Origin: Patescibacteria group bacterium
Lineage (GTDB): Bacteria > Patescibacteriota > Minisyncoccia > Phycocordibacterales > PALSA-1337
Assembly (NCBI GenBank): GCA_038061795.1
Contig: JBBTYL010000001.1
Location: 1,801 to 65,800 of the forward strand
Direction: 5' to 3'
DNA: 64,000 bases
Both the position numbers and the translations under genes were made by a program. Of this stretch, positions 1-64,000 are shown piece by piece. The notes beneath the pieces were generated by a model. The model worked only from the letters and a program-made list of their open reading frames with translations, was not told the DNA's origin and ran no database searches. Positions within the stretch are counted from its first letter, which is position 1. The number at the start of each line of letters is the position of its first letter.

Positions 1-3000
1 GAGTGCTACTGCGGAAAGTATCGTGGAATCCGATACAAGGGAATCGTCTGTGAAAAGTGCGGAGTTGAAATCACACGATCAATCGTCCGACGAGAGCGAA
101 TGGGGCACATCGAGCTTGCGACGCCGGTATCTCATATCTGGTTCCTTCGATCGATGCCGTCACGAATCGGACTTGTGCTCGGAATGACGACAGCAGACCT
201 CGAAAAAGTCGTTTATTTTGCCGGATACATCGTTACGAAGATCCATCAGGGCGAAAAGGACAGTTTCCTCAAAGAGCTTGATTCAGAATTCAGGACGAAA
301 GTGAAGGCTGCTCAGGACGAGAAGACCAAAGAGGCTCTGAAAGAGCTTGTCGTCACAGCACGAAAGGAAATCGAAAGCCTCGAGCCAGGTTTCGTCATGG
401 ACGAAGTCATGTATCACAAGTTCTCAATGAAGTACGGAGCACTTTTCGAGGCGAACATCGGAGCTGAAGCAATTTTTGAAATACTCAAGAAGACTGATCT
501 CAACAAGCTTCAAGCAGAACTCGAAGGAGAATTGCAGAAGGCAAGCTCACTTGAAAAGGAGAAGCTTTCAAAGCGAATCTCCTTAATCAAATCGATGATT
601 AAGTCAGGGACTCGCCCAGAGTGGATGTTTCTTACTCGAATTCCAGTTATTCCACCAGCATTGCGACCGATGGTTGCTCTCGATGGAGGACGATACGCAA
701 CATCAGATGTTAACGATCTTTACCGACGCGTCATCAACCGAAACAACCGTCTATTGAAATTGAAAGAGATCGATGCTCCAGACGTCATTCTCCGAAACGA
801 GAAGCGAATTCTTCAGGAAGCAGTCGATGCTCTTATCGACAACTCTATCCGACACGGCGCGGCTACAGGCGCAGCGGCCATACAGGCTCAGAAGCGAGCC
901 CTCAAGTCTCTTTCAGACAACCTGAAGAGCAAGCGAGGCCTCTTCCGACAGAATCTTCTCGGAAAGCGAGTGGACTATTCAGGACGATCGGTTATCGTCG
1001 TGGGACCAGAACTTGCGCTTGACCAGTGCGGACTTCCAAAGCACATGGCGCTTGAACTTTTCCGACCATTCGTCATTTCAGGACTCTTGAAGCGAGAACT
1101 CGCTTTCAATATCAGAGGCGCAGGACGACTCATAGATGACGGATCAAAGGAAGTCTGGGAAATCCTCGAAGAAGTGATCAAAGGCAAGTACGTTCTTCTT
1201 AACCGAGCACCTACGCTCCACCGACTCGGTATACAAGCCTTCCGACCAATCCTAATTGAGGGAAACGCTATTCAGGTGCACCCGCTCGTATGTACGGCTT
1301 TCAACGCTGACTTCGACGGAGACCAGATGGCCGTTCATGTTCCACTTGGAGTTGAAGCGCAGCTCGAGGCAAAGGAAATCATGGCGTCTGACAAGAACAT
1401 CCTCAAGCCAGGCAATGGAGATCCTACAGTCGTGGCGAAGCTTCTTGACATCGTGCTTGGATGTTTCTGGATCACAAAGACAGTTGATGGAGACAAAGGC
1501 GAGGGCAAGATTTTTGAAAGCCCGGAAGCTGCTCTTACCGCTCATAATTTCGACATTGCAACCTACAGAGCAAAGATAAAGATACTTCCTCCTGAAGATG
1601 CCAAGTACAAGCAGTTCGATGGAAAAATCTTCGAGACGACAATCGGAAGAATCCTTTTCAACGAAATGCTTCCTTCAGATTATCCTTTCATCAACAAAGA
1701 AATCGATCGAAAGAAGCTTTCAGCTATTATCGATGATTTGATCATCTCTCACGGAATTGAAAAGATTCCTGGAATCCTCGACGGAATCAAGAAGTTCGGA
1801 TTCAAGTACGCGACACATTCAGGAACAACATGGGGTATTGACGATGTTGTTATTCCAGAAGGAAAGAAAGAAGTCATTTCAAAAGCAAAGGCTCATTCAG
1901 AAGAAGTCATGCACCAGTTCGGCGAAGGACTCCTTACAGACGAAGAAAGACTCCGAAAGAATATCGAAATCTGGCACAAGGCAAAGAACGACGTCGAGAA
2001 GCTTATCCCAGGATCGCTTGATCGAATGGGATCAGTTTACGACATGGTCAACTCTGGAGCTCGAGGATCATATTCTCAGATTACTCAGATGGCAGGTATG
2101 AAGGGTCTTATTGCATCTACATCAGGAGAGACGATCGAATTCCCGATCCTCTCATGTTCAAAGGAAGGACTTACTCCGATTGAATATTTCATTACGACTC
2201 ACGGTTCTCGAAAGGGTCTTACCGACACAGCGCTCAACACAGCGAAAGCCGGTTACCTCACCCGAAAGCTCTTCGTCGTCGCGCAGGATGTCATGGTCAA
2301 TGAGGATGATTGCGGAACCAAGGAATCAATTACTATCAAGAAGCAGACAGCATCAGGCATCAGCATTCCTCTTTCAAAGAACATTCGAGGACGAGTGCTC
2401 GCTGAAGATCTCGCAGATACGTCTGGAAAAGTTCTATTCAAGAAGAATCATCTCCTCACTAAGCAGGAAGCGGTTCAGATCGAGGATGCGGGCGTAAGTG
2501 CGGTTCGAGTACGCTCACCACTCTCATGTAAGAGTATCCGAGGTGTTTGTGCTCAATGTTACGGAGTAGATCTCGGACGAAACAAGCTCGTTGATCTCGG
2601 TGAAGCAGTCGGAACAGTTGCAGGTCAGGCTATCGGAGAACCTGGAACACAGCTTACAATGCGAACATTCCACGCTGGAGGTACAGCGTCAGTCGGAGGA
2701 GATATCACTCAGGGTCTTCCACGAGTCGAAGAAATCTTCGAAAAGCGACGACCAAAGAACCCAGCTGTCGTTGCGACAGTCTCTGGAACAGTTACAGAGG
2801 TAAAGGATCTTGGAAAGGAGAAAGTCATCAAGATCATGCCAGAGCTCGAGGACCGAGCCAAGGGAAAGAAGGCAAGCGAGGTGGAGTATCTCTACAACAT
2901 CAAGCGAGTCCCTCTTGTGAAGGTTGGCGACAAGGTCAACAAGGGAGACATCATTACTGACGGTTCAGCAGATATCGATGAGAAGTTCGAATATGCAGGT

Positions 3001-3483
3001 GCAGAAAAAGCAAAGAACTACGTGATCAGCGAAGTCGGAAAGATTTACGAGCTTCAGGGAGAAACGGTGGCGCGAAAGCACATTGAGATCATCGTGAAGC
3101 AGATGTTCTCACGACGAAAAGTTACGAATTCCGGCGATACGAGCCTCGCAGAAGGAACTATCGTAGATGATACACAGCTTCAGGAAGAGAATGCGAAGGC
3201 AAAGGAAGCTGGAGGTTCAGGAGCAAAGGCAGAGCCAGTCGTGATGGGTATCACAGAAGTGTCACTCTCACGAAAGAGCTTCTTGTCAGCAGCGTCCTTC
3301 CAGCATACGACTCGAGTTCTCATCAACAGCGCCGTTCGAGGCAGCGAAGACGATCTCATTGGTCTTATGGAAAATGTCATCATCGGTCGCCTCATCCCAG
3401 CGGGTTCTGGATTCATGGGAAGCCCGAAGCAGAAGATGATCGAGACTGTTCAGCCTACGGAGGAGGAGATGAATAGCTACTAG
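1..3483 (+). CDS. rpoC: DNA-directed RNA polymerase subunit beta' (5' end cut by window edge)
   Basis: Frame 1 is open from base 1 (ECYCGKYRGIRYKGIVCEKCGVEI zinc motif) and runs into ORF 100..3483. The NADFDGDQM catalytic motif is present. Confidence 0.97.
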   Translation, partial: ECYCGKYRGIRYKGIVCEKCGVEITRSIVRRERMGHIELATPVSHIWFLRSMPSRIGLVLGMTTADLEKVVYFAGYIVTKIHQGEKDSFLKELDSEFRTKVKAAQDEKTKEALKELVVTARKEIESLEPGFVMDEVMYHKFSMKYGALFEANIGAEAIFEILKKTDLNKLQAELEGELQKASSLEKEKLSKRISLIKSMIKSGTRPEWMFLTRIPVIPPALRPMVALDGGRYATSDVNDLYRRVINRNNRLLKLKEIDAPDVILRNEKRILQEAVDALIDNSIRHGAATGAAAIQAQKRALKSLSDNLKSKRGLFRQNLLGKRVDYSGRSVIVVGPELALDQCGLPKHMALELFRPFVISGLLKRELAFNIRGAGRLIDDGSKEVWEILEEVIKGKYVLLNRAPTLHRLGIQAFRPILIEGNAIQVHPLVCTAFNADFDGDQMAVHVPLGVEAQLEAKEIMASDKNILKPGNGDPTVVAKLLDIVLGCFWITKTVDGDKGEGKIFESPEAALTAHNFDIATYRAKIKILPPEDAKYKQFDGKIFETTIGRILFNEMLPSDYPFINKEIDRKKLSAIIDDLIISHGIEKIPGILDGIKKFGFKYATHSGTTWGIDDVVIPEGKKEVISKAKAHSEEVMHQFGEGLLTDEERLRKNIEIWHKAKNDVEKLIPGSLDRMGSVYDMVNSGARGSYSQITQMAGMKGLIASTSGETIEFPILSCSKEGLTPIEYFITTHGSRKGLTDTALNTAKAGYLTRKLFVVAQDVMVNEDDCGTKESITIKKQTASGISIPLSKNIRGRVLAEDLADTSGKVLFKKNHLLTKQEAVQIEDAGVSAVRVRSPLSCKSIRGVCAQCYGVDLGRNKLVDLGEAVGTVAGQAIGEPGTQLTMRTFHAGGTASVGGDITQGLPRVEEIFEKRRPKNPAVVATVSGTVTEVKDLGKEKVIKIMPELEDRAKGKKASEVEYLYNIKRVPLVKVGDKVNKGDIITDGSADIDEKFEYAGAEKAKNYVISEVGKIYELQGETVARKHIEIIVKQMFSRRKVTNSGDTSLAEGTIVDDTQLQEENAKAKEAGGSGAKAEPVVMGITEVSLSRKSFLSAASFQHTTRVLINSAVRGSEDDLIGLMENVIIGRLIPAGSGFMGSPKQKMIETVQPTEEEMNSY

Positions 3484-3516
3484 CAAGGAAGATAGGATAA
3501 TTTAATAAAAGCGAAA

Positions 3517-3543
3517 AGAGCCCTAGAAATAGGGTTCTTTTTG
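3517..3543 (+). terminator. Rho-independent terminator after rpoC
   Basis: AGAGCCCTA-gaaa-TAGGGTTCT stem followed by a T-run. Confidence 0.8.
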
Positions 3544-3557
3544 TATGTGGACATCTA

Positions 3558-3587
3558 TTGACTTTTAGCTATAAATCGTGGTATAAT
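3558..3587 (+). promoter_or_regulatory. Sigma-70-type promoter
   Basis: TTGACT (3558-3563), 18-nt spacer, extended -10 TGgTATAAT (3579-3587). Confidence 0.65.
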
Positions 3588-3684
3588 ACATGCCAGTGAC
3601 GTAAGGAGATAGGTGTGCATCTCTTAAATAAAAACCCCAAGGGCCTCTGGCTCTCGCACACACTTTGAAAATTGGAGACTAGTT

Positions 3685-4155
3685 ATGAAACAAACAGGAA
3701 AATTACTCGTAGCTCAGCTTTTGCTGATTGCTGCAATTATCGCTGCTGGCGTCATGTTCGCTGTTTACCATCCGCTAGTCAAACTGGAGGAGGTAGGCAG
3801 AGTTCATGTCCAAGATTATGGTCCCTGGACTGGCTATACAGTGTTCACTGATTCCGAAAATGGAAACCCTGCCTGGTGCGAACTTCCGATGTGGGTACAA
3901 AATGATCGCCAGGGCAAACCAATGTGGGGCTACGTGCTGGTGAATGAGACCAGCTCGATCCAATACCTCAAACAGGTCCTTGGAATGGAGCTCATTCCGT
4001 TTGGAAACTTTGCTGATCAAAAGTATCTTAATAATCGTGTGCTCGCACCATTCTATGCAGGCGACACTAACTACTGGGATCCGATCAAAAGGGATTACGT
4101 TTCGACGGAGCCTAAAAAGTTCTTCGTCATTGTTTCCCTCAGCAAAAAAACTTAG
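3685..4155 (+). CDS. Hypothetical membrane-anchored protein
   Basis: GGAG RBS upstream, N-terminal hydrophobic helix (LLVAQLLLIAAIIAAGVMFAV), own promoter and terminator. No family recognised. Confidence 0.7.
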   Translation: MKQTGKLLVAQLLLIAAIIAAGVMFAVYHPLVKLEEVGRVHVQDYGPWTGYTVFTDSENGNPAWCELPMWVQNDRQGKPMWGYVLVNETSSIQYLKQVLGMELIPFGNFADQKYLNNRVLAPFYAGDTNYWDPIKRDYVSTEPKKFFVIVSLSKKT

Positions 4156-4179
4156 CCTGACACTTCAATCTTTCAGGCG

Positions 4180-4212
4180 ACCCGGCTTCCGTCACACGAG
4201 GCTGGGTTTTTT
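4180..4212 (+). terminator. Rho-independent terminator
   Basis: ACCCGGC...GCTGGGT stem followed by TTTTTT. Confidence 0.65.
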
Positions 4213-4231
4213 CTTTGCCTAAAAGATAGGA

Positions 4232-4261
4232 TTGACATCACTCCAAGTCTTATGATATAAA
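4232..4261 (+). promoter_or_regulatory. Sigma-70-type promoter
   Basis: TTGACA (4232-4237), 18-nt spacer, TGaTATAAA. Confidence 0.55.
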
Positions 4262-4308
4262 TCCGTAAACACCGCACCCACGAAAATCAACAACCCAGCA
4301 AAGGAAAC

Positions 4309-4548
4309 ATGACGATCTCGCGAAATTTGGAGCAGTTTTCAGCCCAAGATGCTCTCGGTCTTTTTAGATCGACGCATGTTGCGCTACAGCAAAGCAATCT
4401 CAGTGACTCAGAGATTACAGAACTCGAATCGGTAAAGGTAGCCGCAGTCGCTCGAATCAAAGCGGCCTGCGCTGGAGCACCAAACGATCTGACTTACTTC
4501 CGGTCGCAAGTCCACCACATGGACTACCGCGCCTGGCCAAAAGCCTGA
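4309..4548 (+). CDS. Hypothetical small protein (79 aa)
   Basis: AAGGA RBS, own promoter, and a GAGCAGCTC/GAGCTGCT hairpin terminator downstream. No family recognised. Confidence 0.55.
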   Translation: MTISRNLEQFSAQDALGLFRSTHVALQQSNLSDSEITELESVKVAAVARIKAACAGAPNDLTYFRSQVHHMDYRAWPKA

Positions 4549-4629
4549 ATCAAAGCAAAAACAACACAGGAGCAGCTCTAACCATGAGCTGCTTTCTTTT
4601 GCTTTTTAATCGTATATACTGTATTCACT

Positions 4630-6399
4630 ATGTCATCTACCAGCGTCGAGAAAATCAAGGAACGGCTCGGTATAGAGGAAGTTGTCAGTTCGTATGTAAA
4701 GCTTGATCGCGCTGGGAAAAATCTCAAAGGGAAGTGCCCTTTTCATAATGAGAAAACCCCGTCATTCTATGTGACTCCAGAACGAGGAAGCTACCACTGT
4801 TTCGGTTGCGGAGCAGGAGGAGATATTTTTACTTTCGTACAGCAATTCGAAGGCCTCGATTTTATGGGGTCGCTCAAACTTCTCGCGGATCGTGCTGGAG
4901 TGAAGCTTGAGTTCGATAAGGCGAGCGAAGTTCATAAAAGCGAGAAGGAACGATTGCTCGCGATCATGGAGGAGGCAACAGTTTTCTTTGAAGAAGGCTT
5001 GGCTCATTCTGCAGCTGCACGGGATTATCTGAAGGGTAGAGGAATCACTGAAGCGACCGCAAAGAAATTCAGGATCGGATTTATTCCTGCTGATTGGCGG
5101 CTCTTATTTACTTATTTGAAATCAAAAAAATACTCTGATACAGACGTTGAGAAAGCCGGCTTGATTAAAAAACCCGATGAAAAAGGAAAGGAGTACTACG
5201 ACCGTTTCCGCGGGCGAGTGATGTTTCCGATTTCAGATTCAAGCGGACGGGTCATCGCGTTTTCTGGACGTATTCTCGTTGACGATGGAAAGTCAGCAAA
5301 GTATCTCAACAGTCCTGATACGGTTCTTTTTAATAAATCAACAGTGCTTTATGGAATAGACAAGGCAAAGCAGGATATCCGCATCAAAAATTACTCTATT
5401 CTTGTTGAGGGGCAAATGGATCTCGTGCTTTCGCACCAAGCAGGAATCAAAAATACAGTTGCTGTCTCTGGAACCGCTCTCGCTGATACGCTTGTATCAA
5501 AAGAAAATATCGTAAATAACCTTGGAATCATTAAACGACTTTCAAACAATATCATTCTCGCGTTTGATTCCGACAACGCAGGACGAAAAGCAGCAATGCG
5601 TTCTGCAAGTATTGCGATGAGTCTTGGAATGGACGTAAAAATCGCCGACTTGCCAGAAGGAAAAGATCCAGCCGACCTTGTCTTAGCCGACCCTGAACAA
5701 TGGAAGCAGGTCTTGCGGAATTCTAAGCCTGTGGTAGAATTTCAGCTTAATACTGTGCTTTTACAGAACCTTGATCCTCGCAAAGTGCCCAAGGCACTTC
5801 AGGACAATGTATTTCCATTTATTGCTCCTCTTACAGGTGCGATGGAAAAGGCACATTATATTAAGTTGATAAAGGAGAAGACAGGGCTATCCGAAGATGC
5901 CATCAGGGAAGATCTTGCGAAAACCGAGGCTTCCCTGAAAAGTGTCGTGGCTGAAGTCAGGAATGTTGAACAGATGAAAACTGCTTCGACCCGGCTTGAT
6001 GCCATTGTTCGGAAGCTTTTCAGCTCGCTTTATTACTTGGATAAGAATCCAATTTCCGGCATTGATATTGATAGCCATAGAGCTACGATCAAAAAAATCG
6101 CCGGCGACAGGTACGACAATTTAATAAAAGGCATGGAGCCGTTAAAGAACGAGCTTTTGCTAGAAGCAGAAGTGACTTTCGGTTCGAATGCCAACATTAA
6201 GGATTTCCAAAGAGATCTGAATGAACTCGTATTTAATTTTGAGGAAGATATTGTGCGCCAAGAATTCTCCGAGGCGATGGATCAGCTCATGAAAGCGGAG
6301 CGTCAGAAGGATGACAAGAATATTGCCGTTCTTACGGAAAAGATGACTGTCCTTACGAAAAGGGTAAATGAATTATCAAAGAAGAAGCATACAATTTAA
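4630..6399 (+). CDS. dnaG: DNA primase
   Basis: CHC2 zinc finger (CPFHNEKTPSFYV...CFGCGAGGD) and Toprim EGQMD motif. Confidence 0.95.
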   Translation: MSSTSVEKIKERLGIEEVVSSYVKLDRAGKNLKGKCPFHNEKTPSFYVTPERGSYHCFGCGAGGDIFTFVQQFEGLDFMGSLKLLADRAGVKLEFDKASEVHKSEKERLLAIMEEATVFFEEGLAHSAAARDYLKGRGITEATAKKFRIGFIPADWRLLFTYLKSKKYSDTDVEKAGLIKKPDEKGKEYYDRFRGRVMFPISDSSGRVIAFSGRILVDDGKSAKYLNSPDTVLFNKSTVLYGIDKAKQDIRIKNYSILVEGQMDLVLSHQAGIKNTVAVSGTALADTLVSKENIVNNLGIIKRLSNNIILAFDSDNAGRKAAMRSASIAMSLGMDVKIADLPEGKDPADLVLADPEQWKQVLRNSKPVVEFQLNTVLLQNLDPRKVPKALQDNVFPFIAPLTGAMEKAHYIKLIKEKTGLSEDAIREDLAKTEASLKSVVAEVRNVEQMKTASTRLDAIVRKLFSSLYYLDKNPISGIDIDSHRATIKKIAGDRYDNLIKGMEPLKNELLLEAEVTFGSNANIKDFQRDLNELVFNFEEDIVRQEFSEAMDQLMKAERQKDDKNIAVLTEKMTVLTKRVNELSKKKHTI

Positions 6400-6402
6400 A
6401 TC

Positions 6403-7632
6403 ATGAAGAAAAAAAATAAGCCGGGAAAAAAGGCCGTAAAGAGAGCCAAAAAAGTGCCAGCGAAAAAAGTAGCCAATAAATCGAAGAAGGCCGTCAGGAA
6501 AGCAGTCAAGGTAAAAGCGCCCGCAAAGGGCAGCGCAAAGCAGAATAAGAACAAGGAATTCGAGAATAAGGCGAATAAGCTTATAAGCAAGGGAAAGGAG
6601 AGAGGCTTTGTCACCTATGACGAGATTCTGAAGGAATTTCCAAATATCGAGCAGGATATTACATTCCTTGATGATCTCTATACGAAATTTTCTACGTCAG
6701 GCATTGATGTGCTCGAAGGAGGAGGTCTTTTGGAAATGGAACCTGAAGTGCATGCCGCACCGAAAAAGTATTCATATGGCGCGCGAAGCAGCGATTCGTC
6801 ATATGACTCTATCCAGATGTATTTGAAGGAAATCGGACAATATGCGCTTATCTCAGCAAGCAATGAAAAGGAGCTTGCGCGAAGGATCGAAGCAGGGGAT
6901 AAGGAAGCAAAAAACCTTCTTGCTCGAGCAAACCTTCGACTTGTGGTTTCTATTGCAAAGAAATACGTAGGACGATCACCAGACCTCACACTTCTCGATC
7001 TTATCCAAGAGGGAAACCTCGGTCTTTTCAAGGCTGTCGACAAGTTCGATTGGACGAAGGGTTATAAGTTCTCAACCTATGCGACATGGTGGATCCGACA
7101 GGCAATCACTCGAGCGCTCGCTGACCAGTCACGAACCATCCGCGTACCAGTGCACATGGTGGAGACAATCGCGAAGTACAAGCAGGTTGTACGACGACTT
7201 ACTCAGGACCTCGGACGAGACCCTCTTGCAGAGGAAATTGCAACAGAAATGGGACTTGATGTGGAGAAGATTTACAATATCGAAAAGATCGACCAGGATG
7301 TCGTTTCTCTAGAAAGCCCGGTCGGAGATGATAGCGATGATGGAAAATCAACGCTCGGAGACTTCCTTTTCGACGACAAGATTCTTTCTCCAGACCAGGA
7401 ATCTTCACGAAGAATTCTTCGAGATCAGGTCAATACGATCTTGAATGACTTATCAGAAAAGGAAAAGAAAATCCTCGAGATGCGGCACGGACTCAATGAC
7501 GGCATCACACACACGCTCGAAGAAGTGGGTAAGGAATTTGGCGTTACTCGAGAGCGAATCCGACAGATTGAAGCTAAGGCACACGAGAAGATTCGACAGC
7601 ACGAGAATATAAACAGGCTCAAGAACTACTAG
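6403..7632 (+). CDS. rpoD: RNA polymerase sigma-70 factor with lysine-rich N-terminal tail
   Basis: Regions 2-4 are recognisable ([33 protein letters not shown]). The first ~50 aa are K/A/P-rich. Confidence 0.93.
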
Positions 7633-7648
7633 ATAAAATAAAAAAAAC

Positions 7649-7692
7649 AACAGCCGCGTATCCCGAAAGGAGCGCGGCTTGTTCGTTATTTT
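7649..7692 (+). terminator. Rho-independent terminator after rpoD
   Basis: AACAGCCGCG...CGCGGCTTGTT stem followed by a T-rich run. Confidence 0.7.
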
Positions 7693-7911
7693 TCAGATTT
7701 TTTTTCCTTTGGTTGATCTGTTTGATGATTTCTTTTCTTCTGGATTTCTTCAGCTTCCCGTTTTTTTCTTTTCTCATCCAGAATGACCATCGTCAAGTGA
7801 TGCAAGGTTGAACCAGTAAGATCCCTCATAAGAGCGCTATTTCATTGGTTTGACCGATGTTTACTGCTCATTACTCTACGCCTAAATTTACCTTTTGGCA
7901 ATGCTCGAAAA

Positions 7912-10845
7912 ATGGCGATGCTGTATAATACAAACATGCAAAAAGCCGATACGAACCTCGAATTCGAAACCCTCTACAAACGCCTCAATGTCGCTCAGAA
8001 AAGAGCAGTCGACACTATAGAAGGCCCAGTCATGGTCATCGCTGGACCAGGAACTGGAAAGACTTCTATTCTAACTTTGCGTATTGCTAATATTTTAAAA
8101 AAGACGGATACAGCTCCAGAAAATATTCTTGCACTTACATTCACCGAATCAGGCGCTTATGCGATACGGAAGAAACTTGTTAGCATCATTGGCACAGCGG
8201 GATACAAAGTGAATATAAATACATTCCACGGTTTTTGTAATGAAGTCATTAAACAGTATCCAGAACGATTTCCCCGCATCATCGGCTCTATGGCGATTAC
8301 CGATATCGACCAGATTGCGATCATGGAAAAGATTATCGAATCGACTGATCTCGAACTTCTGAAGCCTTACGGTGATGCCTTTTTCTATGCAAAGCCGGCT
8401 CTTGGTGAAATTCGCAATCTGAAAAGGGAAGCTATCGGAGTTGACGATTTTGCGAAGATAATTAAGAAGCAGGAAAAAGAATTCGAAGACGCTCCAGACA
8501 TGGTGCACACCAAGGGTGCGCATAAGGGCAAAATGAAAGGCGAATTCATAAAGCAGAAGGAGCGAATCGAAAAGAACAAAGAACTCCTCAAGCTTTACGA
8601 TGCCTATGAAAAAGCGCTCGTAAAAGAAAAATTCTACGATTTCGAAGACATGATCGTCGAGGTAATAAAGACACTTAAAAAAGATGAAGATCTGCTGCTC
8701 ATGCTTCAGGAATCATACCAATACATCATGGCTGATGAGCATCAGGATGCCAACAATGCACAGAATGCGGTTCTCGAGCTGCTTTCCAATTTTCACAAGA
8801 ATCCGAATCTTTTTATCGTCGGAGACGAGAAGCAGGCCATTTTCCGCTTCCAGGGCGCATCGCTTGAGAACTTTCTTTATTTCCAGAAGCTCTATCCGGA
8901 TGCTGCGCTTGTACATCTTGAGGATAACTATCGCTCGACGCAGAATATTCTTGATGCATCGCATTCGCTCATCTCGAATAACACGATGCCTGAAGGACAT
9001 CAGCGCATTTCTCTCAAATCAAAAGCAGAGAAGGGTAAGGAACCGGTTCACATCGTTGAATGCCAGACCATCGATGGCGAGTACGCTTTTCTCATAAAAG
9101 ACATTCAAGCAAAAATAAAAGCTGGCGCAAGACCAGATGAAATCGCAATCCTGTATCGCGACAACAAGGATGCTTTCCCGATTGCCCACGCATTTGAAAA
9201 AACACCGATTTCATTTAGGATCGAGAGTGATAACGATATCCTGAAAGACGAGCATATCCGCAAGCTTCTTATTATTCTTGAGACCATAAATAACTTGGCA
9301 GTAGAAGAGACTTTGGGAATGTCGCTTTTTGTAGATTTTCTCGGGCTGGAAGCGATAGAGATATATCGAGCATTCGACCAAGCACGAAAGGAAAAGCGGC
9401 CGCTCATTGATATCGTTACAGAAAAATTCCCAACGATTTCGAAAAAGCTTTCATTGTGGGCCCACGCCGCGCACAACAAGACATTCATCGAAGTCTTCGA
9501 GATTGTTATCCGAGAATCAGGCTATCTCGAATTCGCTCTTTCCAGCATTGACTCCTTCGAACGAATGGCGACCCTTGAGGCATTTTTCAGCGAATTAAGA
9601 AAATTAGCAGGCGCACGGAAGGAATATTATCTCAAGGACTTCATCGAGCATCTCACGCGGGTTCGCGAACATGGAATTCTCACGAAAACAGGGAAAGGAA
9701 TTCTCAAGGAAGGAGTACGGTTCATGACGGCGCATAAATCAAAAGGACTTGAATTTGATTTTGTTTATATTGTCGGAGCTTTTGATGGGCATTGGGGCAA
9801 CAAGGCGCGAAGGACTTTTTTCAAGACGATTGCGAATACGGAGACAGGCATCGATGATGAGCGTAGGCTCTTCTATGTCGCTCTCACTCGTGCTCGGAAA
9901 GAAGTGACCATCACATATGCGAAAGAAAATTATGACGGCAAGGAGCTTTTGCCGGCGCAATTCATAAGCGAAATTTCCGATGAGTTTAAAAAAGTCGATC
10001 AGGCAGAGCAGGGAACAGACACGCCGCTTCGCTTCAAGGAATCAATCGTCCATGAACACCATGAGATCAAGAATAAGGAATACTTGCGGCAGCTTTTTCT
10101 TGAGCAAGGTCTTTCGGTTACTGCGCTCAATAATTATCTGAAATGCCCGTGGGAATACTTCTTTGTGAATCTAGTGCGCCTGCCGAAAGCCCAAAGCAAG
10201 CATCAGATGTACGGTACGGCCATGCATGAGACGCTGAAAACCTTTTTCGACAAATACCGAGAAGATCAGGATATGAGCAAGAAAGAGCTCATTGAACTAT
10301 TCGAGTTTAATGCTCGTAAAACCCTTCTTTCCCCATTGGACCTAAAAGAGAGCCTGAAGAAGGGAAAAGAGGCTCTGGAAGGCTATTTTGAGGCTTACAA
10401 AGGCTCTTGGAACCGTCATTTATTGACAGAATACAGCATACGAGGAGTGCATCTGCCCATAGGCGACTTTGATCTGCTTTTGAAGGGAAATTTGGATAAA
10501 ATCGAGATCATCAATGATCGTGATGTGAACGTCATCGACTACAAAACTGGCAAGAGAAAATCAGGGAACAAGGAGAACTATGTCCGGCAGCTAACGTTTT
10601 ACAAATTGCTTTTGAACCTGGATGAAAAGAAAAAATATGTAATGAAATCCGGCGAACTGGATTTCATTGAAGCCGATGACAAAGGGAAGCAAAAAAAAGA
10701 TGTCTTTGATATTTCTGATGCGCAGATAGAGGAATTGGTCACGCTCATCAAAGAAAAAGCGAAGGAGATTTACACATTCTCATTCTGGGATAGGAGCTGT
10801 GAGGAAAAAGATTGCGAATACTGCAAGCTTGGCAGAATTCTCTAA
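7912..10845 (+). CDS. UvrD/PcrA-like helicase fused to a C-terminal PD-(D/E)XK (RecB-type) nuclease
   Basis: Walker A GPGTGKTS, DEHQD box, and C-terminal LDKIE...VIDYKTGK...QLTFYKLL nuclease motifs plus a Cys cluster CEEKDCEYC. The likely true start is ATG 7936 (TATAAT at 7924-7929). Confidence 0.85.
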   Translation: MAMLYNTNMQKADTNLEFETLYKRLNVAQKRAVDTIEGPVMVIAGPGTGKTSILTLRIANILKKTDTAPENILALTFTESGAYAIRKKLVSIIGTAGYKVNINTFHGFCNEVIKQYPERFPRIIGSMAITDIDQIAIMEKIIESTDLELLKPYGDAFFYAKPALGEIRNLKREAIGVDDFAKIIKKQEKEFEDAPDMVHTKGAHKGKMKGEFIKQKERIEKNKELLKLYDAYEKALVKEKFYDFEDMIVEVIKTLKKDEDLLLMLQESYQYIMADEHQDANNAQNAVLELLSNFHKNPNLFIVGDEKQAIFRFQGASLENFLYFQKLYPDAALVHLEDNYRSTQNILDASHSLISNNTMPEGHQRISLKSKAEKGKEPVHIVECQTIDGEYAFLIKDIQAKIKAGARPDEIAILYRDNKDAFPIAHAFEKTPISFRIESDNDILKDEHIRKLLIILETINNLAVEETLGMSLFVDFLGLEAIEIYRAFDQARKEKRPLIDIVTEKFPTISKKLSLWAHAAHNKTFIEVFEIVIRESGYLEFALSSIDSFERMATLEAFFSELRKLAGARKEYYLKDFIEHLTRVREHGILTKTGKGILKEGVRFMTAHKSKGLEFDFVYIVGAFDGHWGNKARRTFFKTIANTETGIDDERRLFYVALTRARKEVTITYAKENYDGKELLPAQFISEISDEFKKVDQAEQGTDTPLRFKESIVHEHHEIKNKEYLRQLFLEQGLSVTALNNYLKCPWEYFFVNLVRLPKAQSKHQMYGTAMHETLKTFFDKYREDQDMSKKELIELFEFNARKTLLSPLDLKESLKKGKEALEGYFEAYKGSWNRHLLTEYSIRGVHLPIGDFDLLLKGNLDKIEIINDRDVNVIDYKTGKRKSGNKENYVRQLTFYKLLLNLDEKKKYVMKSGELDFIEADDKGKQKKDVFDISDAQIEELVTLIKEKAKEIYTFSFWDRSCEEKDCEYCKLGRIL

Positions 10846-11672
10846 TACGTGAACATCAAGTCGATCGTCGCCTTCATCGCTTCGATAGGCATTGCTCCGC
10901 CAAGAATTATCATTTTGGAATCAGCGCTTATCTTGATAGGGTATTCGCCTTGGGCATTCACGTATGGCTGATAGATCTGCATTAGCTTTTCCTTGACTGT
11001 CGCTGGGAAAGCTTTCTCAAGTACGATGATGCTTGACGGGGTTCCCTCAATGCCGATATTCACGCCATCAAGAAAGTCGCCCTCGACTTTGTCTTTGAAT
11101 TTTCCCGTTGCGAGACAGTTGTTGAACGCGGAAACATCAAGACCTGAAAACTCTGCGATTTTTGGAAGCTCCCTCGGGTCTAGTCCGTTCGGCGCAGCTG
11201 AGGTGACTGATGGCGTCACCTCATAAAGGCGGTCCGTATATTTCCAGAACTTATCATTGCCGCCCTGGTCAGCAGCGCATTCAAAAGCCTGCGACTCCTT
11301 TCCAGCGTTCGGATGCAAGATGCTGCCGTCCGGCATAGGCTTATCAAGCGGATAGTGTCGGTAAATCCACGCGACATTTCCTGCCGTCCCATAGCTTGCC
11401 ATCAAGCTGTTCATGGTATTGTGGAATACCTTACAGAAAGGACATGAAGGATCAGAATATTCGACAATCTTCACTTTTGCATTGGGATTGCCTTTGATAT
11501 GGTCAGTTGCAGAGACCGCTTTTACTTTCTGTTCGAAAGATGCCGCTTGCTGTTTGGGCGTATTTGAAGCGGGAGCTTTTGCATAAATCACTGCTCCGGC
11601 GATGATCGCTCCGGCGATGACGATGGCTGTAGGGATGTTGAGGACTGAGGGCGATTTTTTTGTTGGTTCCAT
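10842..11672 (-). CDS. DsbA-like thioredoxin-fold protein, membrane anchored
   Basis: CPFC active site and an N-terminal TM helix. I prefer the start at MEPTKK (11672) over the ORF-track start at 11813, which crosses a plus-strand promoter. Confidence 0.8.
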   Translation of the reverse strand: MEPTKKSPSVLNIPTAIVIAGAIIAGAVIYAKAPASNTPKQQAASFEQKVKAVSATDHIKGNPNAKVKIVEYSDPSCPFCKVFHNTMNSLMASYGTAGNVAWIYRHYPLDKPMPDGSILHPNAGKESQAFECAADQGGNDKFWKYTDRLYEVTPSVTSAAPNGLDPRELPKIAEFSGLDVSAFNNCLATGKFKDKVEGDFLDGVNIGIEGTPSSIIVLEKAFPATVKEKLMQIYQPYVNAQGEYPIKISADSKMIILGGAMPIEAMKATIDLMFTY

Positions 11673-11723
11673 TATATAAATTTGCTTATAATAATTGTGA
11701 TAATTATAGCATATAAAAAATGC

Positions 11724-11753
11724 TTGACAGAGAACGCTGTTGGGGTGTACAAT
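11724..11753 (+). promoter_or_regulatory. Sigma-70-type promoter of an ORF-less unit
   Basis: TTGACA (11724-11729), 18-nt spacer, TACAAT (11748-11753). Confidence 0.55.
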
Positions 11754-11759
11754 TTTAAT

Positions 11760-11912
11760 GTAGGTTTGGTTGTGGTTGGGACTAGAGGGAGTGAGCGCGC
11801 TGTGGATTTCCATCGCCCGCTCACTTCACCTCTCCCCCCACTTTCATTCCGTTTGATCTTTCCTTCATACGCCCCGCCTGCTGCACACCTTCGTGTAGCG
11901 GGCGGTTTTTTT
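11760..11912 (+). ncRNA. Candidate structured RNA or attenuator leader (~150 nt, unclassified)
   Basis: Lies between the promoter at 11724 and the terminator CCGCCTGCTGCAC...GTGTAGCGGGCGG+T7 (11874-11912). Contains a long G-rich/C-rich imperfect hairpin (GAGTGAGCG...CGCTCACTTC). No credible ORF. Confidence 0.4.
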
Positions 11913-11947
11913 ATCAGCGATTGACATCTGTATAATTTGATGGTAGT

Positions 11948-12499
11948 TTGTTCGCTAGTGATCTTTTAACTACTTATGGTATGAACAAAATACTTTTTCC
12001 TTTAGTTGCGGAGCGAATCAACGCGATGCACAAGGCTGACCAGGACATGCGGCGTAGTAATGTCTCGAATCCTGACGTTTGGGACGAGGGGCTTGATTAT
12101 CGCAATACCGAAGTTCTTAAGTTGAACGTCGTGTTCATCGGTTGGTTCGCAGCCTCGAAAGTTGGATTGAGAGCTTCGCGTAATGCAGCGCTCATCGTAC
12201 GTCATGCAGACCACGACATCGCCTTTCAGAGGCATTGTCTCGAGCTCATGAAAGCATGCGCCAACGGTGATGCGGATCTCGTTGAAATTGCCTACCTTGA
12301 GGATCGCATTTGCGTCAACCTAGGAGGCCTGCAGATCTACGGCACTCAATTTCATGAGGTTGGGGGCGTTGATGTTCCTCGCCCGATCTGGAATCCCAGG
12401 TGGGTTGACCATCGCCGCAAGAAGATGGGTCTCTCTACCTTGGCAGAAGGAATTGCAGCCATGCGTCTCAAGTACGCAGGCAAATGGAAGAAACGATGA
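11948..12499 (+). CDS. Hypothetical protein (possibly DUF6624-like)
   Basis: ORF only, with weak recollection of the family pattern (HADHD...YLEDR...QIYGTQ). The start may be MNKILFPL at 11981. Confidence 0.6.
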   Translation: MFASDLLTTYGMNKILFPLVAERINAMHKADQDMRRSNVSNPDVWDEGLDYRNTEVLKLNVVFIGWFAASKVGLRASRNAALIVRHADHDIAFQRHCLELMKACANGDADLVEIAYLEDRICVNLGGLQIYGTQFHEVGGVDVPRPIWNPRWVDHRRKKMGLSTLAEGIAAMRLKYAGKWKKR

Positions 12500-12600
12500 A
12501 TCGGTTCGGTTTTCAAGAAGCGCGTAACGAAAGTTATGCGCTTTGTTTTTGGAAGGGTCAGATATGCTACAATATCGGCATTATCATCTAAACAAATCAA

Positions 12601-13488
12601 ATGCCCCCAGAGAACAATCAAGCACCAGTTGTCCCAATCAAGATAGGGAGGTTTAAAGCCAGCAAAATCATTGTTAGGGAATCTTGGAATATCTTGAAGC
12701 AGGAAAGGGAAATCATGTGGTTTCCGGTCATCTCATCTCTTACGACGACAGTCGCCCTGCTTATCATCGGAATCATCTATTACGCAGTCGTACTCGGTGG
12801 CAATTTGAGCGGGCTCAACTTTGAAAACAATGCATTCTCAAGTAATGTCCTTGTTTATGGCGGCCTGCTTATCTATTACATTGTCATCTTTTTCATTGCC
12901 AATTTCTTTCAGGCCGGATTGTTCATTATTGTAAATGGTCGATTCTCTGGACAGAATCTCAGCTTCAGTGACGGGATTCGCGGAGCGAAGGCGCATATCG
13001 GAAAGATATTTGCGTGGTCAGTCATCAACGCGACCGTCGGCATGATCCTGAGAATCATTTCTGACAAGTCGAAGCTCATCGGCAAGATCGTGGCTGCAGT
13101 GCTCGGCGGCGCATGGGCGATATTGACCTATTTCAGCCTTCCGTCGCTTGTGATAGGAAATATGAGCGTCAAGGATTCATTCAAGGAATCAGCCGCCATT
13201 ATCCGCAAGACTTGGGGAGAGTCTCTCATCATCAATTTTGGAGTCGGACTCTTCTTTATGCTCATCACATTCTTCACTACAGTCATCGCGATTGGAATCT
13301 GCATCCTTGTGCCGACATTCTATGTGCTTGTCCTTGTCACGATACTTTTCGTCGTCTTCATCATCGTCGTGTCTATCATCTCTACGACGCTTGGATCGAT
13401 CTTCAAGCTTGCACTCTTTACCTATGCGCGAACAGGCCAGATCCCTCAAGGATTTTCTCCTGATATCGTAAGAGCTGCGGTGAAGTAA
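12601..13488 (+). CDS. Multi-pass membrane protein (DUF6159-like)
   Basis: Several hydrophobic helices. The N-terminal pattern SWNILKQEREIMWFPVIS is typical of that family. Confidence 0.75.
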   Translation: MPPENNQAPVVPIKIGRFKASKIIVRESWNILKQEREIMWFPVISSLTTTVALLIIGIIYYAVVLGGNLSGLNFENNAFSSNVLVYGGLLIYYIVIFFIANFFQAGLFIIVNGRFSGQNLSFSDGIRGAKAHIGKIFAWSVINATVGMILRIISDKSKLIGKIVAAVLGGAWAILTYFSLPSLVIGNMSVKDSFKESAAIIRKTWGESLIINFGVGLFFMLITFFTTVIAIGICILVPTFYVLVLVTILFVVFIIVVSIISTTLGSIFKLALFTYARTGQIPQGFSPDIVRAAVK

Positions 13489-13558
13489 AAGCACTTAATA
13501 TAAAAAGATCAACCCCGACGCTTGAAGCGACGGGGTTGGGTGTGAAAGGGAAATCGGA

Positions 13559-13912
13559 TTAGTTGAGTGCGGCAGTTTTTTCAGCACGGCTTCTGAGGTC
13601 ATTTTCGGATCCGCGCTGCCATGTTCCAGGCGCAGCCATCATAATATGCTTTGTGGGATAAACGAGGAATTCTGCTTTAACGGTTTTTGAGCCGCGATTG
13701 ATTTCAGCTGTCATTTTGATCCCGCTGACGCCGACGAAGAAGGTGAACTCGTGTTGAGTGTTGATCACGATTTCCGTATCGAATTCTTCGCAGGTTAGTC
13801 TGATGCGCCGGAGCTTTTTCTTGATCATGTGCTGTCCGAAGAAATACAGAGCATCAGCCTCGTTCTCTGCCAGACCCCCGCCCTCGATGAAGACACAGTT
13901 AATAGCTTGCAT
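13559..13912 (-). CDS. Hypothetical protein (117 aa)
   Basis: ORF with its own minus-strand promoter (TTGACA 13998-13993, TATTGT 13974-13969). No family recognised. Confidence 0.6.
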   Translation of the reverse strand: MQAINCVFIEGGGLAENEADALYFFGQHMIKKKLRRIRLTCEEFDTEIVINTQHEFTFFVGVSGIKMTAEINRGSKTVKAEFLVYPTKHIMMAAPGTWQRGSENDLRSRAEKTAALN

Positions 13913-14073
13913 AGATTGTATAGGTTCTTTCTCGGTTTCTAGGTTATTTGTGCTGTAAATCGTTCAATACAATACTATTTTGTTTTGTATATGTCAATGT
14001 TATCTGTTGAAGTAACTTTTAAAATAAAAACCGCCCCGGCATTGCTGACGGGGTTTGGTTTGGCTGCGGCGAT

Positions 14074-14397
14074 TTAGGATTCTTTCCACTTTTCGCCCTC
14101 TTGCTCTTCCTGCGCAATGAACTGCTTGAGTATGTGTTCAAGCGAAGCGATGTTATCTTGCTTGTGGTCGCAGTAGTCCTCGAGTCCCTGGTTTCTTGTA
14201 AAAAGCGGCGAGTCCTCGATCTGCTGTTCGATGGCAACCCATTCTTGGGCACTGATCTGTTCCCCGATTAGGAGTTCACCTTTCTCCAAAGCCTGGTGCT
14301 TGGTGATGAAGGGGCGAGACTTCTGACCGTTACTGAAGACAATCTGCGCGAGCATGCCGTTGAAGATGACTTCCAGGTGTGCGGGTTTCTTTTGCAT
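14074..14397 (-). CDS. Hypothetical acidic protein (107 aa)
   Basis: ORF with an upstream TTGACG-N17-TATCTT promoter. No family recognised. Confidence 0.6.
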   Translation of the reverse strand: MQKKPAHLEVIFNGMLAQIVFSNGQKSRPFITKHQALEKGELLIGEQISAQEWVAIEQQIEDSPLFTRNQGLEDYCDHKQDNIASLEHILKQFIAQEEQEGEKWKES

Positions 14398-14508
14398 AAC
14401 TGTATTCCTTGGTTAGGATTGCGGTTTGTTTATTTGTGCGGGGACTGATGTTTAAGATACTACTTCGGTTCAAGAGCGTCAATGTATTTTGCGGTGTATA
14501 ATTCGCTC

Positions 14509-14562
14509 ATGTCCCACCCCTATAAGCTTATCCGCTCCCATCGCAGGTCTATCGCACTGATG
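14509..14562 (+). pseudogene. Duplicated 18-codon 5' fragment of the ygjP-like gene
   Basis: 46/54 nt identical to 15228..15281. Encodes MSHPYKLIRSHRRSIALM versus MSHPYKLIRSRRRSIALM, then runs out of frame over the next gene. Confidence 0.8.
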
Positions 14563-14566
14563 AAGT

Positions 14567-15208
14567 GTGATAAAATATGTGATATTAATTTGCTTTATGA
14601 TCAAGCAGGCATTCAAAAATCCATCGACAGTAATTTTAATTCTTTCAAACCTTATTCCTCTTTTCGGAGTTCTCTTTCTAGAGTGGAACATTTTCTCGAT
14701 ATTAATTCTATATTGGGCAGAGACAGCGGTTATCGGACTTTACACAATTTTTAAAATAATTATATTTCATCGATGGAAGGCTATTATGTTGGCGCCATTC
14801 TTTGTTGTTCACTTCGGTATATTTATGTTGGGGCACCTCATTTTTATAGTCGTGCTTTTTGCAAATCCAGATGGATTATCTTCTTATAATGTTGGAAATA
14901 CTCCTTCATACCTACTGATACTTTCACTCGTTAAACCTCTCGCGATTGCTTTCTTGTCTCTCGTGCTAAGTCACGGATACTCATTCTTTGCGAATTATAT
15001 TGGCAACAAGGAATATCTAGAAAGGACAAAGGATCCATTTTTATCGCCTTATGGAAGGATTGTAATCATGCACCTCACAATTCTTTTTGGAGGCTTTCTC
15101 TCAATGATATTCGGAAATGCAGTCTTTGCACTTGTTTTAATGGTCATTATGAAAATCGTAGTTGATGCGCTATTCCATATGAGACAACATGGTTTACTGA
15201 AAAGATAA
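14567..15208 (+). CDS. Multi-pass membrane protein (DUF6498-like)
   Basis: LSNLIPLFGVLFLEWNIFSILILYWAETAVIGLY pattern and several TM helices. GTG start in the ORF track; ATG at 14597 is an alternative. Confidence 0.7.
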   Translation: MIKYVILICFMIKQAFKNPSTVILILSNLIPLFGVLFLEWNIFSILILYWAETAVIGLYTIFKIIIFHRWKAIMLAPFFVVHFGIFMLGHLIFIVVLFANPDGLSSYNVGNTPSYLLILSLVKPLAIAFLSLVLSHGYSFFANYIGNKEYLERTKDPFLSPYGRIVIMHLTILFGGFLSMIFGNAVFALVLMVIMKIVVDALFHMRQHGLLKR

Positions 15209-15227
15209 AAAAGACCCAGTCCATTCT

Positions 15228-15809
15228 ATGTCCCACCCCTACAAACTAATCCGCTCTCGTCGCAGGTCAATCGCGCTTATGATTTCTTCTGACGCGACGC
15301 TTGTCGTTCGTGCGCCGATTTTTGTTTCTCGATTCCACATCGAGAACCTCATCGAGCGCAAGAAGGATTGGATCTCTAAGCATCTGGAACGCAAGCGGCA
15401 AGTAAAAACGGGAGCGAAGAAAGAACTTCTTTTTCTTGGCGAGTTGAATCCGATGGCATTCGAAAGTCGAGAGAAGATGGTTGCTTGGTATCGGAAGCAG
15501 GCTCGGGAAATCCTAACGCAAAGAATGGAGCATTGGAGCAAGCTTTCCGGCTGGCAGTTCAAGTCCATGTCTATCAATGGCGCGCGGACGAGGTGGGGGA
15601 GCTGCGGGCCGAAGAACAGCATCAATTTTAGCTGGAGGCTTGTGATGGCCCCGATGCATGTTGTCGACTATGTGGTGGTGCATGAGCTGGCGCATACTGT
15701 GGTGAAGAATCATTCGAGGAAGTTCTGGGAGGCAGTGGCGGGTGTGATGCCGGATTATAAGGAAAGGAGGAAGTGGTTGAGGGAGAATGAGGGGAGGTTT
15801 GCAAGCTGA
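15228..15809 (+). CDS. YgjP-like zinc metallopeptidase (DUF45/M48 family)
   Basis: HELAH zinc motif (VVHELAHTVVKNHSRKFW) in the typical C-terminal position. Confidence 0.85.
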   Translation: MSHPYKLIRSRRRSIALMISSDATLVVRAPIFVSRFHIENLIERKKDWISKHLERKRQVKTGAKKELLFLGELNPMAFESREKMVAWYRKQAREILTQRMEHWSKLSGWQFKSMSINGARTRWGSCGPKNSINFSWRLVMAPMHVVDYVVVHELAHTVVKNHSRKFWEAVAGVMPDYKERRKWLRENEGRFAS

Positions 15810-15862
15810 AACTGTATAGGCAACACTTCTTTTAATTTGTCTACTTACACTATATTTTACTT

Positions 15863-16447
15863 ATGATATCATTGTATATGATTATTAGTGTAAATAGCAA
15901 TAAAATGAAAGAAAATACAAAATTCTACATTACTCTTACTGGCAAGATAAATATACCAGAGCTAGAAATAAGCCAAGATGTTGCAGCTAAAATTATAAGA
16001 TTAATCGTGCCCCTATCATCTAATGATTTGATTCCTGATGAAGAAGTTTCAAATTTTAAATCTATTCCAAATGATACTAATTTGAATACCTCATTGACTG
16101 CTAAACATTTTATGTCACAGAAGCAACCTAAAAGTGATATGGAGAGGGTTGCTTGTCTTGCTTATTATTTGGCACATTATAAGAATATTGGACAGTTCAA
16201 GACTATTGATCTTACTCATTTAAATGCCGAGGCAGCTCAACCAAAATTTTCCAATGCTTCGGTGGCTGTCGCGAATTCTACGAGTCAACAATATTTAGTT
16301 CCTGCTGGAAATGGTAAAAAGCAGATTACAGTTAGAGGTGAGGCACTTGTTGCGGCTCTACCCGATCGTGCTGCAGTAAAAAACGCTTTAGACTCTAATC
16401 CTTCACGCGGCAATAAACGTAAAAATATTAGTAAGAAAAATAAATAA
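15863..16447 (+). CDS. Hypothetical protein, first gene of the DUF3800 operon
   Basis: AT-rich ORF with a lysine-rich C-terminus. Its stop lies 3 nt before the next start. No family recognised. The likely start is MKENTKF at 15906. Confidence 0.6.
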   Translation: MISLYMIISVNSNKMKENTKFYITLTGKINIPELEISQDVAAKIIRLIVPLSSNDLIPDEEVSNFKSIPNDTNLNTSLTAKHFMSQKQPKSDMERVACLAYYLAHYKNIGQFKTIDLTHLNAEAAQPKFSNASVAVANSTSQQYLVPAGNGKKQITVRGEALVAALPDRAAVKNALDSNPSRGNKRKNISKKNK

Positions 16448-16450
16448 TTT

Positions 16451-16636
16451 ATGAAAATGATATTAAAACCAGGACAAATCGTTCCCAAGTCAGGTCAGTA
16501 CGAAAGGATTGGTCCAAGAGGTGGTGAGACAGGCAAGGAGATCACTGGAGTTAAGGGTAAGCCACTTCCACCAACTCCAGTAGTGGGCTCAACTTATAAG
16601 TTGGTTGATAAGACAAAGCATAAAAGAAATGGCTAA
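16451..16636 (+). CDS. Small YjzC-like protein (61 aa)
   Basis: KPGQIVPKSGQY...G...PLPPT pattern recalled from YjzC-family proteins. Overlaps the next gene by 8 nt (ATGGCTAA). Confidence 0.45.
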   Translation: MKMILKPGQIVPKSGQYERIGPRGGETGKEITGVKGKPLPPTPVVGSTYKLVDKTKHKRNG

Positions 16637-17300
16637 ATCTCAATACTACATATTCATAGATGAATCTGGTGACCCCGGGAAACCATTCAATTTTGATAAA
16701 GATGGGTCAAAAATTCCTACAGGAGCAAGTTTATACTACATTCTTTCCGCAATTTGTCTTAATTCACAAAAATTGTTTTTGTTAGAAAATGGGATAATGG
16801 GTATTAGAAATAAATATGGATTCAAGAGTGAAATAAAGTCAAATATTATTCCATTATCAATGTATGAAGAAATTCTAGACCTTGTTAATCAGCTCAGAAT
16901 ACCCATCTATTATCGTCTTATAGACAAAGCAAAGTATAAGGGAAAATTTGCAATTTCTGGACACGAAAAACTACACAATATTTTTGATGATTATAATCTA
17001 TCGAAAGTTGCATTATTTGCAGCAAAAAAATGTAGCAATCAAGGGATTGAGGTAGTAATTGATCGTGCAGACCGAAGAATGTATAAAGGAAAATTTGACC
17101 ATTTTAATAAATATCTATTTGAAAGAGTAAATACAAAAACTTTTGAGCGAATTAAGCATATTACTCATGTAGATTCTGAATACGTGAACGCGATGCAACT
17201 GTCTGACCTTGTAAGTGGAGCAATTAAAGATTATTTTACTGGTAAAAACAAGGATTTAAGAAAGAGAATAGATAAGAAATATCTATATAAAATTTATTAA
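16629..17300 (+). CDS. DUF3800 domain protein
   Basis: N-terminal YYIFIDESGDPG motif is characteristic of DUF3800. I prefer the MAKSQYY start over the ORF-track start at 16605. Confidence 0.7.
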   Translation: MAKSQYYIFIDESGDPGKPFNFDKDGSKIPTGASLYYILSAICLNSQKLFLLENGIMGIRNKYGFKSEIKSNIIPLSMYEEILDLVNQLRIPIYYRLIDKAKYKGKFAISGHEKLHNIFDDYNLSKVALFAAKKCSNQGIEVVIDRADRRMYKGKFDHFNKYLFERVNTKTFERIKHITHVDSEYVNAMQLSDLVSGAIKDYFTGKNKDLRKRIDKKYLYKIY

Positions 17301-17527
17301 ATTAGCAAAAGAGCGGGCCCTAGACCTAGGACACGCTCTTTTGCTACTAAACAGTCATGTTTCGTACATTTATTATACTAGCAGCCGGAGATATTAAAGT
17401 CAACTAAACCCAATATTACCTACCACACCACAATTTTTCCATTTAAAATATAAAAGATACGAGTTACTCTGGTATTAAATTCAATACCTTGACTATTGGT
17501 ACTTGTTAGTGTTTTAATGAACATATT

Positions 17528-18214
17528 ATGCTAGTAGTTAAAACATACTCCTTTAAGGGCGGCGAAGAGTTTATTAAAGAACGTCACAAATCTGAACTTT
17601 TTGAGGTTGTCGATGCTATATCTAATCTTGATGCGATCACCTGTCTTACTAAATTAAGTAGTGAAAAGACAAAAGTTGGCCAACTTTTGTTTTCTCCGAC
17701 TGACCTCAATAAGGCACTGAAGATTAAGCTTTGTGAAAACGGATGGACAGAAAAGTCCAATGGCAAAAAGGGTTATATAGAACCGCGTCATGCATTTGGA
17801 AAGAACCGTTTCCGAGAAATGGATGGAATCAAAAGTAAGGTTGGTTTGGAAATACAGTTCGGGAAATATGCCTTTATGGGTTATGATATTTTCTCGAAAA
17901 TGGTTATTTTTAATAAATTAGGACTTATTGAGTGTGGTATTGAAGTTGTTCCAGTTAATGAACTTTGTAAGCATATGTCTACAGGTGTTTCCGATTTTGA
18001 TCAATTGCTTATTGATTTTGAGTATCGAGGTGAAAGCAATATTGATATTCCTGTATTTGTCATTGGTATTGGACTTACTGATAAAGAAAAAGATGCACGT
18101 GAAGAAATGCAAAAACTTTATTCAACAAATCGAGCTGAAGCAATTAAAATAATTAAATTAAGGAAATATAGCGGCTCATTGCCCGGACCTAAAGAGATTA
18201 CTTCTGGCTTTTAG
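17528..18214 (+). CDS. Type II restriction endonuclease, BglII/BstYI family
   Basis: Blocks align to BglII from memory: KVGQLLFSPTDLNKALKIKL vs KVGSLIFDPVGTNQYIKDEL, and DGIKSKVGLEIQF vs DFGKRDTLVEVQF. The D-X8-E-X-Q catalytic spacing is conserved. Confidence 0.75.
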   Translation: MLVVKTYSFKGGEEFIKERHKSELFEVVDAISNLDAITCLTKLSSEKTKVGQLLFSPTDLNKALKIKLCENGWTEKSNGKKGYIEPRHAFGKNRFREMDGIKSKVGLEIQFGKYAFMGYDIFSKMVIFNKLGLIECGIEVVPVNELCKHMSTGVSDFDQLLIDFEYRGESNIDIPVFVIGIGLTDKEKDAREEMQKLYSTNRAEAIKIIKLRKYSGSLPGPKEITSGF

Positions 18215-19111
18215 AAATTCTTCAGGCATTTGACTCAATTTATTTAGTTTTTCTGGTGCGTGGATAGGTGTTCCCATTGTTCGTCTTTTTAAACTGCCAT
18301 CTGCAGCAGCAATAATTCTTTCTTTTGCAATTTCAAGATATTTTTTACCAATATCAGAACCAAAACCTTTTCGTCCGTGTAGTATTGCAGCACACAAAGC
18401 ACTTCCAACACCGACATATGGATCCACAACCACGTCTCCTTCATCAGTGAGAGATAATACAAGTCTTTCAATCAATTCAATAGGGAACTGACAGGGATGA
18501 TTTGTTTTCTCAGGATGGTTACTTTTAACATTCGGAATATCCCAAACATCTGAAGGATTTTTTCCTAAAGGATTTCCTGATAATTCACCTTTTTTTGCTC
18601 CATCTTTATAGTTCCTTTTTCCAGGATATTTTTGCGGGACTCGAATTGGGTCAAGATTAAAAGTATAGTCATCTGACTTTGTGAACCAGATAATCGTTTC
18701 ATGTCTTCCAGAAAGTCTTTTTGATGAATGTAGACCATGCCCAAAGTGCCACACTATTCGATTTCTTAATTTAAGACCATATTTTTTTGCAATTGGATAA
18801 ATGAGCATGTCTAAAGGATAAATCTCACCATCTTTAGCGACATGATTACCTACTTGCCAACATAAGCTACCAGAATCTTTTAGAGTCCTGACAGCTTCTT
18901 TGATTGTTTCCTCTTGATCCGCAAGATATGTTTTTAGACTTCGTCGTTTTTCGTATTCTTTTCCAATATTATAAGGTGGTGAAGTTACTACAAGTTTAAC
19001 CGAATTGTCAGGTAATGACTTTAATAGTTCAAGTCTATCACCACAAAAGAGAACAGCATCACTCTCAGGTTGATATTTGTTTGTAATTTTTATTTTTTTA
19101 AGTGATGACAT
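18176..19111 (-). CDS. Beta-class N4-cytosine/N6-adenine DNA methyltransferase
   Basis: The TSPPY catalytic motif precedes the AdoMet motif VVDPYVGVGS. SPPY is typical of N4-cytosine MTases such as M.BglII and M.BamHI. Confidence 0.85.
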   Translation of the reverse strand: MSSLKKIKITNKYQPESDAVLFCGDRLELLKSLPDNSVKLVVTSPPYNIGKEYEKRRSLKTYLADQEETIKEAVRTLKDSGSLCWQVGNHVAKDGEIYPLDMLIYPIAKKYGLKLRNRIVWHFGHGLHSSKRLSGRHETIIWFTKSDDYTFNLDPIRVPQKYPGKRNYKDGAKKGELSGNPLGKNPSDVWDIPNVKSNHPEKTNHPCQFPIELIERLVLSLTDEGDVVVDPYVGVGSALCAAILHGRKGFGSDIGKKYLEIAKERIIAAADGSLKRRTMGTPIHAPEKLNKLSQMPEEFLKARSNLFRSGQ

Positions 19112-19197
19112 ATGGCGAATTATCTCTTATTTCCTTTATTTTTTCAAATAGAAAATGTTTTATTAATAAATTTGTTTTTTTTACTCACTGTACATCC

Positions 19198-19227
19198 TTG
19201 CTAAGTAAACGAACGTTCACCTATAAT
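19198..19227 (+). promoter_or_regulatory. Promoter of the Y-family polymerase gene with an embedded GAACGTTC palindrome
   Basis: TTGCTA (19198-19203), 18-nt spacer containing AAACGAACGTTC (19207-19218), TATAAT (19222-19227). The ATG follows 7 nt later. Confidence 0.55.
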
Positions 19228-19234
19228 ATAGGGC

Positions 19235-20485
19235 ATGGCCACCTTTCTAAACCGCTCTCAATCTAAAATGATCCTCCACATGGACGGCGATGCTTTCTTC
19301 GTCGGCGTTGAGGTTGCCAAGAATCCCAAGCTCAAGGGCCTGCCTGTCGTCACTGGCCAGGAGAAGGGAATCGTTACGGCATTGTCATACGAAGCCAAGG
19401 CTCTTGGTATCAGTCGAGGCATGCCCGTCTTCAGGCTCAAGAAACTCTACCCCAAGGTCATCATCCTTCCCGGAGACTACAAGTCCTACGCTGACTATTC
19501 ATCGAGGATGTTCGACATCGTGCGCAGGTATGCCGATGACGTGGAGGAATACAGCATCGATGAATGCTTCGCTGATCTCACTGGTCTCGAGCCTCCGCTC
19601 AAGATGACCTATCGACAGATGGCAGAACGGATCAAGAAGGAAATCACCGAGGAGCTCGGGCTGACGGTGTCGGTAGGATTGGCGCCGACGAAGGTCTTGG
19701 CGAAAGTCGCATCGAAGCATCAGAAGCCAGATGGACTGACAGTCATAAATCAGGATGAGATAGGGAAATATCTATCAGAGACGCCAATCGGAAAGATCTG
19801 GGGTATCGGTGCGCAGACGTCGGTGGCGATGATGAAGAAGGGGATAAAGACAGCGCAGGATTTCGTCATGAAGGATGTCTCGTGGGTGAGGGAGCATCTC
19901 TCGAAGCCTCACGAGGCGATCTGGCAGGAATTGAGGGGCGTGTCCGTCATGGAGCTCGATCCGCATTCGAAGACGGAGTATTCGTCCATGCAGCGAACGC
20001 GATCGTTCCATCCGGCGACGAATGACGAGATATTTCTCCTTTCGCAATTTTCAAAGAATATGGAAGAGGCATGTGCCAAGGCTCGGCATTTTCAACTTGT
20101 GCCGAAAGCAGTTTCCATTTTTCTCAAGACGAGGGATTTCCAGTATATCAATCGATCTTTCAATTTAACCTCGCCAACCAATACACCAGAACCGCTCATG
20201 GCACTTGTCCGCGAACATTTCAAAGGCATGCATGTGAAAGGCGTCCTCTATCGCACGACTGGCGTGAGCTTGCTCGGCTTGGTGCCCGAAGGTGCAGCAC
20301 AGAATGATCTCTTTGGAGGCACTGACAGAGCACATAGGTTCGAGGCAGTTCACAAGCAGATCGACAAACTTGAAGAAAAGCACGGCAAGCGCATGGTCTA
20401 TCTGGCCTCGACTCACGATGCACTCAAAAGCAAAGGTCTTGGAACTGAAATGGAGGATTTGGATAGAGATTTGTTGTTCCTTTAG
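19235..20485 (+). CDS. Y-family DNA polymerase (DinB/UmuC-like)
   Basis: ILHMDGDAFFVGVE and SIDECFADLTG motifs. Confidence 0.9.
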   Translation: MATFLNRSQSKMILHMDGDAFFVGVEVAKNPKLKGLPVVTGQEKGIVTALSYEAKALGISRGMPVFRLKKLYPKVIILPGDYKSYADYSSRMFDIVRRYADDVEEYSIDECFADLTGLEPPLKMTYRQMAERIKKEITEELGLTVSVGLAPTKVLAKVASKHQKPDGLTVINQDEIGKYLSETPIGKIWGIGAQTSVAMMKKGIKTAQDFVMKDVSWVREHLSKPHEAIWQELRGVSVMELDPHSKTEYSSMQRTRSFHPATNDEIFLLSQFSKNMEEACAKARHFQLVPKAVSIFLKTRDFQYINRSFNLTSPTNTPEPLMALVREHFKGMHVKGVLYRTTGVSLLGLVPEGAAQNDLFGGTDRAHRFEAVHKQIDKLEEKHGKRMVYLASTHDALKSKGLGTEMEDLDRDLLFL

Positions 20486-20556
20486 GAAATTTTAAAAAAA
20501 GAAAACCGCTGACAAAAGCCAGCGGCTTCCGTGAGCGGTGAATGGGGTTGCACAGA

Positions 20557-21162
20557 TTATAAATTAAAGATGATGCAATAATCAATGAGGGCTTTCGGGG
20601 GCGGCGTGGATTCAACCACTTCGACTGACTCCGCAAGCTTCATGATTGTGTCGCCGAGGACCCAGGCCTCGTAGGGATTTTTGAATGAAATCTTCACGGC
20701 GATTTCTTTGCCGCTGAAGTTCGGGTTTATCGCAGCCGCTCTGAAGAGCCGGGTGCGCTCCGCTTTGCCGAGACTGACGCAATGGCTGTTGAGGAAATTC
20801 TCGAGGTCCGGTTTCTTGACCACGCCAGCGAAACTGATTTTGAGCAAAGCCGGTTTGCCCGCTTGAGAGGCAATCTCCCGAAGTGTTTTCTCGATGTGAC
20901 TCCGGCGCTCCAGCGGGTTTTTAGTCCTTGGTTTTGAGAGCAGTCGCATCACGGCTTTCGCCCTCATGACGACTTTCTTCGGGAACCCATTCGTCATGTT
21001 GACGATGTAGAAGCTCGCGCGACGCGCGAGATCTCGGGCTTTTTCCCACAACTCATCAAGCACGGCGACGATTTGGGTCGCTGTCCAGCTCGGCAAAGCA
21101 TACAACTCTGCGAGCGCATCTTCGGGACTGAAGACTCCGTAGGGGGTATTGATTGTTGTCAT
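20557..21162 (-). CDS. Hypothetical protein (201 aa)
   Basis: ORF with its own promoter (TTGACA...TATACA). A C8 tract sits 3 nt upstream of the ATG. No family recognised. Confidence 0.6.
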   Translation of the reverse strand: MTTINTPYGVFSPEDALAELYALPSWTATQIVAVLDELWEKARDLARRASFYIVNMTNGFPKKVVMRAKAVMRLLSKPRTKNPLERRSHIEKTLREIASQAGKPALLKISFAGVVKKPDLENFLNSHCVSLGKAERTRLFRAAAINPNFSGKEIAVKISFKNPYEAWVLGDTIMKLAESVEVVESTPPPKALIDYCIIFNL

Positions 21163-21270
21163 AACGGGGGGGGAGGTACTCTGTTTTGTTGTTTAATTTG
21201 TGCTTTTCTGCTGCATCCGCAACAGAGGTTCAGCTAATACTGTATAGTAGTTTAGCTTGAATGTCAATCC

Positions 21271-22488
21271 ATGCTATACTTTTTACATATGCTACCGGCT
21301 CAACAGCCCAAAAAGCTTTTCGGATTGAACAAGAATATCTTCATGCTCGGACTCACGAGCTTCTTCAATGATTTTTCGAATGAAATGATACTATCGTCAT
21401 TTCCAGCTTTCTTTACTTCAGTATTGAAATCAGGCGCGGCATCGCTAGGCCTTGTGGAAGGAATCGCCGACGGCGCAGCAAACATTCTAAAGATCTATTC
21501 AGGTCAATTATCAGACAAGCTTCGCAGGCGCAGGATATTCATCTTCATCGGCTACAGCTTATCGGTGGTGGTACGCCCATTCTACATCCTCATGGGAAGT
21601 GTAGCTGGAGTTCTCGGCCTGCGCGTCATTGATCGTGTCGGCAAAGGCATCCGCGAGGCTCCGCGTGACGTAATCATATCGGTGTCTTCATTGTCGGGAG
21701 AGGTGGGAAGATCTTTCGGGTATCACAGAGCCATGGATACAGTCGGAGGAATTCTCGGTCCGCTTACGGCTTTCCTTATATTGGAAAATTGGCCTGGCGC
21801 ATTCAGCACTGTATTTATGACTGCCTTCGTCATCGGACTGTTATCAGTGGCTACCATCTTCTTCGTCAAGGATGTCTTCATTGCTCCTGCCTTTGATGGA
21901 TCTCGAAGATTTTCATTCGCGACGCTCAGGATACTCCCGAAAAGATTCAAAATATACCTTGTTTCGATTTTCATCCTTTCGATCGGCAGCATTCCAGCAG
22001 CTGTGCTTCTACTTTCTGCGCTATCAATCGGCCTTACAGTTGCCTCAATACCGCTTTTTTACATGGTTTACGGCATCTCATTCACATTCTTTTCGTACGG
22101 GGCGGGGAAATTAAGCGATGGCATCGGCACATCAAGAGTTCTCGTTTTCGGTTATGTCTTGCTCGTGCTTTCTTATCTGATGTTCGTTCTTGCACAGACG
22201 ATTCCGACGCTTGTCATCGCTTTCATCACCTTTGGGATTTTTTCGGCTTGCACGGATTCGACACAGCGGGCTTTTGTCGCAAAAGCTACGCCTGAGTCAG
22301 AAAGAGGGACGGCTTACGGGATGTTCAATGCCGTCGTTGGTTTCGGCGTCATGTTTGCCGGCATTATTGGAGGATACCTATGGCAGCATTTCGGAGCCCT
22401 AACATCGCTTTTTGTGGCCGAGGGCTTCGTTCTTGTCGGACTCATTCTATTTTTTGTCAGCTCAAAGGTCGGAAAGAATATAGCTTAA
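21271..22488 (+). CDS. MFS transporter
   Basis: About 12 hydrophobic segments and a loop motif DRVGKGIREAPRD. The start may be MLPAQQ at 21289. Confidence 0.85.
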   Translation: MLYFLHMLPAQQPKKLFGLNKNIFMLGLTSFFNDFSNEMILSSFPAFFTSVLKSGAASLGLVEGIADGAANILKIYSGQLSDKLRRRRIFIFIGYSLSVVVRPFYILMGSVAGVLGLRVIDRVGKGIREAPRDVIISVSSLSGEVGRSFGYHRAMDTVGGILGPLTAFLILENWPGAFSTVFMTAFVIGLLSVATIFFVKDVFIAPAFDGSRRFSFATLRILPKRFKIYLVSIFILSIGSIPAAVLLLSALSIGLTVASIPLFYMVYGISFTFFSYGAGKLSDGIGTSRVLVFGYVLLVLSYLMFVLAQTIPTLVIAFITFGIFSACTDSTQRAFVAKATPESERGTAYGMFNAVVGFGVMFAGIIGGYLWQHFGALTSLFVAEGFVLVGLILFFVSSKVGKNIA

Positions 22489-23069
22489 AAGGGAAGCGTG
22501 AAGGTCATTGCGCTCTCATTCTTCATTTCCCATTTGGAAGTATCGAGTTTGATATCGCGTATCATTCCTCCTGCGCCGAGGTCCTTGTACTTTAACTTTC
22601 CATTTTTTAAAGCATACTTGTAGATTTCCTTCGTGATTTTTACGTCTTCAATGCAGTACTTTATTATTTTTTCAATCTCGCCTTGCTGCCACCAAGTAAT
22701 CGCATCGAGCCCGTGCCCGCTTTTGTTTTTTCCAAGCGTAGCTTCTGCCAATGTGTCAAGCTTGATGCGCCGACCAAGCGAATTTCTGACCTCGACAAGA
22801 AGATCAAGGCTCTTTATCTTCGTCAGATCGCCTGAATAGTACTTATTCAAAAGGGGAATATCGAAATGGTCGCCATTGAAAGTGATGAGCATATCCGCTT
22901 GTTCGATGATGGGCCAGAGCTTCGGCAAATCCTCCTGCAGATAGCTTGAATATTCGTCAGTCAGCGAATCATGTATGCAAACTACGGAAATATCTAAGGC
23001 TGAGGACTCTGTCGAACCGACATCCTGAAAAGTATTCCGCGTTTCGATATCAAAAGTTATTTTTCTCAT
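22485..23069 (-). CDS. RNase H-fold 3'-5' exonuclease-like protein
   Basis: FDIET...FNGDHFDIP...Y.IEDV acidic motifs of the DEDD/PolB-exo type. Overlaps the hisS 3' end by 20 nt. Confidence 0.65.
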   Translation of the reverse strand: MRKITFDIETRNTFQDVGSTESSALDISVVCIHDSLTDEYSSYLQEDLPKLWPIIEQADMLITFNGDHFDIPLLNKYYSGDLTKIKSLDLLVEVRNSLGRRIKLDTLAEATLGKNKSGHGLDAITWWQQGEIEKIIKYCIEDVKITKEIYKYALKNGKLKYKDLGAGGMIRDIKLDTSKWEMKNESAMTFTLPF

Positions 23070-24351
23070 AAAGCGTCTCTTTTCCGGTTGCCAGGTTTTT
23101 TATTTTCAAATTTCCTGTCCTCACCTCTTCTTCTCCAATGCAGATGATGTTTGGGATATGGATTTTGTTGGCATTTTTGATCTGATCGCCAATCTTCCTG
23201 AAAGAATAGTCCAAAGCGACTCGTTTTCCTTTTAAACGCAACATTTGAGCAACGTCTTGGGCATACTCAGCTGCTTCTTTATTTATAATGCAGATATAGA
23301 TATCGGCAGGGAAAGATGATTCCAGCTTCGCAAGCTTGCCGTAGGTTTCAAGAAGGTCGCGGGCAATCACGTCTCCGGCGCCAAACCCAACTGCTGGGAC
23401 TTTTTCACCGCCGAAGAGGTCCAGAAGGTCGTCATAACGTCCGCCACCGAAGACTGATCGTCGATTTGCAGGATTTTTATCAAAGATTTCAAAGATAATG
23501 CCAGTGTAATAGTCGGAACCACGGACAAGGGTCTGGTCAAAACGGGTATTTGTAATGCCGAGTTTCTCGAGAGCCAGCAAAACCTGTCTTATTTCACTAA
23601 TACCTTCATGCTCTTCTGTGCTTTGCTGAAGATTCTGAGTGAATTCTTCGAAGTTCTGTGAATTGAGCAAGGTTAGGAATTGTGTGATCTTTTTTCCTTC
23701 AGGGACGTCGCCAAGAATGCCTTCCGCAGTCGCTGTAAAAACATCGGCCGGAATCTTATTTCTCTTGTCTATTAATTTCAGAAGCTTCTGCGCTTTATCA
23801 GGATTCAGCTCAAAAAGAGTTTGCGTGATGTAATTCAAAACCTTTCTATTGCTGATGCGAATTTCGAAATCCGTATCGGTGAGACCATAGGCTTTTGTAA
23901 TCTCGTGTGCCATTTGGATAGTTTCAATCTCTGCTTGGAGGCTATCTACGCCAAATATATCGACATTGAGCTGCCAGAATTCACGGATGCGTCCACGCTG
24001 TGGCTGTTCATAGCGGAAAAGGTTCGGAATCGAATACCATCGGAGGGGGTAGCCCAGCTCTCGCTTTCTGGCGGCAACCATTCGTGCGACAGTCGGTGTA
24101 ATTTCTGGCCTCAAAGTGACTTCACGGTCTCCGCGATCCATGAACGTGTATGTCTGCTCATTGATGATTTCTTCTCCTGATTTTGCACGATAAAGATCAG
24201 CGGGCTCAAGGACTGAAGCATTGTATTCTTGGTATCCGAACTTTTCAGCTACATTTCGCCAGATAGTGAAAATCTGATTCTGAACGGACATGTCTTCTGG
24301 ATAGAAGTCTCGGACGCCTTTGTAGGCTTCGGTCGATAATTTTTTGCTCAT
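23050..24351 (-). CDS. hisS: Histidine--tRNA ligase
   Basis: GVRDFYPED, class II motifs and GGGRYDDL. I prefer ATG 24351 (MSKKLSTEAYKG) over the TTG at 24369. Confidence 0.93.
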   Translation of the reverse strand: MSKKLSTEAYKGVRDFYPEDMSVQNQIFTIWRNVAEKFGYQEYNASVLEPADLYRAKSGEEIINEQTYTFMDRGDREVTLRPEITPTVARMVAARKRELGYPLRWYSIPNLFRYEQPQRGRIREFWQLNVDIFGVDSLQAEIETIQMAHEITKAYGLTDTDFEIRISNRKVLNYITQTLFELNPDKAQKLLKLIDKRNKIPADVFTATAEGILGDVPEGKKITQFLTLLNSQNFEEFTQNLQQSTEEHEGISEIRQVLLALEKLGITNTRFDQTLVRGSDYYTGIIFEIFDKNPANRRSVFGGGRYDDLLDLFGGEKVPAVGFGAGDVIARDLLETYGKLAKLESSFPADIYICIINKEAAEYAQDVAQMLRLKGKRVALDYSFRKIGDQIKNANKIHIPNIICIGEEEVRTGNLKIKNLATGKETLYEKNNF

Positions 24352-24382
24352 ATGCAACCATTCTATCAAATACGAGGAAATT

Positions 24383-24528
24383 TACAAAAAAGAAAGACAC
24401 GCAGTAGGTTTTTGGCTGCGTGTCGAGGCGAGTGACTTAAGTACGCATTGCAGAAGGCAGGATTCGTGAAGGGGTGCAACTCGAGGAATCCTATAGAAAT
24501 GCAATCTGCAGTAAGAAGAACCATTGAC
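24383..24528 (-). ncRNA. Candidate structured leader or sRNA upstream of hisS (unclassified)
   Basis: Minus-strand promoter TTGTTA (24563-24558)-N17-TATCAT (24540-24535). Internal stems include AGGATTC...GAATCCT. A perfect terminator GACACGCAG/CTGCGTGTC (24396-24424) plus a T-run lies about 45 nt before the hisS ATG. Confidence 0.45.
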
Positions 24529-24564
24529 GTTACTATGATATAGTATTTTTATTATTATAACAAC

Positions 24565-25257
24565 ATGTACTTATTCTACAAAAACATCGGCGAAACGCCG
24601 CTTAAGTGCCTCGAAAGAATCCGGCTAGAATACGGAAAGCCCGCTGAAACCCCTATGACCTATGCCGGACGTCTTGACCCGATGGCGGAAGGCCTTCTCA
24701 TTATCCTTGCTGGCGAGGATTGCAAGCAGAAGGAAAAATATCTCAAGATGGACAAGGAATATGAAGTCGAAGTTCTTTTTGGCGTATCGACTGATACCTA
24801 CGATCAGCTTGGCCTGATAGAAAAAGCCGAAAAAAAGGATTTTGATGCTATAAATTTTGATAAGTATAAGGGCAAGTTTACTCAGGAATATCCGAAGTAT
24901 TCTTCAAAAGTTTTAGCGATGAAAGAGGTGCCCGATGAAATGCCAACCAAGGACGTTGAGATTTTTTCGATTGAACAAATCGGCTCGAAGGCGCTTTCGG
25001 GACAGAGGATTGCGGAAACTGTTTTGGAAAATATCAAAAAAGTAACTGGTGAATTCCGTCAGGAGGAGATATCCACAAAATGGAGAGAATTTGGAGAAAA
25101 ATTCAAGACAACACGCTTCATGATCATAAAACTGAAAGTTGCATGTTCAAGCGGAACCTATATGCGTTCGCTCGCAAATAGGATCGGCATTGACGCTGGT
25201 ATTCCGGCAATGGCTTATTCAATAAAAAGGACGCGGATAAATGGGTACAAGATTTAG
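24565..25257 (+). CDS. truB: TruB-family tRNA pseudouridine synthase
   Basis: TYAGRLDPMAEGLLIIL catalytic Asp motif. Confidence 0.8.
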   Translation: MYLFYKNIGETPLKCLERIRLEYGKPAETPMTYAGRLDPMAEGLLIILAGEDCKQKEKYLKMDKEYEVEVLFGVSTDTYDQLGLIEKAEKKDFDAINFDKYKGKFTQEYPKYSSKVLAMKEVPDEMPTKDVEIFSIEQIGSKALSGQRIAETVLENIKKVTGEFRQEEISTKWREFGEKFKTTRFMIIKLKVACSSGTYMRSLANRIGIDAGIPAMAYSIKRTRINGYKI

Positions 25258-25276
25258 GTCGTGGTAAGATAGGTGT

Positions 25277-26251
25277 ATGAGAAAAATCATCGTAAAGGAA
25301 GGTCCGATTGTTTTCATGAGGAATGTCTTTACAATGGAAATTATCGCATGCCTTTTCTTTTTTGCTGTCTCGTTCCTTGGAAACTATGAGCTTCTCTACA
25401 AGAGTCTCAACCTCCATGACTACATTCGTTTTGACATCTTTGAAGTGCTCGCTTTTTCAGTTTTTCAGCTCATATACATAACTGTACTTTTTCTTGATTG
25501 GTATTTTTCTCATTTTGAGATTCTTGAAAAGGAAATTGTTAGGAAATCTGGACTCATTTTCAGGCGAAAGAAATCTGTAAGTCTAGCCGACGTTGCTTCT
25601 GTTGAGATATATCAGAGTCCACTTGGTAGAATGATGAGCCATGCAACCATTATTCTCGAACACAGCAATTCACGGGTGACGAAGCTCAAAAATGTTTCTA
25701 ATTTTGACGAATATGTTCATGTCATCAAACAGCTTGTCCAAAGTGCTTCAGGAAGAGTGCTTACAAAGGATCCAAAGGTTTTGATTGAGGAAGGTGAGGG
25801 GCTTTTTGTAGAGTTCAAAGAAACACTTCGTTATGATGCCCGCAAAGGAGAGATCAGCAAAGAGCTTGAGAGAATGGTTGTGAAGACGATTGTCGGATTT
25901 TTGAATGCTGACGGAGGAACACTTATGATAGGGGTGAATGATGATGGAAGAGTGACGGGTCTTGAGAATGATTACAAAACATTGCCAAAGAAAAGCAGAG
26001 ACGGCTTTGAGAATCATATGACCATGCTTGTAAAGACAATGATAGGGCTTTCATTTACAAAATACGTAAGTGTTGCTTTTGAAGTGATCGATGGAAAAGA
26101 TATTTGTCTTGTTACAGTACGCGAAGGACATAAGCCAGCATATCTTACGAATGGCGATAAAAAGGAGGATTTCTATGTGCGAGTGGGGAATTCAACCCAA
26201 CCATATTCAATGAGCGAGGCATCGGAATATATCAAAACGCATTGGGAGTAA
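25277..26251 (+). CDS. Membrane bPH (YdbS/YdbT-like) domain fused to an AlbA_2/Schlafen-like domain
   Basis: Two N-terminal TM helices plus a bacterial PH pattern (EKEIVRKSGLIFRRKKSVSLADVASVEI). The C-terminal EGEGLFVEFKETL...IVGFLNADGGTLMIGVNDDGRVTGL is typical of AlbA_2. Confidence 0.7.
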   Translation: MRKIIVKEGPIVFMRNVFTMEIIACLFFFAVSFLGNYELLYKSLNLHDYIRFDIFEVLAFSVFQLIYITVLFLDWYFSHFEILEKEIVRKSGLIFRRKKSVSLADVASVEIYQSPLGRMMSHATIILEHSNSRVTKLKNVSNFDEYVHVIKQLVQSASGRVLTKDPKVLIEEGEGLFVEFKETLRYDARKGEISKELERMVVKTIVGFLNADGGTLMIGVNDDGRVTGLENDYKTLPKKSRDGFENHMTMLVKTMIGLSFTKYVSVAFEVIDGKDICLVTVREGHKPAYLTNGDKKEDFYVRVGNSTQPYSMSEASEYIKTHWE

Positions 26252-26356
26252 TGTCAAATTGACCACAGCCATGACGCGGTGATACCATCATGAAGAATGC
26301 TCTTTGCTGTTTAAAGAGTGCAACCGAAAACAAACTAACCCAGAAGGGAGGTTATC

Positions 26357-27562
26357 ATGAATGGACAAGCAGACGAACTTTTCAGTATTCACGGACAACA
26401 GATGGATTTAAAACAGTTTTCAGACGTCGCCAGACCAGATCAGATAATCAAGCTTGTGAGGTCGGCTATTGCAGCCTGTGGTCGCATACCAGGCATTGAT
26501 CTTGAGATTGTGGCGTCTATTGTGGTGAGAGTACTTCCAGCCCTGAAAGATTCTTTCAGGTCAGACAGGGGAGCAACTTTCATAACATTTGCATCTCAAC
26601 GTGTACGTTGGGAAATTGGACACGGAATGAGAAGTCGTGAAGTTTTTAGACAAGGACAACTTCGAGTTCCAAAGTCTGAACGTGATAGAACGGCTTTTGT
26701 TCATCTTGATGATTCAGCAGCCGACAATTTTAATCTTCACGAGAAGATTGCGGGTTCAGATAATTCTGCGGTTGGAACAGAAGTCGATGCGAAGGATCTT
26801 CTCTGGGAGCTCGCTGACCCTGTTTCAGTAATGCTGGGAATGTTAAGGGTTATACCTTTTTCAGAACGGCAACGCATGATTGAAATCTTTGAAAGTTGCT
26901 ACGGCTTGAATGGTAGGACCAAACAATCTTTTACTGCCGTTTCAAAGAGATGGCACTTACACACAAGCAGACCAAGGCAGATCATCGAAAAAGCTTGGGA
27001 AAGACTTGCCTTTGCTCTCTCGCCGATTCACAGTCATGCGGAGTTGGCGGATACGCTTGCTCGGATAACTTATTTGGAAGACGTCTTGGGTGAGCCTTTC
27101 TCAATCCGACCCGCTGTCTTGAGTCAAATCGAGTATGAGGAAATACTTGCTCGATTCACTGCACGCTCGGTTGAGCGTAAGGTTCGGAAGAGAGAGAATC
27201 TATTACAGCTTCCACTCGGCCCCTTTGAAAAGGCTTACGGACTTACACGACAAGAGGCGATGGTGTTTGCAGTTTGTCAGGTCTTTGGAATCCCGCTTGC
27301 GAGGTTTCGCGGACCAGATTCAGATAAAAACACTTCAACCGGACGTTATGTAGCTGCATTCCTTCTCGACAGTGACCTAAAAGTCGACTTCGAGACAATC
27401 GGTCAGCTCATCGGGAGGTCGGTAGGCATGGCCAGACAGGGCAAGTTCAAGATAGCCTTGGAGATCAAGGAGGGTAATCGGAAGATTATCGAGGCTATCA
27501 GTTCAATTCGGTGCCTTTACGAAAGCACTATTTCACCAAATCAAAAGAGGACCCTTGCATGA
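26357..27562 (+). CDS. Sigma-70-like protein with a DnaA domain-IV-like C-terminus
   Basis: GGGAGG RBS. Has a region-2-like FITFASQRVRWEI and a region-4-like HTH (SFTAVSKRWHLHTSRPRQIIEKAWERLA). The C-terminal VCQVFGIPLARF...GRYVAAFLL...ETIGQLIGRS resembles the DnaA C-terminal DNA-binding domain. Confidence 0.5.
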   Translation: MNGQADELFSIHGQQMDLKQFSDVARPDQIIKLVRSAIAACGRIPGIDLEIVASIVVRVLPALKDSFRSDRGATFITFASQRVRWEIGHGMRSREVFRQGQLRVPKSERDRTAFVHLDDSAADNFNLHEKIAGSDNSAVGTEVDAKDLLWELADPVSVMLGMLRVIPFSERQRMIEIFESCYGLNGRTKQSFTAVSKRWHLHTSRPRQIIEKAWERLAFALSPIHSHAELADTLARITYLEDVLGEPFSIRPAVLSQIEYEEILARFTARSVERKVRKRENLLQLPLGPFEKAYGLTRQEAMVFAVCQVFGIPLARFRGPDSDKNTSTGRYVAAFLLDSDLKVDFETIGQLIGRSVGMARQGKFKIALEIKEGNRKIIEAISSIRCLYESTISPNQKRTLA

Positions 27563-27582
27563 GCGGTGGGCCCTCTTTCTTT

Positions 27583-29373
27583 TTATAGATCTTTTCTTCG
27601 ATTCTTTGCTCGGTCTGTGTCAGTGAGGAATTTCTTTCTCAACCGCACGTTCTTTGGAGTGATTTCGAGATATTCATCGCCTCGCATCGTTTCGAGTCCC
27701 TTCTCGACATCAAGTTTCCAAGCCGGAGTGAGCATGATGTGTTCGTCGTTTCCAGAAGACCGCATGTTTGACATAGCTTTTCCTTTGCATGGATTAACAT
27801 CCATATCATCACCCTTTGAAGTATCGCCGACAACCATACCTTCATAAACTTCTGTCGTAGGTTCGATAAAGATTCGTCCTCGCTCCTGAAGATTCCAAAG
27901 TGCGAATGCGAGCGCCTTTCCAGTCATCATGGAGGTCATAGAACCTGTCGAATGCTTCTCGATTTCTCCAGCATAAGGCTTGAAATCTAGGAATCGGCTG
28001 GCAAGAATACCATTACCTTTTGTATCGATGACGAAAGCGCCTCGATACCCAAGAAGTCCTCGTGTAGGGATTTCAAATACCATTCGAGTTACGCCTTCCT
28101 TTGATTTCATATCAAGCATGGAAGCCTTTCGCTTTCCGAGCTTTTCGATAATCGCTCCTGTAAATTCATCTGGAGTATCGATTGTGAGTTCTTCGAATGG
28201 TTCGCTTTTCACGCCATCGATTTCTTTGACGATAACCTGAGGCTGTGACACCTGAAGTTCGTATCCTTCTCGTCTCATATTTTCCAAAAGTACGGCGATG
28301 TGAAGTTCTCCTCGTCCATAGACTCGGTAGAATTCATTCGAACCAAAATCAACCTTGAGTCCGACGTTGATTTCCAATTCCTTTTCAAGCCGTTCACGAA
28401 TCTGTCGTCCAGTGACGAATTTTCCTTCCTTTCCTGCGAACGGTGAGCTGTTAACGAAAAAGTTAAGGGAAATAGTAGGCTCGTCGATCTTGATGGCTGG
28501 CATGGCAGGCGTGTCTGCATTGTCGGTAAGGGTTTCTCCAATGTAGATATCAGGAAAACCAGCGATTGTGACAATGTCACCAGCTGTTGCTTCCTGGATT
28601 TCTACTCGCTTCTTTCCTTCAAAAGTGAAAAGCTTCGTAACTTTTCCAGAATTTACAGTGCCATCAATTTTCTTTTCAAAAACTGTTTGGCCCATCTTGA
28701 TTGTTCCATCATAAATACGTCCGATAGCGAGTCGTCCTAGGAAGTTATCATAACCAAGGTTGAATGTCTGAACCGTAAGAGGTCCTGATGCACTGTGATC
28801 CTTGTTTGCTGGTGGAACATGCTCGAGAATCATGTCAAGAAGGGGTGTGAGATCCTTCCGTTCATCATCGAGTTTTTTCATCGCTACGCCCTGTCGGCCG
28901 ATGGCGTAGATAGTAGGGAAATCGAGTTGTGCGTCATTCGCTCCAAGCTCCATGAAGAGTTCAAGAACCATTTCGTGGCAGTGATCGGGGTTTGCGGCCG
29001 GCTTATCGATCTTGTTGATGATGACGATAGGCTTGAGTCCGAGCTCGAGAGATTTCTTGAGTACGAATCGCGTTTGTGGCATAGGTCCTTCCTGTGCATC
29101 TACAACAAGAAGCACTGTATCAATAGATCGAAGTACTCGCTCTACCTCTGAACCGAAGTCGGCGTGACCTGGAGTGTCGACGATGTTGATCTTCGTACCT
29201 TTGTATTCAATAGAAGTATTTTTCGCGTAAATAGTAATGCCGCGCTCCTGTTCAAGGGCATTCGAGTCCATGGTTCCGTCGTCGCCATGTCCGCACTGGG
29301 TCATGATGGCGTCGGTCAGCGTGGTCTTTCCGTGGTCCACGTGGGCAATAATCGCGATGTTTCGTATATCCAT
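27583..29373 (-). CDS. typA: Translational GTPase TypA/BipA
   Basis: IRNIAIIAHVDHGKTTL, DTPGHADF and NKID motifs. I prefer the start at MDIRNIA (29373), with a TTGACT-N18-TTTAAT promoter upstream. Confidence 0.93.
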   Translation of the reverse strand: MDIRNIAIIAHVDHGKTTLTDAIMTQCGHGDDGTMDSNALEQERGITIYAKNTSIEYKGTKINIVDTPGHADFGSEVERVLRSIDTVLLVVDAQEGPMPQTRFVLKKSLELGLKPIVIINKIDKPAANPDHCHEMVLELFMELGANDAQLDFPTIYAIGRQGVAMKKLDDERKDLTPLLDMILEHVPPANKDHSASGPLTVQTFNLGYDNFLGRLAIGRIYDGTIKMGQTVFEKKIDGTVNSGKVTKLFTFEGKKRVEIQEATAGDIVTIAGFPDIYIGETLTDNADTPAMPAIKIDEPTISLNFFVNSSPFAGKEGKFVTGRQIRERLEKELEINVGLKVDFGSNEFYRVYGRGELHIAVLLENMRREGYELQVSQPQVIVKEIDGVKSEPFEELTIDTPDEFTGAIIEKLGKRKASMLDMKSKEGVTRMVFEIPTRGLLGYRGAFVIDTKGNGILASRFLDFKPYAGEIEKHSTGSMTSMMTGKALAFALWNLQERGRIFIEPTTEVYEGMVVGDTSKGDDMDVNPCKGKAMSNMRSSGNDEHIMLTPAWKLDVEKGLETMRGDEYLEITPKNVRLRKKFLTDTDRAKNRRKDL

Positions 29374-29515
29374 AAGTAAATTAAGGTTTAAAGTCGAGTA
29401 GCCATTAAAGCACAAAAATGCAGGAAAAGTCAAACTACAGGGCTATTTTGCCAAAAGAAGAGGCCGCCCGAAACGCTGGGCGGCCTTGAAATGGCGTAAA
29501 AATTTTGAGATTGCG

Positions 29516-29671
29516 TTAACGGTCCGACAAAACAAGTGGTGATGCGGACTGAGCAACGCGGTTTCCGGAAAGACGTGCGCCAGGCTTCACAAGCTTGCTG
29601 GTTATGACGACCGGAGTGAGTTTGAGTTTATGAATCTGGAGTTTGACCGGGGGTTTGCTTTCTCGTGCCAT
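29516..29671 (-). CDS. Possible small protein (51 aa)
   Basis: ATG..TAA ORF (MARESKPPVKLQIHKL...) below the ORF-track cutoff. It is followed on the minus strand by the AGGCCGCCC/GGGCGGCCT terminator (29461-29486). No RBS seen. Confidence 0.3.
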   Translation of the reverse strand: MARESKPPVKLQIHKLKLTPVVITSKLVKPGARLSGNRVAQSASPLVLSDR

Positions 29672-29851
29672 AGTATTTTTTTGTTACTATCTTTCAGAAA
29701 AGCTGCCGTTTTCCATTCCATAGAAAACAATTGAAGAGCAGCCAATGGAGAACGATACTACACAAAATCTATTCTGGCAAGTCGTGCCTGTGCAAAAGAA
29801 AAAGCGGTCTCCATAATGGCAGACCGCGATTCAATGAAACTGATGGCCAAT

Positions 29852-30598
29852 TTAGAATGCCGTTTGACGTAATCCCTTGAGATGCGTCCAAAATCCGACT
29901 GATTCCGGCGTTACGAGATCCGAAGTCTTCTGTCTTGGGGCGGATTTTGGCCAACCCAGCGGATAATGTAGCTCGAGCGCATGTCCGACGACAAGATTGG
30001 CAACTGTCTCAAGCTCTTGATTTGCATCAATAAAGACAGGCTTGACGCCAGCTGTTTCCAAGGCTTCAAGCACGAAGGGTCGGTGCCATTTGTACAGGGC
30101 CATGGCTTTCTTGAAATTGGCATTACTGACGTCGTTGCGATGCTTGCGTGTTTTGTTTTCCAACGAATGCAAGTAGCGCTGCCAACAGGTTTCATCGTCT
30201 GCTTCAAGAATAAGGCAGCGGGTGTTCAGTGGGTTCAAGAATCCCCACTTGATCAAACTCTCGATCTGCATACCTGTCCGGCCAAAGCCGTCCCACTCAA
30301 AGAGTGAGCAACCGGTAGATCTGCCTGCTTCGTAACAGGCGCGGGCCATCGGAGTGACGACAGGATCTGGTAGCAGATCCCTGTTACTCAACATCAGGCC
30401 AAACTCCTTTGCAAATTCGAGGTCATCCTCCAATCGTGACCTCACCAGGTCTCCGATTATGATCTGATGCACGTGGTGCCCAAAGCGGGCCTTCAGCATT
30501 TTTCCTGATAAGCCTTTTCCGACATACACAGGTCCGAGCTTGAACACGTGACATTCATCCGCCGGCGTTTCCGACGTTCCGTTTGAGCTTTTTGCCAT
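29852..30598 (-). CDS. Divergent adenylate-kinase-family protein
   Basis: GPVYVGKG (P-loop-like), IIIGDLVR (cf. ISTGDLLR) and WDGFGRT (cf. LDGFPRT). I prefer the start at MAKSSNG (30598). Confidence 0.55.
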   Translation of the reverse strand: MAKSSNGTSETPADECHVFKLGPVYVGKGLSGKMLKARFGHHVHQIIIGDLVRSRLEDDLEFAKEFGLMLSNRDLLPDPVVTPMARACYEAGRSTGCSLFEWDGFGRTGMQIESLIKWGFLNPLNTRCLILEADDETCWQRYLHSLENKTRKHRNDVSNANFKKAMALYKWHRPFVLEALETAGVKPVFIDANQELETVANLVVGHALELHYPLGWPKSAPRQKTSDLVTPESVGFWTHLKGLRQTAF

Positions 30599-30837
30599 AC
30601 GTTTTGATTTGGTTCTTTTCAGTTTTTGGTTTGAGAGCAAATTCCTGCCATGACTATTTGGGGTTTCAATCAGGCAGCCAAACGACAATATACAACATAA
30701 AAGATGATAAATCAAGAATAGCTTTAAATAAGGACGGATTTGGATATTTTTTGCATATTTATGCGGTTTTGCTTAATTTCATCAAAAATTTATAACTCCT
30801 TAATCTCTCCTTCATCACGCTTTGCTATTCTTTTTTC

Positions 30838-31968
30838 ATGTCAGAAAAAACATATGAAATCAAAGACAGCGATCGCATGTTGCATGACATCAGATCAATC
30901 GTTGAGCTTGTGGACTCACTCATAATCCACGGCTATCACCGTGGGGCATCCGATATTCATATCGATCCGGCGCAAGAGGGAATCATCATAAGATTCAGGA
31001 TTGACGGAATGCTCGTCTATGCCGACACCTTGTCCAGCGATTCTCATGAAGAGCTGGTTGCGCGCATCAAGGTCCTTTCTGGCTTGCGTACGGATATACA
31101 TTTCGTGCCTCAAGACGGCAGATTCCGTTTCGCCCAAGGCATCTGTGATTGTGATGTACGCGTATCTATCATCCCAACTCACCATGGAGAAAATGCCGTA
31201 ATGCGACTGCTAAGAAACGACAGCGATGTGCCAACGCTTGGCAAGCTAGGTTTTTCTGATCACGATGTCGAAAAGATCGTAAATTGCCTGTCGTATCATC
31301 AAGGAATGATCTTGGTTACCGGCCCGACAGGCTCAGGAAAGACCTCCACGCTTTATACTCTCATTTCGGCTCTATCTTCAGAAAAGAACTCGATCATCAC
31401 ACTAGAAGACCCTATCGAATATGCAATGCCTGGAATCAGGCAAATACAGATTCATTCAAGGCACGGAATCACTTTCGCTAACGGCTTAAGATCCATAGTG
31501 CGGCAAGACCCTGACATTATCATGGTCGGAGAAATTCGTGATACAGAGACGGCTCAGATTGCGACTAATATTTCGCTCACAGGACATCTTCTCCTGTCAA
31601 CGCTTCATACGAATTCGGCTCTCGGAGCGATTCCTCGGCTCATAGATATGGGAGTCGATCCATATCTGGTCGCTTCGACGCTCTCACTAGTCATCGCCCA
31701 ACGGCTTGTGAGGAAGCTTTGTCAGCAGTGTAAGGGGGCTGGTTGCGGAGCGTGCGGAACTCTTGGATTCAAAGGTCGGATAGTAATCGCCGAAACCCTT
31801 ATCGTCGATGATGAATTGAGAAAGTACATCATGTCTCGCACCACCCCTGCTGAAATTGGCCGATATGTCCGCAGCAAGGGCATGAGGAGCATGTATGAGG
31901 ACGGCATGGAAAAGGTCGAAAAGGGAATCACAACGCAGGAAGAAATAACAAGGATAGTTCATGAATAG
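30838..31968 (+). CDS. pilB: Type IV pilus/T2SS assembly ATPase (PilB/GspE family, short form)
   Basis: Walker A GPTGSGKTST, Asp/His boxes and the tetracysteine CQQC...CGAC. Confidence 0.9.
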   Translation: MSEKTYEIKDSDRMLHDIRSIVELVDSLIIHGYHRGASDIHIDPAQEGIIIRFRIDGMLVYADTLSSDSHEELVARIKVLSGLRTDIHFVPQDGRFRFAQGICDCDVRVSIIPTHHGENAVMRLLRNDSDVPTLGKLGFSDHDVEKIVNCLSYHQGMILVTGPTGSGKTSTLYTLISALSSEKNSIITLEDPIEYAMPGIRQIQIHSRHGITFANGLRSIVRQDPDIIMVGEIRDTETAQIATNISLTGHLLLSTLHTNSALGAIPRLIDMGVDPYLVASTLSLVIAQRLVRKLCQQCKGAGCGACGTLGFKGRIVIAETLIVDDELRKYIMSRTTPAEIGRYVRSKGMRSMYEDGMEKVEKGITTQEEITRIVHE

Positions 31969-33037
31969 AAAGAACAGAAATATGAAAATCAGATCATTAA
32001 GCTTGTCTAATCAGATGCATTTCGCGCAAAGGCTTTCCTTGCTTCTGAAATCAGGAATCTCGATAGCCGAGGCGCTGTCCATGATAAGTGGCATGGAGAG
32101 TCATGCATCTAGAAAATTGATCTACGATATTTTTCTTGAAAGCATCCAGCAGGGAATATCATTGAGCAGGAGCATTAGGAATTCAAGAATCAGGTTTGAT
32201 GCCCTGCTAGTCAATCTAATCCAGAATGGGGAATCTTCAGGAAACCTTTCAGAAGCGCTGCTTCAGGCGTATTCATATCTTGAAAAAAAGAATGAAATGA
32301 GGAAAAAGCTCACAACATCTCTCTTCTACCCATCCTTTATCATTTTTGCCACTATAGCCATGACTATTTTCCTGATTCTATATATATTCCCCAAAATAAT
32401 TCCGCTATTAAGCAGTCTCGACATAAAGTTGCCGCTGATTACTCGTGTCGTACAAGGCATTTACCATTTCTCAATGTCCTACGGGCTATATTCATTGGTT
32501 TGCGCTTTGATTCTGATAACTGCATTCAAAATTCTTATGAATATAAACGCATATGCGAGAGGCCGGTTCCACGCAGTCATTATTTCTTTGCCCTTCCTGC
32601 ATTCCTATATAAAGGCATATCTGATGTGCTCGGTCTGTGGCATGGGAGAAATGCTTTTGTCGTCTGGAAAGGGCGTGCCAGATTTCCTGCTTTTTTCCAA
32701 GGAATCGATAAGGAATACTGTTTATAAGAAAGCGTTTAGCGAGATGCATAGCGAATCGGTCCAAGGGGTTTCTTTATCTGTTTCGCTGAAAAGACGCAGC
32801 AATCTTTTTCCAATCCTCTTGTCCGAAATGTCAGTGCTTGGAGAAAAGACTGGAAACCTAGCATCTATGCTCGGGCACTGCTCGAGAATGTTCGAGCAGG
32901 ATACTGACGAGGCGCTTAAAAGGTTTTCTTCCCTCATCGAACCTTCCCTTATGGTGCTAATGGGGCTCATCGTAGGTTCGGTTGCTCTTTCGATAATTCT
33001 GCCTGTCTATGAAATTACAAATCATCTTGGAAAATAA
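31961..33037 (+). CDS. pilC: Type IV pilus platform protein (PilC/GspF family)
   Basis: Two GspF-type repeats and TM helices. Overlaps pilB by 8 nt. Confidence 0.88.
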   Translation: MNRKNRNMKIRSLSLSNQMHFAQRLSLLLKSGISIAEALSMISGMESHASRKLIYDIFLESIQQGISLSRSIRNSRIRFDALLVNLIQNGESSGNLSEALLQAYSYLEKKNEMRKKLTTSLFYPSFIIFATIAMTIFLILYIFPKIIPLLSSLDIKLPLITRVVQGIYHFSMSYGLYSLVCALILITAFKILMNINAYARGRFHAVIISLPFLHSYIKAYLMCSVCGMGEMLLSSGKGVPDFLLFSKESIRNTVYKKAFSEMHSESVQGVSLSVSLKRRSNLFPILLSEMSVLGEKTGNLASMLGHCSRMFEQDTDEALKRFSSLIEPSLMVLMGLIVGSVALSIILPVYEITNHLGK

Positions 33038-34316
33038 AGGATTCCTTACCATAGAAATCATGCTGGCATTTTCGATCATGATTCTTTTTGTCATCTCATC
33101 TTTTACTCTGGAATCTTCGATCCAGGAATTGAGGGGATGGTCGCTTGAAGAGCTTGAAAAACTCAAGACTGCGGTTCAAGATGCCGATAGGCTTATCAAG
33201 AATGATTTTAATGGTTTTTCAGGATCTGGATACTTTGGAAACGAAACAAGATTTTTTCTTATTTACCCCTTCTCTCTGGTGCACTCTGATTTCAAGGAGG
33301 CTTGGGGAAGAAGCAGCTGCTACCCGCGACTAGAATTTGATGAAGATAGGGCCAGCTATTTTTCTGACGGAGTCGACATCGGAACGGGCAATGCTAGCAC
33401 GGATATCGAAGCTAGAAATGGTGTGGCGTATCTGACTGCCGATTCGACATCCTCTACTGCGATGGATTTCTTCATCGTAAACGCAAATGATGCCTCAAGT
33501 TTAAGGATCATGTCATCCTTGAATACCGGTCCCGGAATAAACGCCATTGAGATTGCGGGACCTTATGCATTTGCTGCGCAGGCCAGCTCGGTCAGCCAGC
33601 TGCAAATCATAGATATGCATGACAGGACAGCCCCTCAGCTCATCTCACAGCTGAGGCTTCCTCTGCCAACTCCGACGACCACAGCCCCCTTTGCAGTATC
33701 AGTTTTTTATTCAAAGGGGTTTATATATCTCGGTACGGCGAAGTGGAGCGGTCCAGAACTCGCTGTCATTGATGTTTCGAATATCAATAATCCGTCAGTT
33801 GTAGGAACATTCGAGACGAATACGGTCATCAACGATATTTATGTCCGCGGCGATAAGGCATATCTTGCAACGGCAGATGAGCAACAGATGATGATTCTTG
33901 ATGTGAGCGATAAATCCAACCCATTACTTGAGGACTCCTTTTCTTCTTCTGGCTGGCAGACTCAAACAGGGAAGACGCTAGAGTATTTTGAAGGAATCTT
34001 GGGTTTTGGCAGGACGGTTGGCGGCTTCAATGTAACCGCCAATCATGAAGTTTTCACCTTTAGTTCGACGACGCAGAGCTACGCATCAAAAGACATCCCC
34101 GGCGGAGTGTATGGATTGCTTGTGCGTTCCCAACACGTATTCCTGCTGACCCATTTTCCCGATCATGAATTCCAAGTCTGGGATCCTGTTTTTTCCAAGC
34201 TCATCTTCGATATGCCACTCGATGCAGATCCAGCAAGGATGTCCTGTGCCGGATCGATATTATATTTCGCAACCGGCGATAGCAGAGGAATCTCATTATT
34301 AAAACTTTATGAATAA
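33009..34316 (+). CDS. Prepilin-like protein with a C-terminal LVIVD-repeat beta-propeller
   Basis: Class III signal ENKG|FLTIEIML. Repeated segments such as ELAVIDVSNINNPSVVG and MMILDVSDKSNPLLED match the LVIVD repeat pattern. Confidence 0.7.
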   Translation: MKLQIILENKGFLTIEIMLAFSIMILFVISSFTLESSIQELRGWSLEELEKLKTAVQDADRLIKNDFNGFSGSGYFGNETRFFLIYPFSLVHSDFKEAWGRSSCYPRLEFDEDRASYFSDGVDIGTGNASTDIEARNGVAYLTADSTSSTAMDFFIVNANDASSLRIMSSLNTGPGINAIEIAGPYAFAAQASSVSQLQIIDMHDRTAPQLISQLRLPLPTPTTTAPFAVSVFYSKGFIYLGTAKWSGPELAVIDVSNINNPSVVGTFETNTVINDIYVRGDKAYLATADEQQMMILDVSDKSNPLLEDSFSSSGWQTQTGKTLEYFEGILGFGRTVGGFNVTANHEVFTFSSTTQSYASKDIPGGVYGLLVRSQHVFLLTHFPDHEFQVWDPVFSKLIFDMPLDADPARMSCAGSILYFATGDSRGISLLKLYE

Positions 34317-34479
34317 AGGATTCACTCTGCTGGAGACAATAATATATGTAAGCTTGCTATCCATTCTCATGATGGGCGTTTTTTCATCGATCATCACGCC
34401 TGCATACGACAGCATGAAGCGAACAGCCGTCACGCCAGAAAATTATCAGCATCTAATCGAAAATTATCATGAAGAATAA
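34309..34479 (+). CDS. Small prepilin-type protein (56 aa)
   Basis: MNKG|FTLLETIIYVSLLSIL is a canonical prepilin N-terminus. Below the ORF-track cutoff. Overlaps both neighbouring genes. Confidence 0.65.
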   Translation: MNKGFTLLETIIYVSLLSILMMGVFSSIITPAYDSMKRTAVTPENYQHLIENYHEE

Positions 34480-34858
34480 ATGCAGGACACAGGAAGGCTT
34501 TGTCGCGCTAACGCTCGTGATTATGGCGGCGAGCCTTACTCTGGCTTTTTCATTCATGCAATCGGTCGAAATTGGACATTTTTTCGATATGACGCTTCGC
34601 AAAGAATACAGGCTCATGAATCATTTCAATGCATATAACTGCATTGACCAGGCCATCCTCGCGAACGCCCATGATTATTTTTATGAAGTCGCCGAACCGC
34701 AGGAGATTCCTGACCTTCATTGCGTCATTGATTCGGTGAGAGAAGAGAATGGATTCAAATTGATTGATGCGCATGGGAATTTTAAGAATGGAAACGTAAA
34801 AATGTCAGCAATCATAAGGTTATATGACAATGGGGTTGAAATTATTTCAATCGACTGA
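34469..34858 (+). CDS. Minor pseudopilin-like protein lacking Glu5
   Basis: QEG|FVALTLVIMAASL hydrophobic N-terminus in the pilus operon. Confidence 0.55.
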   Translation: MKNKCRTQEGFVALTLVIMAASLTLAFSFMQSVEIGHFFDMTLRKEYRLMNHFNAYNCIDQAILANAHDYFYEVAEPQEIPDLHCVIDSVREENGFKLIDAHGNFKNGNVKMSAIIRLYDNGVEIISID

Positions 34859-34953
34859 TGTATTGATAAATTTATGGAAGCTTTAGAAAAGCTTCATCAG
34901 CATTTCATCGCATCCATATAGACTTATGTCATTATCAGTTTAATCATTTCAAC

Positions 34954-35466
34954 ATGATATATAAACAAAAAGACGTTCGTAGCATTAAAAAGCCGATTAA
35001 GAATCCGAAGGGTCAGAAAGGGTTTACACTTATAGAAATCCTTGTTGTAATAGGAATAATAGCGGTGCTCGCGGCAGTCGTTCTGGTGGCGATAAATCCA
35101 GCACGACAATTCAAGCTTGCACGTGACTCGCAAAGGATGAGTAATGTGACTGCATTGCTCAATGCTGTGAGTCAGAATATCGCAGAACATAAGGGCATAT
35201 TCGATTGTTCAGTAGCATTGCCGACAACAATAAAGGTCATATCAAATATGCCAGCTCTAGCGCCGAATGCCATTGCGAACATTGGTCCTTGCCTAGTGCC
35301 GGCCTATATCTCAGCTCTCCCATTTGATCCAAGCGTTCATGGCGCCCAATATACTGAAATCAATACTGACTATCATACGGCGTATAGCATAATTCAAGAT
35401 GCTGAAGGAAGGGTGACTGTAAGCGCGGTCGGCGAAATTACCCCCATCATTTCAGTGACGAGATGA
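34954..35466 (+). CDS. Type IV pilin (probable major pilin)
   Basis: KG|FTLIEILVVIGIIAVLAAV canonical prepilin motif with a long leader peptide. Confidence 0.88.
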   Translation: MIYKQKDVRSIKKPIKNPKGQKGFTLIEILVVIGIIAVLAAVVLVAINPARQFKLARDSQRMSNVTALLNAVSQNIAEHKGIFDCSVALPTTIKVISNMPALAPNAIANIGPCLVPAYISALPFDPSVHGAQYTEINTDYHTAYSIIQDAEGRVTVSAVGEITPIISVTR

Positions 35467-35493
35467 GCGGACATGTATTATACTTAGAGGATA

Positions 35494-36477
35494 ATGCATG
35501 AAAATAAATACCTTCTGATTTCCTGTTGCGCAATGATACTCTTTGCGATTGCCGTTCGTCATGAAAAAATAAGAGAATCGATTCAGACCCATGGCAATGG
35601 GTCTGTTGCGCAGACGCAGAAAAAAACTTCGGAGATTGACGAGGATATTTTGCTGGTGGATCAGCCAGCGATTGCCTCCATAGCTTCTATTTCACCGATG
35701 CCATCGGCATCCGTCGATCAAAACGAGCATAAGCCATATATATCAGCTGAGTCTTACTTTGTCGGCAATCTTGAGACAGGGGAAGCATATTTTGATTTCA
35801 ACAGTTCCTCGGTCTTTCCTATCGCTTCAGTCAGCAAGCTTTACACGGCTCTTGTCGTCCAGCATCTTATGGATCCTGACAAGGAAATAACGATTACCCA
35901 GCCGATGCTTGATGCATACGGAGATGCTGGCCATCTTATCCTCGGGGAGAAATTTATTTCGGAGGAGCTACTATACCCGCTTTTGCTCGAATCAAGCAAC
36001 GATGCGGCTGAAGCATACGCGCGATCTTTCGGTTACCAGGACTTCATGGAAGAGATGAATGCCTTTGCAAAGGAAATCGGGCTTGATAAGACCTCTTTCG
36101 CTGATGCTTCCGGATTAAGCCCGCACAATGTTTCGAATGCCAGAGACCTTTTTGCTCTTGCCAGATATTTATACAAGCAGGAGAAGGATCTTCTTAATAT
36201 ATCAAGGACCAATGAATTCGATCTTGCAACGACGTCAGAGCATCAAGGGCATCATTTTGCCAACATCAATCCATACTCATCGTATTCAAGTTTCATCGGG
36301 GGAAAAACAGGAAGGACAGATGAGGCCAAGGAAAGCATGATTTCTCTATTTAGGCAAGAGGTCTCTGGTACGACATATTCGATCGTCATCATTCTTCTTC
36401 GTTCAGAATTCGGACAAAGGGAAACTGACACGGAAAAGCTTCTTGGAATGTTTGTCGAAAAGATGGAAAAAAAGTAG
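35494..36477 (+). CDS. Serine-type D-Ala-D-Ala carboxypeptidase (S11, PBP5-like)
   Basis: SVSK (SxxK), SSND (SxN) and GKTG (KTG) motifs. Confidence 0.88.
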   Translation: MHENKYLLISCCAMILFAIAVRHEKIRESIQTHGNGSVAQTQKKTSEIDEDILLVDQPAIASIASISPMPSASVDQNEHKPYISAESYFVGNLETGEAYFDFNSSSVFPIASVSKLYTALVVQHLMDPDKEITITQPMLDAYGDAGHLILGEKFISEELLYPLLLESSNDAAEAYARSFGYQDFMEEMNAFAKEIGLDKTSFADASGLSPHNVSNARDLFALARYLYKQEKDLLNISRTNEFDLATTSEHQGHHFANINPYSSYSSFIGGKTGRTDEAKESMISLFRQEVSGTTYSIVIILLRSEFGQRETDTEKLLGMFVEKMEKK

Positions 36478-36522
36478 CAGAGATCGTCTTGGGCGTGTAA
36501 TATTAAGCATGACCATACGTCT

Positions 36523-37026
36523 ATGCCAATGAAAGACAAAAAACACGCGTTTCTTGAGATATATGATGCTTATGCCGATGCGATTTTCAGGCATTGCTTA
36601 TTCAAGGTGAGCGACAGGGAGTTGGCTAAGGACATGACCCAACAAGCATTTATGCAGTTCTGGACATACATGAAAGACGGCAGGGATATAGAGAAACCGA
36701 AAGCCTTGCTTTACCGTATTGCAGGCAATCTTGCGATAGACTGGTATAGGAAGAAAAAGGCCGAATCTCTTGAGGGTCTCATGGACTCTGGATTCGATCC
36801 CTCTGATGTTCGCGGCGAAGACATAGAACAGACTGCCGAATTTAAAAACGTCCTCAAGTTTTTGCCGCTAATCTCTCAAGAAGATCAGAACCTGATTATT
36901 TGGAGATTTGTCGAAGATCTGTCTCCGAAGGAAATAGGCGAGATCCTCGAAGAGAGAGAAAATACGGTTTCCGTGAGGATACATCGAGCGCTAGAACGCC
37001 TAAAGAATTTAATGAAGACAACATGA
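36523..37026 (+). CDS. ECF-type sigma factor
   Basis: Region 2 (FRHCLFKV...AKDMTQQAFMQFW) and a region 4 HTH (LSPKEIGEILEERENTVSVRIHRALERLK). Confidence 0.88.
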   Translation: MPMKDKKHAFLEIYDAYADAIFRHCLFKVSDRELAKDMTQQAFMQFWTYMKDGRDIEKPKALLYRIAGNLAIDWYRKKKAESLEGLMDSGFDPSDVRGEDIEQTAEFKNVLKFLPLISQEDQNLIIWRFVEDLSPKEIGEILEERENTVSVRIHRALERLKNLMKTT

Positions 37027-37859
37027 AGAAAGACATAACTACAATTTTGAGTTCAATGAAAAACGTCAGGCTCAGCGCTGATGAAAAATCATCAATGAAA
37101 GAACGGCTTATTGCAGATATAAAACCGGCTCCATCAGCATCTTTCTCGGTATGGCACTCAATCATCTGGTCGCACCAGATGAAAGTCGGATATGCAGTTA
37201 TTCTCGCGGCCGTCTCGCTTGGAATACCGGCTGTTTTTGCTTCCGAATACGCCTTGCCTGGAGATTTGCTGTATTCCGTAAAGACCGGGGTTGTTGAAAA
37301 AGTCGAGAGGGCTTTCATCAGTTCAGCTCCGCTTGCTCAGGCAAAATACGAAACAAAACTCGTGGAGAGGCGTTTCCAAGAGGCCGAAAAACTTTCTGAT
37401 TCAAAAAGCGATTTTAAGGAAGAGGCGAAGACTAATGTGAAAAAAGAAATCGAAAAGCAGACCGAAAAGGCTGAAAAAGCCGTAGCCAAAGTACGAGTTG
37501 CAAAGGTCAAGCCGCCTCAAGCCAAGGACAATATTGAAGCAGAAAAGCAGAACGTTAGTTCACTCCAGATGACAGCGGCGGAGGATGACTCTGACAAAGA
37601 TAAGAATGATGAAGCAAGAAAGCAAGAAAAAGACGTACGGATTATGAAGTCAGCAGAAAAGTGGTCTGAAAACGAAGACCAGAATAGGCGAACGAAATCT
37701 GACGATTCTGATCGCAAGAAATATATCTCGAAATCATCAGAGAATGATTCAGATGAAGACGAAGACGAAATTAATCTAGAAAAAGTATTTGAGAAGCATG
37801 AGAATATCGTCAAAAAGCTTGACATAAGAAGAACTAATCGTCTCGAAGACCGTGATTGA
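37023..37859 (+). CDS. Putative anti-sigma / DUF5667-like membrane protein with a K/E/D-rich tail
   Basis: ATGA overlap with the sigma gene stop, one TM helix (VGYAVILAAVSLGIPAVFA) and an extracytoplasmic LPGDLLYSVK pattern. The ORF-track start at 36900 lies inside the sigma gene. Confidence 0.65.
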   Translation: MKKDITTILSSMKNVRLSADEKSSMKERLIADIKPAPSASFSVWHSIIWSHQMKVGYAVILAAVSLGIPAVFASEYALPGDLLYSVKTGVVEKVERAFISSAPLAQAKYETKLVERRFQEAEKLSDSKSDFKEEAKTNVKKEIEKQTEKAEKAVAKVRVAKVKPPQAKDNIEAEKQNVSSLQMTAAEDDSDKDKNDEARKQEKDVRIMKSAEKWSENEDQNRRTKSDDSDRKKYISKSSENDSDEDEDEINLEKVFEKHENIVKKLDIRRTNRLEDRD

Positions 37860-37902
37860 TTTTGTGTGTAAGATATTTTTTTAGCCTGTTTTCTCTCTTT
37901 GC

Positions 37903-38811
37903 CTAATCGAAGATCTTAATAAGGTATTCATCAATATCCCGCTGGTCAAGTTCGTAGAAAAACTTGCCGTCGTCATGAAGGTCATCAGCAAGATCGACCC
38001 CGACAAATCGCCAATGCCACGGCTCATATTGGTAATAGGCATTGCCTTTGGGGTAAGAAAGAATGAAGCCGTACTTATGCGCGTTTTTTACTAGCCATGC
38101 ATATGCAGCCGTCTGATCGAACGCTATCTCAGCGCTTTTCAGAGCAGGTGTCGTGAAATCGACGGCTGTTCCAAGCTGGTGCTCCGAATATCCTTGCTCT
38201 GCAGAGAATTGGTTTGCCGTGCCGGCGCCGTAGACAACCTTATACTGAGACTTGAGAGTCTGCTGGTATTGGAATGACCGATATCCTGACAGTATCTTTA
38301 TATCTACGCCTGCTTTTTTTGCATCCTCAAGCATGTCAGTGATATATGTGGAAACTTCGTCAAGCATCTGGACGCCTTTGGATGGATCAGCGAGGAAATT
38401 CGTGCCAATATCGTCAAGCTCTGGCGGAACGTAGTTTTCGCTCAGGAAGTAAACCTTCGAGTATTTTTTTAAGAGCTCCGGATCAATGGTTGTCAGCTTG
38501 GTGAGCGTATCGATCTTCCTTTCGTTCCTCCTCCTTTCTTTTTCCAAAGCAACGGTCTTTTTTTGTTCATCGCTGAGTATGTTGGAAAGATTCTCATTGT
38601 CTTTTTTTGATTCGTCAAGATCAGCCAGCAGCCCAGTTATCCTCGCTTCGAGCGTGCTAGTGCTGATGGCATATTCAGCGCGGATTTCGCGAAGATCTGC
38701 AAAAAGATTGCCAGTGTAATATGCCCACCAGTTTATTCCTATAAAAAAAATAACGGTCAGAGCTACAATAATCCAATCCTTTGCGCTAAACTTGGGCATT
38801 TTGAATTTCAT
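37903..38811 (-). CDS. VanY-like M15 D-Ala-D-Ala carboxypeptidase, membrane anchored
   Basis: SGYRSFQYQ, EHQLGTAVDF and EPWHWRFVG motifs. Confidence 0.88.
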   Translation of the reverse strand: MKFKMPKFSAKDWIIVALTVIFFIGINWWAYYTGNLFADLREIRAEYAISTSTLEARITGLLADLDESKKDNENLSNILSDEQKKTVALEKERRRNERKIDTLTKLTTIDPELLKKYSKVYFLSENYVPPELDDIGTNFLADPSKGVQMLDEVSTYITDMLEDAKKAGVDIKILSGYRSFQYQQTLKSQYKVVYGAGTANQFSAEQGYSEHQLGTAVDFTTPALKSAEIAFDQTAAYAWLVKNAHKYGFILSYPKGNAYYQYEPWHWRFVGVDLADDLHDDGKFFYELDQRDIDEYLIKIFD

Positions 38812-38884
38812 GGCGATATTATAACACTAACAAGCGGTATGCTTACGTTGACATTTTTTTAAATAATTGTATTATATTAGCAGT

Positions 38885-39085
38885 ATGCATGACTTATCGA
38901 ATTACCCGCTTTGCAGAAGTTGCAAACCGGAGGTTGGTACTCACCAGTGCGAGAAAAAAGGATGCACATGCATAGCATGTAAAGAAGCTGACGAACAGGA
39001 TTCGAGATTGCGGGGGTTGAATGATCTTGTTGAGAAGAAGAAAAGACACCGTCGTCGCTTCAGGCCTCTAGATCGCTTGAGATAA
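38885..39085 (+). CDS. Small Cys-rich, arginine-tailed protein
   Basis: Own TTGACA promoter (38848-38853) and a CCGGCAGAG/CTCTGCTGG terminator. Has CxxC...C...CxC..C. No family recognised. Confidence 0.5.
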   Translation: MHDLSNYPLCRSCKPEVGTHQCEKKGCTCIACKEADEQDSRLRGLNDLVEKKKRHRRRFRPLDRLR

Positions 39086-39158
39086 AATCGGACTCCCATT
39101 TCAGCCGGCAGAGCGAACCTCTGCTGGTTTTTCAATAAAATTGATTATGAAAGAGAGC

Positions 39159-40577
39159 TTAATTCCTGCTTTGGATGATGCAATTTTTCGTACAAAATTC
39201 CTCGAATCTGAAAGTTTCTATGATCTTGTCTGCGAGAGGCTTGGATTTAGGAAAATCAGCGATACCGTTCCTGTATTCGATGAGATAGGCTCTACCTTCG
39301 TTCATGACTATGACTGAATCTGTGGTCTGCTTAATGTAAGTTCTTCCTTCGTCGAAAGTCCTGAGTCGGTTATATTTTACCTGGTATGCCGGTCTGCCAA
39401 GGAAGGTGATTTTCTTGGACTCCACTTCGCCCGTCAGATCCTTTTTAATTTTAGGTAATTCTTCCAATATGTAATCGATGTACTTATCAAGATTTGTGTT
39501 CTGGGGATTATGATTTGGCGTTATGGCAACGCTTGGACGTATCCCGTCAGTGGTATATGGAGCAAAAAAGAATGTAGTGGACTCGAGATACTCGATCGTC
39601 CAATAATCCGGATAGAGTATTGACCAACCATTTGCTGGATCCATAAGCGTCTTGAGCTTAGCGTTCTCTGATTTAAGCTCGCCTCTTTCGTTGAGCGGAA
39701 TCCATAGAAGGTAATCAAGCTCAGTATTGGAGCGTCCGAAGAATAACTGCAGTAGCATCTGCATTACTTCATCGCGTGACTTCCCGCTTTCCTTGATCGT
39801 TTTAGCTAGTTGCCGTTCTATCTCAGCACCCTGCTCGTTTATGGTTGTCGCGTAATCAACTTTCCAGGAATTATTTTCTCTTATGAGTGTCAAGCCGATT
39901 GAGACCTGCTCGAGGCTTTTTGATGCGACAAAAACAGTATTTGGACCCTTACTTTCAAAGGTTAAGCCAAGGTCGTAGAAATTCGGAGAACTCATCCATG
40001 TTGAAGTTCCCATTTTTACGGCTTGTGTAATCACATCAGAACTAGTTATTTCGAGTGTTGAAGAAGCCGCAGCAATTCTTATAAGCAATACCGTCGCTAC
40101 GGTGCTGAAATCTTTTTTCAGAAGTTCTTCTTTTGACGAAGTCCTGGCAAGATTGAAAAGGGAATCAAAATAAATTTTTGACTTATTTGAAACGTAGGAA
40201 TTTGCAGTCGCCCCATCTTTTTTGCTGATAGAGATCAAAAATCCGTATATTACAGAAGTGATTTGTGACCTGTCATCAGCAGAAACGCTTTCGATAGGCT
40301 TAACCTTTATAATTTCTGGCGCCGACCCAGGAACCTTTATTGGTATTGTCGCCACTGGCTTTGTAGTAGTACTCGTCGTGTTTATAGCTGGTTCAGCCTT
40401 CTTGATAAGCAGCTCTCCATCTGGTGTTGGCAGTTGCTCGATCCGAACAGACGCATTTTTTGTGCTGCTGAATATCTTCCAAGTTAGCGGGTTCCACCAC
40501 ACTGCGAGGGCGCTAGTGGGGAGCAAAGCCATTACGCAAATAATCGTAATAAAAAGAAAAGGAAGTATCTTTTTCAT
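39159..40577 (-). CDS. Secreted hypothetical protein (472 aa)
   Basis: Signal peptide MKKILPFLFITIICVMALLPTSALA. No family recognised. Confidence 0.75.
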   Translation of the reverse strand: MKKILPFLFITIICVMALLPTSALAVWWNPLTWKIFSSTKNASVRIEQLPTPDGELLIKKAEPAINTTSTTTKPVATIPIKVPGSAPEIIKVKPIESVSADDRSQITSVIYGFLISISKKDGATANSYVSNKSKIYFDSLFNLARTSSKEELLKKDFSTVATVLLIRIAAASSTLEITSSDVITQAVKMGTSTWMSSPNFYDLGLTFESKGPNTVFVASKSLEQVSIGLTLIRENNSWKVDYATTINEQGAEIERQLAKTIKESGKSRDEVMQMLLQLFFGRSNTELDYLLWIPLNERGELKSENAKLKTLMDPANGWSILYPDYWTIEYLESTTFFFAPYTTDGIRPSVAITPNHNPQNTNLDKYIDYILEELPKIKKDLTGEVESKKITFLGRPAYQVKYNRLRTFDEGRTYIKQTTDSVIVMNEGRAYLIEYRNGIADFPKSKPLADKIIETFRFEEFCTKNCIIQSRN

Positions 40578-40666
40578 GTGATTTGTTATTATCCAGAACT
40601 ATAGCATGCAGTATACAAAAGAAAAACCCGCTGTGTTCGCACAGCGGGCTTCGTTGAAACTGAAAA

Positions 40667-41263
40667 CTATTTCTTCGCACCTGGCTTGTCAGAGGTGGGC
40701 GGTGCATCAGACGCTTCTGGACTCTTCCTGATAAGGAAGGCTTCGATGCCAACCACCACAAAGTGTGGTGCAAGAATCTTGCCGAGTTCGTCGAGGGGTG
40801 AATTCATATCCCCACGGCTGTTGTCGTCACGGCAGACAACCTCGAAATCCTTGCGGATGCCGAAGACGCGCTTGTCTTCGGGTGTTTTGAAATCAAGACG
40901 GAGAGTCGAAAAGAAAACGCCGTTCAAGATTTTGAACTTCAGGCCTGGTTTACGTGCCGCATCAATCAGCGCTTCCAGATCCTTGGCATATTTTTCACCG
41001 ATTGCTGACGGTAGATTCGTGCCGTGCCGCTCGCAATCAATTTCAAACACATCCTCGTTGTCGTGAAGCTTTTGGACAATGTCTGCTAATTCCAAACGAT
41101 ATTGTTCGCGTAGCGCCCAAAGGCGTCGTGCGGCAGGCGAGAGAAAGCCGAGTTTGTGATCATTAGCATCGGCGACCTTCCAACTGTCTGCTGGGATTGA
41201 TTCGGGATTGATTTCTTTCAGTGCGTTAAGCAGCTGATCAAGACTGGGGATCGATGAGTTCAT
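40667..41263 (-). CDS. Hypothetical protein (198 aa)
   Basis: ORF followed by the strong terminator AAGCCCGCTGTG/CACAGCGGGTTTTT. The promoter lies inside repeat C1. Confidence 0.65.
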   Translation of the reverse strand: MNSSIPSLDQLLNALKEINPESIPADSWKVADANDHKLGFLSPAARRLWALREQYRLELADIVQKLHDNEDVFEIDCERHGTNLPSAIGEKYAKDLEALIDAARKPGLKFKILNGVFFSTLRLDFKTPEDKRVFGIRKDFEVVCRDDNSRGDMNSPLDELGKILAPHFVVVGIEAFLIRKSPEASDAPPTSDKPGAKK

Positions 41264-41312
41264 ATCAAGTTTCTGTCAAATAGATTTTTACGAAGCATCC
41301 CACAAGGGAAGC

Positions 41313-41369
41313 CTGTAAAATCCAATGGTACCATAGAGTACAGTAACTTGTATTTGTGGTTTTGTCAAT
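41313..41369. repeat. Repeat C copy 1 (promoter/leader module with ATGGTACCAT palindrome)
   Basis: 45/55 nt identical to 43659..43713. On the minus strand it reads TTGACA-N17-TACTGT followed by ATGGTACCAT (41325-41334). Confidence 0.8.
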
Positions 41370-41467
41370 AATTGATTTGTGCGAATAAGAGTTTATTATT
41401 ATTCTCAGCAGCACGTTGAGGACTGTTTTCTTGATGGGGATCTGCTAGTTGGTTGTTCGAAGGTTGT

Positions 41468-41713
41468 ATGAAAACAAACAACAGTTCAGATGCTGGCGCA
41501 TTGACGTTTCCAGTGAAAGACACGGATTTCGTCAAATCCAGCTATTCGCATCCGGGCGGTATCATTACCCGGTGCGTGTCGGTTGCAGTAAAGCCTGAGG
41601 GCGTTGCTATTCGGGATACAAAAGATCCCAGCAAGGCTACTCAGTTCTACACTCGAGAAGAGTGGAATGCCTTCATTAAGGCAGCCAAGGCTGGAGAGTT
41701 CGACCTCAAGTAG
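41468..41713 (+). CDS. DUF397 domain protein
   Basis: FVKSSYS...CVSVAV...VAIRDTKDP...FYTREEWNAFIKAAKAGEFD matches the DUF397 pattern. Confidence 0.7.
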   Translation: MKTNNSSDAGALTFPVKDTDFVKSSYSHPGGIITRCVSVAVKPEGVAIRDTKDPSKATQFYTREEWNAFIKAAKAGEFDLK

Positions 41714-41802
41714 TTGAGTCAGTTATCTCAGAAAAAGTTAATTACAGGGCGGGAGCACACATGTGCCTACCGCCTCTTGTTTTTATTAGTGCCTTAATTT
41801 TG

Positions 41803-42318
41803 TCATACATCATCTTTGTAAAGTATTTTGAGTCTTTCAAGTCCGCGGTGCACTTGAACTGCCATTGTATTTTTTGTAAGTCCTGTAGCAGCAGACATTT
41901 CAGCCAAAGAAAGATCTTGCATGTATCGCATGTGAATTATTTTTCGGTAGGTGAGGGGAAGTCGTTGAATGAGTAGTGCAGCCGCTTTGCCATCGATTGA
42001 ATTGAAAAGCCTTTCAGAATCATCTATACTCGGTTCGAACCCATTCTCGACAAGAATTTCGAGAGAAACAACTTTTCGTTTGCGGTACTCGTCGATTATC
42101 AGGTGGTTGAGCACATGATAAAGAAATGCTTTCATAACATCGATTTTGCCACCTTTGGCCATGTATTTCCAGGTTTTAGTAAAGGTATCTTGGACGAGAT
42201 CGCTTCCCATCACTGAATCGCGCGTCTTGAAAAAGGCATGCAGATTGAGGCCTCTGTTGAAATCATGATAAGCTGCGGTCAATTTGATCTGACGCAGAGT
42301 CTTTTCCTTGAGAGTCAT
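41803..42318 (-). CDS. ECF-type sigma factor
   Basis: Region 2 (DLVQDTFTKTWKY) and a region 4 HTH (LSLAEMSAATGLTKNTMAVQVHRGLERLK). Confidence 0.85.
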   Translation of the reverse strand: MTLKEKTLRQIKLTAAYHDFNRGLNLHAFFKTRDSVMGSDLVQDTFTKTWKYMAKGGKIDVMKAFLYHVLNHLIIDEYRKRKVVSLEILVENGFEPSIDDSERLFNSIDGKAAALLIQRLPLTYRKIIHMRYMQDLSLAEMSAATGLTKNTMAVQVHRGLERLKILYKDDV

Positions 42319-42406
42319 TGTCTTAGTTTAAGCCGTGTAAGGCCATGTCTTATTACATAGCATAGCACTATTGTAATGATATAGCTTGACTGACGGCATT
42401 CGTTGT

Positions 42407-42976
42407 ATGGACACAAACAAAAAACATATCGAGGACGTAGTTGGTTCAGATTTTTTTGAGCGATCATGGCAGGAGAGTTGGACGTATATAAAGACAGTTG
42501 TCGACGTTGTGCACGAGCCGATCCTTATTCTCGACAAGGATTTGCGCGTGATGGTTGCGAACGGTCCCTTTTATCAGACATTTCAAGTTGAGGAGAAAGA
42601 CACAGAAAAGAAAATTGTATATGAGCTTGGAAATGGGCAGTGGAATATTCCAGCGCTTAGGAAGCTTCTCGAGGATATTTTGCCGAAGAATACTTTTTTT
42701 AAGGGATTTGAGGTGATACACGAGTTTCCAGTTATTGGTCAAAAGGTTATGATCCTGAATGCACGTCGGATTTACAAAGACGATTCGAGTTCTGGATCGT
42801 TTCCGCCGATTATTCTTCTTGCGATGGAGGATATAACAGAGATGATGTCGGTCGCAAAGAAACTTGCCGATCACACCCTTCAATTTGAGGTTCAGTTGAC
42901 TGAAAGGACAGGGAAACTTGAGTCAAATCTTGAGAAATTAGAAAAAGAAATGATCGAGCTCCGAAAAAAGTCGTAA
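42407..42976 (+). CDS. PAS domain protein with a C-terminal coiled coil
   Basis: ILILDKDLRVMVANGPFYQTF...ILNARRI PAS-fold pattern. The ORF-track TTG start at 42386 is also possible. Confidence 0.7.
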   Translation: MDTNKKHIEDVVGSDFFERSWQESWTYIKTVVDVVHEPILILDKDLRVMVANGPFYQTFQVEEKDTEKKIVYELGNGQWNIPALRKLLEDILPKNTFFKGFEVIHEFPVIGQKVMILNARRIYKDDSSSGSFPPIILLAMEDITEMMSVAKKLADHTLQFEVQLTERTGKLESNLEKLEKEMIELRKKS

Positions 42977-43036
42977 TGCTTTTACGAAAGCAACGGCATC
43001 TATAGTAGTGAGATTAATAATTAATAACTAATAAAA

Positions 43037-43399
43037 ATGAAAATATCAAAAATTGCTTTGTTTGGAATGACGTTTGTTGTTGCTACAGCAGCAGTATTCG
43101 TCACAGCAGCACAAGCTCGTGCAGAATCGCCTAACATCCTCGTCGGTCAGGATCTGGCACTTGGTTCATCAGGTCAGAGTGTTGTTGTACTTCAGGCACT
43201 TTTGTCTGAGATGGGATATCTCAATGTGCCGGTTGGTATTCCATTGGGATACTATGGTTCAATGACAAAGAATGCTGTCGCAGCATATCAATCAAGAATT
43301 AATGTCTATCCAGCTGTTGGATATTATGGAGATCTGACAAAGAGTGCGATGCGATCTGATTTTGCTTCCCATGGGTATTTAAGGATTCTGGGCTGGTAA
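43037..43399 (+). CDS. Secreted peptidoglycan-binding domain protein
   Basis: Signal peptide plus PG_binding_1-like LGSSGQSVVVLQALLSEMGYL...YGSMTKNAVAAYQ. Confidence 0.75.
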   Translation: MKISKIALFGMTFVVATAAVFVTAAQARAESPNILVGQDLALGSSGQSVVVLQALLSEMGYLNVPVGIPLGYYGSMTKNAVAAYQSRINVYPAVGYYGDLTKSAMRSDFASHGYLRILGW

Positions 43400-43420
43400 T
43401 TTGCGAATACTACTAAAAAT

Positions 43421-43570
43421 ATGCTAACCACAATCGCAATCATACTCATCGCATTATGGCTCCTCGGTTTTGTAAGTGCTTACACGCTCGGCGGATTCAT
43501 TCATATCCTCCTCGTTGTGGCAGTCGTCATGATCTTGATCAGAGTGATACGTGGAGAAAAAATAGTTTAA
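43421..43570 (+). CDS. lmo0937-family small membrane protein (49 aa)
   Basis: LWLLGFVSAYTLGGFIHILLVVAVVMILIRVIRG matches the family signature. Below the ORF-track cutoff. Confidence 0.7.
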   Translation: MLTTIAIILIALWLLGFVSAYTLGGFIHILLVVAVVMILIRVIRGEKIV

Positions 43571-43573
43571 AAG

Positions 43574-43605
43574 AAAAAACCACTGGGATCATTCAGTGGT
43601 TTTTT
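43574..43605. terminator. Bidirectional rho-independent terminator
   Basis: AAAAAACCACTG-ggatcatt-CAGTGGTTTTTT. Confidence 0.8.
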
Positions 43606-43658
43606 CATGGTTAAGTTACAAGTCTGATTGGATTGTTTGATAGTGCAAAAAAGTAATC

Positions 43659-43713
43659 TTGTAAAATCCTATGGTGCCATTGAGTACAATAACTTATATT
43701 TGAGGTGTTGACT
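43659..43713. repeat. Repeat C copy 2
   Basis: 45/55 nt identical to 41313..41369. The palindrome is degenerate here (ATGGTGCCAT). Its right end supplies the csoR -35 box. Confidence 0.8.
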
Positions 43714-43736
43714 TTAATACCCCATGGGGGTATTAT
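43708..43736 (+). promoter_or_regulatory. csoR-copA promoter with a CsoR-type operator
   Basis: TTGACT (43708-13), 17-nt spacer, TATTAT (43731-36). The spacer is the GC-rich inverted repeat ATACCCCATGGGGGTAT (43717-43733). Confidence 0.8.
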
Positions 43737-43744
43737 AGCTACAT

Positions 43745-44011
43745 ATGAGACAAGACATAAAAACAAAAGCCATTCGGCGATTAAAAATTGCAGAGGGACA
43801 AATCCGGGGCTTGCAAAAAATGGTCGAAGATGAAAAGTACTGCATTGATATTATTACCCAGGCTTCGGCTATCAAGGAGGCGCTTATTGGGATCGAGAAC
43901 CTGTTGCTTGAGAATCATTTATCTACGCACGTAGTCCACCAAATGATGCATGGCAGCGAGAAAAAGGCCGTCGACGAGATTCTTAAGGTTTATAAGCTAA
44001 AAAGAAAATAA
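43745..44011 (+). CDS. csoR: Copper-sensing repressor CsoR
   Basis: [28 protein letters not shown] with the conserved Cys and a downstream His/Cys-region pattern of the CsoR/RcnR family. Confidence 0.88.
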
Positions 44012-44013
44012 TC

Positions 44014-46308
44014 ATGCACATCAATACATATAGAGTAAAAGGAATGCACTGCGCTTCGTGCGCTGGCATTATTGAGAAGACTTTCAAGAAGGCAGAAGGG
44101 GTCCACTCCGCTGAGGTCAATTACGGCACTGAAAAGGCAAGAGTGGCATTCGATGAATCAAAAACAAGCGCACAAGAACTTTCAAAGAAAATAGAACCAC
44201 TTGGCTATTCGCTAGAAGTTCTTTCGAGTGCTGAGGAAATGGGGATGTCTGCGGATGAACATGCGGCTCATCTTGGTACTGGTCAATCAAAGAAAGAGAG
44301 GCTTGCGGAAGTTGCTGATATGAAAACAAAAGTACTCTCCGCGTTACCTTTGGCAATTTTTGCTGCGCTAGTTATGGCTTGGGATATTCTCGCTCAGTAT
44401 AAAGCTGTCCCTGAAATGAGTTACACGATTAAGGAGTTTATACACCATCTCCTACCGATATTAGCTACATACATTCTGTTTGTTGTGGGAAAGCCTTATC
44501 TTGTGGGATTTTATAGATTCCTTCGATACGGAAAGGCAAACATGGATACTCTGATCGGTATCGGAACTACGGCCGCATTTTTATATAGCTTTGCGGTTAC
44601 CGCTTTTGAAGAAGCGCTTCGCCCGTTTATAAACGTGGATTACCAATACTATGACGTAACGATCGTGGTTATTACTTTCATTGCTCTCGGAAAATATCTT
44701 GAGGCACGATCAAAAATAAAAACAGGCGATGCCATAGAAAAACTCCTCAATCTACAGGCCAAAACCGCTTTAATTATTCGTGATGGAAAAGAAGTTGAGA
44801 TTTCAGTGAATGAAGTGAAGCACGGTGATCTTATTATTGTTAAGCCTGGAGCCAAGATTCCAGTCGACGGTGTCATAACCGAAGGGTCATCTTTCATAGA
44901 TGAATCCATGGTTACCGGAGAACCGATGCCGGTCCAGAAAAAAGTTGGAGATAGTGTTGTATCCGGGACTATCAACACAAGCGGTTCATTTACATTTAAA
45001 GCCACAAAAGTCGGGTCAGAAACACTCCTCGCTCAGATTATTAAAATGGTTGAAGACGCCCAAGGCAGCAAAGCTCCGATTCAAGCCCTTGCAGATAAAA
45101 TCTCGTCTGTCTTTGTGCCAATCGTTCTGGTGATTGCCTTCCTTACGCTTGGTGCGTGGCTCATTTTTGGATCACAGTATCTAGGATTCTCTCAAGCCTT
45201 ATCGTTTGGTCTCGTCTCATTTGTTGGCATTCTTGTGATCGCTTGTCCATGTGCGCTCGGTCTTGCCACGCCTACAGCAATTATTGTCGGAGTTGGCAAG
45301 GGTGCAAAAGAAGGAATCCTTATCAAGGATGCGGCTACGCTAGAAAAGCTGCACAAGGTAAATACAGTTGTAGTAGACAAGACTGGTACGATCACTAAAG
45401 GTAAGCCGACGCTCGTTGATATACAAAATCTTTCAAATTTCAAAGACGAAGAACTTGTGTCGATTCTCGCCTCACTTGAAAAGAAATCCGAACATCCTAT
45501 CGCTCATGCAATAGTAAATTACGCGCAGGAGAAAAAAATAAGCATTAATGATGTTTCAAGCTTTGAGGGCATACAAGGCAAAGGACTCAGGGGAACAATC
45601 AAAGATACTGAATATTTTGTTGGTAACGCAAAACTCGTGAGTGATCTTAAACTTCCATTTGATGCAGCGAAGCTCGATGCGTTTACTTCCCAAGGAAAGA
45701 CACCAGTGATTCTCGCTAACAAAGAAAAGGTTCTTGGTTTTGTGATGGTTTCTGATGAAATAAAGGCGGAGTCAGTCGAAGCGGTAAAGAACCTGCACAA
45801 GCTCGGAATAAAGGTTGTCATGCTTACTGGTGATGATGAAAAAGCTGCAAAATATATTGCGTCACTTGTTGGTATTGATGATGTTGTCGCTCATGTGTTG
45901 CCACAGGACAAGCTCCGAAAGATAAAAGAGCTCCAGTCGCAAGGTCGCGTGGTTGCGATGGCCGGAGATGGTGTAAACGACGCTCCAGCGCTTGCTCAAG
46001 CAGACGTGGGCATCGCTATGGGGACTGGAACAGATGTAGCGATAGAGTCTGCTGGCATCACGCTTCTTGGCGGAGATATTTCTAAGCTGGTGAAAGCGAT
46101 TAAGCTTTCAAAAATCACCATGCGTGGAATCAAACAGAACCTCTTCTGGGCGTTTATCTACAATATTGTTGGCATACCGCTTGCAGCAGGGGCATTGTAC
46201 CCAGTTTTCGGATGGCTCCTGAACCCCGTCTTTGCAGGCTTTGCTATGGCCATGTCGTCAGTATCCGTTGTGTCTAACTCGCTTCGAATTAAAACCAAAA
46301 AATTATAA
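44014..46308 (+). CDS. copA: Copper-translocating P1B-type ATPase
   Basis: N-terminal HMA GMHCASC, TM CPC motif ([11 protein letters not shown]), DKTGT and GDGVNDAP. Confidence 0.95.
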
Positions 46309-46310
46309 TC

Positions 46311-47345
46311 ATGAATACTCAAACTCTCAAAACATACACTTTCCACGTACATGGCATGCACTGCAACGCGTGTGTGCTCATGACAGAAAGCGAGATTGGC
46401 GACCTGCCGAATATCACCCATGTCAAATCGAGCCTGAAAAACCACTCTGTAGAGGTCACTGGAGACTTTGGTGATAAAACACTAGAACAAATCGCAGATG
46501 ATCTTACTGTGCCGCTTAAATCTCACGGCTATACTGTTTCGGTTGAGAAGCAACAGCATAATGCAAAGTGGGGAGATTTCAAGATTGCAGTCCCGATCGC
46601 ACTCGGCTTTGCTGTGCTCTTTGTTGTGTTGCAGAAAATGGGAATTGTGAATCTGGTGAGTGCAGGCAACGTCACATACGGTACAGCATTTGTGATAGGT
46701 ATCATTGCCTCGCTCTCAACATGCATGGCGGTCGTCGGCGGGCTGGTTCTCTCAATGTCGGCCACATTCGCCAAGGAAGGCGACAAAGTACGGCCGCAGC
46801 TCATGTTCCATGGTGGCCGTATTGCCTCGTTCTTTATTCTCGGTGGCGTAATCGGCGCAATCGGGTCGGCATTTACGCTCAATGCCTACGCAACCTTCGC
46901 ATTGAGCCTTATCATCGGTGTCGTCATGCTTATTCTTGGAATCAATCTTCTTGATACCTTTCACTGGGCCAAGAAACTTCAGCCATCGATGCCAAAGTTT
47001 ATTGCAAAGCATGCTCATGGAGTATCAAAATTCAATCATACTCTAACGCCACTACTTGTCGGTATTGCTACGTTCTTCTTGCCATGTGGGTTCACGCAGT
47101 CAATGCAGCTCTACACCCTTACGACGGGGAGCTTCCTTACTGGAGGACTCACTATGTTGGCTTTCGCTCTCGGTACACTCCCGGTCTTGGCACTCATCGG
47201 TTTCAGCTCATTCAGCATTCAAAAGAGCTCCAAAGCTGGAGTGTTCTTCAAGACGGCCGGATTGATCGTAATCATGTTTGCAATCTTCAACCTTGTAAAC
47301 AGCTTGGCGGCAATCGGGGTCATATCGCCGGTATTCAATTTCTAG
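46311..47345 (+). CDS. HMA domain fused to a TauE/SafE- or DsbD_2-like membrane protein
   Basis: N-terminal GMHCNAC metal-binding domain, then 6+ TM helices with Cys-containing motifs (LSTCMAV, FFLPCGFTQ). Confidence 0.75.
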   Translation: MNTQTLKTYTFHVHGMHCNACVLMTESEIGDLPNITHVKSSLKNHSVEVTGDFGDKTLEQIADDLTVPLKSHGYTVSVEKQQHNAKWGDFKIAVPIALGFAVLFVVLQKMGIVNLVSAGNVTYGTAFVIGIIASLSTCMAVVGGLVLSMSATFAKEGDKVRPQLMFHGGRIASFFILGGVIGAIGSAFTLNAYATFALSLIIGVVMLILGINLLDTFHWAKKLQPSMPKFIAKHAHGVSKFNHTLTPLLVGIATFFLPCGFTQSMQLYTLTTGSFLTGGLTMLAFALGTLPVLALIGFSSFSIQKSSKAGVFFKTAGLIVIMFAIFNLVNSLAAIGVISPVFNF

Positions 47346-47358
47346 TATAATTATAATC

Positions 47359-47748
47359 ATGAAAGCAATTATTGTTTCAATCATAGCGGCAGCGGCCATT
47401 ATCGGAGGAGCACTCATTTTTGCTAATGGAGGGACTTCGTCTAGCGGCGCCGTACGGGCAAATAATGTCAGTATCGTCGATGGAAAGCAGATTATAGAAA
47501 TACAGGCAAAGGGAGGGTACCAACCCAGAAAGAGCACAGCCAAAGCTGGTATTCCTACGATTATCCGCTTCAATACAAAAGGGACATTCGATTGCTCATC
47601 CTCGGTCCGGATTCCAAGCTTGAATATAAGTAAAGCTCTTCCTCAATCCGGATCGACGGACATAGATATCGGCGTCGGTAAAGTCGGCGTACTCAAAGGT
47701 TCATGCGGCATGGGGATGTATCCGTTCGAGGTGGAATTTCAAAGCTAG
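47359..47748 (+). CDS. Membrane-anchored cupredoxin-like domain protein
   Basis: N-terminal TM helix. GYQPRKSTAKAGIPTIIRF...CSSS...GSCGMGMYPFEVEF resembles cupredoxin_1/EfeO-type domains that co-occur with copper ATPases. Confidence 0.65.
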   Translation: MKAIIVSIIAAAAIIGGALIFANGGTSSSGAVRANNVSIVDGKQIIEIQAKGGYQPRKSTAKAGIPTIIRFNTKGTFDCSSSVRIPSLNISKALPQSGSTDIDIGVGKVGVLKGSCGMGMYPFEVEFQS

Positions 47749-47773
47749 ATTATTATTAATTTGAGTCAAAAGC

Positions 47774-48154
47774 ATGACAACAAATAAAAAAGTGGAGTGG
47801 ATACTTCGAATCGGCGTTGCCGGTGAATTTTTGGGACATGGCATCTTTGCGCTTCAAGGCAAGGCTGATTGGATAAAGTGGGCGGAGCAGCTTTCAGGTT
47901 TGGATACTTCGACTGCGACAACTTTCATTTTCATAGTTGGTATTGTCGATATCCTTCTGGCTATTACGGTTTTAACAAGGCCGGTTCGTCCGCTCTTGCT
48001 TTGGATGGCGTTTTGGGGATTTTGGACGGCGCTCGTCCGTCCGCTCGTAGGAATGCCGATTTGGGATTTTATCGAACGTTTTGCAAACTGGGCAGCGCCA
48101 CTAGCTTTGTATTATGTGCATAAGATGAATATTGTTGACGAGGCCGATGAGTGA
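47774..48154 (+). CDS. Small four-helix membrane protein (possibly DoxX-like)
   Basis: Hydrophobic profile only. Confidence 0.5.
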   Translation: MTTNKKVEWILRIGVAGEFLGHGIFALQGKADWIKWAEQLSGLDTSTATTFIFIVGIVDILLAITVLTRPVRPLLLWMAFWGFWTALVRPLVGMPIWDFIERFANWAAPLALYYVHKMNIVDEADE

Positions 48155-48162
48155 ATAACCTG

Positions 48163-48504
48163 CTATTTTTTCTTAGGCGGTCCCCACTGCCACCGAGGTT
48201 TTTCTCCTTTCCTGTAAGCTATGCTGATAAGAAGAGTGGTCAGCACGATGATTGGCAGGGCGAATGTCAGGAAATTGCTACCAGAATCAGGATTTCCTGG
48301 TATATATTCTTCTCTATTTAACACGAGAGCCAAGATGAGCGCGATGTATACAAGAATAACGCACCATCCCTGCCATTTTGCTGGCGTCCAGCCCCAGCCA
48401 TAGAGTCTGGCTTTGAACCAATAGCCCTGCGGATTATCTTTCAAATATTTTAAGTATTCTTTAATCATCCTGGACATTATCTCACGATTCAGTTGAGCAT
48501 CCAA
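48163..48504 (-). CDS. Hypothetical membrane protein (113 aa)
   Basis: Two TM helices. Overlaps the tspO 3' end by 16 nt. Confidence 0.6.
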   Translation of the reverse strand: MDAQLNREIMSRMIKEYLKYLKDNPQGYWFKARLYGWGWTPAKWQGWCVILVYIALILALVLNREEYIPGNPDSGSNFLTFALPIIVLTTLLISIAYRKGEKPRWQWGPPKKK

Positions 48505-48959
48505 ATAGAATAGTTGAGAAGACTCGCGAAACTAACCCAAAGAATGTAAGGAAGGAGAAGCCACGCAGCCGACTTTGATATTCTATAAAAGAGAGCCATC
48601 GTCCATATGATTGCAACCCACAGAGCGATAACATTGATAAACGCCCATGCTGGACTTTCAAGGTTGAAGAAGACAATGGACCATGATGCATTAAGGACAA
48701 GTTGCAATCCAAAAACAAGAAGTGCCCTCCGAACATCTTTACGGCCCAGCCCTTTTTTCCATACTAGGAATGCAGCGATGCCCATGAGCGCATAGAGAGC
48801 CGTCCATACCGGACCGAATATCCACGCTGGGGGATTGAAGGCAGGTTTTGCGAGCGTTGCGTACCAATTTGGAATTGCAGAGACCGTAAAGATTGAACCG
48901 ATAATGCCAGCAAGTTCGGATATGACGATGGCGATGATAAGTTTGAGGGAGTTGTTCAT
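48489..48959 (-). CDS. tspO: TspO/MBR family tryptophan-rich sensory protein
   Basis: WYATLAKPAFNPPAWIFGPVWTALYALMGIA signature. Confidence 0.9.
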   Translation of the reverse strand: MNNSLKLIIAIVISELAGIIGSIFTVSAIPNWYATLAKPAFNPPAWIFGPVWTALYALMGIAAFLVWKKGLGRKDVRRALLVFGLQLVLNASWSIVFFNLESPAWAFINVIALWVAIIWTMALFYRISKSAAWLLLPYILWVSFASLLNYSIWMLN

Positions 48960-49031
48960 GGAATAATGATATCATGTGTACAAAAGAAAAACCGCCTGAC
49001 GAACTGGAGATTTTTCCTGCTCTGTCGACGG

Positions 49032-49379
49032 TCATGGCTTGTGGATGAATATGAGCATCTTGTGTTCTTTGCCAGATTCACCACCCTGATCAATAAGACG
49101 CTCATAAGTCCCAACATCTTCGCTGTCATCTGTTCTGACAACTCCGTTTTGCGTCCAGCCGATTTGTATTCTGCCGAGTACTGTGCCTCGTGGACTTCTG
49201 GATCCTTCCCACTCAAGTACGTACGCTTTCGTACTAAATTTCCGCATGCCTCTCAGTACCGAACTTATTCGAGTATCCTGTTTTTCCAAACCAAGCCTGG
49301 CACTTAGTTTGCGGGGAAGAGCAGCGTTATCCAAATGCTCAGAGATGTCGGTCACTGTAACTTTGGGTTTGTTGCTCAT
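49032..49379 (-). CDS. Hypothetical protein (115 aa)
   Basis: AGGAG RBS 6 nt before ATG 49379 (MSNKPKVTVTD). The longer ORF-track version (to 49568) overlaps the upstream gene. No family recognised. Confidence 0.6.
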   Translation of the reverse strand: MSNKPKVTVTDISEHLDNAALPRKLSARLGLEKQDTRISSVLRGMRKFSTKAYVLEWEGSRSPRGTVLGRIQIGWTQNGVVRTDDSEDVGTYERLIDQGGESGKEHKMLIFIHKP

Positions 49380-49389
49380 GGAAACTCCT

Positions 49390-49650
49390 TTAGACGTCCA
49401 GAAGTGCGCAGCCATTTGAACAATAAATCGCAACTTGCCCTGGCGAAATTGGATTACTGCACCCCTCACGCTCGCAGAGACGTCCTTTTGGATGTCCATT
49501 TGGCAGCCATCCATTGCCATTGCAGGTCGTGCAGCCGTGGCCACCGCAATCATCGCATTGTACTGCATTGAATGGGAAGTGCTTATTTCTTGGTATGTCC
49601 ATAGGTCCTTTCAGTTGTGCTAGCCACAAGCTAGCGGGTGCATTTGTCAC
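49390..49650 (-). CDS. Small zinc-ribbon protein with two DnaJ-type CxxCxGxG motifs
   Basis: CDDCGGHG and CTTCNGNG plus further Cys pairs. The start is either GTG 49650 or ATG 49602 (AAGGA RBS). Confidence 0.6.
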   Translation of the reverse strand: MTNAPASLWLAQLKGPMDIPRNKHFPFNAVQCDDCGGHGCTTCNGNGWLPNGHPKGRLCEREGCSNPISPGQVAIYCSNGCALLDV

Positions 49651-49687
49651 TATATAAACATAATAAATAGGGTTTGTCTATTACGAT

Positions 49688-49728
49688 GCTCACTCTAGCC
49701 TACGATTCTAGAGTAATGGGAAGCATAT
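49688..49728. repeat. Repeat B copy 1
   Basis: GCTCACTCTAGCCTACGATTCTAGAGTAATGGGAAGCATAT. Internal CTCTAG/CTAGAG hairpin. Paralogous to 50403..50446. Confidence 0.75.
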
Positions 49729-49791
49729 AAAAGTTTAACCGCGCCTATCAATCAAGTAGTGCGCGGTTATTCGAGATTTCTCTCCGGATTT

Positions 49792-50265
49792 TCACCGAGT
49801 GGGGTTACCACTATCATATTTTTTGACACCGGTTTCATCTAGGCTTGGCTGCTCGCTTGGTTTTTGAGAAAGCGTGGCGTCAATTTTACTTTTTCTCATC
49901 TGTTCGCCAATAATCTCAGCAAATAGGCGTGTTTCGGGTTGAAGGTCGTGAGCGTACTCGATCTTCGCGCTTATTACCCGCTGCGTTATCTTAACGCGTG
50001 CCCAAACAAGATGTTTTGTTTTTTCGTTGGATGAACCACAGATGAGATATACGAACTCAATCTCATCGTCATTGATCCATCGCTGCCGCGTTGCCCAGCG
50101 CGACTGTTCGAGGATGTTCCGTACGATTTCTTTGGCCATATCCGTCAGTCGGTGGCAGGTTGCTTTTCGCTCATTTCTCCATACAAAGAAGAAGAAGGGA
50201 GCGCTGACTGATAACATGATGATTAGGAGGAGAAACATGCGGTCGGATGTATTTTCGAGGTTCAT
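49792..50265 (-). CDS. Hypothetical membrane-anchored protein (157 aa)
   Basis: N-terminal TM helix. Shared promoter (TTGACT 50397-50392, TACTAT 50374-50369) and a conserved leader hairpin. Confidence 0.65.
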   Translation of the reverse strand: MNLENTSDRMFLLLIIMLSVSAPFFFFVWRNERKATCHRLTDMAKEIVRNILEQSRWATRQRWINDDEIEFVYLICGSSNEKTKHLVWARVKITQRVISAKIEYAHDLQPETRLFAEIIGEQMRKSKIDATLSQKPSEQPSLDETGVKKYDSGNPTR

Positions 50266-50288
50266 GATTTTTGTTTGGTTTGTGGGTT

Positions 50289-50331
50289 AGCCGTATCTCA
50301 CAAGGCACCTAATGCCCTAGGAGACACAGCC
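50289..50331 (-). promoter_or_regulatory. Conserved 5'-UTR hairpin (copy 2)
   Basis: An 18-bp imperfect stem on the minus-sense RNA, paralogous to 52883..52926. Confidence 0.55.
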
Positions 50332-50402
50332 AACTTTTTCAAACCTTTCGAAAACCACTACTATAAACATAGTAGCATATTTTTAATATAAAGTCAATAG
50401 AA

Positions 50403-50446
50403 GCTCGCTCTAGCCTAAGATTTTAGAGCAATGGCGAAGAGTGTAT
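50403..50446. repeat. Repeat B copy 2
   Basis: GCTCGCTCTAGCCTAAGATTTTAGAGCAATGGCGAAGAGTGTAT. Sits between a terminator and the shared promoter. Confidence 0.75.
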
Positions 50447-50494
50447 AAAAAATTAACGCCTCCTTGCGGGGGCGCTGTGTAATTGTTTTTGTTC

Positions 50495-51043
50495 TTAAGC
50501 ACACACCGGTTGCCCAAGATGGTTCCAGTCAAAGAACACGCACTCTTCGGTTTCGGTTATGTTTCCAACTAATTTGCCGATATCTTCTCCGGGGTACATC
50601 GAATGAACTATCAGAGCAATCTGTCCATCTTCGATCCGAAGTTCATAGGCTAGTGTGAGGAATTTCGTCGGCGGGGCAGTCAAATCAGTACGGTTGGTTT
50701 TGACCCGCAAAGCCTGGCTTCTTCTGTTCGGAAAGTATTCTTCAAGATCATCTGGCTTGTACTTGGCCAGTTCATCCGTCCCAGACCAGCCGATAATCGA
50801 GTCATGTCTGATGCAGACGCTATTTTCAAGTGATCCTTCTGCAAAGGCCTCGCAAGCATCAGCAATTAGTTCGTGAAATACGATGGCATCACTCAGCACT
50901 TCATAGACATTGTTCCACAGGCAGAAATTTCCTGCTCGCCTGAATGATCTGCCTCGAAAACAGGTTTTGAATAAACGTTGTTTGGTTTTCTCCCGAACGA
51001 TGACTGCTATGGGTCCTATCGGACTCTTGGTTTTAATGTGCAT
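50495..51043 (-). CDS. Hypothetical protein (182 aa)
   Basis: GGAG RBS and a terminator CGCCCCCGCAAGGAGGCG+T-run downstream. No family recognised. Confidence 0.65.
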   Translation of the reverse strand: MHIKTKSPIGPIAVIVREKTKQRLFKTCFRGRSFRRAGNFCLWNNVYEVLSDAIVFHELIADACEAFAEGSLENSVCIRHDSIIGWSGTDELAKYKPDDLEEYFPNRRSQALRVKTNRTDLTAPPTKFLTLAYELRIEDGQIALIVHSMYPGEDIGKLVGNITETEECVFFDWNHLGQPVCA

Positions 51044-51235
51044 ATTATTCTCCTGCCAGTAATTTCTGGCTCAGGTCTATGTGGATAGTATAGAACTAGT
51101 TCAGCATACTGTATGTGAACCTTTCGATATTGACATGTTATGTATAGTGTGTCAAGTATACGAGGGTTGGATTTACTTGTTGAACTGACATGGTAAATGA
51201 AAAAGTGCCAGTGAAGCTGGTATTTTTTCATTTTA

Positions 51236-51322
51236 CTGCTCCACGGATTACATCTTTGCCGAACTATATAGGATATATCCTTTGGTTAAATTGAGTATGG
51301 GGAGGGTGGGAAGCTGGGTTTA
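51236..51322. repeat. Repeat A copy 1
   Basis: The core is 65/72 nt identical to copy 3. Contains the perfect palindrome AGGATATATCCT. Abuts the stop codon of 51325..51660. Confidence 0.85.
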
Positions 51323-51324
51323 TT

Positions 51325-51660
51325 CTAGAATTTTGCTCCCATCGCAATTATAAAGAGTAACATTGTGGCTATAAACCCAAGAAATAAAACTAGAAGTACT
51401 TTTGCAATCATTGCAGGAGCTTTTTTGACCGGTATGCTAGTTTGCCCAGATTCTATTGTGGGCTGTGGATGTAAAAAAACTAAGATTAGGATTGAAATGA
51501 TAAGTGGAAGATTAAGTGCTAAATTAATAAGTATTCCCTTTATATGTCCGTCTTGAATGCTAGCCATCATCTGCCCAAGAGCGAAAAAGGTAGATAAAGA
51601 ACCTGTGATAAGAAAAAACCAAGCAATACCCCTAACGATTTTTATTGGATTATTATTCAT
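51325..51660 (-). CDS. Hypothetical membrane protein (111 aa)
   Basis: Three or four hydrophobic helices. No family recognised. Confidence 0.65.
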   Translation of the reverse strand: MNNNPIKIVRGIAWFFLITGSLSTFFALGQMMASIQDGHIKGILINLALNLPLIISILILVFLHPQPTIESGQTSIPVKKAPAMIAKVLLVLFLGFIATMLLFIIAMGAKF

Positions 51661-51697
51661 ACCCAGTATTATCCCAATAAAAAGTTAAAAATGCTAT

Positions 51698-51778
51698 CTG
51701 CTCTCCAGATTACATCTTTGCCGAACTATACAGAATATACCCTTTAGTTAAATCGAGTATGGAAAGGGTGGGGGAGTT
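51698..51778. repeat. Repeat A copy 2
   Basis: Same module. The palindrome is degenerate (AGAATATACCCT). Followed by a terminator shared in sequence with copy 3. Confidence 0.85.
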
Positions 51779-51863
51779 TAGTTTCAAATAAATGAAAAAC
51801 CCGCCGATCGAGTTTCTCAATGAAACTGTCGAGGCGGGTTGTTAGGATGCGGTTCGAGGAAAC

Positions 51864-52040
51864 TTATTTCCACGCTTTTCGGTCCAGGCGACTAATACCT
51901 GTGAGGGCGATGCCGATTCCGATGATCGCAGCGTAAATAAACTTGCCGTTGACCACATAAGCTGTAGCTAATCCTCCAAGCAGCATGATGCAGCCAATAA
52001 TTACCATTAGTATATCGAAGTTCTTTTTAATAAAGTTCAT
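51864..52040 (-). CDS. Small membrane protein (58 aa)
   Basis: MNFIKKNFDILMVIIGCIMLLGGLATAYVV... with two TM helices. Below the ORF-track cutoff. A strong terminator lies at 51797-51845. Confidence 0.5.
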   Translation of the reverse strand: MNFIKKNFDILMVIIGCIMLLGGLATAYVVNGKFIYAAIIGIGIALTGISRLDRKAWK

Positions 52041-52076
52041 AGAGCAAAGTTTTGTTTATGGAACTGTCGAAGCGGA

Positions 52077-52838
52077 TTATTTTGGTTCTGGAATTTCTTT
52101 CCCCGTTTTGTCGAGGTAGTATATCCCAGCTCCAATGTTGGCTGTGTATCCGGTGTCTGACGGCGTGATGCCGTGATAACCTTTGGAAACCTCATCGCCA
52201 TACTTATCCAGAAGGTAGGTCATCGCGCCACGACGACCGTACCTTTCTCCATTAGATAGACGACCAGTGCTATGGTAGTAGTTACTGACCGGAGATTCGT
52301 GAGTTCCTGCAAGGTATTGACGAGCATTGTTGCCATTCACGATTTTTTCGAAGGGAACGACTTCAAATGCTACAATTCCATCATTCGGGATCACTCCGAT
52401 TTCTTCGACAACCGCTGGAGAACTTTGGCCTCGCCCGATGAATATCGAGGTGAAGTGTGCCAGATCCATGGAATAGGTGAAATGAGTGTTCGCCGTGCCG
52501 CGCAGACGGTAGTTGATCGTGTACGTATAGCGACTTTTCGCTGACAGGCCGTCCCAATGCGACTGCGTCGAGATCAGCTCGAAGCGATCTGACAGGTACA
52601 CAGTGACGTGGCTACCGGTAACCAAATTATCGCCAGCCTTCTTAGGACTGACGACGCGGATCGCGACGTCATGATGTTGGACCGTAAAGGTCGCGGTCTT
52701 GATGGCGTCTTCGGACACGGTGTTTTCAAGCGACACCACCTTACCAACAAATTTGTTTGGCATTGGCGCAGCAGCGTTGACAGTTGAATTGATGGACGAA
52801 GCGGTAATTACTGCCAGGAGGGCAAGGATTTTTTTCAT
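52077..52838 (-). CDS. Secreted hypothetical protein (253 aa)
   Basis: Signal peptide MKKILALLAVITASSINSTVNAAAP. Shared promoter (TTGACT 52992-52987, TATCAT 52969-52964) and leader hairpin. Confidence 0.7.
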   Translation of the reverse strand: MKKILALLAVITASSINSTVNAAAPMPNKFVGKVVSLENTVSEDAIKTATFTVQHHDVAIRVVSPKKAGDNLVTGSHVTVYLSDRFELISTQSHWDGLSAKSRYTYTINYRLRGTANTHFTYSMDLAHFTSIFIGRGQSSPAVVEEIGVIPNDGIVAFEVVPFEKIVNGNNARQYLAGTHESPVSNYYHSTGRLSNGERYGRRGAMTYLLDKYGDEVSKGYHGITPSDTGYTANIGAGIYYLDKTGKEIPEPK

Positions 52839-52882
52839 ATTCTATTTACTGTTGATTTGGTTTTTGTTGAGGCCAAATTGTT

Positions 52883-52926
52883 GGCCGTATCTCTCAAAGC
52901 ACATTAATGCTCTCAGAGATACGGTC
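52883..52926 (-). promoter_or_regulatory. Conserved 5'-UTR hairpin (copy 1)
   Basis: GACCGTATCTCTGAGAGC-loop-GCTTTGAGAGATACGGCC on the minus-sense RNA. Confidence 0.55.
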
Positions 52927-52997
52927 AACTTCAACAGATATGTCAAAAAACTGCTACGTAAATATGATAGCATATATTTTATATAAAGTCAAATAGA

Positions 52998-53076
52998 GGC
53001 TCCACAGATTACATCTTTGCCGAACTGTATAGGATATATCCTTTGGTGAAAATAAGTATGGAAAGGGTGGGGGAGC
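52998..53076. repeat. Repeat A copy 3
   Basis: Lies between the terminator of 53151..53477 and the promoter of 52077..52838. Contains AGGATATATCCT. Confidence 0.85.
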
Positions 53077-53150
53077 TTGTTTAAAATAAACAAAAACCCG
53101 CCTACGGTTAGAACGTAGTGCGGGCTCAACGATGATGCTCATTGGGTCTA

Positions 53151-53477
53151 CTAGGAAATGGTCGGGATCTCGTCTTTGAAGCGCTCCTTAATTGCTTCCA
53201 TGATGTGCCTTGCGGCCACATTAGGGTCGTCAATAGAGATATTGGCGTCGCGGAACGCGTGCACCGCTCCCATTACCCATCCTTGTGGATTTTCACCAGT
53301 ACCCATTCTTTGCATTTGTTGACGAGCAAACTCAAGAAATAGGTCTGGTCTTTTGGTAATTTCCTCAAGCATCAGTTGACGAATGCCTTGGCCACCAAGA
53401 TCATACTTGTCTTGTCCACCTAGGACGAACTCTGTGACGTACTCGGTGATTTTTTGGAGAGAGTCTTTATTGTCCAT
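53151..53477 (-). CDS. Hypothetical protein (108 aa)
   Basis: Shared promoter (TTGACT 53585-53580, TATTAT 53562-53557) and terminator CCCGCACTACG...CGTAGGCGGG+T5. No family recognised. Confidence 0.65.
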   Translation of the reverse strand: MDNKDSLQKITEYVTEFVLGGQDKYDLGGQGIRQLMLEEITKRPDLFLEFARQQMQRMGTGENPQGWVMGAVHAFRDANISIDDPNVAARHIMEAIKERFKDEIPTIS

Positions 53478-53794
53478 ACTTCAATGTTTCGGTGAATTGA
53501 TTCGGAACACCTTGGCTTCCTTTCTAAAAGCCGATTAGCAAAAAACTGCTATTTTTATAATAGCATACTTGTTATAAAAAGTCAAATAGATGCCCCACGC
53601 TGTAAACGAAATTATAACCTATTTTCAGACGACAGAGCAGATGCACTACATCCCAAATATGACGGATTGTTTGTATCCGTTGGTTCGACCACAGACCATT
53701 TGACTAATCTAGCTAAGTATGTTATTTTGTGGTCTGAAACCTAAGCCAATGCTTGGGTGGCTGCACACTCCAAACCAAAGAAAAGGAAACACTT

Positions 53795-54529
53795 ATGGCA
53801 ACTGACGGACCAACTCCGCCACCCTGCAACCCCGACATTTTCAAGAAAGGCAGAGGTGTCTGCGTTCTTGACGGCAGCTCCAACGCTGTCGAAACCTGGG
53901 TCCAGGCAGTGGCAAAGAAAGCAAACGCTCAGGTCGACTGGCATTATAGCGGCGGCCGAGCAAACGTTCTGCACCTCGGTGACGATGAGAGTCGTCAACG
54001 TGTCCTGAACGCGATCAGCGAACTCGAAGGCGAACTGAAAGGCACGATCCTCAGCGTGGACGGCCCCGCCCTTTACCGGAACGGAGTCGAAGACCCTGAA
54101 GCGACCGGCGCGGTCGTCCGTGAAGTAAACGGACAACTTGTCCTCGATGATCCGGTGGCTGTTGGCGTGATAACTGCGGTGAGCAAGGTCAATTGCAAGA
54201 ATACGCTGGAGCTGAACGCAGATCGGGTCACGCATTTCAAGACTCGGCTCTCGGAGCGCGGTATGACTGCCCAACAGGCGGTGATCGTGCTCCTCAATGT
54301 GGACGACCCTCATGGTGGTCCGCTCGCCGATGTCCTCATGCCAGGACACAACTGGCAGGAAATCCGCGACAAGGGAGAAGTCCCTTTTGCTCGAGGCCTC
54401 GCCATGCGTGGCGGCATTCAGGAAGCTCTCGGTGCTTTCGACAAAGATGCGGCAACGAAGTTGCAAAGCATGACCGATGTGGCTGTCGTGGTCGTTGATC
54501 ACGGAGTCGCTGAGGTCTTTGTGGCTTAG
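53795..54529 (+). CDS. Hypothetical protein, visibly GC-rich gene (244 aa)
   Basis: AAGGAA RBS before ATG 53795 and a TTGACT-N17-TATTTT promoter. Its amino-acid composition is plausible, unlike the mirror ORF on the minus strand. Confidence 0.65.
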   Translation: MATDGPTPPPCNPDIFKKGRGVCVLDGSSNAVETWVQAVAKKANAQVDWHYSGGRANVLHLGDDESRQRVLNAISELEGELKGTILSVDGPALYRNGVEDPEATGAVVREVNGQLVLDDPVAVGVITAVSKVNCKNTLELNADRVTHFKTRLSERGMTAQQAVIVLLNVDDPHGGPLADVLMPGHNWQEIRDKGEVPFARGLAMRGGIQEALGAFDKDAATKLQSMTDVAVVVVDHGVAEVFVA

Positions 54530-54621
54530 TTCGGAATCTTCAAGATGACACAAAACAAACTGGCGCACGACCCTCGGGTACGACGCCTTTTTTCTTTTAG
54601 ATTAAGTTTATCTGAATGTTT

Positions 54622-54921
54622 CTAGCTTAAAAAATTAAAAGCAGTAAAAATAGAAAATTTTATCCTTGATACATTAGAAGATTTAGAGTTACCTTCAATG
54701 TTAGATCCGATATTAACTGCTACAATTTTTATACCTCCTCCAACCTTTCCTGATATATTTTCTTCTACCGAAACAGCAATATCAAAATCAATTTTACTTT
54801 TCATATCTCCAAGAGTAAAAGGCCCCTCACCTCCGAGTTCCTTAATTATTTCTTTGTTTCCTTCTCGAATCCCAGTTCTAATATCAAGAAGACTCTTTTT
54901 TATAAACTCTTTAAGCTCCAT
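54622..54921 (-). CDS. Small protein, possibly trypco2-like
   Basis: An N-terminal helix followed by KIDFDIAVSVEE...GGGIKIVAVNIG...VSRIKFSI beta-pattern, as I recall for trypco2 (trypsin-co-occurring domain 2). The ATG begins 2 nt after the tRNA-Asn discriminator base. Confidence 0.55.
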   Translation of the reverse strand: MELKEFIKKSLLDIRTGIREGNKEIIKELGGEGPFTLGDMKSKIDFDIAVSVEENISGKVGGGIKIVAVNIGSNIEGNSKSSNVSRIKFSIFTAFNFLS

Positions 54922-54922
54922 G

Positions 54923-54994
54923 CTCCGGCGGCAGGGATCGAACCTGCGACCAATCGCTTAACAGGCGACTGCTCTACCGCTGAGCTACACCGGA
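54923..54994 (-). tRNA. tRNA-Asn (anticodon GUU), CCA not encoded
   Basis: Cloverleaf folded by hand: acceptor TCCGGTG/CGCCGGA, D-arm GCTC/GAGC, anticodon loop CTGTTAA, T-arm GCAGG-TTCGATC-CCTGC. Confidence 0.93.
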
Positions 54995-55014
54995 ATCCTG
55001 CTATAATAGCAAAT

Positions 55015-55236
55015 ATGTATGTAAAAGTGAAGATAAAACCTGATTCGAAGAAGGAAACCGTGATTAAGGTTTCAGATGACCACTACGAAATTTCAGTCAG
55101 AGAGAAGGCGGAAAACAACAACGCCAACTCCCGATTGCTCGAAATCATGCGCAACGAACATCCGGACTCGATAATCCGCATCATTTCAGGCCACCACTCG
55201 CCAAGCAAGATAGTGAGTATAGATAAAAAGGAATAA
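55015..55236 (+). CDS. DUF167 (YggU-like) protein
   Basis: VKVKIKPDSKKE...ENNNANSRLLEIM...IISGHHSPSKIV pattern. Confidence 0.75.
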   Translation: MYVKVKIKPDSKKETVIKVSDDHYEISVREKAENNNANSRLLEIMRNEHPDSIIRIISGHHSPSKIVSIDKKE

Positions 55237-55254
55237 CTTCTGTATAATTGACGC

Positions 55255-55629
55255 ATGAATATAAACATCAAAACAACGACGATCAGTTTGACGCCGGCGA
55301 TTTCAGAGTATGTCGAGAAGAGATTGCGTTCCATCGAAGGCTTCCTGCAAGGAGACACGACAGCTCAATGCGACATCGAGCTTGCCAGGACGACGAACCA
55401 TCACAAGCAAGGGGATATCTTCAAGGCCGAAGTCCATATCGTCGCGATGGATACTAATATCTACGCGAGTGTGGAAAAGGAGGATCTTTATGCAGCTATT
55501 GATATCGTGAAAGACGAGGTCATCAGGAAGCTCAAGTCATCGAAGGATAAGAAGCAATCTCTTGTGCGTCGCGGAGGGGCACAAGTAAAAAATATTCTCA
55601 AGGGATTCTGGCCTGGCAAATCAAACTAG
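55255..55629 (+). CDS. hpf: Ribosome hibernation factor (HPF/RaiA family)
   Basis: MNINIKTTTISLTPAISEYVEKRL...DLYAAIDIVKDEV pattern. Confidence 0.85.
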   Translation: MNINIKTTTISLTPAISEYVEKRLRSIEGFLQGDTTAQCDIELARTTNHHKQGDIFKAEVHIVAMDTNIYASVEKEDLYAAIDIVKDEVIRKLKSSKDKKQSLVRRGGAQVKNILKGFWPGKSN

Positions 55630-55633
55630 ATCC

Positions 55634-55792
55634 ATGCCGACATTTTTCAAGCAGAAAGTGAATCAATGGCTCTGCATCGCTCTCATCGGGCTCATGTGCT
55701 TCTGGACGGTCTTGTATTATTTGACCAACAAGGCAGAGGCGATAGGGAATTCTCTCGTGGCCGATAGCCACAGCGTCTTAGGAAACAATTAA
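55634..55792 (+). CDS. Possible small membrane protein (52 aa)
   Basis: The ATG lies 4 nt after the hpf stop. One TM helix (WLCIALIGLMCFWTVLYYL). Below the ORF-track cutoff. The 3' end overlaps the fmt 3' end. Confidence 0.3.
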   Translation: MPTFFKQKVNQWLCIALIGLMCFWTVLYYLTNKAEAIGNSLVADSHSVLGNN

Positions 55793-56629
55793 ATTCGCAT
55801 AATCCGTCTCCGATTTTCCTTCAGGAATTACTTTTTCTAGTATAAGTTTTCCATTTACGAAGGAAGCCTGAGTGATTTTCACTCTGATTTTCTTGCCTTC
55901 TTTTTCGATGAAGAAAAAAGCCGAGGGCCAGCCGTGATAAGCTTGGATCTTCAGGTAATTCTTGTAGGGGTCATCGTTGAGATCGATTAAGCCGTCACCT
56001 TTCTCTATTTTTTTTGTGAAGGTAGCTTGCGAATGATCCTGTTCGATTTCAGGGAGCTTGCCGGAAACCCAGTCAGGCAGAGTGGAAATAAGCAGCTCAT
56101 TTCCAGCTCGCACTATTGCATTGCCCAGAATTTCCGCGTGGGGTGGCCATGGTTCAACAATGACATTCTTCATCGCAATGATCGGTCCGTGATCCATTTC
56201 GCTGTCCATGCGTATGATGGTAACGCCGGTATTTTTTTGATCTTCCAAAAGGGCGGTCTCGATAGGGCATGATCCCCGGTATTTCGGTAGAAGCGAGCCA
56301 TGAATGTTGAGCGACTTTGATTTTGGAATATTTAAAATCTCATCAGGGATTATTTTTCCATAGGCGATGACGACGAAAATATCGCACTCGAATTTCTTAA
56401 GCGAACCGATGAAAGCGGGATCACGCAGCTTTTCTGGTTGAAGGACAGGTACCTTATGTTGTTCTGACCAAACTTTTGTAGGAGGGGGAGTCATGAGCAT
56501 TTTTCTGCCTTGAGGACGATCAGGCATAGTCACGACAAAGGCAATGTCAAAACCAGCTTGATGCAGCGCATCAAGCGTCATAACGGCATAGTCCGGTGTT
56601 CCAAAAAATCCTATTTTAATTTTTTTCAT
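55778..56629 (-). CDS. fmt: Methionyl-tRNA formyltransferase
   Basis: IGFFGTPDYAV and NIHGSLLPKYRG motifs. Lies downstream of def. Confidence 0.92.
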   Translation of the reverse strand: MKKIKIGFFGTPDYAVMTLDALHQAGFDIAFVVTMPDRPQGRKMLMTPPPTKVWSEQHKVPVLQPEKLRDPAFIGSLKKFECDIFVVIAYGKIIPDEILNIPKSKSLNIHGSLLPKYRGSCPIETALLEDQKNTGVTIIRMDSEMDHGPIIAMKNVIVEPWPPHAEILGNAIVRAGNELLISTLPDWVSGKLPEIEQDHSQATFTKKIEKGDGLIDLNDDPYKNYLKIQAYHGWPSAFFFIEKEGKKIRVKITQASFVNGKLILEKVIPEGKSETDYANLIVS

Positions 56630-57152
56630 TTTCTAATTCTTCTGGCGGGATGTCTTGAATATCAAACGCCTTATCAATAAAAAGAGTGCCATCGAGATGA
56701 TCGGTCTCGTGCTGGAACACCTGGGCAAGAAGCCCGCTTGCTCCCCGCACGACTTTTTCTCCGAGTTCGTTATATCCGCTGACCGTAGCCTTGATTGATC
56801 TTTTAACTTTGCCGTATTTCCAGCGCACTGAAAGGCAGCCCTCTTCGACTTCGTGCTTGCCGCGAGAAAGCTTGGCTATTTCCGGATTGATGAAGACGAG
56901 GTCGCGCCCGATGCTTTTGTATTCCTTGTCAGCTTCTTTCATAATTGCATCGGAAACGACAAATATCCTGAGAGGTTCACCGATCTGCGGAGCGGCGATT
57001 GCCACGCCGTCTTTCTGCGATGCCATGGCTTTTTTCATATCAGAAACGACCTTCTGGATTCTGGCAGAAGAAATGTCTTTGAGAGGCACGGTCTGAGCGC
57101 ATTCCCGCAGTACAGGATCGCCGTCTTGGACTATGTTTGGCGTTGCATTCAT
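56616..57152 (-). CDS. def: Peptide deformylase
   Basis: GVAIAAPQIG, EGCLS and HETDHL motifs. Confidence 0.95.
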   Translation of the reverse strand: MNATPNIVQDGDPVLRECAQTVPLKDISSARIQKVVSDMKKAMASQKDGVAIAAPQIGEPLRIFVVSDAIMKEADKEYKSIGRDLVFINPEIAKLSRGKHEVEEGCLSVRWKYGKVKRSIKATVSGYNELGEKVVRGASGLLAQVFQHETDHLDGTLFIDKAFDIQDIPPEELENEKN

Positions 57153-57165
57153 TGGTTAAAATGTA

Positions 57166-59070
57166 CTACAAAAGCGTCTCTGGGTCTACTTTCACGACAA
57201 TAGAGGGGGAAAGAGACCGAAGCTTTTCCAGGATATCGCGGTCGGGCCACTTTTCACGAGGCAATCTCAAAAGGCCATGCAAAACGAAATTTTCTCGGAC
57301 CGTGTGTGTAAAAGCAGGAAACACTTCAACCTCATAAGGATCAAGGACGTTCTGTGCCTCTTCCATTTCCTTTACTATCTTCTCTTTTTTGCCTTCGAGT
57401 GTCAGCTTGATGAGTGTAGTGAAGGGGGGATATTTAAATTTTTCTCGTTCGGAGATGGCGCCTCTATAGAAGTCACTCATGTTTCCTTTGAGTCCGTATT
57501 CGAAAACCTTTTCATCTGATTTTCGGGTCTGCACGATGAATTGCTTCGTTGTCAGCGTCCTGACGCGGATGAGCATGTAAAGTATTTTTTCCTGTATGCG
57601 GAAATCGGGAAGAGCAAAGAGGGAATCGAGGGAAATGATCGCCGAATTCTCAACTTTCTCGTGGAGGTATTGGAGCATCATCTCGGTGCCGATGAGGATG
57701 CTTCCCGGCTTGGCTTTGAATTTCTGAACCACACCCGCGATATCCTTGTCCTCCTTTGCAGAATCAGAATCAATCTTGAATATCGTGATCTCGGGAAATT
57801 TGCTCTTTATCTTCTCGATGACAAGGTCGATGCCGATGCCGACTACGCCGAGCTTCCAGCTTCCGCAGACCTTGCAGTATTCCTCTGTTGACCTGCGTTC
57901 ACCGCATCGATGGCAGAGGAAGTAGCTTTTTTCAGAGTTGCCAGCACTCTTGTGGAGCACGACAGGAGAGCTGCACTTGTTGCACGTCACGATGTTCTGG
58001 CAATCGCCGCAGACGGTCGTGGGAGCAACGCCGCGCCTCGTGGCGAGGATGATCATCTGTTCGCTTTCATTTTTCGTCCTATTGATCAGCCTCTCCGCCT
58101 CGTCAGAAAGGATCTTGAAGCTGGCATTCGGGCTTTTGTAGGCTTTCATGTCGACAAGCGTATCTCCGGCGGTGCTTAGGGATCTGAATTTGAAAGGGGA
58201 AGCCTGCACGAGTTCGCCCTCATGCTCGCGCCAGAGCGTTTCTACCCGGAGGAAATTATCGGCATAAAATATCTTGATTCCTCTTTTGTCTGCGAGGACT
58301 TCGGCGATATAGCGGACATCAAGAAATGGCCGGCGAGGAACCTTGTAGGTCTTGCTGCTCTCGCGTTCGACAACAATAGTTTCGATATCGTCACGGGGGA
58401 AGGAAAGAAATCCTCCTGTTGCGATCACGACGATCGGATGTTCTTCATTTAGTGCCTTGTTCCATTTCTCTATGATGACTTTCGGCGTCATCGAGCCATG
58501 CAAAAGCATGGCGTATCCCTCGATGCCTTTTTCGAGAAGCTCGAATGCTCGTTCAGCATCTTCTATCGTCGGCACAAGGAAGAAGACAGAACGCTTCTTT
58601 GCAAATTCCTGACGGATAAGGCTCTTCCATGTTCCATAGCGCTCATCGTCATCGCCTTGCACGACATACTTTTCTTTGATTGTTTTTAATTCAACATCTT
58701 TGCCATCTTTTTTCTTTTCCGTTTTCAATTTTCCTATATTCTTTAAAATATATTCAGGAACAAGCACGTCGAGAATAGCCCCGACGCTCGTCGCATAATA
58801 GTCAGCGGCTTCCTGTACCATGTCCATGAAGGGCTTCGAGAAGAATTCAGAGCTTTTGATCTTATCGATTTTCTTCAAGGCGTATCCTGCGCTTTTTATT
58901 TCTCCCTTCATATCCTCGGCTTTTCGCGAAGAGATCACGATCCCATGGATTTTTTTTGAACGCAAAGGAACATCGACAAGGGCGCCGATAGGCAGCTCAA
59001 GGGAGGTGAAGTATGAAAGGGTATCGGTGCCGATTCCGCGGCTTATCGGGATAACCTCGATGATGTTCAT
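57166..59070 (-). CDS. priA: PriA-like primosomal protein with degenerate ATPase motifs
   Basis: N-terminal 3'-DNA-binding-type domain, Cys-rich zinc region (CGDC...CNKC...CHRC...CKVC) and PriA C-terminal pattern. Walker A, DExH and SAT positions read GDDDERYGTW, VVERES and YADNF. Confidence 0.8.
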   Translation of the reverse strand: MNIIEVIPISRGIGTDTLSYFTSLELPIGALVDVPLRSKKIHGIVISSRKAEDMKGEIKSAGYALKKIDKIKSSEFFSKPFMDMVQEAADYYATSVGAILDVLVPEYILKNIGKLKTEKKKDGKDVELKTIKEKYVVQGDDDERYGTWKSLIRQEFAKKRSVFFLVPTIEDAERAFELLEKGIEGYAMLLHGSMTPKVIIEKWNKALNEEHPIVVIATGGFLSFPRDDIETIVVERESSKTYKVPRRPFLDVRYIAEVLADKRGIKIFYADNFLRVETLWREHEGELVQASPFKFRSLSTAGDTLVDMKAYKSPNASFKILSDEAERLINRTKNESEQMIILATRRGVAPTTVCGDCQNIVTCNKCSSPVVLHKSAGNSEKSYFLCHRCGERRSTEEYCKVCGSWKLGVVGIGIDLVIEKIKSKFPEITIFKIDSDSAKEDKDIAGVVQKFKAKPGSILIGTEMMLQYLHEKVENSAIISLDSLFALPDFRIQEKILYMLIRVRTLTTKQFIVQTRKSDEKVFEYGLKGNMSDFYRGAISEREKFKYPPFTTLIKLTLEGKKEKIVKEMEEAQNVLDPYEVEVFPAFTHTVRENFVLHGLLRLPREKWPDRDILEKLRSLSPSIVVKVDPETLL

Positions 59071-59229
59071 AGCACTATACTACACCCAAAAGTCTCTTTA
59101 CTTAATATCCTGTTTTGTTGTAAAATGCTTAAGTCGCAAAACGACTGGTGGAGTAGCAAGATCACATCTTGATCCCAATCAGACAACACAGAGGCCCCTT
59201 CGGGGGCTTTTGTGTTTTTATATTATATT

Positions 59230-60780
59230 TTACAAATCCCTGAACGTCTCAATCTTTGCACCGATTGCGTTCAATCGTTCTGCGAGATCCTCGTATCCGC
59301 GGTTGATGTTGTAGACATTCTTTAGGACAGAAGTCCCGGGTGCAGCAAGCATGGCAAGCATGATGATGACGGAAGGGCGGAGTGCGGGCGGGGCAATGAT
59401 ATCGGCAGCTCTCCATTTTGTTGGACCTTTTATATAGAAGCGATGAGGATCGGCGAGGATGGTATCCGCGCCAAGCTTTTCCAGCTCTTTATAATAAGAA
59501 GCCCTTTCTTCATATACCCAATCATGAATGAAAGTTTGTCCTTCCGCCACGGCTCCTACAATGACGAAGAATGGAAGATTATCCATATTGAGTCCTGGAT
59601 ATGGCTGGGCGTGGATCTTTTCTTCGAGAGCAACGAGCTTCGAAGGAAATGTCTTTATGTCGACAAGATTTACTTTTCCATTCTCGCCTTTATATCTTTT
59701 TTTGATCTCATATTTGAATCCCATCTTTTCAAGCTTTAGAAGTTCGAGCTCTAGGAAGTCGATTGGAGACCGTTCGATCGTGATGGATGAATTGGTCACA
59801 ATCGCTGCTGTAATGAGCGACATGGCTTCTATTGGATCTTCGCCAACAGTGTATTCTGCTTTAGTATTTATATCCTTTTTTCCATGAACAGTAAGAGTGG
59901 AAGTTCCTATTCCTTCTATTTTCACTCCAAGAAGCTCAAGATAGAAGCAGACATCTTGAACCTGATAATTAGCTGAGGCGAATTTGATGACCGTCGTTTC
60001 GGGAATTCTTGCTGCTGCCATGAGAACGGTTTCTGTAACAGTATCGCCGGCTTCATAGAGAATTATTTCACGGCCAGTAAGGCCGTTATGCGAAATCTCA
60101 TAATGATCCGATTTCGTTTCGATTTTTACTCCGAGATTTTCAAATGAATAGAAATAAGGCTTTACAGTACGAGAACCAAGTCGGCAACCACCACCTTGCG
60201 GGAGATTAAACGAATTAAATTCGTGAATCAAAGGACCCATGAGCATGATACCCCCTCGAGTTTTTGCCATTTGCTCTGCAATCTTTTCATCAATCTTATC
60301 GATACCAACTTTCTTTGGCGGAGTGATGATGAGGTCGCTGCCGCTTCTATTTTCTTTCCATTCGACTTTCACTCCAATGCTTTCAAGGACTTCTGCAATG
60401 CGATGGACCTCCTCGATCTTTGGAGCATTCTTTATGACTGTAACTCCTTTATTCAAAAGGGAAGCGCACATGACACCTACTGCACCGTTCTTCGAAGTTC
60501 TTACTTTTATAGTTCCAGAAAGCTTATGGCCGCCTTCAATGCGGAAATTTACCGTGCCTTTCGGAGCAATGGTGATTATTTCATGATTGAGTGCCTTGCT
60601 GATTTTTGAGAGAGTTTCAGTGCTCAAGTTTTGTTCACCTTTTTCAATACGTGCGATGACGCTTTGTGTGGTGCCAGTTTTTTCTGCAAGCTCCTGTTGC
60701 GTCATACGTGCATCTTCACGCAGTTGGCTAATCATAGTTCCGATATGGGATAAAGGGTCTTTTTTGTTTGAATCTTTCAT
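59230..60780 (-). CDS. murA: UDP-N-acetylglucosamine 1-carboxyvinyltransferase with an N-terminal XRE-type HTH
   Basis: Residues ~15-70 are an XRE HTH (MTQQELAEKTGTTQSVIARIEKGEQN). MurA starts at FRIEGGHKLSGTIKV. The active-site region is LPQGGGCRLGSR. Confidence 0.85.
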   Translation of the reverse strand: MKDSNKKDPLSHIGTMISQLREDARMTQQELAEKTGTTQSVIARIEKGEQNLSTETLSKISKALNHEIITIAPKGTVNFRIEGGHKLSGTIKVRTSKNGAVGVMCASLLNKGVTVIKNAPKIEEVHRIAEVLESIGVKVEWKENRSGSDLIITPPKKVGIDKIDEKIAEQMAKTRGGIMLMGPLIHEFNSFNLPQGGGCRLGSRTVKPYFYSFENLGVKIETKSDHYEISHNGLTGREIILYEAGDTVTETVLMAAARIPETTVIKFASANYQVQDVCFYLELLGVKIEGIGTSTLTVHGKKDINTKAEYTVGEDPIEAMSLITAAIVTNSSITIERSPIDFLELELLKLEKMGFKYEIKKRYKGENGKVNLVDIKTFPSKLVALEEKIHAQPYPGLNMDNLPFFVIVGAVAEGQTFIHDWVYEERASYYKELEKLGADTILADPHRFYIKGPTKWRAADIIAPPALRPSVIIMLAMLAAPGTSVLKNVYNINRGYEDLAERLNAIGAKIETFRDL

Positions 60781-60872
60781 ATGAGATATATTATAGCATA
60801 TACGCTATATGAATCAATAGATTGAAAATGTGGACAAATAGAGTATGATTGTCCATACAATATCACCAGAAA

Positions 60873-61886
60873 ATGAACTTCTTCTCCCAAAAGCTCGGAA
60901 TAGACCTCGGTACGGCGAATACGTTGGTTTTTGTGCCGGGAAAGGGAATCGTTCTCAATGAGCCGTCTGTTGTGGCAGTGTCTGAACAGGACAAGAAAGT
61001 TCTTGCGGTAGGGTTCGAGGCGAAGGAAATGATCGGAAGGACTCCGGACAATATTATTGCCTATCGTCCTGTGCGCGATGGAGTGATCGCTGACTATCGC
61101 GTGACTGAAGCAATGCTTCGCTACTTCATCGACAAGGCTCTCGGAAAGTGGAATATCTTCAAGCCTGAAGTGATGGTTTCTGTGCCAGCCGGGATTACTT
61201 CTACAGAACGACGTGCAGTGGTAGAAGCTGCCATTCGTGCCGGAGCTCGAAATGCTTTCGTTGTGAAAGAACCGATCCTTGCTGCCATAGGCGCAGGAAT
61301 TCCGATTCAGGAAGCGTGCGGACACATGATCGTGGATATCGGAGGAGGAACGACTGATGTGGCCGTGATTTCTCTCGGAGGTATCGTCGCGTCGACTTCG
61401 GTGAAGTGCGCAGGGAATCGCATCGATGGGGCGATTGCAGACTATATAAAGAAGACATTCAATCTCGCGATCGGGGACAAGATGGCTGAGGATATAAAAA
61501 TTAAAATAGGATCGGCGATTCCTCTCGATGATGAGCTTGTGATGCAGGTACGCGGCCGGGATTTCATTTCTGGACTTCCTCGCTCAACAGAAGTGAAGAC
61601 GAATGAAGTGGTGAAGGCTATCAACAAAGAACTTAGGGATATGATCAAGGCCATTAAGGATGTCTTGCAGGAGACACCTCCGGAATTGGCGGCGGACATT
61701 ATTGATCAAGGCATCACGATGACCGGAGGATCATCAATGCTCCGCAATTTTCCAGAACTTGTTTTTCGTCGTACCGGCGTGAAGGCTCGACTTGCGGACG
61801 ATGCGCTCTACTGTGTAGCGAAGGGGACAGGTATCGCTCTTGAGCATTTGGATACGTATAAGAAGAGTATTATCTCGAAGCGGTAG
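60873..61886 (+). CDS. mreB: Rod-shape protein MreB
   Basis: GIDLGTANTLVF, DIGGGTTDVAV and GGSSMLRNF motifs. I prefer ATG 60873 over the TTG at 60849. Confidence 0.93.
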   Translation: MNFFSQKLGIDLGTANTLVFVPGKGIVLNEPSVVAVSEQDKKVLAVGFEAKEMIGRTPDNIIAYRPVRDGVIADYRVTEAMLRYFIDKALGKWNIFKPEVMVSVPAGITSTERRAVVEAAIRAGARNAFVVKEPILAAIGAGIPIQEACGHMIVDIGGGTTDVAVISLGGIVASTSVKCAGNRIDGAIADYIKKTFNLAIGDKMAEDIKIKIGSAIPLDDELVMQVRGRDFISGLPRSTEVKTNEVVKAINKELRDMIKAIKDVLQETPPELAADIIDQGITMTGGSSMLRNFPELVFRRTGVKARLADDALYCVAKGTGIALEHLDTYKKSIISKR

Positions 61887-61925
61887 GGCTAAGGACTGGA
61901 AAATAAAAAAGGATAATTAAGGAAC

Positions 61926-61945
61926 GGCTCAACAGAGCCTTTTTT
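61926..61945 (+). terminator. Rho-independent terminator after mreB
   Basis: GGCTC-aaca-GAGCC followed by TTTTTT. Confidence 0.75.
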
Positions 61946-61976
61946 CGTATTTATATACCATAAATTATAGAAGTGC

Positions 61977-62004
61977 TTGACAAATATTTCTAGCATGATA
62001 TACT
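61977..62004 (+). promoter_or_regulatory. Strong sigma-70-type promoter of an ORF-less unit
   Basis: TTGACA (61977-82), 16-nt spacer, extended -10 TGaTATACT (61996-62004). Confidence 0.65.
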
Positions 62005-62010
62005 ATCCAA

Positions 62011-62452
62011 TGAAAGTTCGTTGTTGGATTTATGTCAAGACTGGTTGACCTATCACATGGACCAGCCAAAGTTGGGCGTTAGTTGTGGGGAAATGGTTTG
62101 CGATTCTCCATTGCCTTACTTTAGTCATTCGAGCAGACTAGCACTTCTTCATTTTTGACATTAGAAAGAAGATGGCCTCTCAATAGAGTTGGCGAGCTAA
62201 GTGTTGGAAAGTGTCTATATGTGATTATGGAAGTGAATATCTGAAAGCGATACCACTAAAGTAATCATATGAAGCAATCATTAGGATTGCATTTGTTTCG
62301 CAAGCTTTCTGCCTAGGGTGAGGGGGTAGCTGGTGAGTGTCAGATCAACACTTTCCAAATTCAAAATCCTCGAGAACGCCAGGTTCTCATAGCCCACTTG
62401 TTTGTCAGTCGTCGGTTGGAGGGCTCACACAGTCGTGAGTCCTCCTTTTTCT
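62011..62452 (+). ncRNA. Candidate large structured RNA (~440 nt, unclassified)
   Basis: No ORF longer than ~33 codons. Has an 11-bp long-range pairing TTGGAAAGTGT (62203-13)/ACACTTTCCAA (62348-58), local hairpins such as GCAATC-attag-GATTGC, and ends in the terminator GGAGGGCTCAC/GTGAGTCCTCC+T5 (62418-62450). Confidence 0.45.
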
Positions 62453-62482
62453 TTATCTAAACAAAAGTTGTACAATAAGCCT

Positions 62483-63151
62483 ATGAGTCTCTTTGCCTAC
62501 ATCCACACCCTCTCTCACCACGCCTATTTCATTCACTCCTTCAAAGATAGTGCCCAGAAGCTTAAGGAACATCTTTTGAATACATTTCACATCCATCACA
62601 CGCAAAATCCAGATTTTTTTCATGAAAAATTCGAGACGCTCGGCATAGACGAGAGCAGAAAGATAAAGGAAATGCATCTTTCGAAGAGCTTTGTGGAGGG
62701 AAATAAGAAAATTTTCATAATCGAAGCTTCGGGAATGACTCATGAGGCTCAGAATTCCTTGCTCAAGATTTTTGAGGAACCGCATGAGCACAGCCATTTC
62801 TTCTTGATGATGCCTTCGGCTGATGTTCTTCTTCCGACATTGCGATCGCGCCTTCTGATTCTGGATAAGCAGGAAAATGAAGGATCCTCTCCTGAAGTTG
62901 AAAAGTTTCTTAAATTATCTAAGAAAGATAAAGTAGCTTTCGTCGATGATTTGGCAAAAAGAATAAGCGATGAGGAAGCAACAAAATCAGACGCTCTTAC
63001 ATTTCTCGCTAACCTGGAATCAGCCTTGCATGCAAAGGGAATCGAAAAGAATTCAAACGCCTTGAAGGCAATATTAAAAGCACGTGATTACATGAACGAC
63101 CGCTCGCCTTCAGTAAAGCAGCTTTTGGAATATGTTGCGCTCATGTGCTAA
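62483..63151 (+). CDS. holB: DNA polymerase III delta' subunit (short form)
   Basis: MTHEAQNSLLKIFEEP...LLPTLRSRL motifs. I prefer ATG 62483 (TACAAT at 62471-76), because the ORF-track start at 62402 would read through a terminator. Confidence 0.8.
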   Translation: MSLFAYIHTLSHHAYFIHSFKDSAQKLKEHLLNTFHIHHTQNPDFFHEKFETLGIDESRKIKEMHLSKSFVEGNKKIFIIEASGMTHEAQNSLLKIFEEPHEHSHFFLMMPSADVLLPTLRSRLLILDKQENEGSSPEVEKFLKLSKKDKVAFVDDLAKRISDEEATKSDALTFLANLESALHAKGIEKNSNALKAILKARDYMNDRSPSVKQLLEYVALMC

Positions 63152-63681
63152 GCTATTCTGTGCGATCTTGGATCAAGGAGGCAAAAAAACGATACTGCTT
63201 GTTTGGCCTCACAACTGCGCCGGCACTGCATCTATCAGACAACCCAAATCGCGACGACAGGCCGAGTCTCTAACCTCAACGTGTGGGAGGGGACTCGGCC
63301 TTATTTTATTGTGCACAGCATCTTTTTGCATGCAAGATGAATACCTGATATTCTAAATCCAGATCCGCTTTTCATATGTTGCGTCGCGTTTACGCATCTC
63401 ATGCGTCGATGGCAATGTTGAAGCGGTGCCGAAACAAAAAGCAGAGACAACTGTTATGAAAAACAACACGTTAGGAAACGGCGTTCGAGGTTCTCCCTAC
63501 AGCTCTACAGCCAGCGATTGGGCCTTGGCTAAAAAGAAAGGCGGCGGAATTCAGAAAAACCCAACATGCGGGAAAGGAGCGTGATCTTTCATCTAGCAAG
63601 AAGTCGAAGTCGGCTGTCTTGCGCCAGGACGTCGGGTCCTGGTTTTTTTATTTTCAAAATCAAATATGGTATACTACCCTT

Positions 63682-64000
63682 ATGTCATACGATTTCACTA
63701 AATTCAAAAAATCATTATCAGGCACTGAGGAATGGGTAAAGAAGGAGTTTACAGGCATACGAACAGGCCAGGCTAGCCCATCTTTGCTTGATAGCGTCAA
63801 AGTAGAGTCATACGGGGCTCTTGTGCCTCTTTCACAGGTCGGAAGCGTAATGACCGAAGGTGCCAGATCGCTTCGTATAACCCCTTGGGACCTTTCTCAG
63901 TCAAAAGACGTGGAGAAGGCCATCACTGTAGCCAATCTAGGCGTGTCAGTATCCGTCGATGACAAGGGACTTCGGGTCAATTTTCCTGAATTGACGGCTG
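63682..64000 (+). CDS. frr: Ribosome recycling factor (3' end cut by window edge)
   Basis: Open frame from ATG 63682 to the window end. FTGIRTGQASPSLLDSVKVESYG...LGVSVSVDDKGLRVNFPELT matches RRF. Absent from the ORF track because there is no stop codon. Confidence 0.88.
   Translation, partial: MSYDFTKFKKSLSGTEEWVKKEFTGIRTGQASPSLLDSVKVESYGALVPLSQVGSVMTEGARSLRITPWDLSQSKDVEKAITVANLGVSVSVDDKGLRVNFPELTA

Follow-up and report, generated by a model that had tools for sequence, protein, structure and literature searches.

The question raised by this locus is whether three closely spaced genes lying beside a restriction-modification (R-M) pair constitute a single defence system. The window analysed here, 64,000 nucleotides of a Patescibacteria group bacterium (GenBank assembly GCA_038061795.1, contig JBBTYL010000001.1), carries between positions 15863 and 17300 three co-directional ORFs on the plus strand, which the first-pass annotation read as a tightly coupled operon and candidate defence module. 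These are ORF1 (15905-16447, 180 aa), ORF2 (16451-16636, 61 aa) and ORF3 (16629-17300, 223 aa, starting at ATG 16629, MAKSQYYIFIDESGDPG...). The spacing described for them is as we find it, with ORF2 beginning 3 nt past the ORF1 stop codon and overlapping ORF3 by 8 nt (ATGGCTAA). The open reading frame list gives ORF1 a longer frame (15863-16447); the ATG at 15905 was taken as its start because homologues begin there, among them family member P0001, which is 100% identical. A scan for promoters and terminators gave a single promoter-like site for the three genes, upstream of ORF1 on the plus strand (15844-15882; CTTACA-17-TATCAT, its -10 preceded by TG), and nothing resembling a terminator as far as 17300. 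The three genes are real and are probably co-transcribed. The setting was also described correctly, as is borne out by GC content, Pfam and PADLOC. The GC content is 0.32-0.36 over 16000-19000 against roughly 0.37-0.54 (mostly 0.41-0.49) outside, and in Pfam the flanks are a YgjP-like gene (15228-15809) and a Y-family polymerase gene (19235-20485). Within the island a BglII-like REase (17528-18214, plus strand; Endonuc-BglII, E 2.9e-15; PADLOC REase_II) adjoins an N6/N4 MTase (18176-19111, minus strand; N6_N4_Mtase, E 1.7e-54; PADLOC MTase_II), and the two make up a type II R-M pair.

A conserved three-gene system, as had been proposed, is not found when the locus is compared with its relatives, an outcome that the first reading had itself named as refuting it. 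ORF2 or ORF3 is present in none of 91 other ORF1-family loci and ORF1 in none of 79 DUF3800 loci, so that among the loci compared the trio is known from this genome only. In about 11 of the 79 (~15%) ORF2 precedes DUF3800, and it is also found beside unrelated genes. Since the link between ORF1 and DUF3800 consists of one locus, and since the nearest ORF1 homologue (L092, 68% identical) stands alone, their adjacency here may be fortuitous. Nor does tight coupling indicate a dedicated operon: the upstream neighbours of DUF3800 are co-directional in 33 of 41 distinct cases, 20 of these 33 with a gap of 11 nt or less, and close spacing is thus general to the DUF3800 cassette, whatever the upstream gene. 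The association with R-M genes stands in part. Both the DUF3800 clade and the ORF1 subgroup often adjoin such genes, but the adjacent pair, while sharing the island with the three genes, does not recur as their partner, and no homologue of the 17528-18214 REase was found beside the other DUF3800 copies compared. A single dedicated defence system of three interdependent components would account for the tight spacing, the one upstream promoter-like site, the lack of an internal terminator, the island position next to R-M genes, and also for the fact that a partner of at least 240 aa abuts ORF1 downstream in about 85 of the 90 family loci with enough downstream sequence. Against this stand the distribution of the three genes and the failure of PDC-M04B or other PADLOC partner models to match ORF1 or ORF2, and we consider such a system quite unlikely. 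The interval is best explained as a mosaic of three independently mobile parts in a low-GC variable island, and the case illustrates that close gene spacing beside R-M genes is insufficient to infer a multi-gene system.

ORF3 is the part about which most can be said. It had been assigned to DUF3800, and the Pfam profile (PF12686) matches it over positions 1-146 of 149 with 44.9 bits against a cut-off of 21. Its invariant residues are D11, E12, D99, D145 and Q190-x-x-D193, of which D11-E12 (in IDESGD) and Q190-L-S-D193 do not vary among 37 homologues and correspond to the N-terminal DE and C-terminal QxxD motifs described for DUF3800 (PMC7736814). Structure prediction, proposed earlier as a check for an RNase H-like fold, gave an AF2 model (pLDDT 79, pTM 0.80) whose top Foldseek matches are RNase HII 1eke (E 3.7e-6, TM 0.52-0.57), 2dff and human RNase H2A 3puf. 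The predicted fold is therefore RNase HII / H2A-like and of RNase H type. The resemblance extends over the whole length and includes a DE pair that ends the first strand, but sequence identity is 12-15% and a phmmer search of PDB sequences returned nothing, so that only the fold comparison is informative. The clade comprises more than 120 clusters at 65-83% identity from many candidate phyla. Its genomic positions are patchy and variable, some copies are pseudogenised, and its common neighbours are R-M genes, resolvases, Fic, NYN and WYL genes. The DUF3800 gene itself is promoter-less and abuts unrelated upstream genes. PADLOC, another check that had been proposed, matches ORF3 to the candidate model PDC-M04A (E 8.7e-12) and gives no match for ORF1 or ORF2 at E up to 0.1; a second PDC-M04 component was thus not detected and the ORF3 match may reflect general DUF3800 similarity only. 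The statement that DUF3800 has no established function still holds experimentally, although earlier papers have described the RNase H fold of the domain, tied it to retrons and CRISPR, and noted structured RNAs associated with it (PMC7736814, PMC10910872, PMC12669027, PMC5737381).

What the first reading overlooked is that the 'intergenic' interval 17301-17527 holds a conserved small RNA (sRNA) gene, encoded on the minus strand. It is predicted at 17290-17379, convergent with ORF3, from conservation, covariation and a covariance model, and it is this sRNA, not ORF1, ORF2 or the R-M pair, that is the constant partner of this DUF3800. Its transcript in the window is predicted to run from about 17368 to 17296 (~73 nt; ~75-100 nt generally) and to fold into a 5' hairpin (17349-17362) and a long 3' hairpin (17303-17346), followed by a U-rich tail abutting the ORF3 stop codon. 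The promoter scan placed TTGACT, 17 nt and TG-n-TAGTAT (an extended -10) at 17375-17403 on the minus strand, and most related loci show the same -35 and extended -10, identically placed. Conservation begins exactly at the ORF3 ATG and stops past the hairpin, and that of the sRNA exceeds that of the coding sequence. With about 0.78 kb, one gene, one two-hairpin sRNA and a mapped promoter, the Patescibacteria clade offers a very compact test case for DUF3800 genes, which turn up repeatedly in retrons, in CRISPR loci and in defence islands, and whose company with many unrelated structured RNAs has been recognised since 2017.

The hairpin is present in all 52 other loci in which the gene is intact and the sequence extends 150 nt or more downstream. 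Its best-matching 36-52 nt are 92-100% identical to the window copy in 45 of these and 77-89% identical in the other seven, and the DUF3800 proteins of hairpin-bearing loci are 62-83% identical. The gap downstream of DUF3800 is at least 80 nt in 36 of 39 loci, which is space enough for the sRNA. The 3' hairpin has 18 bp, with compensatory changes at 9 of the 18 pairs and pairing at 98.8%, values that were matched in none of 500 shuffles; the fold z-score is -5.6. Read as the minus strand, the alignment pairs in 871 of its 882 cells, 63 of them as G-U; read as the plus strand, it pairs in 809, 1 of them as G-U. The covariance model scores 79.9 bits in the window and 68-99 bits at all of the related loci to which it was applied, loci outside its training set among them, and finds no sRNA elsewhere; a second match in the window (3498-3578, 27.6 bits) proved to be the rpoC terminator and not another copy. 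Rfam has no family at the sRNA, either at gathering score over the whole window or at E up to 5 over 15000-19500, and none of its DUF3800 motifs reached gathering score in 14 related loci. Among the loci examined the motif is confined to one clade, in which every named member belongs to the Patescibacteria. The U-tract after the window hairpin is poor (UAAUUUAAU), which makes the end of the sRNA uncertain, and part of the conservation of the 3' hairpin could come from its serving as a shared terminator. As predicted the sRNA terminates at the ORF3 stop codon, and its overlap with the ORF3 mRNA depends on where that mRNA ends.

Among the loci compared, gene and RNA are lost in an asymmetric manner resembling that of toxin-antitoxin (TA) pairs. 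A high-scoring sRNA is retained beside six independent decayed or truncated DUF3800 genes (L162/163, L164/165, L167, L170-172, L173 and L174), and there is no intact DUF3800 gene without the sRNA. Because the RNA outlives the gene and the gene does not occur in the absence of the RNA, the decay pattern points to a toxin-antitoxin relationship. It is suggested here, tentatively and as a possibility that could well be wrong, that the locus is a TA or abortive-infection module of the RNA-antitoxin type, placed in this genome under an ORF1-controlled promoter. The functional core would be the promoter-less gene for the RNase HII-fold nuclease together with the convergent sRNA immediately 3' of it. 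The sRNA, made from its own sigma-70-type promoter, would bind the nuclease and hold it inactive in a type III-like manner. If its supply or integrity fell, as might happen when transcription is shut off or RNA decays in infection, the nuclease would be released, would cut RNA or RNA-DNA hybrids and would arrest the cell. ORF1, whose family normally stands first in short cassettes in which the enzymatic partner varies, most likely acts as a repressor of its own promoter via the palindrome at 15863-15872 and so would set the level of the ORF2-DUF3800 message.

There is a precedent in the abiF RNA motif, a comparative-genomics find that turned out to be the type III-like antitoxin RNA of AbiF (PMC12373285). 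Counting against an antitoxin sRNA is an architecture unlike that of canonical type III systems, the RNA being single-copy, downstream and convergent. In addition, a strain-specific DUF3800 gene of Legionella was scored essential by Tn-seq, alongside antitoxin genes (PMC7811196), a pattern that one would sooner associate with an antitoxin than with a toxin. A further comparison concerns regulation of translation: the 5' part of the sRNA pairs with its own translation start at -12.9 and with those of other loci at -12.3 kcal/mol (p = 0.07). The lack of complementarity to the cognate start removes one simple regulatory route and leaves the binding model unaffected. If the binding model is right, it would add a new toxin fold and a new architecture to the RNA-antitoxin systems, and would provide a function for eleven orphan DUF3800 RNA motifs.

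The same pairing of nuclease and RNA could be explained in other ways. The sRNA might be a cofactor or guide, with a DUF3800-sRNA ribonucleoprotein recognising nucleic acid and its RNase H-type site cutting the RNA strand of a hybrid or the target. In its favour, RNA-guided nucleases share the RNase H fold, and DUF3800 accompanies Cas12a2/a3 and Cas13 loci as an accessory (PMC10910872, PMC12669027, PMC13594972). DUF3800 also occurs in fusions with the reverse transcriptases of retrons, enzymes whose products are RNA-DNA hybrids (PMC7736814), and the sRNA does combine a conserved scaffold hairpin with a variable 5' part. This 5' part, however, forms a hairpin of its own in every copy examined, unlike a free guide segment, and the sRNA remains where the DUF3800 gene has decayed; we regard the cofactor or guide role as unlikely. 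A little less likely again is a selfish mobile cassette, in which the hairpin would be a DNA site for single-strand recombination or nuclease recognition, DUF3800 a mobilising or homing nuclease and the link to defence incidental. It would fit the sharp conservation boundaries, the highly variable neighbourhoods with the gene abutting unrelated upstream genes, the truncated copies, the serine recombinases among the neighbours, and a hairpin that is conserved beyond the needs of base-pairing and holds the palindromic sites GGGCCC and CCTAGG. G-U pairs that occur almost only on the minus strand, together with a conserved promoter aimed at the hairpin, argue that the conserved entity is a transcribed RNA. 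Moreover the window has one copy, and the exact hairpin core has no match in IMG/VR; as the ORF1 family has 1 match in 2.9 million viral contigs, neither is phage-borne as far as these data show.

It may also be asked whether the roles are reversed, so that harm comes from the sRNA, or from transcription that its promoter drives into the gene, and DUF3800 is the RNase that protects the cell by removing it. This would suit the essential score of the Legionella gene, given alongside antitoxin genes (PMC7811196), as well as the ability of RNase HII-type enzymes to degrade RNA in hybrids, such as those from convergent transcription. The six loci in which an apparently intact sRNA and promoter accompany a truncated or frameshifted DUF3800 gene should then be lethal, and we think a reversal of this kind very unlikely. 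Least probable of all is a housekeeping RNase H-like enzyme of Patescibacteria followed by a hairpin that is merely a terminator. The protein is indeed very well conserved across many candidate phyla and some of its neighbours are housekeeping genes (TGT, SecDF, MreB), but the patchy and variable positions, the pseudogenised copies and the low-GC island are at odds with such a role; the hairpin is read from the opposite strand from its own promoter, and a sequence that stays 92-100% conserved while the coding sequence drifts is unlike a plain terminator.

Comparison with known systems helps to place the module that we favour. The nearest published relatives of the sRNA are the DUF3800-associated RNA motifs DUF3800-I to -XI (Weinberg et al. 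2017, PMC5737381), several of which are in Rfam, e.g. RF02969 and RF02968. They too are structured RNAs supported by covariation that adjoin a DUF3800 gene, on either strand, and often end in a Rho-independent terminator. The window sRNA differs in its simple build of two hairpins, in that a promoter can be identified for it and in matching no Rfam family, the eleven published motifs having been compared through Rfam only. In ToxIN and AbiF-RCd22 (PMC8860590, PMC12373285) a protein nuclease is likewise accompanied by a cis-encoded structured RNA with its own transcription signals, the contexts are defensive or mobile, and the RNA outlives decay of the protein gene. The RNA of ToxIN, in contrast, consists of upstream tandem repeats that a terminator separates from the toxin gene and that the toxin processes, and where ToxIN and AbiF have the ToxN/AbiEii or Abi_2 fold, ORF3 has the predicted RNase HII fold. 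A type I TA system with a 3'-overlapping antisense RNA would have a small hydrophobic peptide as toxin, whereas ORF3 is a 223-aa soluble protein of nuclease fold.

Retrons of type VII and the CRISPR loci with TPR-DUF3800 (Cas12a2/a3, VI-F) share with ORF3 a DUF3800 of RNase H2-like fold and a defence association centred on RNA or RNA-DNA hybrids (PMC7736814, PMC10910872, PMC12669027, PMC13594972). In retron-linked DUF3800 the Q of QxxD is missing (PMC7736814), and in ORF3 the motif is intact. Within 5 kb no reverse transcriptase was found among the ORFs scanned against Pfam, a scan that did not take in a 405-aa ORF at 21271-22488. Besides this ORF, which reads as a multi-pass membrane protein, the ORFs of at least 300 aa within 5 kb are the MTase and the Y-family polymerase, and no large cas-sized gene is present in that range. 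Pfam gave no TPR domain in ORF3 and no Cas family match among the flanking ORFs scanned.

Of the two upstream genes, ORF2 had been called YjzC-like. Its own score against Pfam YjzC (PF14168) is 16.3 bits (E 0.013) and does not reach the gathering cut-off of 25, but several close homologues carry PF14168, and a relation to that family is likely from these sequence comparisons. ORF2 also matches phrog_3202 at 2e-13. It lies upstream of DUF3800 in L176/L177, and elsewhere adjoins DUF2130 or RloB and AAA_21. A small accessory protein is the best explanation for it.

ORF1 has no match in Pfam, PADLOC or NCBIfam, and the family to which it belongs, with ~1600 clusters at 50% identity, is absent from all three and is thus unannotated. 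The protein begins with a small beta-hairpin and helix; a disordered linker connects these to a C-terminal winged-helix domain, which is followed by a basic tail. The winged-helix domain is highly conserved, the motifs ERVACLAYYL and LNxEAAQPKFSNAS are invariant or nearly so in the family alignment, and the AF2 model has pLDDT above 90 at residues 66-165. Foldseek returned generic winged-helix matches only (MarR, Rok, MCM8-WH), all with E above 0.03, and on the model ORF1 is a predicted winged-helix DNA-binding protein. A search of PDB sequences with the family profile gave matches to a designed repeat protein only, which we judged spurious. A palindrome, ATGATATCAT (15863-15872), and a further ATATGAT overlap the promoter-like site upstream of ORF1, and comparable palindromes (ATGATACGTATCAT, ATCCTAAnnTTAGGAT, ATCATAATATTATGAT, TATGCTTATAAGCATA) occur in homologues of the ORF1 subgroup; in the window and in seven relatives the palindromes stand 20-40 nt before the start codon. 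No palindrome common to the ParA/RelA-type loci was found, and an 8-mer search of 85 ORF1-family promoters for a common operator gave nothing above shuffled controls; the palindromes are evident only in the window-related subgroup. The interval 15844-15882 is accordingly a putative promoter and operator of the ORF1 cassette, which may be autoregulated.

Downstream of the ORF1 family, over 90 loci, the partners are swapped: a ParA-like ATPase with a RelA/SpoT protein that resembles a small alarmone synthetase, HEPN-like proteins, PLD-like proteins and, here, DUF3800. The ParA-like ATPase is interposed after the ORF1-family gene in about 70% of loci. The exceptions to a large downstream partner include L067, which has short downstream ORFs only, in addition to the solitary homologue in L092. 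Several partners have PADLOC matches (PDC-S05, Aga_HEPN / PD-Lambda-3_B, PD-T7-3), and the swapping of enzymatic partners makes the family a candidate for a new modular conflict system. The 'Panacea' antitoxin domain is a case of one constant partner with swapped toxins. Modular TA families such as toxSAS (PMC7229694) resemble the ORF1 cassettes in that a constant first gene is followed by varied enzymes, RelA/SpoT included, and ORF1 has in addition a predicted DNA-binding fold and palindromes at its promoter. They differ in the interposed ATPase and in that ORF1 has no relation to known antitoxin domains detectable in Pfam, PADLOC, NCBIfam or PDB sequences. Were the ORF1 family the constant regulator or sensor of a modular platform with interchangeable effectors, the locus would bring together two things, an RNase HII-fold nuclease checked by a dedicated convergent sRNA and a phylum-spanning winged-helix regulator or sensor of a modular immune or TA platform; that both hold we consider doubtful. 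The effectors of such a platform would be the ParA-like ATPase with the alarmone-synthetase-like enzyme, HEPN-like, PLD-like and PD-T7-3-like proteins, and DUF3800. Homology between the N-terminal hairpin-helix of ORF1 and the C-terminal domain of the c14 and c19 proteins was rejected (hhalign probabilities 0.1-0.4%). These two proteins, which are related to each other (95.5%, hhalign), precede YjzC-DUF3800 elsewhere.

The three tightly packed reading frames that the first-pass annotation had proposed as a defence module beside a restriction-modification (R-M) system are indeed present on the + strand of the window. ORF1 (15905-16447; 180 aa) lies in a reading frame spanning 15863-16447, and the ATG at 15905 is the start found in its homologues. 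ORF2 (16451-16636; 61 aa) begins 3 nt past the ORF1 stop codon and overlaps ORF3 (16629-17300; 223 aa) by the 8 nt ATGGCTAA. ORF3 is clearly a DUF3800 protein (Pfam 44.9 bits against a cut-off of 21). The description of ORF2 as YjzC-like is upheld in part: its Pfam score falls under threshold, but it matches phrog_3202 and its close homologues carry PF14168. The R-M pair, a BglII-like restriction endonuclease and a convergent N6/N4 methyltransferase, adjoins the trio on its downstream side, and the 3' ends of the two genes overlap by 39 nt (18176-18214). The island is flanked as described, by a YgjP-like gene and a Y-family polymerase, and is distinct in composition (GC 0.32-0.36 over 16000-19000 versus approximately 0.37-0.54, mostly 0.41-0.49, outside). 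Protein matches at 100% identity (P0001, P0121) show the source to be a Patescibacteria metagenome-assembled genome. Because rpoC and dnaG are also encoded in the window, this is chromosomal DNA.

Comparison of 40 distinct loci proved informative about the region beyond ORF3. Nucleotide conservation is at background level upstream, starts exactly at the ORF3 ATG, holds at about 0.7 over the DUF3800 coding sequence and climbs to 0.91-0.99 at 17304-17333, past the stop codon. The conserved element is a long hairpin (17303-17346) inside a predicted small RNA (sRNA) gene on the minus strand (17290-17379), convergent with ORF3. The element is found in 52 of the 52 other loci where the DUF3800 gene is intact and the sequence continues for at least 150 nt downstream; its best-matching 36-52 nt are 92-100% identical to the window copy in 45 of these and 77-89% identical in 7, while the DUF3800 proteins at the compared loci are merely 62-83% identical. 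Folded as minus-strand RNA by RNAalifold, the element has 18 predicted pairs, and compensatory double changes are seen at 9 of these. Paired cells make up 98.8%. Of 500 column shuffles, none attains the observed value of even one of five measures, and sliding the register lowers pairing to 29-59%. The palindromic hexamers GGGCCC and CCTAGG lie within the hairpin (17305-17344).

A sigma-70-type promoter for the sRNA is predicted at 17403-17375 on the minus strand (TTGACT-17-TG-n-TAGTAT), about 35-60 nt upstream of the hairpin, and the same -35 and extended -10 occur at the same position in most related loci. The hairpin is followed on this strand by a U-run (consensus UUUUUACCAUAUUU; the window copy is poorer). 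The predicted transcript runs from about 17368 to 17296 in the window (73 nt), is up to about 100 nt long elsewhere, and would fold into a variable 5' hairpin and a conserved 3' hairpin (z-scores -4.6 to -8.1). With a covariance model trained on 49 copies, the window scores 79.9 bits and all the related loci that were searched score 68-99 bits, including some left out of the model (L128, L140, L163 and L170-L177 in the series L001-L185 of loci fetched for comparison). The model matches nothing in ORF1-family loci, nor in ORF2 loci without DUF3800. The sRNA has no match in Rfam. A candidate second copy at 3498-3578 on the minus strand, a weak match (27.6 bits), was rejected, being the hairpin of the rpoC terminator.

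The DUF3800 gene acts as a terminal cassette without a promoter. Its distinct upstream neighbours number 41 and are drawn from many unrelated families; 33 of them are co-directional with it, and 20 of the 33 end within 11 nt of its start. Since upstream neighbours abut it across loci, the tight coupling in the window is a general habit of the cassette. Downstream, the next gene, which may lie on either strand, is at least 80 nt away in 36 of 39 DUF3800 loci, leaving space for the sRNA. The gene is truncated or frameshifted at six independent loci (L162/163, L164/165, L167, L170-172, L173 and L174); upstream sequence is present at all six, which are therefore not contig-end artefacts. The sRNA is retained at every one of them (85-98 bits). 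Some of the decayed genes are reduced to their last 48 or so codons, at about 90% identity, beside a full-scoring sRNA, and the sRNA promoter is intact wherever the upstream sequence was inspected (L162, L165, L170 and L173). No intact DUF3800 gene lacking the sRNA was seen among the loci compared. The gene, which has no conserved promoter of its own, is always accompanied and outlived by a convergent, independently promoted and structurally constrained sRNA.

Structure prediction points to an RNase H-type fold for ORF3 (AF2 pLDDT 79, pTM 0.80). Along its entire length the model resembles archaeal RNase HII and human RNase H2A (1eke, E 3.7e-6, TM 0.52-0.57), residues D11, E12, D99, D145 and Q190/D193 are invariant, and published models of other DUF3800 proteins agree with such a fold (PMC7736814, PMC10910872). 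Over 120 DUF3800 clusters were found at 65-83% identity, and all those with an organism name belong to Patescibacteria lineages. The RNase H fold, association with defence systems and structured-RNA companions were already known for DUF3800 (PMC5737381, PMC7736814, PMC10910872, PMC12669027, PMC13594972); new are this particular sRNA with its mapped promoter and strand, the asymmetry of decay and the cassette behaviour, as well as recognition of the ORF1 family and its swapped partners. As the most likely reading we infer, tentatively, that the sRNA binds and silences the DUF3800 nuclease, in the manner of type III toxin-antitoxin systems and the AbiF-RCd22 pair (PMC8860590, PMC12373285). The nuclease would be silent when bound by the sRNA; loss of the sRNA would release its RNase H-type activity and growth would stop. 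In the window, ORF1 may set transcription of ORF2 and ORF3 by acting at its palindrome-bearing promoter.

The main counter-evidence comes from Legionella, where a DUF3800 gene was scored essential although accessory (PMC7811196), which weakens the toxin model. Less probably, DUF3800 could be a housekeeping enzyme. The gene and its sRNA reside in variable, R-M-rich regions, where R-M components (type I, IIG, ISP, ResIII, Tsp45I) are numerous among 150 distinct neighbours from about 40 loci; serine recombinases occur there too, as do Fic, NYN and WYL proteins, interspersed with housekeeping genes. The roles of toxin and antitoxin could also be reversed. The RNA outlasts the gene and never the converse, as would be anticipated were the RNA a protection against the protein. 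The sRNA might otherwise be a guide RNA, or the unit a mobile cassette with a hairpin acting at the DNA level. As to strand, a minus-strand reading gives 871 standard pairs in 882 cells, 63 of them G-U, against 809 with a single G-U in a plus-strand reading; one invariant U-G pair supplies 49 of the 63, and the rest, 14 versus 1, lie in the same direction.

There remains the reading of ORF1-ORF2-ORF3 as an obligate trio. The conserved three-gene system of the first-pass annotation, which by its own account was to fail if the genes did not co-occur in other genomes, is not supported because the trio is absent from 91 ORF1 loci and 79 DUF3800 loci. Relatives of ORF2 or ORF3 occur at none of the 91 other ORF1-family loci (80 taken from genomes chosen one per species, the remainder metagenomic; tblastn, E < 1e-3), whose clustered downstream genes include no DUF3800 partner. 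The 79 loci with a close relative of ORF3, all metagenomic, contain no relative of ORF1 or of the window's endonuclease. An ORF2 relative lies directly upstream of DUF3800 in about 11 of the 79. Among 90 ORF1-family loci compared for downstream partners, YjzC-like and DUF3800 genes follow the ORF1-family gene in the window only. The ORF1-DUF3800 link, resting on this one locus, may reflect a chance meeting of two elements with siting tendencies of their own; R-M genes also adjoin ORF1-subgroup loci (L009, L010/011, L096 and the window).

In ORF1 a disordered linker joins a variable N-terminal part to a strongly conserved C-terminal winged helix, and the protein ends in a basic tail. Pfam, NCBIfam and PADLOC contain no model that matches it. 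A word-indexed search gave 201 matches to its family, an exhaustive profile search 1600 clusters at 50% identity (446 at E < 1e-30), species-representative genomes 181 matches and IMG/VR only one; the species-representative matches come from Acidobacteriota, Nitrospira, Planctomycetota, Verrucomicrobiota, Actinomycetota, Bacteroidota, Chloroflexota, Proteobacteria and Patescibacteria. At 63 of the 90 loci the downstream genes encode a ParA-like ATPase and then a RelA/SpoT-type nucleotidyltransferase, a relative of the small alarmone synthetases, at 16 an unannotated protein of about 255 aa, and at 3 a partner matching PADLOC PDC-S05, with a weak match to a PLD domain as well; single partners match Aga_HEPN / PD-Lambda-3_B or PD-T7-3. 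The cassette of ORF1-like, ParA-like (about 333 aa) and RelA/SpoT-type (about 242 aa) genes, which overlap or sit a few nt apart, is found in many phyla (L001:6001-8304 and about 60 further loci, L006, L007 and L015-L091), and its only PADLOC match is a weak one to PDC-M28B. In the subgroup closest to the window the promoter includes a palindrome 20-40 nt ahead of the start codon. The window's copy, ATGATATCAT, overlaps the -10, and such a motif fits autoregulation. No operator common to the whole family was found. The closest homologue (68% identical, L092) stands alone, with no downstream partner gene. Behind it is a long hairpin of about 100 nt (L092:5540-5650; CCCTTGCAGGAGGTGGAA...TTCCACTCCCTGCAAGGGG, then a T-run), which could be another RNA partner or merely a terminator, and past it on the opposite strand is sequence judged by eye to be a tRNA.

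Two unannotated groups precede YjzC-like and DUF3800 genes in other Patescibacteria (L138:515-1285, L111:997-1713, L145:4198-4815, L176:2393-2998) and have in common a C-terminal domain of about 55 aa (hhalign 95.5%). They occupy the position of ORF1 yet show no detectable relation to it. ORF2 belongs to a widespread small-protein family (184 matches), whose members are found ahead of DUF3800 and behind a type ISP R-M gene (L176/177), ahead of a DUF2130 gene beside a HindIII-type R-M system (L178-181), and adjoining an RloB and AAA_21 pair (L182-185). ORF1-like and ORF2-like genes also adjoin genes for unusual fusion proteins of 514-534 aa, in which a LexA DNA-binding domain is joined with an S24 peptidase and with an N6/N4 DNA methyltransferase (L096:1817-3421, L178:1268-2812).

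Follow-up and report, generated by a model that had tools for sequence, protein, structure and literature searches.

The short intergenic repeats found downstream of the tRNA-Asn gene in this Patescibacteria genome are probably attR-type scars, left by successive integrations at that gene of elements carrying a large serine recombinase (LSR). Each repeat module most likely consists of the severed 3' end of a serine integrase gene, its final ~30 codons, together with half of its attachment site. We infer that the copies in the window (the whole 64-kb stretch of DNA analysed here) arose by this LSR-integration route, although the window itself holds no integrase. What appears as a conserved "intergenic" repeat would thus be explained as the footprint of integrase traffic.

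Structure and coding nature of the module

The three ~80-nt copies reported in the first-pass annotation are borne out as a single direct-repeat family with 80-85% identity, located at 51238-51317, 51700-51779 and 52999-53078, and the 64-kb window contains none beyond them. The 20-mer GATTACATCTTTGCCGAACT is identical in all three copies and otherwise missing from the 64 kb, and three matches to it were obtained in none of 100 shuffled controls; its invariance among relatives is partly an artefact of exact-pattern scans, as the copies found with HMMs differ there. Copy 3 (52998..53084, plus strand) has the core GCTCC at 52999-53003, followed by the start-less frame GSTDYIFAELYRIYPLVKISMERVGELV with its TAA stop at 53082-53084. 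Copy 2 (51699..51791, plus strand) has the core variant GCTCT at 51700-51704, the frame CSPDYIFAELYRIYPLVKSSMERVGEFSFK and a stop at 51789-51791, and copy 1 (51237..51353, plus strand) the core GCTCC at 51238-51242, the frame CSTDYIFAELYRIYPLVKLSMGRVGSWVYSR... and a stop at 51351-51353. A possible degenerate relative of the module, assigned with low confidence, is the 37-aa ORF MPHAV...HYIPNMTDCLYPLVRPQTI (53590..53703, plus strand), which occupies the expected scar position just upstream of the promoter at 53585; it was rejected as a fourth copy because the similarity is weak and not significant (hhalign E 0.015).

We observe that the module is protein-coding on the plus strand, opposite to the neighbouring genes, and reads xS(P/T)DYIFAELYRIYPLVKxSME(R/K)xG...stop. 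Across 10 full copies this plus frame (PDYIFAELYRIYPLVK.SME) has a pN/pS of 0.26 and one stop, while the remaining five frames have pN/pS values of 0.47-1.6 and 8-19 stops. Differences between the copies are mostly synonymous: the codons vary for Leu (CTA/CTG/CTT), Tyr (TAT/TAC), Arg (AGG/AGA/CGG), Pro (CCT/CCG) and Val (GTN), and ELYRIYPLVK.SM is invariant. In the long forms the position of the stop is conserved, the codon being TGA, TAG or TAA. The coding sequence of the module is under purifying selection. Coding on the minus strand, together with the idea of an ATG-TAA start-stop pair, was rejected, as the minus frame sharing the wobble positions has a pN/pS of 0.47 and a stop in every copy; a micro-ORF beginning at an internal ATG (MEKIGKL.YLR) is superseded, as the whole frame is conserved.

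The codon structure also accounts for the palindrome that had been described as central to each copy. Copies 1 and 3 have this 12-nt sequence, AGGATATATCCT, in perfect form; in copy 2 it reads AGAATATACCCT, and the 'broken palindrome' comes down to two synonymous substitutions, AGG to AGA and TAT to TAC. All palindrome changes are synonymous in the plus frame (AGG to AGA or CGG, TAT to TAC, CCT to CCG), and the seemingly 'compensated' palindrome of relatives is made of wobble changes in Arg, Tyr and Pro codons. In the diverged copies of L053, L060 and L061 the palindrome is lost and the peptide is kept.

These observations bear directly on the proposal that the module serves as an operator or an upstream regulatory element, in which a dimeric regulator of the adjacent cassette promoters would bind the palindrome. 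The proposal draws on the location of the module between terminators and promoters, on the perfect palindrome of copies 1 and 3, and on a -35/-10-like pair on the minus strand (TTNACY, 15-nt spacer, TAYAGT). It is nevertheless very improbable, as the palindrome is not conserved as such and holds no fixed position relative to a promoter: the distance between them varies between 0 and about 100 nt, and in L022 the neighbouring genes and promoter, the downstream gene included, have the reverse orientation with respect to the module. The -10-like box is missing in L053, and the pair was rejected as an internal minus-strand promoter on that ground. Copy 3 does stand between a terminator (about 53090-53130) and a promoter (TTGACT-N17-TATCAT, 52992-52964, minus strand), as had been noted; of copy 2, for which the same had been said, only the terminator part holds (about 51793-51840), and a convincing promoter after this module was not found. 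Copy 1 was correctly described as abutting a stop codon (at 51325, ending a 111-aa gene on the opposite strand) and as being followed by a hairpin (51195-51233), and a terminator intervenes between it and the next promoter.

The inverted ends of the module are present, but they are short and imperfect (6-7 nt, CTyCCC / GGGGAG). Such ends, along with the several copies and their patchy distribution, might suggest a MITE-like non-autonomous transposable element, another of the earlier readings, to which we attach very little probability. A target-site duplication at the copy boundaries is found in none of 12 copies, all orientable copies have one common direction with respect to tRNA-Asn, and most of them lie in one island, so that neither genuine terminal repeats with duplicated targets nor dispersal in both orientations is seen. 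The conservation at the codon level also argues against a MITE, and there is no associated transposase, bar an unrelated IS in L064.

The conserved frame has no beginning of its own in nearly all copies. An in-frame start is missing in 11 of 12 copies, inter-copy homology starts at GCTCC, the sequences upstream of GCTCC are unrelated to each other, and several copies have a stop codon 3-5 codons upstream. One copy, L053_2 (P0128), begins with an ATG placed precisely at the junction and is annotated as a 51-aa gene on 25 contigs, and in L060 the motif is flanked by obg and a transglycosylase gene, away from any tRNA; it may thus be that certain copies are expressed or are located at other sites. 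The peptide has no match in Pfam, NCBIfam, PHROGs or PDB. In protein databases of 5.8 billion and 1.84 billion sequences the motif, present in 39 clusters, is confined to the C-termini of ORFs no longer than 184 aa, the N-terminal parts of which are mutually unrelated, save where they represent the LSR C-terminus. No recombinase-length protein with the module tail exists among these sequences, which is expected if the tail joins the integrase only in the excised form. The notion of a long target gene X with a displaced 3' end was abandoned, as no such long protein was found; the integrase itself takes the place of X.

Could the module be a stand-alone micro-protein gene of ~30-50 aa, natively convergent with tRNA-Asn and duplicated along with the cassettes, with only a secondary link to the integrase? 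The strength of purifying selection on the peptide, the 39 database clusters and the gene calls of L053_2 would suit such a gene, as would the single copy of L061/L064, which ends 8 nt from tRNA-Asn. We consider it unlikely in view of the missing starts and the upstream stops, the unrelated N-terminal parts of the database ORFs, and the continuity of the tail with the LSR frame in L065 described below; the copies do not show conservation running from a start codon with a ribosome-binding site.

Association with a serine recombinase and its attachment sites

The reading of the module as an integrase tail is carried by relatives in which the tail is still attached to recombinase sequence. In L065 and in a subset of the database matches, a conserved LSR C-terminal region lies directly upstream of the tail, and in L065 the tail is contiguous with the LSR reading frame. 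The LSR C-terminal profile aligns with a phage LSR in hhalign at a probability of 95% (E 2e-8, residues 435-500 of 533). Resolvase, Recombinase and Zn_ribbon_recom domains are found both in the phage LSR and in the protein of L045, an intact LSR of 553 aa that is convergent with tRNA-Asn and overlaps it. Physical linkage between site and LSR is thus observed in relatives (L065, L056, L045 and the database fragments) and not inside the 64-kb window, where tblastn detected no LSR gene or fragment. A scan of the window ORFs at 37.9-55 kb found no tyrosine recombinase. A phage origin of the module was rejected: the phage collection gave no DNA match, and pattern scans of viral contigs gave chance matches only.

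We observe all four att configurations around a common core, GGCTCC, which equals GGAGCC at the 3' end of tRNA-Asn. The attP-like arrangement is seen in L065 (LSR C-terminus, core, tail), attL in L056 (LSR C-terminus, core, reverse complement of tRNA-Asn), attR in L035 (tRNA-downstream flank, core, tail) and attB in L022 (the same flank as L035, core, reverse complement of tRNA-Asn). The flanks are exchanged as expected for an attP/attB/attL/attR relationship, the four configurations being drawn from different lineages, with the attB/attR pair of L022/L035 as the only one from a single population. The LSR fragments of L056 and L065 share 56% protein identity (E 4e-27). LSR att sites are 40-50 bp long, with imperfect dyad symmetry about a central dinucleotide; inspection of L065 and the window copies by eye revealed no clear dyad around GGCTCC. 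Over the first ~27 nt past the core the three window copies do not differ, wobble positions included; this exact match may reflect integrase binding, the stretch being a putative bound half-site. Recombination breakpoints in strain comparisons fall exactly at the GCTCC end of the module. Of the three readings offered in the first-pass annotation, that of a recombination site therefore came closest, given the half attachment site and the breakpoints at GCTCC, but it overlooked the coding sequence.

In L035 the module stands, with respect to the downstream flank, where the tRNA would be, and the possibility that it specifies a structured non-coding RNA or a tRNA-like element, transcribed together with tRNA-Asn or in its manner, also has to be weighed. 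Weak terminal pairing and a T-loop-like GTTCGG stretch could be cited in its support, yet single-sequence folds of both strands are no better than shuffled ones (z-scores from -1.2 to +0.4), and pair counts for two candidate structures across 12 copies equal those of shuffled controls. The alifold check suggested earlier for RNA-level conservation yielded weak energies, Rfam gave no match in either gathering or E-value mode, and ARAGORN found nothing. With neither covariation nor a match to a known family, an RNA element is highly improbable. Among other candidates, tmRNA-like and DGR template-repeat elements were rejected on the grounds of unsuitable strand or architecture, as was an integron attC, the GTTRRRY core of which is also missing when the module sequence is read.

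The tRNA-Asn island

The tRNA-Asn(GTT) gene occupies 54922..54994 on the minus strand, and its 3' end, ...CCGGAGC, carries the shared core on the attB side. Downstream of it, toward lower coordinates, runs a variable island of orphan cargo genes (49032..54921, minus strand), none of which has a Pfam match. Most island genes have their own promoter and terminator, and they are separated by scars of either the A type, to which the three copies belong, or a second type, B. One B module lies at 50396..50445 (minus strand), between a terminator and a promoter, and ends ...GAGCGAGC; another is found at 49682..49729 (minus strand). The gene content of the island is wholly different in close relatives; a 182-aa cassette (51162-50412) is common to L039, at 89% identity.

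The hairpin at 51195..51233 (minus strand), which has a U-run and follows immediately after copy 1 in the tRNA sense, also stands after a B scar in the relative L055 (6028-6065), and we interpret it as a displaced tRNA-Asn-type terminator, that is, a former attB flank. In L042 a B module is joined to 35 nt identical to the sequence directly after tRNA-Asn in L045. Upstream of one and the same gene, there is an A module in L044/L055 and a B module in L042. All locatable copies are found either on the downstream side of tRNA-Asn or within the syntenic island, and share one orientation relative to tRNA-Asn; this tally covers the window, L044/L055, L053, L022/L035, L028 and L061/L064, where tRNA-Asn or a conserved backbone is locatable, and leaves out L021, L059 and L065, which are not checkable, and L060, at another locus. 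The orientation holds even in L022, where the local genes run the opposite way.

Module identity is ~80% between genomes with only 43% identity in their formyltransferase, and many closer relatives have no copy, a pattern that fits horizontal spread. The module is thus conserved in distant relatives rather than confined to the three copies, as a simple local duplication would be, and in the window it does not form part of a larger duplicated coding block. A broader version of the duplication view regards the modules as homology anchors, with the cassettes shuffled by ordinary homologous recombination (for example, through natural transformation) and no site-specific recombinase acting on the module. 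Cassettes are indeed inserted and deleted between like modules, L055 having two extra cassettes between B modules in comparison with L042, and promoter and terminator modules are repeated as well. We find this view quite improbable, since it leaves unexplained the exact junction between tRNA and module, which share only GGAGCC, the half B module of L039, the fusion of an LSR fragment with tRNA-Asn at that same core, and the conservation of the module across such distant lineages.

Discussion

How could the tail of an integrase come to stand alone downstream of a tRNA gene? In the scheme that we favour, an element would integrate at the 3' end of tRNA-Asn by means of its LSR, with the crossover core GGCTCC (in the integrase sense) located inside the integrase gene, ~30 codons before the stop, so that integration would split the gene. 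At attL, the integrase body would be placed beside the tRNA, its reading frame continuing into the tRNA antisense, which would encode the LSR tails of the integrated form (...LRRQGSNLRPIA or ...GSGGRDRTCDQSLNRRLLYR). At attR, the last ~30 codons (DYIFAELYRIYPLVK.SMEK.GKL.YLR-stop) and the P-arm half-site would be moved to the far end of the element and joined to whichever DNA then followed the tRNA. Copy 3 is most likely such an attR-type scar, with a P-arm half-site and a displaced integrase tail. Repeated integrations and the decay of older elements would drive earlier scars and leftover cargo deeper into the island, which would result in tandem copies of the same orientation with unrelated small genes between them. 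As LSRs normally recombine only attP with attB, scars could accumulate in tandem only with attB restored after every integration.

With the crossover placed within its own gene, the integrase would have its last ~30 residues swapped each time the element integrates or excises. The episomal form would carry the conserved DYIFAELYRIYPLVK.SMEK peptide, under purifying selection, and the integrated form a short tail read from tRNA-Asn in antisense. We tentatively suggest that this swap might switch the stability, activity or directionality of the integrase, in which case it would be the LSR equivalent of integration-dependent immunity and would operate in an element family that shapes Saccharibacteria/CPR genomes.

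The proposed origin of the modules marks the region downstream of tRNA-Asn as a hot spot of orphan-gene gain and loss in Saccharibacteria-like Patescibacteria. It also suggests natural attachment sites for a CPR-native serine integrase family, with the 3' end of tRNA-Asn as candidate attB and some 50 bp surrounding GGCTCC in the integrase 3' end as candidate attP, and since CPR bacteria are hard to manipulate genetically, this pair could become a tool. In annotation, such modules should not be labelled operators, sRNAs or small hypothetical proteins.

Comparison with known systems

Attachment-site scars in tRNA-anchored islands are an already known type of feature. In the tycheposon islands of Prochlorococcus, successive integrations at a tRNA gene push older elements inward, and a minority of tycheposon-type elements use large serine recombinases; the tycheposon scar is a partial tRNA copy, because most of the integrases are tyrosine recombinases carrying the tRNA 3' end (bioRxiv 10.1101/2020.12.28.424599). 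The island described here is similarly tRNA-adjacent and strain-variable in gene content, with att repeats and fragmented integrases scattered among unrelated cargo. It differs in its host, a Patescibacteria (CPR) bacterium with a small genome, and in its scar, which has no more than about 6 nt in common with the tRNA and is most likely the displaced C-terminal coding tail of the integrase.

The integrases found at the site have the Resolvase, Recombinase and Zn-ribbon architecture of phiC31, Bxb1 and A118-type LSRs, and as in phiC31-type attP x attB recombination, a short common core is shared between otherwise dissimilar attP and attB, with hybrid attL and attR observed. In textbook LSR phages attP lies beside the int gene, whereas here the core is inside the int frame and integration would replace the C-terminal ~30 residues. 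An extra step is needed to account for the tandem scars seen here, since canonical LSRs do not act again on attL or attR. Integron cassette arrays resemble the island in their small unrelated genes of one orientation, recurring recombination-associated element and one fixed anchor, but the island has no IntI and no attC with R''/L''-L'/R' architecture or GTTRRRY core, most of its cassettes have their own promoters and terminators, and its element is conserved in sequence and coding.

A parallel to the exchange of tails is the integration-dependent immunity of mycobacteriophages, reportedly described by Broussard et al. in 2013, in which attP lies within the 3' end of the repressor gene and the integrases are of the tyrosine type. 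In both systems the attP core is located in the 3' end of a phage gene and integration alters the C-terminal tail of the protein; here the recombinase is an LSR and the altered gene would be that of the integrase itself.

Results

Three copies of an ~80-nt intergenic repeat, here called the A module, had been described in the first-pass annotation. They are borne out both by a repeat search, which places one family of 80–85% identity at 51238-51317, 51700-51779 and 52999-53078, and by exact-block counts: the 20-mer GATTACATCTTTGCCGAACT and the block GAGTATGGrrAGGGTGGG each occur three times within the modules and are absent from the rest of the 64 kb, a count matched by none of 100 shuffles. 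The surrounding genes (49-55 kb) are all small and on the minus strand, none matched in a Pfam search, and most are individually equipped with a TTGACT-N17-TATnAT promoter and a terminator. The window is chromosomal DNA of a Patescibacteria genome from Hainich groundwater; the genes priA, def and fmt lie at 54.9-59 kb together with a hibernation-factor gene and tRNA-Asn.

Further copies emerged in relatives when genome and metagenome collections were searched, as had been advised, by exact-pattern scans and then by an nhmmer profile on all fetched loci. The exact-pattern scans are themselves part of the reason why the 20-mer looks invariant among relatives. The copies lie in a MAG labelled Saccharibacteria, the only relative to bear a finer label, and in the metagenome counterpart of that MAG (loci L008/L028), in L021, in L022 (three copies, with one extra in L035), in L044/L055 and in L053 (two, diverged). 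L028 is syntenic with the window, its formyltransferase (fmt) being only 43% identical as against ~80% for the module, and the module is mostly absent from closer relatives (fmt 75–87% identical). The stretch downstream of tRNA-Asn is a hypervariable island: its borders are tRNA-Asn with the hibernation-factor gene and, at the far end, conserved genes (TspO, joined in several relatives by a copper ATPase cluster), and the genes in between were completely different in every fmt relative examined. Expression, or a location elsewhere, is possible for a few copies: L053_2 has an ATG at the junction, and L060 lies between obg and a transglycosylase gene. In L061 a diversity-generating retroelement (bAvd and reverse transcriptase, 2401-3800) lies 2 kb from a module copy, and in L064 an rve-type IS transposase stands just upstream of the module.

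The module proves to be coding. On the plus strand of the window every copy encodes xS(P/T)-DYIFAELYRIYPLVK-x-SME(K/R)-x-G(K/E)L-x-YLR-stop, and a Nei-Gojobori-type count over the six frames of 10 full copies gives pN/pS 0.26 with one stop in this frame, 0.47 with a stop in each copy in the antisense frame that shares its wobble positions, and 0.8–1.6 in the remaining frames. The seeming DNA- or RNA-level signals are codon effects. The degraded palindrome of copy 2 amounts to AGG to AGA (Arg) and TAT to TAC (Tyr), and in L028 and L021, where the palindrome CGGATATATCCG looks compensatory, the changes are AGG to CGG (Arg) and CCT to CCG (Pro); the tail of longer relatives varies among Leu TTG/TTA/CTC and Arg AGA/CGG/AGG, with TGA, TAG or TAA at one stop position. 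An in-frame start codon is missing in 11 of 12 copies, some of which have a stop merely 3–5 codons upstream, and similarity between copies starts abruptly at GCTCC.

The palindrome had also invited regulatory readings. An operator for a dimeric regulator does not survive these codon changes, nor does it fit L022: there the orientation of the module is the reverse of that in the window with respect to the flanking genes and promoter, but the same with respect to tRNA-Asn; this counts against any promoter-proximal operator or 5' leader. An RNA element fared no better: the module folds no better than shuffled sequence, the proposed alifold check returned weak energies that do not support conservation at the RNA level, explicit pair counts over 12 copies equal those of shuffled controls, and an Rfam search of the module gave no match. 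The suggestion of a MITE-like element was rejected, in view of the single orientation to tRNA-Asn of every copy for which that gene or the conserved backbone can be located.

What could be the parent gene of this coding tail? The motif was sought with a profile among 5.8 billion proteins and by exhaustive HMM search among 1.84 billion representatives. It occurred solely at the C-terminal end of ORFs of at most 184 aa, and no recombinase-length protein carried the module tail. The N-terminal parts of these ORFs are mostly unrelated to one another, but a subset has a common upstream region, complete in L065 (...HADYEYQNTVATVISVARRAKYIFEQSSDIVGKRAFLNYLLQNPTVLEKTLGFTLRSPLNLVLELL-GS-PTYIFAELYKIYPLIKLSMEKMNRL). 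With this region tblastn matched a 533-aa phage ORF with Resolvase, Recombinase and Zn-ribbon domains, and a profile of eight upstream-region fragments aligned to its residues 435-500 (probability 95%, E 2e-8). The upstream region is thus the C-terminal part of large serine recombinases (LSRs); the module peptide forms the very end of an LSR, with GGCTCC ~30 codons ahead of the stop of the LSR gene. No LSR was found in the 64-kb window; L045 has an intact 553-aa LSR, convergent with and overlapping tRNA-Asn. The LSR fragments of L056 (5776) and L065 (1921-1924), despite only 56% identity, have the same start point, directly after an in-frame TGA (TGA-ITK(D/P)xYDKK...). Possible explanations are truncation at a common point and a recoding or frameshift site that has gone unnoticed in the integrase family.

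Attachment-site configurations around GGCTCC can be compared in one alignment, the set being put together from several lineages. L065 is attP-like, with the LSR C-terminus, GGCTCC and the tail. L056 corresponds to attL: its LSR C-terminal fragment (56% identical to that of L065, E 4e-27) is followed by GGCTCC and the reverse complement of tRNA-Asn, the frame ending ...DHPDW-LRRQGSNLRPIA-stop inside the tRNA. L022 represents attB, tRNA-Asn ...CCCGGAGCC being followed by GTCTAGTGAGCCC and a hairpin, and L035 represents attR, the module ...CTGGGGAGCC being followed by an identical GTCTAGTGAGCCC and hairpin; the two loci come from the same population and are offset by 35 nt.

A second repeat, the B module (minus strand, 50396-50445 and 49682-49729, ending ...GCTCTAAAATCTTAGGCTAGAGCGAGC), is always in the tRNA sense and behaves like the A module at the tRNA-Asn junction: in L042 a B module ending ...GCGAGCC precedes 35 nt identical to the L045 sequence after tRNA-Asn ...CCGGAGCC. 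A second integrase family, perhaps that of the L045 type, probably left this scar. L044/L055 and L042 have a 116-aa gene and its promoter in common but differ in the module (A in L044/L055, B in L042), homology beginning at GAGCC; a 182-aa cassette is common to the window and L039, from just upstream of the -35 to the middle of B.

Other features were seen at tRNA-Asn(GTT). It is split in the anticodon loop in three relatives, by ~600 nt in L028 (9596-9634 and 10256-10295) and L048 (12519-12554 and 13131-13171) and by ~240 nt in L061 (~395-680, minus strand), and ARAGORN detected none of the three; the insertion looks like a group I intron, with an HNH-like ORF in L028 (9666-9992). In L044 (2640-2800), and in L055 too, a 19–20-nt direct repeat of the tRNA 3' end (GATCCCTGCCGCCGGAGCC) lies ~140 nt past tRNA-Asn, and a degenerate 3' half of the tRNA stands ahead of it. 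The arrangement resembles a classical partial-tRNA att scar, and the site may therefore serve further integrases as well, perhaps tyrosine-type ones.

Discussion

We consider it likely, judging from sequence comparison, that the window copies are attR-type scars of LSR elements integrated at tRNA-Asn. In each scar the core, a P-arm half-site and the displaced tail of the integrase would be fused to the DNA that happened to follow tRNA-Asn at the time of integration. Such an origin would account for the position of the copies in the island, their constant orientation to the tRNA, their lack of start codons and the unrelated cargo that separates them. Conservation at the codon level would follow from each tail having evolved within the working integrase of its donor, and the lack of recombinase-length proteins with the module tail from integrated copies ending in tRNA-antisense codons. 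It would also explain why the first ~27 nt match exactly among the three window copies, wobble positions included, a stretch that we infer to be the integrase half-site. The hairpin of copy 1 (51195-51233), which resembles terminators after tRNA-Asn in relatives and recurs after a B scar in L055, can be read as the displaced original tRNA terminator. Of the options first raised, a recombination site thus came nearest to the truth, though the module is also an integrase coding tail, which had not been foreseen.

Near-identical strong promoters (TTGACT-N17-TGnTAnnAT; 52964-52992, 53557-53585, 50369-50397 and 55003-55031, minus strand) serve both tRNA-Asn and the cassettes. The promoter of several cassettes is followed by a long 5'-UTR hairpin with 22-nt arms (52880-52929, ~50286-50340), and the promoter module scored as a promoter on its other strand as well, directed into the scar. 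The ATG of a 99-aa gene (54622-54921) immediately adjoins the tRNA-Asn 3' end (...CCGGAGCATGGAG, 54919-54925) with no terminator between the two; gene and tRNA probably share a transcript. A 37-aa ORF with an ATG (53590-53703, plus strand) occupies exactly the position expected of a scar, ahead of the promoter at 53585, and its ...HYIP...LYPLVR... weakly resembles the module peptide (hhalign E 0.015).

Canonical LSRs are not known to recombine attL or attR again, and repeated insertions would therefore need attB to be regenerated. Integration would putatively swap the integrase's own C-terminal tail. On this reading the module belongs with the integrase attachment scars already known from islands anchored at a tRNA. 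The tycheposons of Prochlorococcus form tRNA-anchored islands from successive integrations, with remnants (bioRxiv 10.1101/2020.12.28.424599), and the history proposed for the window island matches that picture.
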